From NCBI RefSeq assembly GCF_011386835.1, contig NC_088807.1, positions 25,916,001 to 25,980,000 on the forward strand: a stretch of DNA of 64,000 nucleotides. The letters are read 5' to 3'. A program made the translations under genes and the position numbers. The notes under the pieces were generated by a model that had not been told where the DNA came from, did not search any database, and saw nothing but the letters and a program-made list of their open reading frames with translations. This DNA comes from Chrysemys picta bellii. Taxonomy: Eukaryota. Position 1 is the stretch's first letter; each line of letters opens with the position of its first letter. This document shows, piece by piece, positions 1-64,000 of this stretch.

Positions 1-504
1 CATCTCTCTGTCTATCTCCCCCCATCTCTCCTTCTCAGAAGTGGTGCCTCCAGCCCGGCCGGGGAGGCCCCTTTCCTCCCGGCCCTATCCGCCCCCCGAT
101 CTCGCACGCAGCCCCCCAGCGGCCGCCAGGGCCTGGCCCCGCTGTGAACCCAGGAGTCCTGCCCCCCCACTCCCCTCCCCAGGGACTGAACCCAGGAGTC
201 CTGCCCCCCCACTCCCCTCCCCTCCGCAGGGACTGAACCCAGGAGTCCTGCCCCCACCCACTCCCCTCCGCAGGGACTGAACCCAGGAGTCCTGCCCCCC
301 CACTCCCCTTCCCTCCCCTCCCCTCCCCAGGGACTGAACCCAGGAGTCCTGGCTGCAGGGGCGGGGGGAAGAGGGTGGCGCAGTGCAGAGGAAGTCGGCA
401 CCATCTCAAAACTGATTTCAAAAGCTGCCCTTGCCTCATCCCTGCCAACGCAGCAGAGATGGGGCAGATAACACGGGGCGGGGGCAGCGAACTAACCACC
501 CCAC

Positions 505-975
505 AATGGAGGGGGGCAGGGAGCCTGGGTTCTCTCCAGCTCTGGGAGGGGAGGGGGTCGACTGGGGTTAGAACGGGGGGCTGGGAGCCAGGTCGCCTGG
601 GTTCTCTCCGGCTCTGGGAGGGGAGGGGGTCGACTGGGGTTAGAACGGGGGGCTGGGAGCCAGGTCGCCTGGGTTCTCTCCGGCTCTGGGAGGGGAGGGG
701 GGTCGACTGGGGTTAGAGCAGGGGGGCTGGGAGCCAGGTCGCCTGGGTTCTCTCCGGCTCTGGGAGGGGAGGGGGGTCGACTGGGGTTAGAGCAGGGGGG
801 CTGGGAGCCAGGTCGCCTGGGTTCTCTCCGGCTCTGGGAGGGGAGGGGGTCGACTGGGGTTAGAGCAGGGGGGCTGGGAGCCAGGTCGCCTGGGTTCTCT
901 CCGGCTCTGGGAGGGGAGGGGGTTGACTGGGGTTAGAGCAGGGGGCTGGGAGCCAGGTCGCCTGGGTTCTCTCCC
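505..975 (+). repeat. ~74-bp tRNA/SINE-head-derived tandem repeat array
   Basis: Unit: ggttagagcaggggggctgggagccagg(actc/tcgc)ctgggttctctccggctctgggagggg. Confidence 0.85.
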
Positions 976-1099
976 GGGCTCTACATAAAGGTCGGTCAGG
1001 GGGTGTATTTCCCCACCCCACTCTGTGCCCTGTTCTTCTCACGTTGTGAATTTTGTTGCTCTTTTAATCTCCTGTCCATTCGTAAATCACAATTCAACC

Positions 1100-2290
1100 C
1101 AGCCCTGCCACCACCACCGAACACACACTCCCAGCCCCCCCTCACCGCACAAATGCACCCCCTTCGCCGCTACTTAACCATCCCCACGGTGCCACCCCAC
1201 CATGATCAACACACACACAAACCACTGCCCCGAAACAACGCACAATCCCAGACCACGAGGACACACACCCAGCAGAGCTCAGCCTCGCCAGCAGGGGCAT
1301 CAGGGACGGACACGGACACACACACACACACACACACTCTACAAAGACAGGCAAAGAAATCCAGACTAAATCACAACTCCCTCCGCGACACACAAGCACT
1401 CTCCAAAATACCACACCCTAGAAAAACACACAAACACCCCACAAAGCCAACACTCAGCACCCCCAGAACAACAGACTCACATGTCGGACAACACACGCAG
1501 AGAAATACATCCCAAAAAAGCCCCCCCACCCAGCCACAACACGCTGCTAACCCACGGATACGGCACACACAAGCTAACAAGCCAACACAAACCCCTGCCA
1601 CACAAACAGCTAAGACATACACACCCACCAAACAACCACAACAGCCCACACAGACATGCCAAATCAACACAAACAACACATCAAGTCACAGCCACCGAAA
1701 CTATCGCCCGCCACATGAAACACACCGCACAGGCAGTCCCAAACAGCGCACCCTCCCCCGGCCCCCCCACCACAGCCCAAACCACACACAGCATAAACAA
1801 CACACACAAAAACACACAGATGCACCTTCAGTACTACAAAAACACAGCCCAGTCCCACACAAAGAGACACAACCCAGAAAGAGACACCCCTCAACACCAC
1901 TGCAAAGACACACAACCCAAACACACACCCCACCACATCCCGGAGACAGACACACAAAGACACACAACCCAAGGGGACATCCTCTCCCCACCACTACAAA
2001 GACAAACAACCCAACCACCATCACAACCCAAACCCCCTGAACACTACAAAAACACAGCCACACACACACACAACCCATGGGGAAACACCCTCAACACCAC
2101 CGCAAAGACAGACGCACAGCACCACAACCCGAATGTGCAACCAAAGGCACGCACCCTGAATGCGACAAAAACTCCACCCAAAGACACACACACAACCCCT
2201 CGACACCGCCGCAAAGACAGACACACCACCACAACCCAAAACCCACCCCCCATGACAGACACACTCCAAACTCCCCCTGCGCACCCCCCC
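1100..2290 (+). repeat. C/A-rich low-complexity region with imperfect acacacaa/caaagac units
   Basis: Strong depletion of G and T on the plus strand; (AC)n at ~1319-1337. Confidence 0.7.
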
Positions 2291-2420
2291 ATCACCCCCA
2301 CTTCCATCTCCTTGGGCCATTTTCACATCCAGCTCCAGGATGGCCCCTGCCCCCGATCTCTGCGTTGTGTGGGTGTGTACCAGGCCGGAGGGGGAGGAAA
2401 TCGGACGTGTGGGGCCCAAC

Positions 2421-2490
2421 GATTATACAGCCCTTATCGGGATTAGGGCCTCAGATAAGAAATAGCCGGGAGATAATTTTTATCTCCCTT
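2421..2490. promoter_or_regulatory. Cluster of four GATA motifs including a perfect inverted pair
   Basis: CTTATC 2433-2438, AGATAAG 2453-2459, and GGGAGATAA-ttt-TTATCTCCC 2468-2488. Confidence 0.6.
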
Positions 2491-2989
2491 GCCTTGACGG
2501 GCAGCTCACACGGCAGTCACAGATTTGCCCCGATGCGGCTCAGTGGGTAGAACAATGTGTATTGTAACCCCCCACCCACCCCAGAACGGGGATGACATCC
2601 CCTCGCCCCCCCCCACGATTTACCTCGCGAAGGCTTCGAAAGAACCCAGGCGTCCGGGAGGCTGAGAGGAGAGAACGGAAGGTAAATTGCTGATCCTCTG
2701 GGGTATTGCGCAGAGGAGTGGGGTCGGGGGGGGGGGGGGGAAGAGAAATGTCTCGAGATGGGGGTGGTCTCCCCCCCCCCCGGACTGGACGTTTCCAGAC
2801 AAGGGTTCCCCCCGATCCCCGCACGACCAGCCGGGGGGAACTCAAACGGGGGGTGGGAACCCCGACATTAACCTGCAACGGACCCGCTGGGACCTGCCAG
2901 TCTTCTCACCCCTTTTCCTCGTGCGATCCGTCCGTCTGCCCCGCCCCCCCACCCCGCCATCCGTCCCCCCACCACACCCCGCCATCCCC

Positions 2990-3680
2990 CACGCCCTATC
3001 CACCCATCTCCCCCCCGTGCCCCCTGGCACCCCCACCCCGCCATCCGCCCCCCTCACCCTCCTGTGCCCCCTGGCACCTCCACCCCCGCCATCTGCCCCA
3101 CCACCACCCTCCTGTGCCCCCTGGCACCCCCTGTGCCCCCTGTTCCCAGTGCCCCTGGCACCCCCGCCAGCCCTCCTCCGTTCCCAGTGCCCCCTGGCCC
3201 CCCGCACCAGCCCTCCTCCGTTCCCAGTGCCCCCTGGCCCTCCCCGCCAGCCCTCCATTCCCAGTGCCCCCTGGAAACCCCGCCAGCCCCCCTCCATTCC
3301 CAGTGCCCCCTGGCACCCCTGCCAGCCCTCCTCCGTTCCCAGTGCCCCCTGGCACCCCCCCACCAGCTCCCCTCCATTCCCAGTGCCCCCTGGCGCCCAT
3401 GCCAGCCCCCCTCTGTTCCCAGTGCCCCCTGGCGCCCCGCACCAGCCCTCCTCCATTCCCAGTACCCCCTGGCACCCCACACCAGCCCCCCATTCCCAAT
3501 GTCCCCAGCACCCCCGCCAGCCCTCTGTTCCTAATGCCCTCTGCCCCCCCCGCCAGCCCCCCTCCGTTCCCAGTGCCCCCTGGCGCCCGCGCCAGCCCCC
3601 CTCTGTTCCCAGTGCCCCTTGGCCCCCCCCGCCAGCCCTCCTCCGTTCCCACTGCCCCCTGGCGCCCGCGCCAGCCCTCC
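2990..3680 (+). repeat. ~39-bp C-rich minisatellite
   Basis: ccagccctcctccgttcccagtgccccctggcacccc units. Confidence 0.85.
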
Positions 3681-4544
3681 GTTTGCAGTTCCTCTGCACC
3701 CTTCCATCCCGTCCCGATTCGCTCTGCCCGTTGGCCTCTCTCCACAACTCCCCCAAACCGGACGCCACCCGTCCCCCGCCGGCCTCGGCTTGACACTCAC
3801 CTAGAGCTGGGCAAGAAATTTGGGGGGGCCCCCACATGCGGTGCCAGGTGGACCCTTGGCAAATTTCGAGGGGGGGTTTGAAGCACAGCGAGCTCCCCAG
3901 ATCTAGCCGGCCGTGGGTCCGCCCCAACTTGCTGGGTGGCTCCGAGAGACAGAGAACAGGAGGGGGGGGGGCAGAGACGCTAAAAATGACACAGCAGCCC
4001 AGGCTGGTGAGGTCCCGCCTTCTGAGACGGGACGGGCTCTCGTGGGGCACAGAGGGGGGGGAGAGAGCAGCTGGGGGTCTCCTGCCCCCCACCCTGGAGA
4101 ACTCAATTACCCCCCAATGTGCAGCAGAGAGAGAGACAACCAGCCCCCTAAACTCTCTCTAGTGTAGAAGGAGATGGGTCTAGTGGTTCGGGGGGCGGGA
4201 GGGGGGAGCCAGAACTCCTGGGTTGTCTCGGAGGGAAGTGGGGGTCTATTGGGTAGAGGGGAGGGGCTGGAAGCCAGGACTCCTGGGTTCTCTGGGAGGA
4301 GACTGGGCCTTAGGGGGCGGGGTGGGGGGGGCGCTGGGAGGCAGGACGCCCTATTCTCTGCCTGGCTCAGTGGGAGGAGGCAAGTAAACATTGGAGGGAG
4401 GGTTGGGAGTTTTGGGGTCTTGGTGCTGTACCCCCACGCTCGTCCAGGGGGAGGGGAGGCAGCGATGGATACATGGGGGGGACGGCAACTGGTCTATCAT
4501 CACTCAGCATTCCTAGAGATTTCACACGTGGGGCAGATCGCAGA

Positions 4545-4850
4545 TGGCGCCCCCCAGAGGGGACAGGCCCTGTGCCCCATTCCCCGCCCTCCCCGAGCCA
4601 GCCAGTCCCTGCCCTGAGGCCGGATGAGACCCGGTGCCCCCCCAGAGGGGACAGGCCCCAGCCCCACTCCCCACCCCCTGAGCCAGCCAGTCCCTGCCCT
4701 GGGGCCGGATGAGACCCGGTGCCCCCCAGAGGGGACAGGCCCCTGCCCCATTCCCCGCCCTCCCCGAGCCAGCCAGGCCCTGCCCTGGGGCCGGATGAGA
4801 CCCGGTGCCCCCCAGAGGAGACAGGCCCCAGCCCCATTCCCTGCCCCACT
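4545..4850 (+). repeat. ~85-bp repeat family (ccagaggggacaggcccc..gagccagccagtccctgccctgggg)
   Basis: Also at 11325-11530, 29160-29280, 29690-30435, 42480-42885 and, inverted, 38095-38200 in part and 51215-51650. Confidence 0.8.
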
Positions 4851-4895
4851 AACCGCCCGGCCAGTTTGGGGCCTGGGGAGGTGATGGCAGCAGGC

Positions 4896-4930
4896 CTGGA
4901 AGTCCCCGATAAGCCCTTATCTGATGCCAG
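4896..4930. promoter_or_regulatory. Palindromic double-GATA site with ETS core and CTG-N9-GATA composite
   Basis: CTG 4896-4898, GGAAGT 4898-4903, GATAAG 4908-4913, cc spacer, CTTATC 4916-4921. Confidence 0.6.
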
Positions 4931-5104
4931 GGTCAGGAGCTGGCGGTTGGCGGATTCTTGGTGACGGGGCCTGGAACAACCCACGCCATAGTGCTGGGCG
5001 GGCAGCGCAGGGGGCAAGGTGGGGAATAACAGTCCTGGGTGGGGGAGACGTCCCCAGGTCCCCCACTGCGTCTGGGGTGCGAGGGCCACAGTCTTCCTGG
5101 CCTG

Positions 5105-5420
5105 TTCACTCCCCTCCCTCTGCTAGTGTTCCAGAGCCGGGGAAAGAACCCAGGAGTCCTGGCTCCCAGCCCGCCCCCCCCCCTCTAACCGCTAGACCCC
5201 ACTCCCCTCCCAGAGCCGGGGAGAGAACCCAGGAGTCCTGGCTCCCAACCCTCCTCCCCGCTCTAACCCACCAGATCCCACTCCCCTCCCAGAGCCGGGG
5301 AGAGAACCCAGGAGTCCTGGCCCCCTGCTCTAACCACCAGCCCCCACTCCCCTCCCAGAGCCGGGGACAGAACCCAGGAGTCCTGGCCCCCAGCCCCCCT
5401 GCTCTAACCACTAGACCCCA
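5105..5420 (-). repeat. ~74-bp SINE-head repeat array
   Basis: agaacccaggagtcctggctcccagccccc..ctctaacc units. Confidence 0.85.
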
Positions 5421-5639
5421 CTGCGGCTGTAGCTGGGGGCGTCCCTGCGACACTGGCTGATAGAAACTGATGCAGATTCTGTGTCAGGATGAACCCCCTG
5501 GCCCTGCGCACAGGCCGGGGGGGTGAGTCTAACCCAGACTTCAGGGGAAGCCAGCGACCGATTCTCTGAAAAACACCCGCTTATCTCCCAGCGCCAGATA
5601 AAGGGGAAGGAGCTGAGCAAGAGAGAGAGATGAGTCCAA

Positions 5640-6440
5640 ACCCAGCCCCACGGTGCCCCTCACTCCCCACCCGCAGCCCCTGCCCTCCCCACCCTCCAAC
5701 CCAGCCCCGCAGTGCCCCTGACTCCCCACCCGCAGCCCCTGCCCTCCCCACCCTCCAACAGCCCCGCGGTGCCCCTCACTCCCCACCCGCAGCCCCTGCC
5801 CTCCCCACCCTCCAACCCAGCCCAGCGGTGCCCCTCACTCCTGACCCGCAGCCCCTGCCCTCCCCACCCTCCAACAGCCCCATGGTGCCCCTCACTCCTG
5901 ACCCGCAGCCCCTGCCCTCCCCACCCTCCAACCCAGCCCAGCGGTGCCCCTGACTCCCCACCCGCAGCCCCTGCCCTCCCCACCCTCCAACAGCCCCGTG
6001 GTGCCCCTCACTCCCGACCCGCAGCCCCTGCCCTCCCCACCCTCCAACCCAGCCCAGCGGTGCCCCTCACTCCCGACCCGCAGCCCCTGCCCTCCCCACC
6101 TTCCAACAGTCCCGTGGTGCCCCTCACTCCCGACCCGCAGCCCCTGCCCTCCCCACCCTCCAACAGCCCCGCGGTGCCCCTCACTCCCCACGCGCAGCCC
6201 CTGCCCTCCCCACCCTCCAACAGCCCCGCGGTGCCCCTCACTCCTGACCCGCAGCCCCTGCCCTCCCCACCCTGCAACCCATCCCCGTGGTGCCCCTCAC
6301 TCCCGACCCGCAGCCCCTGCCCTCCCCACCCTCCAACCCAGCCCCGCGGTGCCCCTCACTCCCCACCCGCAGCCCCTGCCCTCCCCACCCTCCAACAGCC
6401 CCGCGGTGCCCCTCACTCCCCACCCGCAGCCCCTGCAATT
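5640..6440 (+). repeat. ~56-59-bp minisatellite
   Basis: cagccccgcggtgcccctcactccccacccgcagcccctgccctccccaccctccaac units. Confidence 0.9.
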
Positions 6441-7249
6441 CCAGCCCTGGGACAGCTCTCTCAGCACTATAGATCCTTGAGCATCAAGCAGAGATCAGTG
6501 TCATTAGGTTAGTAAATACAGTAGGACCTACATTAAGCGCAGCAGGTTCATAACATAAGGCTTGTTGTAATAAGATTGTAATGGACCAGGCTGGGGGGAC
6601 CCTAATGCCCCCTGCTGGAGAGGAGAGGCTCTGAAAACTCCTCTGCGTGTCATGCTTCCTATACTGCTACCCAGTAGCGGAGAGTCTCCGTGCACTCACC
6701 CTCTTTCCCCGAGACGGAGCTCAGCTCCCGGATGATTCTAATCTCGCCCCTGGTTGTCCCGGTGCATCTCCACCCACACATCAGGCGACAACTTCCGGAT
6801 GCCACGGCCAATCCTTTCCAAATTTCCTGGGGACGCTCCGGGCACCGGCGGGCAGGAGTCTGTGGATTTGGGGAGGGGGAGGACATTAGAAAATGGGGGG
6901 ATACACGGGGAGCCCCCACCTGGCATCCGGTCAGCACAGCCCCAATTTTAGCACCTTGGCCATTGAGTGGAGATGAAAGAGCCCCCGGGGCATGAGGCAG
7001 AAAGTGACCCCGTCTCTAGGCCAGCTCCCCAAGGAAGCATAACCTGGGGACCCCTGGAACGACTGACCCCTCAGAGAAGGGTGGTGGAAATGGGGGGGGA
7101 GAACGGGGGACCCTGCTCTGGGGAGATGGGGGGGCACTCAGCTTAGAGGATTAGAGGGAGTCTGTGAATTAGAGGGGGTGGGGGGATGGAGGGGGGCACA
7201 GAGCCCCTGGGGGTGCAGTGAACTTGTCACGAACCACGAGACTGGCTAG

Positions 7250-7540
7250 AAAAGCCCCTTAGTCCATCTAGACCGACTTCCCGAATAGCCCAGGCTAGTG
7301 AATTTCACCGAGGGTCCTCCGCACCAAGCCCACGGACTTGGCTAAAGCCCCTTCCGGAAAGGATCCGGCCCGGATCTGACCCCACGGGAGTTGGGGAATC
7401 CACCACGTCCCTGGGCGGTTTGTTCCAAAGGCTCATTACCCGCGCCGGGAAATGTTGGGGCTGCGTTTCAGCTGGGCTCCTGCCTTTCGCAGGGAGATTA
7501 ATAACCTCGTTAGTACCTGGGATTCTCTCCCTGGGAAGGG
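7250..7540 (-). mobile_element. CR1-type LINE, 3' end of ORF2, degenerate
   Basis: Minus-strand translation FPARVMSLWNKPPRDVVDSPT resembles the CR1 ORF2 C-terminal RVVNxWNxLPxEVV motif. Confidence 0.6.
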
Positions 7541-7569
7541 GTTTATACATCCGAACCAAGCCAGTCCTT

Positions 7570-7790
7570 GATCGGTTGGGGTGTGGGCAGCACCCGGCCC
7601 GACGGGGGGGCCCTGTTCGCGGGCGGGGTGTGGGCAGCGCCCGGCCCGACGGGGGGGCCCTGATCGCGGGCGGGGTGTGGGCAGCGCCCGGCCCGACGGG
7701 GGGGGCCCTGATCGCGGGCGGGGTGTGGGCAGCGCCCGGCCCGACGGGGGGGCCCCTGATCGCGGGCGGGGTGTGGGCAGCGCCCGGAAT
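7570..7790 (+). repeat. ~47-bp GC-rich minisatellite, about 5 units
   Basis: ggggtgtgggcagcgcccggcccgacgggggggccctgatcgcgggc. Confidence 0.85.
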
Positions 7791-8589
7791 GACCAGACCC
7801 CGATCTCACAATCAAAGTTTACTGCGGAAACCTTAAACTATCTGGCATGTCCTCATTTCTTTTTTAAAATGTAACTAAGCTCTTTGCCTGGCCTTTCCTA
7901 GATTGTTTTATTTCCTTATTGACAGGGGAACAATTCTGCAGCTTACCGAGCTCTGCACGGGTCTGAGCTAGCAAGGGTGAGAGAGAAGGAAAGATTCTGC
8001 TCGGGGAACAGAGGGTGCACTGAAGGACGACACAATGACTGAAAGATCACTCGAAGGGAGGAGTTTCCACCCTCCTGGCTCCTTTTCTGGGGATCTCGGC
8101 TTCCCTGACTCCACCCTTTTCTGGCTCCCCAGGGCTCGGTCATTCTCTTCTCCATTTGCACCTTCTCCCCCCCACAAACCCGGGTCCAACTCCCGCCTCC
8201 ACTCCCGGATCGACCTCGCCAAGCTAAAATCCGGCCCTCTCCTGGCTGTCTAGGCAGCTCCTCGCCTCCCCCGCCACCCAACCCAGCTTGCCTGTTGCCA
8301 TCGACGCGGGCCTCCCTCCCACGTGCGGACTCCGTGCAAATCTTGTGGTTGCCGCCCGACGTCCTCAAGTTCTAGCTTTTCCTCTCCATTCAGCCAGCCG
8401 ACCGCTCTCCTCACCCCACCGCATTGTCCGTGCGATCTTGTCCAGAATGGGGGCCCCCCCGCCGAGATCCTCCTCTGAGCCCGTTTCTCTGTCCACGTTG
8501 CCCCTAAGAAGAGAAGCACAGCCACGCTGGGTCAGTCCAATCGCTAGCCCGGGGTCCTGTCTGCCGACAGCAGCCAACACCAGGTGCTT

Positions 8590-8750
8590 CGGAGGGAACG
8601 AAGAGTGACCCATCCCATCGCCCAGTCCCAGCTCCTGACAGGCAGAGGTTTAGGGACCCCCAGAGCATGGGGTAGCGGCCCTGGCCAATAGCCACTGATG
8701 GACCTATCTGCCATGAACGGATCTAGTGCCATTTCCAACCCTTGCAGCCC
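8590..8750 (-). mobile_element. CR1 LINE 3' fragment
   Basis: ccaatagccactgatggacctatc.ccatgaac on the plus strand; the same block occurs in the CR1 copy at 52010-52100. Confidence 0.55.
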
Positions 8751-8769
8751 CCCACTGACCCCCCCTTCT

Positions 8770-9880
8770 CTGGCACATCAAACATAAGGTGTTTGGACAA
8801 TGAGAAGGAGGTTTTTTTAACCACATGAGGAACACAAAGGATCCCAAGAATGGTATTAGTCCATTCCTTGATGCACATGGTAGACTTACCAATACTAGCA
8901 CAGAACAGGCAGACACGGTCAATAAATATTTCTGTTCTGCGTAAAAAAACCCACTCGGACGAGTGATGACAACACTTTTTCCATTCCACTAGTGCCTCTG
9001 GAGGACGCTACTAAAGTCAGACATTTTTACATCGTCAGGCCCAGAGACCTTCAATCCAAGAGTTTGAAGAGAGCTGGCCGAGGAGCTGGCAGTACTGTTA
9101 CTTGGAGCACTGGGGGAAGGTCAATGTGTAATAAATCTGCAATAAACCAAGGTGCCAATTTTTGAAAAAGGGTGAACGAGATGATCTGGGTAATTATAGA
9201 CCTGTCAGCCTGACATCCATCCTGGGCAAGATAATGGAGCGGCTGATACAGGACTCAATTAATGAAGAATTAAAAGAGAGTGACATAATTAATGCCAATC
9301 AACAGGGGTTTACGGAAAATAGATGCGGTCAAACTAACTTAGTATCTTTTTTTGACGAGATTACACGTTTGGTTGCTAAAGATGGCAGCGTTGATGTAAC
9401 AGGCAGACTTCGCTGAGGCGTTTGACCTGGTCCCGCGTGACACTGATTAAAAATTCACACAATGTAACATTAACACAACCCACATTAAATGCCTTAAAAA
9501 CTGGCTAACTGATAGATCTCGGAATGTAACTGTAAGCGGGGAATGATCCCCGAGTGGGTCTGTTTCCAGTGGGGTCCCCTGGAATCAGTTCTCTGACAGG
9601 CATTTTGATCAATGCCCTGGAAGAAAATATAAAATCATCCCTGATAAAGTTTGCAGATGGCTTAAAAATGGTGGGTAAATAATGCAGGGGGGCAGAGGTA
9701 CCGAGCCACCTGGACTGCCTGGGAACCCGGGCATAAGCAAACCATGTGGGGCTTAGTATGGCTAAATGTGCACGTATCCCGGTAGGAACAAGAACGCTGG
9801 CGGTGCTGAGCTTGGGGGCTCTGCCCTGCGAAGCAGCGACTCTTCGTGGCGAGGAATCTAGGACTGTATAAGGTCTCCGG
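8770..9880 (+). mobile_element. CR1-type LINE ORF2 reverse transcriptase fragment, frameshifted
   Basis: 9162-9416 encodes KKGERDDLGNYRPVSLTSILGKIMERLI..QQGF..CGQTNLVSFFDEIT, followed by DF..AFDLVP and KFAD remnants. AT-rich relative to its flanks. Confidence 0.9.
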
Positions 9881-10784
9881 CAGCCGATCTAGCCCCGTCG
9901 CTATCCGGATCTCCACTCCTGCCCCCGCCTCCAGCCTCCATCGTCCGCTGGTGTCTCTCCCCACTGAGCATCTTCGGGCTCGGGCGCACAGCCCCCCGTT
10001 CTCCGCCTCCTTTGCCGTGATGCCTCGGGAAAAAACCTAGGCGAGGGGAAGGCTACCGTGGCGTGGAGCTGGCTGCAATAGGGACTCGTTGTTCCCTTGC
10101 GGTACCCAGTCTGGACCCGCCCCAGGTCTCGTCTCAGACGGGAAGCTCTGCGGGCGCAGGGATTGTCTTTCTGTTACATGTTTGTACAGCGCCCGGCGCG
10201 GTGGGTCCTGGGCCATGGCTGGGGTGCCTAGGAGGTACCGTAATACACCTAATAGACACTGTACAGCGCCTGGCGCGGTGGGGTCCTGGGCCATGGCTCA
10301 GGTGCCTAGGAGGTACCGTAATACACCTAATAGACACTGTACAGCGCCTGGCGCAATGGGCCGTCACCCAGAGGGTGCTAACGAACGATGGAGAGAGATC
10401 ACGCTGCAGACGGGCGGGAGAAGGTGCTAATGAAAGACAGAACGAGGGTGACAGGCGGAGAGCGGGACAGCGAAAGACAGGGCCTGACAGTGACTGAAGG
10501 AAGGGAGACACGTGCGAGAGGAAGGAAGACGTGAAAGAGACATGAAGAATGAAAGCGCGCGAGAGCAGGACAGGCCAAGGAGCAGGAACGGAGGGAGACG
10601 AGGCCAGAGCAGGGCAGGAAAGTGAGGGCTCTTGTGCCCCCCACCCCCCCAGCAACGCCAGCACAGCCCAGAGGCGGGCACATGGCGACAGAGATAGCGC
10701 TATCTCCCGGCTCAGGCTGGGCGGCTGTCACCCGCCTGTCACTGCCGGGAGAACGGGCAAGTGAGGCAGAGCCAAAGACTGGAC

Positions 10785-11100
10785 CCAGGAGTCCTGGCTC
10801 CCAGCCCCCCTGCTCTAACCACTAGACCCCACTCCCCTCCCAGAGCCGGGAGAGAACCCAGGAGTCCTGGCTCCCAGCCCCCCAACTCTAACCCACTAGC
10901 CCCCAGTCCTCTGCCAGAGCCGGGTATAGAAACCAGGAGTCCGGGCTCCCAGCCCCCACTGCTCTAACCACTACACCCCACTCCCCTCCCAGAGCCAGGG
11001 AGAGAACCCAGGCGTCCGGGCTCCCAGACCACCCAGCTCTAACCCACCGGCCCCCGCTTCCCTCACAGAGGTGGGTGAGAACCCAGGAGTTCTGGCTCCC
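10785..11100 (-). repeat. ~74-bp SINE-head repeat array
   Basis: Same unit. Confidence 0.85.
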
Positions 11101-11543
11101 ACATACAGAACCAGACCAGGGGGTGGGGCAATTCCAGGAAAGGGGCCGGGAGTCAGTTCACAGTAAACGAAAGCCGTTTAATTACAAAACTCAGTGACAC
11201 CAGAGTCCAGAGAGCACCAGGAACCAGAGGGGGAGATGTTGGGGGGACGGACAGACTGGGGGTCCCTATTACAGGGACTATATAGGGGACTGGGGCCAAT
11301 CTTCACCCTCCACAGGGCTGGATCAGAGCCGGCGCCCCCCAAGAGGGGACAGGCCCCTGCCCCGTTCCCCGCCCCCTGAGCCAGCCAGTTCCCGCCCTGG
11401 GGCCGGGTGGGAGCCGGCGCCCCCTAGAGAAGACAGGCCCCTGCCCCATTCCCTGCCCCCCTGAGGCAGCCAGTCCCTGCCCTGGGGCCGGGTGGGAGCC
11501 GGCGCCCCCCAGAAGGGACAGGCCCCGTGTCCCATCTTCACCC

Positions 11544-14500
11544 TCACACCACATAAGGGGCCACCCATTCGGGGTCCACCACAGACTCTTCCACGGGCCG
11601 CTCGATGTGGAAGTTGCGCTGGTGCGGGGGTCCCTGCCGGGCCGTCCTGCCCCCCCGCTGGGGAATGGGTAGCTCCGAGTGGTGGGCGGGCAGCGGGGGG
11701 GTGAAGAAATAGGGATGCAGCAATGCCTGGGGAAGGGGAAAGAAAGGGTTAACCTGGTGACACAGCTGACCAACGGGAGAGCCTGGGGCACCCCCTGGTG
11801 GCATCTTGAGGTATTGCACTCCCCGCCCCACAGCAGCCTCGGCACCCAGCCCCGACTGCCAGGGGAGATTAGAGATGGAGGGAAGTGGGGTGCAGTGGGT
11901 TGGAGCAAGGGGGGGGGGCTGGGAGCCAGGACTCCTGGGTTCTCTCCGGGCACTGGGAGAGCAGTGGGGTTCCCTTACCTGGGCTGCCCTCACGCGCTCC
12001 CGGGAAGGGTAGACCAGGAAGCGCTCGAGCAGCTGCAGGGCCTGTGGGGGGGCGTCGGGCAGCACCTCCTCCAGCGGGATGGGCGGGTTGTCTTTGAACG
12101 AGATCTTGTTGTAGTCAGGCAGCTCCGTGATCTCCTGCCATGGGAGTCCTGGAGTCTCAGCACTGCCTGCTGCTCTAACCACCAGCCCCCACTCCCCTCC
12201 CAGAGCCGGGGAGAGAACCCAGGAGTCCTGGCTCCCAGCCCCCCCTGCTCTAACCACCAGCCCCCACTCCACTCCCAGAGCCGGGAGAGAACCCAGGAGT
12301 CCTGGCTCCCAGCCCCCTGCTCTAACCCACCAGCCCCCACTCCCCTCCCAGAGCCAGGGAGAGAACCCAGGAGTCCTGGCTCCCAGCCCCCCTGCTCTAA
12401 CTACCAGCCCCCACTCCCCTCCCACAGCCGGGGAGAGAACCCAGGAGTCCTGGCTCCCAGTCCCCCCTGCTCTAACCACCAGCCCCCACTCCCCTCCCAG
12501 AGCCAGGGAGAGAACCCAGGAGTCCTGGCTCCCAGTCCCCCCTGCTCTAACCACCAGCCCCCACTCCCCTCCCAGAGCCAGGGAGAGAACCCAGGAGTCC
12601 TGGCTCCCAGCCCCCCTGCTCTAACCACCAGCCCCCACTCCCCTCCCAGAGCAGGGGAGAGAACCCAGGAGTCCTGGCTCCCAGCCCCCCCTGCTCTAAC
12701 CACCAGCCCCCACCCCCTCCCAGAGCAGGGGAGAGAACCCAGGAGTCCTGGCTCCCAGCCCCCCTGTTCTACCCACTAGCCCCAGAGCTGGAAGAGAACC
12801 CCGGCCCCACTCACCGGCCAGACGCGCGGGCTGGGGGTCCCCAGCACCCGGAGTACACAGCAGAGCTGCTCGATGTCGTTCTCCCCGGGGAAGAGGGGCG
12901 AGTTGTTCAGCAGCTCAGCAAAAATGCAGCCCACAGCCCTGAAGCGGATGCAGAAAAGGGGGAGCAGGCCGGTGTGTGTGGGGGGGTCTATGGAACCCCA
13001 GGCATGACTCTCCATGACTGACCCCTATCCCACTGTGTCCCCGGGGTCCGCGGGGCCATCCTCACCGTCCTGAGGTGCCTCCGGGCAGCAAGGGGGGTGG
13101 GGGGGATCATTTAGGGCTCAGTCGTGGGCCCCACACACACACACGTACACACGAGAGACGCTGGACCTTCAGGATAAAAAAATAACAGGAGTTCCCGGGA
13201 CTCCCGCCTGGGGAGAGAAGCGTCAAAGCGCGACACCTGCCCGAAGAGCCGACGGCTCGCAGAAGTGCGAACTGCCTGAGTGTAACGGACACAGGGGCGC
13301 TGCCTGAGTCTGCAGAGAGCCTGAGCCGGATGCTTGTAGAAGTGAGACCTGCCCTATCACGTCTCTGCTGGGAGGTGTGGGAAGGGGCTGTGTGGGGGCT
13401 GAGACCCCCTCTAGGGCCACGCTCTGTGGTCTGGCTCCCTGTAAAGGGGCTTGGGCGGCATGATTATGTGGGGGGAGCATGGCTATGGGGCAGGACAAAA
13501 AGGGCAGGGCTAGGGCTGGATTAAGGAGGGAAGCTCCCTTGGCCAGACCCCTTCATTAAGTATGCAGTCGAATCCGGCCCCAGCAGAGATCTCTGCGTTC
13601 CGGACCCCCACATCAGCGGGGGGAGGGGATTCACGCTAACGAGCGGCTGTCCAGCCATAGCGGGGCTCGAGCATGGAGGGGAGACTAAAGATGGGGGGAT
13701 GAGGGGCCGGGGAGCTCACCACAAATCCACCCCTTCGTCATACTTCCGGGCACCGTACAGGAGCTCCGGGGCACGGTACCACCTAATGCGGAGACAGAGA
13801 GACGGTCACACACCTCCATACCCACCACTAGCATCTCCCTGCTCTATCCCACCAGCCCCCACTCCCCTCCCAGAGCCGGGAGAGAACCCAGGAGTCCTGG
13901 CACCCCGCCCTCCCTGCTCTAACCACCAGCCCCCACTCCCCTCCGAGTGCTGAGGAGAGAACCGAGGAGTCCTGGCTCCCAGTCCCCCCTGCTCTAACCA
14001 CTAGACCCCACTCCCCTCCCAGAGCTGAGGAGAGAACCCAGGAGTCCTGGCTCCCAGCCCCCTGCTCTAACCCACTAGCTCCCCACTCCCCTGCCAGAGC
14101 CGGGGAGAGAAGCCAGGAGCCCAATTCCTGGTCCCTGGCTCCGTGGATCGACCCGGTTCTGTGGCCAAAGGTTCCAGCCCAGACCCCGGCCACTCCCATT
14201 CACCTGGTGGCCACCTGGTGGCTGTAGAGCCGGCCTGCGTCACTGGAGAACACCCTGGCGAGGCCGAAATCCGCAATCTTCAGCTGCCCCGTAGAGCTGA
14301 TGAGTAAATTGGCTGGTTTCAGATCCTGCTGGGAACAATGAGTGGGTTAGAGCAGGCGGGGCTGGGAGTCCGGACTCCTGGGTTCTCTCCCCGGCTCTGG
14401 GAGGGGAGTGGGGGCTGGTGGTTAGAGCAGGCAGGGCTGGGAGTCCGGACGCCTGGGTTCTCTCCCCAGCTCTGGGAGGGGAGTGGGGCCTAGTGCTTAG

Positions 14501-16453
14501 AGCAGGGGAACTGGGAGTCCAGACGCCTGGGTTCTCTCCCCAGCTCTGGGAGGGGAGTGAGGCCTAGTGCTTAGAGCAGGGGGGGGCTGGGAGTCTGGAA
14601 GCCTGGGTTCTCTCCCCAGCTCTGGGAGGGGAGTGGGGCCTAGTGCTTAGAGCAGGGGGGCTGGCCTCACCCGGTGCATGATGTTATTGGCGTGGCAGAA
14701 GGCCACCCCCTGCAGCAACATGAGCATGTAGCCTTTCGCCTGGGCCTGCGTGAGGGGCTGCTGGGCGTTGCGGATCACCTCGGCCAGGTCCGACAGCATG
14801 TACTCGAACACCAGCACGAAGCCTGCGCCGTGGGGGAACACGGCCTTCAGCTTCACCACCTGCGACGGGGGAGACAGGGCAGAGCCGTGAGCCTAGCCAG
14901 CCTGGTGTCCCGGCCCTGCCAGGTCTCAGCCACGAGCCCATCGGCCCAGTATCCTGCCTTCGGTCCGAGCCATGGGCCCGCCCATCCCAGTGCCTGCTGC
15001 CCCTAAGCAGTTCGGCGGGCCTGCGTAGCCGAATCTCCCAGACCCACCCATAGCTCACGGCTTCTGCTTCCTTGGCATCTTAACTTACCAAGTATCTATC
15101 AGCAACAAGAAAGAAAGAAAGAAAGAAAGAAAGATCCATCCATCCAGGGGGAAAACGTGGTTAGTTTCTAACTGAATTTTTTCAGTTTTTCTGGCCAAAA
15201 CAAACAAACAAAAAACAAAACAAAACCAGACAAAATTTCATTTGGGTCACAGCAAAACCTTTTAATGGTTCCTCCCCCCGTGTTTGGGGGGGGGGGGGTG
15301 TTGGTGGAATTTACTGAATTTTTGGTGCCTGAAAACTGCATTTTTTGTCAGTTTCACTCTGTTGATTTTGTTTTGCCCAGCTCTAGAAGTGAATGAACGA
15401 AAAGACAGAAAGGCAAACAAACAAACAAAAAGTAGAGAAAGAGAAAGAAAGAATACAGAGAAAGGAACAAAGAAACAGGGGAACAAGAAAGAAAGAAAGA
15501 AGGCAGCAACCCTGAGGCAGGAGGATAGGGTAGCTGCAGTCCCGGCAGTGAAAGGGGATGTGGAGAAATAGACCTGGGGTCTCTATTTCTGACCCCCAAC
15601 ACTGTGGCTTTGCCATCACAGAACCCCAGTGCTGTAGGGCTGGCAGGAACCCCAAGAGGTCACCTCGCCCAGACCCCACTAAACTCCACTCCCCTCCCAG
15701 AGCCACGGAGAGAACCCAGGAGTCCTGGCTCCCAGCCCCCCCTGCTCTAACCACTAGACCCCACTCCCCTCCCAGAGCCGGGGAGAGAACCCAGGAGTCC
15801 TGGCTCCCAGCCCCCCCCACTCTAATCACCAGCCCCTCTCCCCTCCCAGAGCCGGGGAGAGAACCCAGGAGTCCTGGCTCCCAGCCCCCCCTGCTCTAAC
15901 CCACCAGCCCCTACTCCCCTCCCAGAGCCAGGGAGAGAACCCAGGCGTCCTGGCTCCCAGCCCCCCTGCTCTAACCTCCAGCCCCCACTCCCCTCCCAGA
16001 GCCGGGAGAGAACCCAGGCGTCCTGGCTCCCAGCCCCCCTGCTCTAACCTCCAGCCCCCACTCCCCTCCCAGAGCGGGGAGAGAATCCAGGAGTCCGGGC
16101 TCCCAGCCCCCCACTCACATGCTGATTCTCCTCAATCTCCTGTAGCGCTTTGATCTCCCGCAGCGCCTGGTTCGGGATCCCGTCCTCCAGTCTCCGCAGA
16201 GCGACCTTCTTCAATGCCACGGTCTCCCCCGTCTGTGGGGCAGGGATGTACTGAGAATAGAACCCAGGAGTCCTAGCTCCCGCTGCCCCCACTCCCCTCC
16301 CAGAGCCGTGGAGAGAACCCAGGCGGCCTGCCCCCCAGCCCTGGCTGTGGGGATCAGATCGAGGGGGGACATTCTCACCTCTACGTTCTTGGCTTTGAAG
16401 ACGATGCCGTGGGCTCCTTCCCCGATCCTGCCCAGGATGCTGTACTGGTCCAT
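11544..16453 (-). CDS. CDK20: Cyclin-dependent kinase 20 (CCRK), 8 coding exons, 341 aa
   Basis: Exons (minus): 16453-16379, 16232-16119, 14859-14671, 14325-14204, 13782-13720, 12938-12815, 12134-11979, 11726-11544. All introns GT-AG, phases consistent, total 1026 nt. Translation: [76 protein letters not shown] 5'-UTR acceptor lies at 16481-16482, with a likely non-coding exon whose donor is at 17197-17198. ATTAAA on the minus strand at 11177-11182. Confidence 0.95.
12140..12800 (-). repeat. ~74-bp SINE-head repeat array (CDK20 intron)
   Basis: About 9 units filling the intron between exons 6 and 7. Confidence 0.9.
13850..14665. repeat. Two ~74-bp SINE-head arrays in opposite orientations flanking CDK20 exon 4
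   Basis: 13850-14120 is C-rich on the plus strand; 14340-14665 is G-rich on the plus strand. Confidence 0.85.
15108..15134 (+). repeat. (AAAG)n microsatellite
   Basis: Seen directly. Confidence 0.85.
15680..16110 (-). repeat. ~74-bp SINE-head repeat array (CDK20 intron)
   Basis: Same unit, abutting the exon 2 donor. Confidence 0.85.
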
Positions 16454-16619
16454 GCTGGGCTGACTGGTTTGCACTGGGACCTGTGGGAGAGAATAATTCA
16501 CATCCTGTTAGGGGCCCCCCACCCCCAAAAGGGGCACTCGGCATTGTGGTATATCGGGGGTGGGGTGGGGGAGATGCCCTGGCCCATAATACCCTGCTCC
16601 TCACCCCTTACACTGAGGG

Positions 16620-17170
16620 AACCCCAATGCGGGGCACCTGCAATGCACTATGGGTTATTGGGGGAGCCCCATCCCACAATGCACTGCTGCCTCTCCCAGG
16701 CCAGACCCCCATTCCTAAGGCACCCACAGTGCATTGTGGGATATCAGGGGTATCCTATCTCATAACCCACTGCTTCCTCACCCCATATCTGAGGGGACCA
16801 CCCCTTTCCCTTCCCACAATGCACTGCTCCAGACAACCTCCCCCCCAATTTCTGGGGCACCTGCAGTGCATTGTGGGATACTGGTGGGTGCCTTGTCCCA
16901 TAATGCACTGCTCCCTCTCAAGTCACAGCCCCCCCCCAATCCCAAGGCACCCACAATGCATTGTGGGATACTGGAGGGGGGGCTCCCCTTTCCCTTCCCA
17001 TAATGCACTGCTCCCTCTCAAGTTATGCCCCCCATTTGAGGGGTACCCGCAGTGCATTGTGGGATACTGGGGGTGCCCCATCCCACAATGCACTGCTCCC
17101 TCGCAGGCTACCCCCCAATTCCTGAGGCACCCCAGTAGAGGGGAGGCGCCCCGTCCCACAATGCACCGCG
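16620..17170. promoter_or_regulatory. Array of ZNF143/Staf (SBS)-like sites in alternating orientation, forming inverted repeats, in the CDK20 5'-UTR intron
   Basis: About 10 copies of TCCCA(C/T)AATGCA(C/T)(T/C)G on alternating strands. Perfect 16-bp inverted pairs at 16671-16686/16727-16742 and 16812-16827/16863-16878. An 18-bp palindrome lies at 16950-16967. Confidence 0.6.
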
Positions 17171-17198
17171 CCGCCCTCTCCCCCCACAGCCCCAGTAC

Positions 17199-17295
17199 CT
17201 GGCAGGCCGGGCAGGCGCCCTGGCAACCGGGGCCCAGTTGCCTAGCAACGCACCCGGAACTGCTCGAAGCCGGCATGGGCCTGGTCACATGACAA
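17199..17295 (-). promoter_or_regulatory. CDK20 promoter / first non-coding exon with RFX X-box and palindromic E-box
   Basis: GTTGCCTAGCAAC 17237-17249, GTCACATGAC 17284-17293, and minus-strand donor cag|gtactg at 17197-17198. Confidence 0.7.
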
Positions 17296-17299
17296 GGGT

Positions 17300-17730
17300 C
17301 TGGGAGCCCGGACTCCTGGGTTCTCTCCCCGCTCTGGGAGGGGAGTGGGGGCTGGTGGTTAGAGCAGGGGGGCTGGGAGCCAGGACTCCTGGGTTCTCTC
17401 CCCGGCTCTGGGAGGGGAGCGGGGGCCGGTGGGTTAGAGCAGGGGGGCTGGGAGCCAGGACTCCTGGGTTCTCTCCCTGACTCTGGGAGGGGAGTGGGGG
17501 CTGGTGGTTAGAGCAGGGGGGGGGCGGGCTGGGAGCCAGGACTCCTGGGTTCTCTCCCCGCTCTGGGAGGGGAGTGGGGGCTGGTGATTAGAACAGGCGG
17601 GGCTGGGAGCCAGGACTCCTGGGTTCTCTCCCGGCTCTGGGAGGGGAGTAGGGGCTGGTGGTTAGAGCGGTGGGGGGGGGGGGCTAGGAGCCAGGACTCC
17701 TGGGTTCTCTCCCTGGCTCTGGGATGGGGG
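17300..17730 (+). repeat. ~74-bp SINE-head repeat array upstream of the CDK20 promoter
   Basis: Same unit. Confidence 0.85.
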
Positions 17731-19984
17731 GGGCTGGGATTCTCTGACCTCCCCATCAATCTAGTGCCCGGTTCCACCCCCAGAAGCCCCCTTGCAAGGG
17801 GCAGGGCCAGACCCCTCACCCAGGAGCTCCCAGTCCCCAGGGGCAAATGGAGCTGCCCCCATGTAAAGAAACCCCCCCGCCCCCACATCATGGGCCCCAA
17901 AGGGTCCAGGCCGCCTCCCCTGCGCCCCAGCCCCAACCCTTTGGTGTGCAGACTCCTTGCCACTGTCCCCGTTTGCCCCCTGCCAGGGACTGGGTGCACC
18001 CGCCCCACTGTGTGTTACCCCCACCACCACCACCCCTGTCATCAGTCTGTCTGGAAGATCGGCCCTTCGGGGGTCCCATTCCTCCCCTCAGGGGGCACAG
18101 GGCTGTGGTGTGTGTGTGGGGGGTCTTCTTGCATCCATGCCATCTTGCCAGAAGCTAGTGGTTAGAGCAGGTTCTCCTGGGTTCTCTCCCTGGCTCTGGG
18201 AGGGGCTGGTGGTTAGAGCAGGGGGGGCTGGGAGGCAGGACTCCTGGGTTCTCTCCCTGGCTCTGGGAGGTAAGCAGGGGCGGCTGGGAGCGAGGACTGC
18301 TGTATTCTGAGCCTCTCTCTTAGAAAAGTGGGGACAGAGGTGCTGAAACTGCAGCTGCAAGGGTTGGGGGGGGGGGGTGTCGGTAACCCTCCATTTACCC
18401 TCACCCCCCCCCCAGGCTGCTGTCCACAGCTGCTTAGGCATTTGAAAGGGACCAGCCCTGGGGGCGCTGCAAGCAGGAGCCGCGCCGCAAAATGAGTCTC
18501 AAGCGAATGAAGCCCAGGAAAGGGTGGAGATGAATTTGAAGGGGGTCTGTAGGAGTGAGCGTAGGTGGGCGGTGACAGTATGAGGTAGGAGCACAGGTTA
18601 ACCCCTGGGCCGGCGAGTCAGGCTACCAGCGCTCAGCCCTCTGTTCTGCACCAGCCACACCTCTTGCCCTGCCTCAGTTTCCCTCTCTCTGCAAAGGGAC
18701 CTTTTGTCTGAGCCGAGTACAAACACTTAAAAGCAGGGCCAGCTTGCATAGGTCTGAGAGAGCGGGCAGTGGGTCTCTCTCGCTCCGGCCGTATAGCCCC
18801 CTCCTCGAAGAGGGGAGGTCCAATCTCTGACACTCCTCCATCAGCCATCTGGTGCAGATCCCCTATACTGCTCGCACCAAGGGCGATTCTCAGTTCATTT
18901 AACCCCAGAGCATTGAAGCTGCTGAAAACAAACAGGATCGTCCCCCCCACAATCACTAGACCCTGCCCCCCAGACCCACCACTACACACACCAGTCCCCA
19001 CTCCCCTCCGTGCAACACAGTACCCCCAGTGGCAGGCAGATCATTAAACACTCGGACACACCAGCAAGTCACACACCTTTAAAAACATCTTTAAATACAA
19101 ACAATAAAAGAGGTGAAATTGGGCTCAGAACTGGGGATTTCAGGGGGCTGAGAGCAGGGGGATGTAACCTTAATTGGGACAGGTTGGGGATACACACCAA
19201 GGTGGGGTTTCCCAGGTGGATTGGGGGACAGCAGGATTCACTGGTTATGAAAATGGGGATCACACCCTTTGGGGGGGGTCACAGCCAGGCAAGATGGGAA
19301 GCATAGTCCATGGATGTACTGTCGTATGTCATACCGATTTCAAGAGGCCCCACCTAACTCCATTCCAAGAGATGCCTCCCTCCCAGCCCCCCGTCTCAAG
19401 AGCAGGGGAAGCCACTCAGAACGAGGCACCATGTCACAAGTAGTTTTAGGGTGCTGCAAAAAGACAGGCACCCCCACCACAGGGCCAGGAGCACCCCCTC
19501 ATCTATAACCCTGCAGCCCCCCTGAATTTCACCCAAGCTAAAAGAGGTGATACAGCCACCACTTGCCCTTTCAGGGGTGTATTGAACTCCATTTCTAAGC
19601 TGGAAATGGAGGCACCCTCAAACAGAATGGGGGGGTGAGCTCCAGAAAGGAGAAGATGCCAACCCCCACCCCAATTTATCCTGTAGTCCAACAACCCCCA
19701 CAGCCCATCCCCCAACGTACTAGGAAATACAGAGCAATCCCCTGACCCATAGTCCCCAGCCCCCCCCCCAAATACGCAGATTTAGAGGGGCTCCCAGCAA
19801 ACCCCTCCCTCCTCCAGAGAGGGAAACAGGCCTATTCAGCGTCGCCTCCAGGGGGAGAATCCAAGAACTGGGGGGACCAGTGGCTGGAATCACATCCTGA
19901 GCGCCGGCAAGGGGGGGGCGAATTAGCAGCTGCAGCTGCCCCCCCCAAAAAGAAACAGAGGGGACCCCCACGTACAAAGCAGCT

Positions 19985-22900
19985 TCATTGATATTGTCCG
20001 TAGCCCGGGTATCCTGGAGGCGTGGGGCTGTCCTTCAGGGACAACTGACTGGGGTCTTCACCGAACGGGTTAGCTGGGGAGGGGGGAGAAAATAACTAGT
20101 CAGAAAGCAGAGATGCAGCCACCTCTGGGCAGGGGGGCTGGGCAACAGCCCCACAACACCACACGGGGACAGCCTGACCAGCGTAGAAATGATCCACAGC
20201 CCCCTGCTAGCCCTGGGCCCGCCCCCCCCGCAGCGGGCCTCACTCCCGACCCACAGCCCCTGCTAGCCCAGCCCTGCCCCCCTCCCCCCCAGCGCGCCTC
20301 ACTCCCGACCCGCAGCCCCCTGCTAGCCCTGGGCCCGCCCCCCCCAGCGCGCCTCACTCCCGACCCACAGCCCCCTGCTAGCCCAGCCCTACCGGCGCCC
20401 CTCACTCCCGACCCACAGCCCCCTGCTAGCCCAGCCCTGCCCCCCTCCCCCCAGCGCTCCTCACTCCCGCCCCGCAGCCCCCTGCTAGCCCAGCCCTGCC
20501 CCCCTCCCCCCAGCGCGCCTCACTCCCGACCCACAGCCCCCTGCTAGCCCAGCCCTGCCCCCCTCCCCCCAGCGCGCCTCACTCCCGACCCGCAGCCCCC
20601 TGCTAGCCCTGGGCCCGCCCCCCCCAGCGCGCCTCACTCCCGACCCACAGCCCCCTGCTAGCCCTGGGCCCGCCCCCACAGCGCGCCTCACTCCCGACTC
20701 GCAGCCCCCTGCTAGCCCTGGGCCCGCCCCCCCAGCGCTCCTCACTCCCGACCCGCAGCCCCCTGCTAGCCCTGGGCCCGCCCCCCCAGTGCTCCTCACT
20801 CCCGACTCGCAGCCCCCTGCTAGCCCAGCCCTACCGGTGCCCCTCACTCCCGACCCGCAGCCCCCTGCTAGCCCAGCCCTGCACCCCTCTCCCCCAGCGC
20901 TCCTCACTCCCGACCCACAGCCCCCTGCTAGCCCAGCCCTGCCCCCTCCCCCCCAGCGCGCCTCACTCCCGACCCACAGCCCCCTGCTAGCCCAGCCCTG
21001 CCCCCCTCTCCCCCAGCGCTCCTCACTCCCGACCCACAGCCCCCTGCTAGCCCAGCCCTGCCCCCCTCCCCCCCAGCGCGCCTCACTCCCGACCCACAGC
21101 CCCCTGCTAGCCCAGCCCTGCCCCCCTCCCCCCCAGCGCGCCTCACTCCTGACCCGCAGCCCCTGCTAGCCCAGCCCTGCCCCCCTCCCCCCCAGCTCTG
21201 CCGGCGCCCCCCACTCCCGACCCGCAGCCCCTGCCAGCCCAGCCCCGGGCACTGCTTACAGTTCTGGAATTGCTGTGGCCGTGTATCTGGTGAGTAAGAT
21301 CCCGACTCCTTCTATCAAGGCCAGTAAAATGCCCCCCATCATGGCTGAGCCGACCATGGCTAACGGGCCACCTGGGGAGAAGAAGAGATGAATTAAAGAG
21401 ATGGAGCGCCTGGCAGGGGGTGTGAGGAGGCGGGGGGCCGGCAGGGGGTGCTGCACAGGGCACTCACTGCGGGAGGCGAGCACGGCCCCTGTGAGGGCCC
21501 CACTGGTGATCGAGTTCCAGGGATCTTCCTTCCCCCTCATCTTCACCAGGCCGCAGTCGATGGTGGAGAAAAGGCCCCCCCAGACAGCAAAGCTACCTGG
21601 GGAAAGGAGGGAGCAGCGATTAGATACACCTTGGCCCCCTCCCCACACTGCCCGCCTCCCCCCGCACACTACACAGCCCCCCTCACCTCCGATCTGCGGC
21701 GCTCTGATGCGGATGGCACTGACGCTCCCTTTGAACCGGTGTCGGATGCCCTAGGAGGAAGAGCAGCAGAGGAACAGTGGGGGTGAGATGCCACCCGGCC
21801 CCCACCGGGCCCCCCTTCTCCCCGTAGCGATCAGGGTCAGCGGGGAGCCACCCCAGCCAGAAGGGCCCAGCGCCATCAGCAAGACGGGAATCAGACCAAC
21901 AGTATCTGGGGCCTGGGTCCAGCTGGCGACGGAGGGGTGTCAGGGGCTGGACTCACCATGGGGGCGTTCCGGAAGCCCTTGACGGCCTGGAAGACCCCCC
22001 CACCGATCATCCCCATGGTGAAGGCGCCGCCGCAGTCGTCCACGATGCGCCATGGGCTGGAGGAGGAGAAGGGAGGTGGTTAGCCAGGTCAGGAGACCCT
22101 ACAATAAACAAACCCAGGAGCAAACCTACAACAAGCCGAGGGTGGGAACCCTACCACAACAGATCCCTGCCAACCCCTCAAGCGCAACCCCAGGATAGTG
22201 CCCCCCCCGCCCCAGGCCCGGGACGACCCACCCTACGGGAAATAACTCCCCCACCCACGGACCGGCAGCGAGCCAAACCCTACAACAACCCCTCCCAGCC
22301 AGCGCCAACCTAGTCTCACACATCCCGTCCCCTCCCCCGCCATGCCACCAGCGAGAAGAGACCCTACAATAATAATCCCCCCCCCCCCCCCCGGGAATAC
22401 CACGTGGTACAAACACACCTTCCATTCTTGTGCTCTTGGTATTTCCCAACCCTCCCTGCTTTAGTGACTTGGTATCTCCCAGCCCATGGAGCCTATGAGA
22501 GGACGGGGGGGGGGGGAGAAGAGAAGGTCCATTCCTTCTGCCCCCCCATTTCTCCCCCCAATGAACTCGCCCGCCCATAGACACCAAAGAGCTGGGACAT
22601 ACCAAGTGACCATGAATAGGGGTGTAAAGGTTCTCGAGAGCCCACCCACCCCTATAATGGTTCCTCCCCCCGGAGCCGCCGAGACGGGGAAAGGGGCGAA
22701 GGACGGGAACGGGTGGATCCATTGCAGGGAGGTTGGCGGGGGGAGGGCTGGGCAAATCCATTCCCGAAAGGGGGCGCTACTGGGAGAGGGGAGTTGGGTG
22801 AATCCATTCCAGGAGAAAGGGGCGATAGACAAGGGGTCCCTCCCCCTCCACTACTCCTCCAATGGACTCGCCCACCCATAGGCTGGCAGCTACCAAGGGA

Positions 22901-23118
22901 CCAAACACGGGGGGGAGGGGGGGGGGAGACTCCGCTCTGAACCCACCGGTCACCTCCCCCACCTAATGGAGCGGCCCACAGGCCCCTGCCATGGGGGGGG
23001 GGGGGGGAGAGACCAATTCCCCTCCCAATGGACTCGCCCGCCGGGCGGTACCAAGCGCCCCGCGCGGGGGGAGGCGGGCCCCGGCCGCTCACCAGGGCTC
23101 CCGGGCATATTCCTCCAT
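19985..23118 (-). CDS. TIMM17B: Mitochondrial inner membrane translocase subunit TIM17-B, 6 coding exons; exon 5 carries one extra base
   Basis: Exons: 23118-23093, 22056-21957, 21750-21687, 21596-21468, 21371-21260, 20073-19985. Translation: [96 protein letters not shown]. The last exon encodes [28 protein letters not shown]. Total is 520 nt; removing one base near 21276-21279 gives 172 aa plus stop. Confidence 0.93.
20190..21245 (+). repeat. ~58-bp minisatellite filling TIMM17B intron 5
   Basis: cagcgcgcctcactcccgacccacagccccctgctagcccagccctgccccc units; shares the core cctcactcccgacccgcagcccc with 5640-6440. Confidence 0.9.
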
Positions 23119-23700
23119 GGCTCCAAACGGCGACCGCGCGGTCACGTGGGTGAAACGCTCTGCCCCCTTGTCCCGTCCCTGACGTAGCAGCTGACTCCCG
23201 CGGCCTCTTATTGGGCAGCTGGGATCACGTGTGTTTGCCCCCCGACACGTCACATAAAGGCGCCAGGAGGTGTATCCAATCTCTCATTGGTCAGTTGGAG
23301 TCACGTGGCGGGGGAGACCCCCCCTCTTGTCCGGCCCTGCGAGCACGTGAGGAGGGGATTCCGCCTCCCTATTGGCTCTTCTGCGAGCACGTGACGTATG
23401 TTGCCCCTTCTCACAGGCTCCTGGGTCCCACGTGATTATGCGGTCTTCGCTCTGATTGGTTGTGTGGGGGGGGGGGAGCGTCAGCTGGGGGGGTGCGGGA
23501 CCCTCTGCTCTGTTCTTCTGATTGGTCAGCCGGAAAAGGAGAGCTGGACAGCCCCGCCTTCCTCCCTCCCATTGGCAGGAGCCGGTCACATGGGCCTGGG
23601 GGCGGGGGCAAGTTGCCCGCGGGATCAGGTGAGCGAGAGGGGCAGGGGAGGGCGCTGACTGGCCCGAGTGCGTCACGTGCGTGGCTGCAGGGGGGGCTCT
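23119..23700. promoter_or_regulatory. Bidirectional CpG-rich promoter of TIMM17B and PQBP1
   Basis: Head-to-head genes. Seven CACGTG (23143, 23226, 23302, 23344, 23388, 23429, 23674) and seven CCAAT/ATTGG (23210, 23276, 23286, 23371, 23455, 23521, 23571). Confidence 0.8.
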
Positions 23701-24114
23701 AGGTGCAGCCTGGAGAGCGGGGGGGCCGGACGGAGACTGGTGGGGGGGAGCCCGGGGGGCGGGGCGGGGGGAGCCCCAGGAGGGGGCCCGAGGCGGGAGG
23801 GGCTGAGGGGGGCGGGAGCCCCAGGCGGAGGAGGGGGTCCGGGGGGGTCCCAGGAGGGAGGGGCGGTGGAGGAGGAGCCCCAGGGGGGAGGGGCGGAGGG
23901 GGGCGAGGAGGGGGCCCCAGGGGCGGAGGGGAGGAGGAGGAGCCCCAGGAGGGGGGGGGGCCCGAGGGGCGGAGGGGGCCCTAGGGGGGAGGGGCGGAGG
24001 AGGAGGAGCCCCAGGGGGGAGGGGCCGCCCCCCCCGGGGGATGTGGGACGCGGGGGCCCCGCACCCCCCCCCAGCTGACGCTCCTCCCCCCCCCACCAGG
24101 TTCCGCCGCTCCAG

Positions 24115-26952
<2,838 letters not shown>

Positions 26953-27509
26953 CCCCCGCCCCCCCAACCCCCACCTTTGTAATAAACCTGGAGCGATGCA
27001 ATGGGGACCAACCTGTGTGTGTGCCCGGCCTGCAGGGGGGCTGGGCAGGGGGCGCTCTCAGGTAGTTCCCTGGGTCCTGGAGCCAGAGGCGAGAGAGAAC
27101 CCAGGAGTCCTGGCTCCCAGCCCCCCCCGCTCTGACCCACCAGCCCCCACTCCCTCCCAGAGCGGGAGAGAGAACCCAGGCGTCCTGCAGCTCCACAGAT
27201 GACAGGACACATATGCCGTTGTGTCAAACTCCATGTTGGACAATAAATAGAAAAGGCCACAGCGGGGAGTGATAAAAACAGGGGGTTCCACAGGGCTGCC
27301 CCATAGCCACTGTGTTAGGGGGCATTAAGACTGAGCGCTCAGGCCTGTGTCCTCCCCATAAGCACTGGGGGGCTTGAGCGAGGGGGACTGGCCACGCTGT
27401 AAGCGGGCGCATCCCCTTCTGGGAGGTAGGAATGGCTGCCTGCCTTTTATGGAAGGGCAAACTGAGGCAGGGTGAATCAGGAAATGGCAGTGAGGTGGGG
27501 CTCCCAGAT

Positions 27510-28880
27510 CCCTCCCAGAGCCGGGAGAGAACCCAGGAGTCCTGGCTCCCAGCCCCCCCTGCTCTAACCCACCAGGCCCACTCCCCTCCCAGAGCCGGGA
27601 GAGAACCCAGGAGTCCTGGCTCCCAGCCTCCCCCACTCTTACCCACCAGCTCCCGCTTCCCTCCCAGAGCGGGGAGGGAACCCAGGAGTCCTGGCGCCCA
27701 GCCCCCCCTGCTCTAACCACCAGCCCCCACTCCCCTCCCAGAGCCGGGGAGAGAACCCAGGAGTCCTGGCTCCCAGCCCCCCCTGCTCTAACCACCAGAC
27801 CCCACTCCCCGCCACGAGCCGGGAGAGAACCCAGGAGCCCTGGCGCCCAGCCCCCCCTGCTCTAACCACCAGCCCCCACTCCTCTCCCAGAGCCGGGAGA
27901 GAACCCAGGAGCCCTGGCGCCCAGCCCACCACCTCTAACCACCAGCCCCCACTCCCCTCCCAGAGCCGGGGAGAGAACCCAGGAGTCCTGGCTCCCAGCC
28001 CCCCCTGCTCTAACCACCAGCCCCCACTCCCCTCCCAGAGCCGGGGACAGAACCCAGGCATCCGGGCTCCCAGCCCCCCACTGCTCTAACCACCAGCCCC
28101 CACTCCCCTCCCAGAGCTGGGGAGAGAACCCAGGAGTCCTGGCTCCCAGCCCTACCCTTCCATTGCATCTCCTACTTATTTCTGAAAGCTGCTGGCAGGA
28201 TCCCAGGCTGCCTCAGCCGGCACCACGATGCAGCCACCTCTGGGGCAGGGCGGAGGGGCCCCTTGCCGAAGCCGGATGCTTGGAGACGTGGCGACCATCG
28301 CCCCCCCCCCAGTCGCTGCCCAACTCAGGAACCCTTCTCTTTACATGGCAGCCTGCAAGAGAAACGGGGATGGTTGGGCTGGGGCAGCTGGAGCTCAGAC
28401 TGGGAAGAGAACCCAGGAGTCCTGGCTCCCAGCCCCCCCCACTCTAACCCACCAGCTCCCACTCCCCTCCCAGAGCCGGGGAGAGAACCCAGGAGTCCTG
28501 GCTCCGAGCCCCCCCTTCCCTCCCAGAGCCAGGGAGAGAACCCAGGAGTCCTGGCTCCGAGCCCCCCCCCCCACTCTAACCCACCAGCCCCCACTTCCCT
28601 CCCAGAGCTGGGGAGAGAACCCAGGAGTCCTGGCTCCCAGCCCCCCCTGCTCTAACCACCAGCCCCCACTTCCCTCCCAGAGCCGGGGAGAGAACCCAGG
28701 AGTCCTGGCTCCCAGCCCCCCCTGCTCTAACCACCAGCTCCCACTTCCCTCCCAGAGCTGGGGAGAGAACCCAGGAGTCCTGGCTGCCAGCCCCCCCCCA
28801 CACACACACATACACTAACCCACCAGCTCCCACTCCCCTCCCAGAGCCGGGGAGAGAACCCAGGAGTCCGGGTTCCCAGC
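27510..28880 (-). repeat. ~74-bp SINE-head repeat arrays between PQBP1 and SLC35A2
   Basis: Arrays at 27510-28150 and 28400-28880. Confidence 0.85.
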
Positions 28881-29689
28881 CTCCCACAACCCAGTAGTTC
28901 ATGCAGCTTACAATGTACCTGGTTAATTTTGGGGGGGCTGGTCCTGCGGGTCTGCTTGAGGGGGGGGGTCCACAGAATTCTCCACCCCCCAAGCCCTGGA
29001 GTTCCCCAGCTCCCCCCACATCCTATGACTGCCCCACTGCCCCCTCCCCCAGCAATAGGGGCTCAGGGATATTAAGAAACTAGCTCCAGCACCCCACTTT
29101 CATTGCTAATAGCCAAGAGTACAGGAGACATTTCCCATCCCCGCCCCCCAGGAGCCAGCGAGTCCCCCAGCCTCTGGCTGGATGGAAGGTGCCCCCCCCC
29201 CCCAAGGGGCAGGCCCTATGCCCCATTCTCACCCTCCCCCATAGCCAGCCAGTCCCTGCCCTGGGGCTCCTGGCCCACCTCTGGGTGCCACTGGGAAAGT
29301 CCATTCCCTGTCTTGGTTTCCCCACTGCTGCCACCACGACCTGGCGGTTGGGAATCTCTCTCCCCCTGCGGGGGGCATCGGTGCAGCCCCTGCCCCAGTG
29401 GCAGGGGGTGACTCTGATCACCAGCTGGGGAGGTCTGGGCCCTGCCCATGGGGGTTCCCCAATCTCCGTGGAGGCCCCGGCAGTGCAGACACGGGGGATA
29501 ATACCACCACTGAACATGGGCGGCGGGGGGGGGTTGATGGGCCAGGGGACAGCGTTGGGGTCACCCCCTCTCCACCTTTGGCACTGAGCCCTGGGAGAAG
29601 TGGAGGGCTCAGCTTGTGGGGCCGGGGGGCCCTGCCTGGGGGAGCTGCAGCCCCAGGGCGGGGCTGAGACCTGGCAAACTTACCTCAGG

Positions 29690-30435
29690 AGCAGAGCCAG
29701 CACCCCCCAGAGGGGACAGGCCACTGCCCCACTCCCCACCCCCCTGAGCCAGCCACTCCCTGCCCTGGGGCTGAGTGGGAGCCGACGCGCCCCAGAGGGG
29801 ACAGGCCCCTGCCCCATTCCCCGCTCCCCTGAGCCAGCCAGTCCCTGCCCCATTCCCCGCCCCCCTGAGCCAGCCAGACCCTGCCCTGGGGCTGGGTGGG
29901 AGCCGGCGCCCCCCAGAGGGGACAGATCCCAGCCCCATTCCCTGCCCCCCTGAGCCAGCCAGTCCCTGCCCCATTCCCTGCCCCCCTGAGCCAGCCAGTC
30001 CCTGCCCTGGGGCCGGGTGGGAGCCGGTGCCCCCCAGAGGGGACAGGCCCTGCCCCATTCCCAGCCCCCTGAACCAGCCAGTCCCTGCCCCATTCCCTGC
30101 CCCCCTGAGCCAGCCAGTCCCTGCCCTGGGGCCAGGTGGGAACCGGTGCCCCCCAGAGGGGACAGGCCCTGCCCCATTCCCTGCCCCCCTGAACCAGCCA
30201 GTCCCTGCCCTGGGGCCGGGTGGGAGCTGGTGCCCTGCAGAGGGGACAGGCCCCTGCCCCACTCCCCACCCCCCTGAGCCAGCCAGTCCCTCCCCTGGGG
30301 CTGGGTGGGAGCCGGCGCCCCCCAGAGGGGACAGATCCCAGCCCCATTCCCTGCCCCCCTGAGCCAGCCAGTCCCTGCCCTGGGGCCGGGTGGGAGCCAG
30401 TGCCCTGCAGAGGGGATAGGCCCCTGCCCCATTCC
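29690..30435 (+). repeat. ~85-bp repeat family array
   Basis: Same family as 4545-4850. Confidence 0.85.
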
Positions 30436-31016
30436 CCAGCTGTTAGTAGGGTTAGAGGTCATGCACTAACACGAATCCTAGGACCCCCCCACACACACGT
30501 GTTGTCGTCCCCCATCAATCACCAGGCACGCCAGCTAAATAAATACACTCTCTTTATTCCGCGCGGCGGCTCTGCAGACAGGACAGCGGCCGGCAGGGTT
30601 ACAGGCGTTTAAAAAACCCACCCACCCCCGGTCCGTACAAAATATGTCACCCGGCATCTATGTGCAGTGGTAGTGCCCCCGCGGGAGGGTGTGCCCCGCC
30701 CCAAACCCAGCCCGCTGGCCCCTTGGCAAAGCAGCGCTCCCCCCGGCTTTGGGGCAGGGAGGGAAACGGAGGCAGAGAGGGCTGGAGCTGAGAATTGAAC
30801 CCAGGAGTCCGGGCTCCCAGCCCCCTGCTCTGAGCCACCAGCCTCCACTTGCCTCCCAGAGCCGGGGAGAGAACCCAGGCGTCCTGGCTGGGACGCAGAC
30901 CCTAAGCGATAAGCTAGCCCCTTCCCCCAAGTCAGCAGGGCATCAGATGACGGCGCATGTACCATCACAACGCCCCCGGCCCCCACCCTGGTTACCAGGG
31001 CTGTGACCTTCATCTA

Positions 31017-31103
31017 ACACCTGGCACTGCCCACTGGCGGTAGACAGGACACTGGGCTAGATGGACCTTTGGTCTGACCCGGTACGGCCGTTCTTCTGTT
31101 CTA
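31017..31103 (+). mobile_element. Turtle-type CR1 3' terminus (tail shared with CR1-dependent SINEs)
   Basis: ggacactgggctagatggacctttggtctgacccggtacggccgttcttctgttct, matching from memory the reptilian CR1 3' tail ending in (TATTCT/GTTCT)-like repeats. Confidence 0.75.
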
Positions 31104-32636
31104 ACACCCCCTCAGTCCCCCCCCACACACACTCCCTGAGCCGTGGGGCAAACAGCTTTCCCGCCGGGACAGCACAGGGACCAGCTCCCCACAGCTGGGA
31201 TGCTGTACAGTGGGGGGAAACTGAGGCAGAGCCATGAGACCCCAGACCCCCCAAGCCAGGAATAGAACCCAGGAGCCCTGGATCCCCTCCCTGCTCTAAC
31301 CACTAGACTCCCCTCCCATCCCAGAGCCCAGGAGAGAACCCAGGTGTCCTGGCTCCCAGTCTCCCCTCCTCTAACCACCTAGACTCCACTCCCATCCCAG
31401 AGCCAGGGAGAGAACCCAGGTGTCCTGGCTCCCAGGCCCCCACCCCTCAATAGCAGCACAGGGTAGAGTGACACAAAATATATCTAGTCATCTCATTTGT
31501 CTGAGGTAGGGGCCAGCCCCCCGGCGTCCATCAGCCGTCACTCCATGGAGTCCCTGGGGATAGCCCCCAGCAGCGGCAATGGGGCCAGCCCCCCAGCTGC
31601 TGGGAAGGGGTTTGCAGTGGAGTCGGGGGGCGCTGCATGTTCACACCGTCTGCTCCCCGCTGTATGGTACCACAGCATCCTCTGTCCCCACTGCCCCCGG
31701 GATCTGCCCGCCCAGGGACGCCGCCTCCCGCCGGGGAGATATGGGTTAGTAATTAATGGCTCCCACCCAGCCGAGCCCCAGGTCCGCGTCCTGGAACACC
31801 CGGGGGAAACTGAGTCACAGTGTTGGGGGAGGAACTCCGCTGAAATTTACAGACAGCAAGTCCTGACTCCCAGCCCCCCTGCTCTACCCACTAGACCCCA
31901 TTTCCCCCCCCCCCCCCCCCCGAGCCAGGGAGAGAACCCAGGAGTCCTGGTTCCCAGCTCCTTCCCTCAACTTAACAAGTTGGGGGGCTGTGCGTGAGAC
32001 TACTCCGACAAAGGGGGTGCTGTGGGGAGTCCAGGGGGCAGCACTCCCACAGTGCCTGGGCGAATCATCGCCCTTTGGAAGGGTGGTGAGTCCTTCCTCC
32101 ATGTGCCAGCTTGGTACGGCCGAGCCATTCCTGGGGGCTCCCTCCCGCCCCCCGTCTTGATGCACCGGCCATCGGGGCTGCTTTGGTATCGTACAAAAAT
32201 AATCCTCTGGCTCAATCCATTTGCCGGCCCCTGCGGCTCGGGGGGGGGGGGGAATCATGGTCTCTTGGGGGGCTGGAGGTGACCCCCACATAACCTCTCC
32301 CCCCTGTAGTGTGCACCTAAATGCCTCTCCTGGGCTGAGCGTCGGGGGTCTGTCATCCTGCCCCAGGAGAGGGGAACAGGGTCTGAAGTGGAGCAGGGCG
32401 GGGGACAGATGTGGGGCAGGGGATCCAGAGGGGAGCAGCAGCAGAATGCTTGGAGGGGATGGAAAAGGGGGACATGCTTCCCCCCAAAGACCTCTCAAGT
32501 GAGGGAGACTTGGGGCAGGAGCCAAGGTAGGAGGGGCAGGGAGATGTGGGGGGCAAGGACAGATGGAGGGGGCAGGGGAGACCAGGAGGGGCTCACAGCC
32601 CAGGAGAGACCCCCCACCCCACCCCCCTAGCAGGCC

Positions 32637-35600
32637 TCACTCAACCAGCACTGACTTGGGCAGGTAGCCCGGCTCGCTGGGTTCCTTGCCGAGGGGCGGC
32701 GGGGTGGTGGGCTCCTGGCGGGGGCCCAGGGGCGGCCCGGCCTTGGGCAGACTGTACATGTAGACGGCCCCGATGACCAGCCCAGCCCCCAGGGCGAAGG
32801 GCGGGTGCAGCCGGAACCCGAAGAGGTACATGGAGGCCACGGTGGAGGCCACGATGGAGAGCGAGGTGGCGAAGCCCTTGAGGATGTTGTCCGCGTACTT
32901 CACCACCACGGCCACCAGGAGGCCGCCGAAGGCCTGGTTGAGGACCACGCCCCACACCAGCGGGCTGTAGGCGTGGAAGAAGCCCTGGGCGGCCACGGCC
33001 GCCCCCTCGGCCCACCACATGCCCACCAGCCCCAGCAGGGTCCCGAAGATGCCGAGCTGCACGTTGCGGAGCCAGACGGAGGCCGAGCTGCCCTTCAAGA
33101 TCTTCTCAAAGTAGACGCCGGCGAAGCCCGAGGAGAGGCAGGAGACCACCACGGCGACCAGGCCGACCGCGTAGCTCTGGGGGGCCGAGCCCGGGGAGCT
33201 CTGCCCGCCCGCCTGGCCCTGCTCCACCTGGACGATGGCCACACCGGCGAACAGCAGCAGCAGCGACAGCCACTGCCGGCGCGACAGGCTCCTGTGGAGC
33301 ATCAGGACGGAGAAGACGGCCGTGGTCAGGATCTTCAGCTGGTAGGTGACCTGCGGGGCGGCGGGCAGGCAGGTCAGAACCGCGGGGGGCCAGGCCGGCA
33401 TCCCCTCCTGACTGCCCCCAGCCTCGCATGGGACCCCCCACCCCAGTATCCCCGGGCACACCGACGGGCCCATCAAGCCCGGCGTCGGGGCTGGGGTCCC
33501 ACCTGGAAGGTGGCTGCCGGCAGGTTGGAGATGGCGACGTACTGGAGGTTGTTCTGCAGCGTGTAGATCAGCGAGGGCACCGCCAGCTTCAGCGTGTCCA
33601 TGTACTGCAGCACCACGGCGTCGTACAGGAACAGGGCGAACTGCTTCACGTTGCCTGCGGGCAGAGAGAGCGCGCCGGGGACGGCTCACCGGTCTGCCTG
33701 GCGCCCACCCAGCCCGGCCCGCCTAGCTCCCCGCGGCGCCCGGACCGCCCAGCCCCCCACGGTGCCCACCCAGCCCAGACCGCCTAGCCCCCCGCGGCGC
33801 CCGCCCGGCTCGGACTGCCCAGCCCCCCCGCGGCGCCCGGACCGCCCAGCCCCCCACGGTGCCCACCCAGCCCAGACCGCCTAGCCCCCCGCGGCGCCCG
33901 CCCGGCTCGGACTGCCCAGCCCCCCCGCGGCGCCCGGACCGCCCAGCCCCCCACGGTGCCCACCCAGCCCAGACCGCCTAGCCCCCCGTGGCGCCCGGAC
34001 CGCCCAGCCCAGACCGCCTAGCCCCCCGTGGCGCCCGGACCGCCCAGCCTCCCATGGTGCCCACCCAGCCCAGACCGCCTAGCCCCCCGCAGCGCCCGCC
34101 CGGCTCGGACTGCCCAGCCCCCCGCGGTGCCCACCCAGCCCAGCCCGCCCAGCCCCCCACGGCACCCGCCCAGCCCGGCCTGCCTAGCCCCCCGCAGCGC
34201 CAGGGCCGGACTGCCAGCGGGTGGCTTACCTATCTGCCCAGCTCCCCACGGCGCCTGGCCCAGACTACCAGGGGAAAGCGCCCCCTGCCCAGCCCCCCTA
34301 CCTCGTTTCTGGATGAAGATGAGCAGCAGGCAGGTGGCTCCCTTGAGCAGTTCAGCCATCACCACGGCCGTGGTGGCGAAGAAGCGCTCCCCGGGCAGGG
34401 TTCGCACGTAGCGGATGCTCAGGATCAGGGAGGCGTTCTGGACCACTAGCACCGCCAGGCTGATGTACTTCAACCGACGGTTCCCTGCGGGACAGGGACG
34501 GGTCAGACCCAGGGCCCAGCCCGCCTGGCATCCCCCCCGGCATCAGACCCAGGGCCCAGCCCGCCTGGTGTCCCCCTCCCCAGATCAGACCCCCCATGGC
34601 CTTCCACACACACCCCTTCCCTGCAACGCTGCACCCAGCCAATCCCCCAATGCCAAAATCCTGCGACACCCCCTTGCACACTGATCTAATCCACATGCAG
34701 AAGGCAGGCTTCCCCCTCCCCGGCCCCACCACACGCAGGATGCATTCAGGGGGCTTGCGGCGCTGAGATGCAGCCACTTCTGGGGCGGGGCAGCTGGGGA
34801 ACAGCTGCACATAACGCTGCACAGGGATGGCTCGCCCTCTCCCTCAGGTGGTTCAAAACTTCCTCAATCACTGCTTGGCCAGTTTATCCCCATTTCTTCT
34901 CGTGCTGGGGTTGTCGCTTAGCGTCAGTAGCTCTTCCCCCTGGTGCTTCATCCCCACCCCTCATCAGCCTGTGTTTTCGGCTCAACTAGACCCGCTCCTG
35001 CAGCCGCCCATGGCGAGATCAGCTCGCTGCTCCCCTGATGAGCCCTCCTCTGCCCCCCTCTTTTTCCTCGGATGCAGGCTGGCCAGAACAGAACACGGGC
35101 GTCCGGAGGAGGCCCTCGTCCCATGGCGTTAATATGGCCCAAGCTCGTCTGGAGACACCCCGGGGGCCTTTTCCCCACAGCTCAGGACTTTCTCCTCCTG
35201 TTCACAGATGATGAGCTCCCCACTCAGCAGCCAAAGACGGTCTAATGAAACAAAAGACGGGGCTTTCTGCCCTGTGTCTGGCCAGCCCCTAACACCACAG
35301 AAATCTGCATGGCGTCGACCGGAATCGAAAGAATCCACGCCGAGCACAGTGGAAGTTTGATTGTAGACCCTACCATAATAGAAACTGTCAACCACCACCA
35401 AAGATTTGTGCCCATCGGGGCAGGGGCCAAACAGCTCTCAGGAGCTGGGAGACAAGGATTTCTCTGGTCGGAGGCAGGACACCGGGTAGGTGGGCCCATG
35501 ATCCGATCTAGATGTTGCTTCCCAGCGTGATCGATTGCTGCTAATTTCAACTCCTGAGTCCCGGAAGAAAGACTGGCACCGAGACGGGCAGCATTTCAGG

Positions 35601-36721
35601 TGCCCGGGGGGGGGGGGGGGGGATTTGGCATCAACTGAAGGGAACCAGATGCAGTAAAGTGACTGGCTTCCTGCTGCAGCCGGCTAAGCAAACACACACC
35701 TGTCCGGAGTCAAACCAGGAAATACGATAAAAGGGTGGGGAATTTCCCTCCCTTGACCGCATTCCAATCCAAGGAACGGTCAGGCCGGCCCAGTGCTACC
35801 GTGAGGGGGAAATCCGGCAGACTACGCCAGGAATGGCTCACACCACACAGACGCAGCTGCCTCTGGGGAGGAGCAGCTGCGGAACAGCTACACGTAACGG
35901 CACCTCCGAGTGGGGAGAAAAGCAGGAAATCCCACTCCCGCCCCATCTCTCTCTCCATCCCCCCCCGTGTGCAACCCGCCCTGCTCATCATGGGGGCCAG
36001 AGCTCCTCTTTGTACACCAGACACCCCCCCCTTGCGTATGTCCAACCCCACACGCTCCCCCTTCAGCAGCAGCAATTCCCTGGTCTTCCCTACTCCGCCC
36101 CGCCCCACACCCAGACCCACTGCAGCCTCCCTCCCACGCCGTCCCAGGGTCTAAACCAACCCCCCCGTTTGTAGGGTCTGCCCCCCCCCCCGGGCTCCCC
36201 TCCCCACTTCCCCCTGTGTCCATGCGCCCCCCCGGTTCCTCAGTGTCCCCCTCCCTGCAGTGTCCCCGGAAACTGCCCCCCCCCCCCAGCAGCCGCTCCC
36301 CCATCAACCCCCTGCCCCCGGCATCTCCCCACTGAGCATGAGCCACAACCCCCCCCTCCCCCCCCGCAACGCCGCCCTCCCCCCAGGGACCCCCCCAGGG
36401 ACCCCCCCGGCATCTACCCCCCTCCCGCACCAGGGTCTGCGCCCGCCAATCACAGCTAGGGACCCGCCCCCTCTGCGCTGCCCCCCCCGGCGCCCCCCCC
36501 CACGTGCCCCCCCCGCCTGCCCATGTCCACTTCCCCGCTGCGCCTTAACCCCGCCCCTGCCACCGGCTCCCCGCGGCGCCCCCTTCTCCTCGGGATCAGC
36601 CCCCCCGGGGTTCCCCCCCAGAACCCCCCCGTCCCTGCCCCCCCGGGGCCCCCCCGCCCCGCGTCTCACCCCCCGCGGCCGCCTGGTCCCCGCCGCCTCC
36701 GGCCCCCCCAGCCGCTGCCAT
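32637..36721 (-). CDS. SLC35A2: UDP-galactose transporter, 4 coding exons, 366 aa (read-through, UGT1-like C-terminus)
   Basis: Exons: 36721-36670, 34484-34302, 33654-33503, 33350-32637 (1101 nt). Translation includes [96 protein letters not shown] and ends [15 protein letters not shown] on the minus strand at 30553-30558. Confidence 0.96.
33690..34200 (+). repeat. Composite GC-rich minisatellite in SLC35A2 intron 2
   Basis: cgcccggaccgcccagccccccacggtgcccacccagcccagaccgcctagccccc units. Confidence 0.85.
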
Positions 36722-36810
36722 GGTGGCAACTGCCCGGCAACCCCCGGACCCCGCCCCGCCGCCACTTCCGCATCCCCGCTTCCGCTTCCGCCCCACCGCG
36801 AGAGGCGGGG
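36722..36810 (-). promoter_or_regulatory. SLC35A2 proximal promoter with ETS/GABP-type sites
   Basis: CACTTCCG 36763-36770, tandem CTTCCGCTTCCG 36779-36790, and GC boxes, just upstream of the ATG. Confidence 0.6.
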
Positions 36811-36819
36811 CTAGAACGG

Positions 36820-37325
36820 AGCCCGCCTGGGGGGGAACCATAGAGAGCGGGGGGGCTGGCTAGAGCGGAGCCCGCGTGGGGGGGGACCATAGAGAGCGGA
36901 GGGGGCTAGAGCGGAGCCCGAGTGGCGGGGACCATAGAGAGCGGGGGGACTGGCTAGAGCGGAGCCCGACTGGGGGGGGGGGGACCATAGAGAGCGGGGG
37001 GACTGGCTAGAGCGGAGCCCGAGTGGCGGGGACCATAGAGAGCGGGGGGACTGGCTAGAGCGGAGCCCGACTGGGGGGGGGGGGGACCATAGAGAGCGGG
37101 GGGGGCTAGAGCGGAGCCCGAGTGGGGGGGACCATAGAGAGCGGAGGGGGCTGGCTAGAGCGGAGCCCGAGTGGGGGGGACCATAGAGAGTGGAGGGGGC
37201 TGGCTAGAGCGGAGCCCGAGTGGGGGGGACCATAGAGAGTGGAGGGGGCTGGCTAGAGCGGAGCCCGAGTGGGGGGGACCATAGAGAGCGGAGGGGGCTG
37301 GCTAGAGCGGAGCCCGAGTGGGGGC
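36820..37325 (+). repeat. ~45-47-bp minisatellite directly upstream of SLC35A2
   Basis: ggggggaccatagagagcggagggggctggctagagcggagcccgagt, about 11 units. Confidence 0.9.
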
Positions 37326-37344
37326 ACTATAGCGTGCAGGGATG

Positions 37345-37870
37345 GCTGGTGGCTAGAGCAGGGGGGCTGGGAGCCAGGACTCCTGGGTTCTCTCCCGGCT
37401 CTGGGAGGGGAGTGGGGGCTGGTGGTTAGAGCAGGGGGGGCTGGGAGCCAGGACTCCTGGGTTCTCTCCCCAGCTCTGGGAGGGGAGGGGGGCTGGTAGG
37501 TTAGAATGGGAGCCAGGACTCCTGGGTTCTTTCCCTGGCTCTGGGAGGGGAGTGGGGGCTGGTGGTTAGAGCAGGGAGCGCTGGGAGCCAGGACTCCTGG
37601 GTTCTCTCCCTGGCTCTGGGAGGGGAGTGGGGGCTGGTGGTTAGAGCAGGGAGGGCTGGGAGCCAGGACTCCTGGGTTCTCTCCCTGGCTCTGGGAGGGG
37701 AGGGGGGCTGGTAGGTTAGAATAGGGAGGGCTGGAAGCCAGGACTCCTGGGTTCTCTCCCTGGCTCTGGGAGGGGAGTGGGGGCTGGTGGTTAGAGCGGG
37801 GGCGGGGGGGGCTGGGAGCCAGGACTCCTGGGTTCTCTCCCTGGCTCGGGGAGGGGAGTGGGGGCTGGTA
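37345..37870 (+). repeat. ~74-bp SINE-head repeat array
   Basis: Same unit. Confidence 0.85.
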
Positions 37871-39128
37871 GGTTACAGTGGGAGCGCAAACTGCTGGTTT
37901 CCAGCCCCAGAGCTCACACCCCTGGGGCAGTGAACCGTCCCCCAAGCTCCCCTCCAGCCACCCAGCTCCTTGGTTTGGCTTCTCACACGACACGTCTCAG
38001 GGGCTACGCCGGCCAAGATGCCTCTCAGGGGAGGCCATTTTGCTTCTGGGCACCACAGGGTGTAAAAGTGGCCAGCCCGGTAGGCTATAGGGGACAGGCC
38101 CCATGTCCCAGCCCCCCCAGCTAGCCAGTCCCCAGCCTGAGGCTGGATGGGAACCGGCACCCCCTAGAGGTGACAGGCCCCTGCCCCATTCCCCGTCCCC
38201 TTTGAAGCCCCAGTGGGGAGTGGGGACATGAAACGCTGGCAGGTGTTGGGGGGGCGCGGTTGTTGTCACAGCTGGTGTGCGCAGGGGAAGGTGGGTAAAT
38301 ATAGGGTTGATGTAAGTGACACGTGGTAAATGTGTGTGTCACTGCTGGATCCGGGAGTGCTGGCTGGAGCTACACCTTTAGTGTGGGAGAGGGCCTGGGA
38401 GCTGGGATGCCTGGGTTCTCTCCCCGGCTCTGCGAGGGGACTGGGGTCTGAAGGGTTAGAGCTGGGGCAGGGCTGGGAGCCAGGACTCCTGGGTTCCCAC
38501 CTCCCCATAGTGAGAGGAATCACTGACTCTACAAGGATTTCCTGGATAAAGATAAAACCTCTTTTATTTAAATAGATTTTTCTTCCTCGCAATCCTGTAC
38601 AGAATTGGTCTGAATCTCACGCTGGCACCGGGGTCCCCTGCATCGGGGCCCGTTAAGCAGCTTAGATACGATACCTCAGTCTCAGCCCAGCAAGCCACAC
38701 CTTAGGGAGCATGGGAGGGGCTGGAAATGGGGGGGCTAGAGCCCCCCCAAGCCTCATCCCCCCCTCATGGGCTGGTACTGAGGGGAGCCCAGCTCACGCC
38801 AATACACAAGTATTTACACATACAGAGACACGGCTGATCCTCGACAGGGACCAGAATCCAAACCTCTAGCGGGGGAGGGGAGGAAACTGGGAGCCAGGAC
38901 TTCTGGGTTCTTTCCCCAGTTCTGGGAGGGGAGTTGGGTCTAGTGGTTAGAAGGGGGGGGGAAGCTGGGAGCCAGGACTCCTGGGTTCTCTCCCCAGCTC
39001 TAGACACCTGTAAAACCAGGTCAACTCTGATCTCAGCTGGCCACAGGCCCAGCTGCCCGAGGCTGAAGTGTTCCCCATGGGGGTGGGTCCCCCTCCCGGC
39101 AGGGAGACACGGGGTAAATCCAAGTCTT

Positions 39129-42100
39129 TCAGCAGCTGCTGTTGCCAGCGGTGCCCCTAGGGGGCGCCGGGTTCTGCGGCTCCTCCTCCGGCTGGAACTG
39201 GGGATCAGGCTGCAGCCAGGGGTGTTGGAGAAGCTGCTCCAGCGTGGGTCGGTCTGAGGGCTCTGGGGACAGGCACCATCGGATCACATCCTGGCAGCCT
39301 AAGGGGAACGAGCAAGGAGGTTAGAGAGAACCCAGGAGTCCTGGCTCCCAGACCCCACCCAACTGATCATTTTGGACATCCAGAGAAATTTAAAAAAAAA
39401 AAGGGGGGGGGGGAAGTGTGAAAGAATGAAAAGAGAGGTGTCAGGGTGCAGTACCCCAGGGGGCCACAGGGGGCAGCGCTGGGCGTAGGGGGGCAGCACT
39501 GGGCATGGGGGGCAGGAGGTGGCCAGTGAGGGCACTGCTGGGTACAGGGGGGCAGCGCTGGGCATAGGGGGCTGGAGGGGATAGTGCTGGGCATAGGGGG
39601 GCAGGAAGGGGCCAGCAGGGGGCACAGGGGGGCTATGTTGGGCGCAGGGGGACAGAGGGGGGCAGTGGGGCCAGCGCTGGGCATGGGGGGCAGGAAGGGG
39701 CCAGCAGGGGCAGTGTTGGGCATAGGGGGCTGGAGGGGATAGTGCTGGGCATAGGGGGGCAGGAAGGGGCCAGCAGGGGGCACAGGGGGGCTACGTTGGG
39801 CGCAGGGGGGCAGCGGGGCCAGCGCTGGGCACGGGGGGGCAGGAGGGAGTCAGCGGGGGGCGCTCACCCTCAGGCAGGGGCTCCGGGAAGTGGAGCCGCG
39901 CGGCCAGGATCTCCTCGTCGCGCTGGAAGGGGACGTCACCGCAGGCCATGTCGTAGAGCAGGACCCCCAGGGACCAGACGGCGGCCGGCAGCACGTGGTA
40001 TTGCTGCAGCCCCACCCACTCCGGCGGGCTGTACACACGGGTGCCTGGAGGGGGCGCAGGGGTAAGCGGTGCTGCCTCCCAGAGCCGGGAGAGAACCCAG
40101 GCGTCCGGGCTCCCACCACACCCCTTCCAACGCCGGGGAGAGAACCCAGGCGTCCGGGCTCCCACCACACCCCTCCCAGTGCCGGGTGAGAACCCAGGCA
40201 TCCGGGCTCCCAGCTCTACCCACCACTCCCCACCCCCTCCCAGAGGCGGGGAGAGAACCCAGGCATCCGGGCCCCTCACCGTCAAACTCCGTGTAGACCG
40301 TGTCCCGCAGGAGGGCGCCGGAGCCGAAGTCGATGAGCTGGAGGTGGCCGGTGCGCAGCTCCACCAGGATGTTCTCGTCTTTGATGTCCCGATGCGCCAC
40401 CCCCCGGGCGTGGCAGTGCCGCACGGCCTCCAGCACCTGGCGGAAGAAGCGCCGGCACTGCCCCTCGGCCAGGGGCCCCCGCTCCGTCACGTAGTCGAAG
40501 AGATCCTGGCAGGGCTCGGGCCGCTCCAGCACCAGGAGGAACCCCTCGGGGGTCTCGTACCAGTCCAGCAGGCGGATCACGCCCCGGTGCCCGCCCCTGG
40601 CGCACACCCGCTTCATCAGCATCACCTCCTGGGGCACTCGGAGCCCACTGGGCTGTGGGGAGAGAGGAGGGGGAGAGTGAGGCTGGGCCTTACGCTGCAG
40701 AGCCGGGGAGAGAACCCAGGAGTCCTGGCTCCCAGCCCCCCCCTGCTCTAACCACCAGTCCCCACTCCCCTCTCAGAGCAGGGGAGAGAACCCAGGAGTC
40801 CTGGCTCCCAGCCCCCCCTGCTCTAACCACCAGTCCCCACTCCCCTCCCAGAGCGGGGAGAGAACCCAGGAGTCCTGGCTCCCAGCGCCCCCCCACCTCC
40901 CCGCTCTAACCCACCAGCCCCCACTCCCCTCCCAGAGCAGGGAGAGAACCCAGGAGTCCTGGCTCCCAGCGCCCCCCCACCTCCCCGCTCTAACCCACCA
41001 GCCCCCACTCCCCTCCCAGAGCGGGGAGAGAACCCAGGAGTCCTGGCTCCCAGCCCCCCCCTGCTCTAACCACCAGCCCCCACTCCCCTCCCAGAGCGGG
41101 GAGAGAACCCAGGAGTCCGGGCTCCCAGCCCCCGTGCTCTAACCACTAGCCCCCACTCCTCTCCCAGAGCAGGGAGAGAACCCAGGAGTCCGGGCTCCCA
41201 GCCCCCGTGCTCTAACCACTAGCCCCCACTCCCCTCCCAGAGCAGGGAGAGAACCCAGGAGTCCTGGCTCCCAGCCCCCGTGCTCTAACCACTAGCCCCC
41301 ACTCCCCTCCCAGAGCAGGGAGAGAACCCAGGAGTCCTGGCTTCCAGCTCCCGCTGCTCTAACCCACCAGCCCCCACTCCCTTCCCAGAGCCGGGAGAGA
41401 ACCCAGGAGTCCTGGCTCCCAGCCCTCCCTGCTCTAACCACCAGCCCCCGCTCCCCTCCCAGAGCAGGGAGAGAACCCAGGAGTCCTGGCTCCCAGCCCC
41501 CCTGCTCTAACCACCAGCCCCCACTCCCCTCCCAGAGCAGGGAGAGAACCCAGGAGTCCTGGCTCCCAGCCCCCCCTGCTCTAACCACTAGCCCCCACTC
41601 CCCTCCCAGAGCGGGGAGAGAACCCAGGAGTCCTGGCTCCCAGTCCCCCTGCTCTAGCCACCAGCCCCCACTCCCCTCCCAGAGCAGGGAGAGAACCCAG
41701 GAGTCCTGGCTCCCAGCCCCCCCTGCTCTAACCACTAGCCCCCACTCCCCTCCCAGAGCAGGGAGAGAACCCAGGAGTCCTGGCTCCCAGCCCCCCCTGC
41801 TCTAACCACTAGCCCCCACTCCCCTCCCAGAGCGGGGAGAGAACCCAGGAGTCCTGGCTCCCAGTCCCCCTGCTCTAGCCACCAGCCCCCACTCCCCTCC
41901 CAGAGCAGGGAGAGAACCCAGGAGTCCTGGCTCCCAGCCCCCCCTGCTCTAACCACTAGCCCCCACTCCCCTCCCAGAGCAGGGAGAGAACCCAGGAGTC
42001 CTGGCAGTCATGGCCGGGTGCTGGGGGGTGCCGTGCTGCAGGGGGCAGTAGAGGTTGCAGCGATTTCTAGGATAAAGCACCTTCAGCCCATAGACCCACC

Positions 42101-44681
42101 CGCTTTATTTGGACCCAATCGAAAAGGAGGAGACAGGGTTAATTTGCATAAACCCTGGTCCCAAGGATCAAAGCGCCGTTTCGAGGACCCTGGTGGGAAT
42201 TTGCTGAGCTCAGCTCCTCGTTAACCTCCCCAGGCCTGCAGTGGGGACGCAGACTCCTCGTGTGTCACCACGTGGAGCTTTCCAGGGGGGAAGCAATTAA
42301 CCGGCGAGAGCACCCTGAGCTAACGAGCGGAGTGTAGGAATTAGCTCTCCCCTCCCCCACATCCAATCACTGCCTCACGCCCCTCCCCACGAAACGTACC
42401 AGCTTGGACCAGTGCGCGACTTTGTTCTTCGCGATGTGTTTGATGGCAACCTGCAGAGAGACACAGACAGAGCTCAGGCCCCATGTCCCATTCCCTGCCC
42501 CCCAACTCAGACAGTCCCTGCCCTGGGTGAGATCCGGCGCCCCCTAGAGGGGACAGGCCCCTGCCCCATTCCCCGCCCCCCTGAGCCAGCCAGTCCCTGC
42601 CCTGGGGCTGGTGGGAGCCGGCGCCCCCCAGAGGGGACAGGCCCCTGCCCCATTCCCCGCCCCCCTGAGCCAGCCAGTCCCTGCCCTGGGGCTGGGTGAG
42701 ATCCAGCGCCCCCCAGAGGGGACAGGCCCCTGTCCCATTCCCCGCCCCCCCGAGCCAGCCAGTCCCTGCCCTGGGGCCGGGTGGGAGCCGGCGCCCCCCA
42801 GAGGGGACAGGCCCCTGCCCCACTCCCCGCCCCCCGGGGCCAGCCAGTCCCTGCCCCATTCCCCGCCCCCCGGGGCCAGCCAGTTCTCTCACCTGCAGTC
42901 CATCAGCCAGCCGGTGACCAGAGTAGACCGTCCCGAAGCCGCCCTTGCCCAGGAGCCGCCCCAGCTGATACACGGCGTCAAAGGCGTCTTTGTCCTTCCC
43001 TGCAGCAGGGCAGAGAGTTACTGGCACGGAGAACCCAGGAGTCCTGGCTCCCAGCCCCCCCCTGCTCTACCCACTAGCCCCCACTCCCCTCCCAGAGCCG
43101 GGGAGAGAACCCAGGCGTCCGGGCTCCCAGTCTCCCTGCTCTAACCACCAGCCCCCAGTCTCCTCTCAGAGCCAGGCAGAGAACCCAGGCGTCCTGGCTC
43201 CCAGCCCCCCCTGCTCTAACCACCAGCCCCCACTCCCCTCTCAGAGCCAGGCAGAGAACCCAGGAGTCCTGGCTCCCAGCCCCCCCTGCTCTAACCCACC
43301 AGCCCCCACTCCCCTCCCAGAGCCGGGGAGAGAACCCAGGAGTCCTGGCTCCCAGCCCCCCCTACTCTAACCAATAGGCCCCGCTCCCCTCCCCGAGCCA
43401 GGGAGAGAACCCAGGCGTCCGGGCTCCCAGTCTCCCTGCTCTAACCACCAGCCCCCACTCCCCTCCCAGAGCTGGGGAGAGAACCCAGGAATCCTGGCTC
43501 CCAGCCCCCCCTGCTCTAACCAATAGGCCCCGCTCCCCTCCCCGAGCCGGGTGTCCCCCCGGGAATGAAGTGGGAGACGCGGCAGGGGCAGCTCTGCGGA
43601 GGGGGATCCTGGCGGTTGGGGCCGGCGGGGGGGGGTGAAGGGACCCCGGAGAGACCTGGGGGATGATATGGGGGAGAGGAGCCCTCCCAGCACCCCGACC
43701 GACACAGACAGCGAGGGTGAAAGGGACCGGAGAGAAATGGGCAGTGGGGAGGGCTCAGGGCCGGGTCTCAGCTCCCGGCAGTGGGGCAGGAGCCGGGGCA
43801 GTGGAAGAGGGGCTGTGGGGCAGGAGAAGGAGAGGGAACAGTGGGGAGATGTCATGGGGCACAGAGGGGGCCGTGGGGCAGGGAGGGGCAGGGGCCATGG
43901 GGCAGAAGAGGAGGGGGCAGTGGGGAGATGCCGTGGGGCAGGGAGGGGCAGTGGGGAGATGCCGTGGGGCAGGGAGGGGCTGTGGGGCAGGAGAAGGGAA
44001 GGGAACAGTGGGGAGATGCCGTGGGGCACTGAGGGGCAGGGGCCATGGAGCAGAAGAGGAGGGGGCAGTGGGGAGATGCCGTGGGGCAGGGAGGGGCTGT
44101 GGGGCAGGAGAAGGGAAGGGAACAGTGGGGAGATGCCGTGGGGCACTGAGGGGCAGGGGCCATGGGGCAGAAGAGGAGGGAGCAGTGGGGAGATGCCGTG
44201 GGGCACTAAGGGGCAGGGGCCATGGGGCAGAAGAGGAGGGAGCAGTGGGGAGATGCCGTGGGGCAGGGAGGGGCTGTGGGGCAGGAGAAGGGAAGGGAAC
44301 AGTGGGGAGATGCCGTGGGGCACTGAGGGGCAGGGGCCATGGGGCAGAAGAGGAGGGAGCAGTGGGGAGATGCCGTGGGGCACTAAGGGGCAGGGGCCAT
44401 GGGGCAGAAGAGGAGGGAGCAGTGGGGAGATGCCGTGGGGCACTAAGGGGCAGGGGCCATGGGGCAGAAGAGGAGGGAGCAGTGGGGAGATGCCGTGGGG
44501 CACAGAGGGGCAGGGGCCATGGGGCAGAAGAGGAGGGAACAGTGGGGAGATGCCGTGGGGCAGGGAGGGGCAGTGGGGCAGGAGGAGGGAGGAAGAAGGA
44601 AGGGAGGGGTCGTGGGGCAGGAGACAGGGGCCGGCTCTCACCTCCGGGGCCGCCGCGCCCCTCCACGCCCGCGGGCCGCAT
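39129..44681 (-). CDS. PIM2: Serine/threonine kinase Pim-2, 6 coding exons, 305 aa
   Basis: Exons: 44681-44642, 42999-42893, 42450-42400, 40652-40280, 40044-39868, 39298-39129 (918 nt, phases consistent). Motifs: [17 protein letters not shown]-type hinge [31 protein letters not shown]. Position between SLC35A2 and OTUD5 matches PIM2 synteny. Exon 1 is the least certain. AATAAA on the minus strand at 38563-38568. Confidence 0.92.
39440..39830 (+). repeat. G-rich minisatellite in PIM2 intron 5
   Basis: cagcgctgggcatagggggc..ggaaggggccagcagggggcacagg units. Confidence 0.75.
40700..42005 (-). repeat. ~74-bp SINE-head repeat array (PIM2 intron 3), about 17 units
   Basis: Period 74 (agaacccagg at 40787 and 40861). 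Confidence 0.9.
43025..43550 (-). repeat. ~74-bp SINE-head repeat array (PIM2 intron 1)
   Basis: Same unit. Confidence 0.85.
43870..44580 (+). repeat. Purine-rich minisatellite in PIM2 intron 1
   Basis: ggggcaggggccatggggcagaagaggagggagcagtggggagatgccgtggggca units. Confidence 0.9.
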
Positions 44682-44870
44682 CCCCGCCCGTCCCCGCAGC
44701 CTCGGACCCGCCGCGCCGCGAACTCAGCTCGGGACCGACTCGCGCGGCGCCGCGCGGCTCCCTCGCTACAACCCCGCCGCCAGCCAATCAGCGCCGGGCT
44801 CGTTTGCATGGCCCCGCCCCGGGATGCGCTGCGGGCGGGGGGGGGATGTTGAGGTGATTTTCCAGGAATC
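44682..44870 (-). promoter_or_regulatory. PIM2 proximal promoter
   Basis: CCAAT 44784-44788, octamer-like GTTTGCAT 44802-44809, GC box 44811-44820, GAS/STAT site TTCCAGGAA 44860-44868; CpG-rich. Confidence 0.6.
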
Positions 44871-46009
44871 GGGGCGCTGGGGGGGGCGGAAGCGGAGCCG
44901 CAGCGTTTGCTGGGAACTCGGTCAGCGGCAACCAGCCACCGCCGCCGCCTCCGCGCCGCGCACGTCCCTCACCCTCAGCGAGAAGTGAGCCCCGCTTCCA
45001 GACCTGCTGGGGACAGGGAACCCAGGCGTCCGGGCGCCCAGGCAGCCCCAACCCCCCTCCCAGAGCCGAGAGAGAACCCAGGAGTCCTGGCTCTCAGCCC
45101 CCCCCCCCCCGTTCTAACCCACCAGCCCCCCTCCCCTCCCAGAGCCAGGGAGAGAACCCAGGAGTCCTGGCTCCCAGACCCCCCCCACCGGCTCTACCTC
45201 AATCCCTCTCCCAGAGCCGGGGAGAACCCAGGCGTCCGGCTGCCCGGGGGCTGTTAGTCCTTCCAGCGTCCAGTCCCCGCGAAGCCCAGAGCTCGGCCCC
45301 TGCTCTGGGCCGGGTAAAGGCAGCGCCGAGCCGGCGGAACCGCCCGTCACTGGTCCGAGCCGCCCGTCTTCATCCGCCCGGTGCTGCCGGGGACCGCCGG
45401 GGCCCCTGCCAGCCCAGCCCTGCCCCCCACCCAGCTCTGCCGGTGCCCCTCACTCCAGACCCACAGCCACTGCCCCCCCAGCGCTGCAGGTGCCCCTCAC
45501 TCCCGACCCGCAGCCCCCTGGTGGGGTCTGGTTTCTGGAGTGCAGGTGTGGGGGGAGGTTGGGAGCCCGGACGCCTGGGTTCTCTCCTGACTCTGGGAGG
45601 GCCTGTAGCAGGGCCCTTGGGTCACTGAGCTCCCCCCAGACCCCGGGGGTGGGTCATGCACCCTGCAGGGGCCCTGCTGCCCCCCCCCCACTGGAGAGCC
45701 TGGAGCAGGGACCCCCCCCCAGCTCTGTCCTGGGCTGTCCCCAGAGGCAGGAACTGGGGCTCCCCATTCACAGCACATCTTTAAGGCAAGGAAACCTCCA
45801 GTTCCCCCCCCCCCCCCCCGCAGTTATTTGATGGTGTTTGTGTAGGTCCTACCAAAACAGCCCCCAGGGACCGATACTGTCAGGTACGGGGGGGGGGGGG
45901 CAGCTTGGCAGGGAACAGAGTGAAAGGGAGAGACGGGGGGGAGATGAAAGGTCACACCCGGTACCCCCCGGGGCATAGGGGGGCTTCAGTGTTTTGCTCT
46001 AACACCAAT

Positions 46010-46340
46010 GTCACCCCCCTCCCTGTTGTCAGCACCCACTCCCCTCTGAGCCAGGAGAGAACCCAGGCGTCCGGGCTCCCAGCCCCCCCTGCTGTAATCC
46101 ACCAGCCCCCACTCCCCTCCCAGAGCCAGGGAGAGAACCCAGGCGTCCGGGCTCCCAGCCCCCCCCTGCTGTAATCCACCAGCCCCCACTCCCCTCCCAG
46201 AGCCAGGGAGAGAACCCAGGCGTCCGGGCTCCCAGCCCCCCCCTGCTGTAATCCACCAGCCCCCACTCCCCTGCCAGAGCCGGGAGAGAACCCAGGTGTC
46301 CGGGCTCCCAGCCCCCCCCTGCTGTAATCCACCAGCCCCC
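46010..46340 (-). repeat. SINE-head repeat array, ctgtaatcc variant
   Basis: Local variant shared by all units of this array. Confidence 0.8.
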
Positions 46341-47473
46341 CTCCTCCCCGTGAAGAAAATCCAGTGCGAAATGGAAAACAATCAATTCAATTTCTTTAAG
46401 TTGGAAGCTGTTTTGGGGGGGGCCGGGACCGTCCCTCGCTGCGTCTGTGCCCCGGGCGCCGTGGGGGGCTCGACGGGGCCCCGCTCCCATGTGGTGTTGG
46501 GGGCAGCACGTGGGCTGGGGGGGGCCTCGCTCCTGGGCAGGACCTGGCCGGTCGGGGCCCCCGTCTCAGGCAGGGGGGTCAGGGCAGTGCCCAACTGGGT
46601 AACCCCCCCCAGCAGCTCTGGGGCAGCACAACAGGGGGCCTCATCGTGTGTCTTGGCCCCCCCAGTCCACAGGGCCCCCCGCTATTATCAGGCCCTGGCG
46701 GGGGGTGTCACTTGGGGAGGAATTAACCAGCAGCTCCCGTGCCCAGCCCCCCCTCCCCTGGCTTCGCCTTGCAGGAGGCCGCGGCCAGCGCTAGGTGCCA
46801 GGGTAACCCGCTGCGGGAATTCGCCAGGGCCGATGCTGCTGGGGGGGGTCACGGGCTGGATCGGAGTGGGGGGAGCCCCAGGGACCCCCCAGCAGGGCCG
46901 GGGGGCAGGCGGGGAGGGTCTTTCCACAGCTGGTCGAACCGGCTCTGGAGGGGGTCACTCATGCGGGGCACCAGCCCCATGAGCTTAGCCCCCCCCGGCT
47001 GGGCCTGTAGCTCCCCCTGGGAGGGGGGCAGAGTGGGGTGCTTCTCGGGGGCGTGCAGCTGGGGGGCCACTGGGGGGTCAGGGGCAGGACTCCAGGGGAA
47101 GATTGGGGGCATACAGGGGGCCAGGGCATGCTCCCCCCTTTCAATACAGGGGCGTGCTCAGCCGCCCCCCCTCGCCGCTGCTGCGCCCCCCAACCCCAGC
47201 GAGAGGGGAGGGAGGCCCCCGCCTGACGCCCCCTTCGCAGACCCCCCCAAATCCAGCCTGAGACCGGCTCCGTCTGCGGCGTCCACCCCCCAGACCCAGA
47301 GCGGTGGGGGCGGGGGGGAGACGTAGTTTCCAGGGCTCCCTCGCTCCTGTCCAGCGCCCCCGGCTGGCGCCAGACGGGACGACAGCGGGTTTTCTCCCCG
47401 CTTCTTGGGCTCCGTTTGCGCCGCGGGGGGGCCCTGGCTCGGGGCCGGGGGGGGCGACAGTCTCCATTCATTA

Positions 47474-50400
47474 TCAACTCTTGTCGGCGGGGCTGTCTCT
47501 GTGCAGGGATCCCTTCATGCTCTCCAGGTATTCCTGCTGCGAGACCGCCAGCACCGAGGCCAGGATCTCGTCCTCGTCCCAGTCCGTCAGACCTGCCGGG
47601 GGGGGCAGGGTTAGGGGGCAGAGCACCCCGCGCCCCCCAGCTCTCCCCCTCCCCCCCAGCGCGCACATCGGGGGCGGGGCTAGCGGCTTCAGGGGCGTGG
47701 CCTCATTCAGAGCCCTCCTATTCGCCATCGGCAAAGGACTCCTGGGGTCTCTCCCCAGCTCAGGGAGTGGGGGCTGGTGGTTAGAGCAGGGGGGCTGGGA
47801 GCCAGGATGCCTGGGTTCTCTCCCCGGCTCTGGGAGGGCAGTGGGGGCTGGTGGTTAGAGCAGGGGGGGCTGGGAGCCAGGACTCCTGGGTTCTCTCCCC
47901 GGCTCTGGGAGGGGAGTGGGGGCTGGTGGTTAGAGCAGGGGGGCTGGGAGCCAGGATGCCTGGGTTCTCTCCCCGGCTCTGGGAGGGCAGTGGGGGCTGG
48001 TGGTTAGAGCAGGGGGGGCTGGGAGCCAGGACTCCTGGGTTCTCTCCCCGGCTCTGGGAGGGGAGTGGGGGCTGGTGGTTAGAGCAGGGGAGCTGGGAGT
48101 CAGGATGCCTGGGTTCTCTCCCCAGCTCTGGGAGGGCAGTGCGGGCTGGTGGTTAGAGCAGGGGGGCTGGGAGCCAGGACTCCTGGGTTCTCTCCCCGGC
48201 TCTGGGAGGGGAGTGGGGGCTGGTGGTTAGAGCAGGGGGGGGCTGGGAGCCAGGACTCCTGGGTTCTCTCCCCGGCTCTGGGAGGGGAGTGGGGGCTGGT
48301 GGTTAGAGCAGGGGGGCTGGGAGTCAGGACGCCTGGGTTCTCTCCCCGGCTCTGGGAGGGGAGGGGGATTTAGTGGTTAGAGCAGGGGGGGACTGGGAGC
48401 GAGGACTCCTGGGTTCTCTCCCCAGCTCTGGGAGGTGAGGGGAGGGGGGGGGGGGGACACACTCACCAAACGCAGTAGGGGACATCTGCTGCATGATGGC
48501 CCGGCACTCCAGGGCCGGGTACAAGGACACTAAGGGTGGGGTCGCTCGGCCGCCTCCTGCCGATAACTGACTGCTTGTGCCTGGGGACGCAGAGATGGAG
48601 GGAGGGGGGCTATACAGGCTGAAAGTATATTCATTGGTCCTGAGATGCAGCCACCTCTGGGGCGGGGCGGCTGGGGAACAGCGGCACATAACACTGCAGT
48701 GCAACAGTTCATGTGATGTTGAGATACATCCAGCTCTGGGGTGGGGGGCGGGGACGGCCGCACATAACGCCACATGGGGACCCGGCCCCGAGATGCAGCC
48801 ACCTCCGGGGTGGGGGGCGGGGACGGCCGCACATAACGCCACATGGGGACCCGGCCCGAGATGCAGCCACCTCCGGGGTGGGGGGCGGGGACGGCCGCAC
48901 ATAACGCCACATGGGGACCCGGCCCCGAGATGCAGTCACCTCCGGGGTGGGGGGCGGGGCCGGCCGCACATAACGCCACATGGGGACCCGGCCCCGAGAT
49001 GCAGTCACCTCCGGGGTGGGGGGCGGGGACGGCCGCACATAACGCCACATGGGGACCCGGCCCGAGATGCAGCCACCTCCGGGGTGGGGGGCGGGGACGG
49101 CCGCACATAACGCCACATGGGGACCCGGCCCCGAGATGCAGTCACCTCCGGGGTGGGGGGCGGGGCCGGCCGCACATAACGCCACATGGGGACCCGGCCC
49201 CGAGATGCAGTCACCTCCGGGGTGGGGGGCGGGGACGGCCGCACATAACGCCACATGGGGACCCGGCCCGAGATGCAGCCACCTCTGGGGTGGGGGGCGG
49301 GGACGGCCGCACATAACGCCACATGGGGACCCGGCCCGAGATGCAGCCACCTCTGGGGTGGGCAGGCGGGCGGGGGGGGAGGGGGGAACGGCTGCACTGG
49401 GGCAGTTCCTGGATCACCCACTCTGAGCTCCTGGGTAAGAGGGCAGGGAACCCGGGCGGCACTGACCTGGCGCGCAGGGCGAGGGCGGCTTGGGCAGCGC
49501 CAGGGCGGCGGCGGCGCCCGGGGAGGGCGGTTTCAGGGCGGTGATCTCGCCGTGCAGGTCGGGGTGCTCGGGGGACGGGGCCGAGCTGCGCTGGCGCGGG
49601 GAGCGGCTGCTCCAGTCCTCCAGCCCGCTGGTCGCCGCTGCCGTGGCCGAACTGCAGGTGGCGCTGGCTTTCCGGGGCTGGGGGGGGGGGAAGCGAGGGG
49701 TGAGCAGCGAAGACCCCCCCCCCGCCCGGGTCCCATTCCCTGCCCCACATCTGGCCAATCTCCCCCCCCCCCCCCCCGCATCCCCTTCCCCACCCCCCAA
49801 CCAGCCAATCCCCCTCCCGTATCCCATTCCCCACCCCGCGCCACGTCCCGTTCCCCGCCCCCCGCCCCGTGTCACATTCCCTGCCCCCGAGCCGGCCAGG
49901 CCTGGGGGCGTGGCCGGGGGCGTGGCCTCACCTGTCTGGCTTGTTTCTCCTGGTCCCGCAGCCACTGCAGGTAGGACTCTCGGGCCACCTGCTCCTCGAT
50001 GGCCTCGTTCGTGGCCTCCCAGTCGGTTGCTCGCTTCTTGTCCTCCAGCATCTGCTGCTCGATCCACGACTCCTCCGACGTCTTGATGGCGCTTTTCATC
50101 AGCGACTGCTCCGCGTACTGGGGGAGGCGGGGCGGGGTCAGGGAGCCCCGCCCACAGAGTGCCCCGCCCCATCTGTCAGACACCTGCCTCCAGCCCTGCC
50201 CATCACATGCCTGGCCCTGCCCCAGCCCTGCCCCCCAGCTGTGACATGCCCAGCCCCGCCCCCTGGCTGTGACACGCCCCCACCCGGCCCCTGGCCCTGT
50301 CCCCGGTCCCGCCCCTGACACACCCAGCCCCGCCCCTGCAGAAGCAGAGAGCCCATTGGCTGAGAGGCGGCCCCAGCCCCGCCCCACTCACCCCTGGCTT

Positions 50401-63030: not shown

Positions 63031-63719
63031 GGGGGTCCCAGTCCAGGACAGAGCTCCTGCATACTACCACAATACACCAACTATATCCTGTCGAGCACCC
63101 AGAACAAAGAGGTCCTGGGGCAGGACTGGGCTCCTAGATGCTACAACAACACACAGTTCACTTTTCACCATTGCTAGGGTCCCACGCTGAAGCTAGTTTC
63201 ACTTGCTCACCTGGTGAATTGTGTCTCTTACGCTAGCACCATCTAGTGAGCGCACGCTCACATGCACAGAGCGGGACTCAGCCTCTCCAGCAGGGGGCAG
63301 CAGGGACACCGAGGGGCACACACACATAGTACCATCTAGGGCAAAACCTCCCCTGAATGTGCGGAGAGCCTGAGCCGATCGCTCGCAGAGGTGTGAACTG
63401 CCCAGAGCGTAACCGACGCAGCCTGAACCCGAGCCAATCGCTCGCAGGGGGGAGCCTGTTACTCTAATTGGGGTGTCAACATTAAAGCCCCTGTCAGCGT
63501 TAACTATTTAATCACTATTGAGGGGGCTAGATTTTCCCCTCATGCAATGAGCACATAACGAGACTGAATAAATCCGCCCCCCTCCCCCCCGGTGCAGAAC
63601 AGGGCTCATCCCCTCCAGGAGGGGGCAGCAGTGACCCCTCCCAGCCCCACCATCCCTCCCTCCATCTCCCAGCCCCCTGCAAAGCCGTGTTGAGAGATAG
63701 GATGGCCCAGTCTCTCAGG

Positions 63720-63830
63720 ACACTGGATGAGGACGCAAGAGGACCTTGGTTCACAATCCCGGCTCTGCGCCAGACACCCCATGTGACATTAGGCGAGGCT
63801 ACCCCGTGCCTCAGTTTCCCCAGCAACACA
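63720..63830 (+). mobile_element. MIR/CORE-SINE-like remnant
   Basis: ggttcacaatcccggctctg (B-box/T-arm like) followed by tgtgac...gtgcctcagtttccc (CORE-like). Confidence 0.5.
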
Positions 63831-64000
63831 AAGATAGCAATTCATAGATCCTAAGGCCAAAAGACACCCCCTGTAGAACACAGGCGTGAGATCGGCCCTG
63901 AATTAACCCCTGCAGGTGTCTTAGAGACGCAGCCGGCCTTGATTTAAACATTTCCTCGCGCGCCGGGGGGGTGCGTGAGATCCATTAGGGGCTCAAACCC

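Follow-up and report, generated by a model that had tools for sequence, protein, structure and literature searches.

The promoter of the GATA1 gene contains a double (palindromic) GATA site, known as dbGATA or GATApal in the mouse and chicken work. An avian palindromic site is known as well, and the title of Trainor et al. 1996 names vertebrate GATA-1 promoters. The mouse double GATA binds one GATA-1 molecule through both zinc fingers, with an affinity about seven times that for a single GATA site, is occupied in vivo, has been proposed to mediate positive autoregulation, is required for the eosinophil lineage and has a counterpart in the zebrafish promoter (PMC2193547). Mouse sequences were checked in this study against the Mus caroli GATA1 locus (L004, with its N runs retained), where the double GATA occupies positions -691..-671 from the last base of exon IE (the donor was read directly); deltadblGATA mice lack exactly this interval (PMC2193547). 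Another element to be compared is the distal haematopoietic enhancer G1HE/HS1, which in the mouse is located 3.3 kb farther upstream than the double GATA and combines one GATA motif with a full CAGCTG E-box. The mouse double-GATA string and the G1HE core string, both given in an earlier reading made from the DNA letters alone (the sequence-only reading), are present exactly in M. caroli (L004 4703-4731 and 1432-1446, respectively).

In this study, a 64-kb stretch of the Chrysemys picta bellii genome (the window) was analysed, and the 35-mer at its positions 4896-4930 is, with high probability, orthologous to the double GATA site of the GATA1 promoter. The sequence-only reading had proposed that it is the reptilian equivalent of an element upstream of Gata1, and this is borne out by synteny and by conservation in four turtles and the emu; of the likeness that it had seen to both mouse elements, the one to the promoter double GATA stands and the one to G1HE does not.

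Re-reading of the sequence confirmed the motif exactly as it had been described. On the plus strand it consists of CTG (a half E-box, 4896-4898), a nine-base spacer (4899-4907), GATAAG (4908-4913), a CC spacer (4914-4915), CTTATC (4916-4921) and TGATGCC (4922-4928), with an ETS-like GGAAGT (4898-4903) overlapping the end of CTG. On the minus strand, positions 4925-4916 read ATCAGATAAG, i.e. a complete WGATAR motif and an adjacent partial GAT, which together form the pseudo-palindrome ATC-W-GATA-R; the second, inverted GATA (CTTATC in gene orientation) follows 2 nt from the first. In gene orientation, which is the minus strand of the window, the site is therefore ATC-A-GATAAG-GG-CTTATC. The first GATA on the plus strand is preceded by C, so this half-site is CGATAAG and departs from the WGATAR consensus. 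The GATAAG..CTTATC pair has its sole copy in the 64-kb window, and a search for GATAAGNNCTTATC with at most one mismatch gave 1 match, against a mean of 0.01 in 100 dinucleotide shuffles. The site is located within a non-repetitive island of about 280 bp, flanked on one side by an 86-bp tandem repeat (4549-4846) and on the other by SINE fragments (5131-5391). Tight GATA clusters occur besides at 2433-2485 and 5581-5601, the former being the other cluster from which the site had correctly been placed 2.4 kb away.

The gene order in the window, established from conserved exon motifs, is CDK20(-), TIMM17B(-), PQBP1(+), SLC35A2(-), PIM2(-) and OTUD5(-), and a TIMM17B read-through ORF and the CDK20 ORF match turtle proteins. 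The C. picta bellii CDK20 locus (GCA_011386835.2, CM062334.1) is 100% identical to window positions 1544-27276. Neither an ORF encoding a GATA zinc finger nor, in tblastn searches with turtle GATA1, any GATA1 coding exon was found within the 64 kb. In Dermochelys, Carettochelys and emu, CDK20, GATA1 and HDAC6 follow one another in this order on a single strand, and the GATA1 > HDAC6 order was also seen in Emydura. The 90% cluster of turtle CDK20 proteins includes genuine GATA1 proteins, as well as an 842-aa Caretta gene model that fuses CDK20 to GATA1 (P0247). From this synteny and from the 5' exons described below, GATA1 is placed on the minus strand, directly adjoining the window on its left, and the region of about 2.3-11.5 kb is assigned to the 5' part of the gene; this is the position and orientation of GATA1 that the sequence-only reading had asked for as a check. 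In the turtles and the emu, TIMM17B, CDK20, GATA1 and HDAC6 are all on one strand. None of HDAC6, ERAS and PCSK1N is present between GATA1 and TIMM17B in the turtle and emu loci, and the GATA1-HDAC6 pair of these animals is, as we take it, inverted with respect to the human arrangement.

The 5' exons of GATA1 were mapped piecewise by tblastn rather than as a joined spliced protein model, and the N-terminal extensions of RefSeq GATA1 proteins were assigned to five places in the window, all on the minus strand. The most relevant is an alternative 5' exon at 3976-3800 (an IE-like candidate, donor CTCTAG/GTGAGT), which joins coding exon 2 in RefSeq models and was matched with 98% identity over 59 residues (tblastn, Chrysemys GATA1 X1, P0421); at the peptide level, Chelonia GATA1 X1 (P0250) starts with a similar sequence ahead of exon 2. 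A second alternative 5' exon is located at 2838-2623 (donor GCGAG/GTAAAT), to which peptides ending in ...PGRLGSFEAFAR from Malaclemys GATA1 (P0410) and from the Caretta CDK20-GATA1 fusion (P0247) were mapped, and another lies at 2394-2310 (tblastn). Each of these three exons is joined to coding exon 2 in some model. A promoter double GATA is expected within about 0.5-0.7 kb of the haematopoietic first exon. Measured on the gene models, the 3976-3800 exon has its mapped 5' end 0.9 kb and its donor 1.1 kb away from the turtle site, and the 2838-2623 exon follows 2.1-2.3 kb downstream, so that the site precedes two candidate first exons at these distances. The CDK20 > GATA1 > HDAC6 synteny together with the minus-strand 5' exons therefore puts the site in the 5' flank of GATA1, where its orientation to transcription is that of the mouse element. 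The remaining two places, 8613-8292 and 6862-6701 (both by tblastn), are upstream exons taken from an older Chrysemys GATA1 X1 model and from the Caretta CDK20-GATA1 fusion, and could represent CDK20 read-through or, comparably to the mouse testis exon, an alternative first exon located distally. Also in the CDK20-GATA1 intergenic region, an ORF on the plus strand (9162-9416) may encode part of a CR1-type reverse transcriptase, to judge by its appearance.

Comparison between species was based on Chrysemys, Dermochelys, Carettochelys, Emydura, emu and Mus caroli. In all six, the pattern ATC-W-GATAAG-N1-2-YTTATC is present in one copy upstream of GATA1 and in gene orientation, the chance expectation being about 1e-5 per 10 kb by our own estimate. 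The ten bases ATCAGATAAG are invariant in the four turtles and the emu, while the mouse has ATCTGATAAG, and the inverted GATA is separated from them by 2 nt in the turtles and the emu and by a single nucleotide in the mouse. The double GATA was not found in the Varanus locus, of which 33 kb were searched; the orthologous position is occupied in the four turtles, the emu and M. caroli. The sequence, position, orientation and conservation of the turtle site are in this respect matters of observation.

The conserved block around the double GATA extends over 4840-4975 (minus strand) and includes CCAACCGCC (4950-4942), which precedes the ATC by 17 nt. When the four turtles were aligned, invariant columns were most frequent over 4944-4885, where their share reached 0.83-0.90; in the flanks it is mostly 0.1-0.6, the exception being a SINE fragment. 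When the 12 kb of turtle sequence were compared with 10.6 kb upstream of emu GATA1, the collinear chain contained a single HSP, corresponding to window positions 4950-4904. With the core removed, the 5' flanks of Emydura and emu were more similar than all shuffled controls (0/500 reached their score), which gives alignment support to the orthology with birds; the Chrysemys-emu flanks, treated in the same way, were marginal against shuffles. The turtle-mouse flanks without the core were at chance level against shuffles, and ungapped BLAST of turtle against mouse gave no significant HSP. The AGTCC and TG.TGCC flank matches of the sequence-only reading were therefore set aside. The mouse match is clearest when the turtle sequence is read along the gene, on the minus strand, and is confined to the core; orthology to mouse rests on the layout of that core, its orientation, copy number and position.

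Two observations on the surrounding sequence may be added. In turtles, emu and mouse alike, the double GATA is preceded at a distance of approximately 15-17 nt by the motif CCAACNGCC, which fits the relaxed Myb consensus YAACNG (window 4950-4942; emu L007 ~9163-9171; M. caroli L004 ~4683-4691). The emu GATA1 5' region (L007 9060-10000) is dense with GACCCAGGCGTCCGGG repeats, and the same motif is present in the turtle exon at 2640-2660.

The element might be real and conserved but serve a neighbouring gene (CDK20, HDAC6 or the plus-strand ORF at 5489-7966), or might have lost its function in turtles, although we consider this very unlikely. The site is 6.6 kb from the 3' end of CDK20 and an annotated gene starts head-to-head with it, 560 bp away, which would speak for such an assignment; against it, the position and orientation of the site relative to GATA1 are kept even in the mouse, in whose GATA1 locus CDK20 was not called, and the 315-aa product of the head-to-head gene has no Pfam match and is mostly a proline-rich tandem repeat. 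The repeat unit is 57 bp long (5643-6436), and since it accounts for most of the product, the gene model at 5489-7966 is probably spurious. The start of this model is also head-to-head with a conserved block at 5530-5650.

This block is of importance for another explanation, namely that the 4896-4930 site is the turtle equivalent of G1HE/HS1, a GATA and E-box element recruiting GATA1 and TAL1, which appears very unlikely. The spacing CTG-N9-GATA resembles the composite motif, CCCTTATCT-G-ATGCC on the plus strand can be compared with CCCTTATCTATGCC in the mouse G1HE core, and the site is 2.1-2.3 kb from the 2838-2623 exon; in mouse G1HE, too, GATA and a CTG-containing element are about 9-10 nt apart. 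However, mouse G1HE has one GATA and the full CAGCTG, while the turtle site has CTG only, with two and a half GATA motifs in the promoter-type layout (ATC, GATA and inverted GATA) and in the same gene orientation, and the G1HE-like sequence is on the strand opposite to the gene. Moreover, the spacing to the downstream GATA palindrome matches that of the mouse double GATA, and a separate, more conserved block with a canonical CTG-N8-AGATAA lies 650 bp further upstream. The block in question (5530-5650, minus strand) was recognized in the turtle comparison and carries two GATA motifs; Chrysemys and Dermochelys differ by 1 indel in its 103 nt (against a background identity of about 80%), and it is well kept in Emydura and Carettochelys. 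It contains TTTATCTGGCGCTGGGAGATAAG, the sole CTG-N8-AGATAA composite in window positions 1-12000. No significant similarity to mouse G1HE was detected in the block; judged by its motifs and conservation, it is a better candidate for a turtle distal enhancer than the double-GATA site.

That the motif is a chance combination of GATA sequences or part of a repeat family, as might be thought in a region rich in tandem repeats and SINE fragments where short motifs are common, is contradicted by the conservation data and hardly credible, given the single copy in the window against 0.01 expected, the invariance from Pleurodira to Emydidae and the presence in the emu at the orthologous place.

With the 4896-4930 element read as the promoter double GATA, its accessory motifs can be considered. 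The consensus of the TAL1/GATA1 composite is CTG[N7-8]WGATA (PMC4702602). In gene orientation, CAG is kept at the same offset in 4/4 turtles. Seen from the opposite strand, the turtle sequence reads CTG-N8-C-GATAAG, the emu sequence CTG-N8-TGATAAA and that of M. caroli CTG-N7-AGATAAG; the emu (N8, T) and M. caroli (N7, A) therefore fit the consensus fully, while the turtles keep the N8 spacing but have C at the W position. Of the composite that the sequence-only reading had recognized, the spacing is thus present and conserved in turtles and the W position deviates; the turtle CTG is suggestive of a TAL1/GATA1 half E-box. The ETS site fared less well: GGAAGT is present at 4898-4903, but among turtles it is shared only by Chrysemys and Dermochelys (Carettochelys has GGGAGT and Emydura GGGAGC), and it is absent from the emu and mouse sites. 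An ETS GGAA/T core under selection was thus not found, and the motif is probably incidental.

It may be speculated, with considerable doubt, that the promoter double GATA is an amniote-wide composite of GATA and a half E-box. The mouse, the emu and the four turtles all have a half E-box at CTG-N7/8 spacing from the inverted GATA; on this reading, the whole GATA1 control region of turtles would be compressed, with a second, near-invariant block that bears a composite only 650 bp upstream. If true, recruitment of the TAL1 complex would be ancestral to the autoregulatory promoter site, besides the distal enhancer.

Downstream of the site, the four-GATA cluster (2433-2485, minus strand) lies beyond the 3976-3800 and 2838-2623 exons and just 5' of the 2394-2310 exon. 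Its core, GGAGATAAAAATTATCTC, is identical at 16/18 positions to a palindrome in intron 1 of M. caroli Gata1 (L004 6839-6857); Dermochelys has kept this core, and Carettochelys has kept it less exactly. As far as these motifs allow a comparison, the cluster is a likely candidate for the counterpart of the mouse intron-1 GATA repeats. In mouse intron 1, the palindrome GGAGATAAANNTTATCTC follows the double GATA at 2.1 kb, and in the turtles that keep the core (Chrysemys, Dermochelys and, less exactly, Carettochelys) it lies 1.7-3.0 kb downstream; this shared landmark further supports the correspondence of the site's position with that in the mouse.

Binding and regulatory function of the site in turtles we infer from the mouse element, which has been tested. 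By this analogy, the turtle site would be bound with high affinity by a single GATA factor, the C-finger contacting AGATAAG and the N-finger the neighbouring partial GAT, and the second, inverted GATA together with the half E-box could bring in a second GATA molecule or contacts with a TAL1 complex. High-affinity occupancy would then sustain transcription of GATA1 once it is on, providing positive autoregulation in haematopoietic cells.

Work on the autoregulatory double GATA of GATA1 has dealt with mouse, chicken and zebrafish; in turtles, the core of this site, its orientation and its location are retained. Its conservation to turtles spans more than 200 million years, and the site has been kept although the surrounding gene order differs from that of mammals. 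For the painted turtle, whose GATA1 is poorly assembled, it constitutes a fixed landmark for genome annotation, and the candidate control elements that it marks form a compact set in an animal whose red cells are nucleated.

The element is well studied elsewhere, and its turtle ortholog, not previously noted in that lineage, was to be expected and introduces no new mechanism. Like the mouse dbGATA, it consists of ATC-W-GATAAG and, behind it, an inverted CTTATC, has the same orientation to transcription and is present as a single copy upstream of a haematopoietic first exon (in the turtle, a candidate exon); both sites also have a half E-box at the composite distance from their inverted half and a further GATA palindrome approximately 2 kb downstream. 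It differs from the mouse element in a spacer of 2 nt instead of 1, in W being A and not T, in the inverted half being CGATAAG and not AGATAAG, in flanks that are not alignable and in the distance to the donor, which is about 1.1 kb in the turtle (nearest candidate first exon, from gene models) and 0.69 kb in the mouse. The emu site, situated between CDK20 and GATA1, shares with the turtle ATCAGATAAG, the 2-nt spacer, the inverted GATA, the CCAACCGCC flank and the CAG 9 nt downstream. It has TTTATC where the turtle has CTTATC, and the CDK20-GATA1 intergenic region around it measures only 1.7 kb, compared with about 7.6 kb for Chrysemys when counted as far as the 3976-3800 exon.
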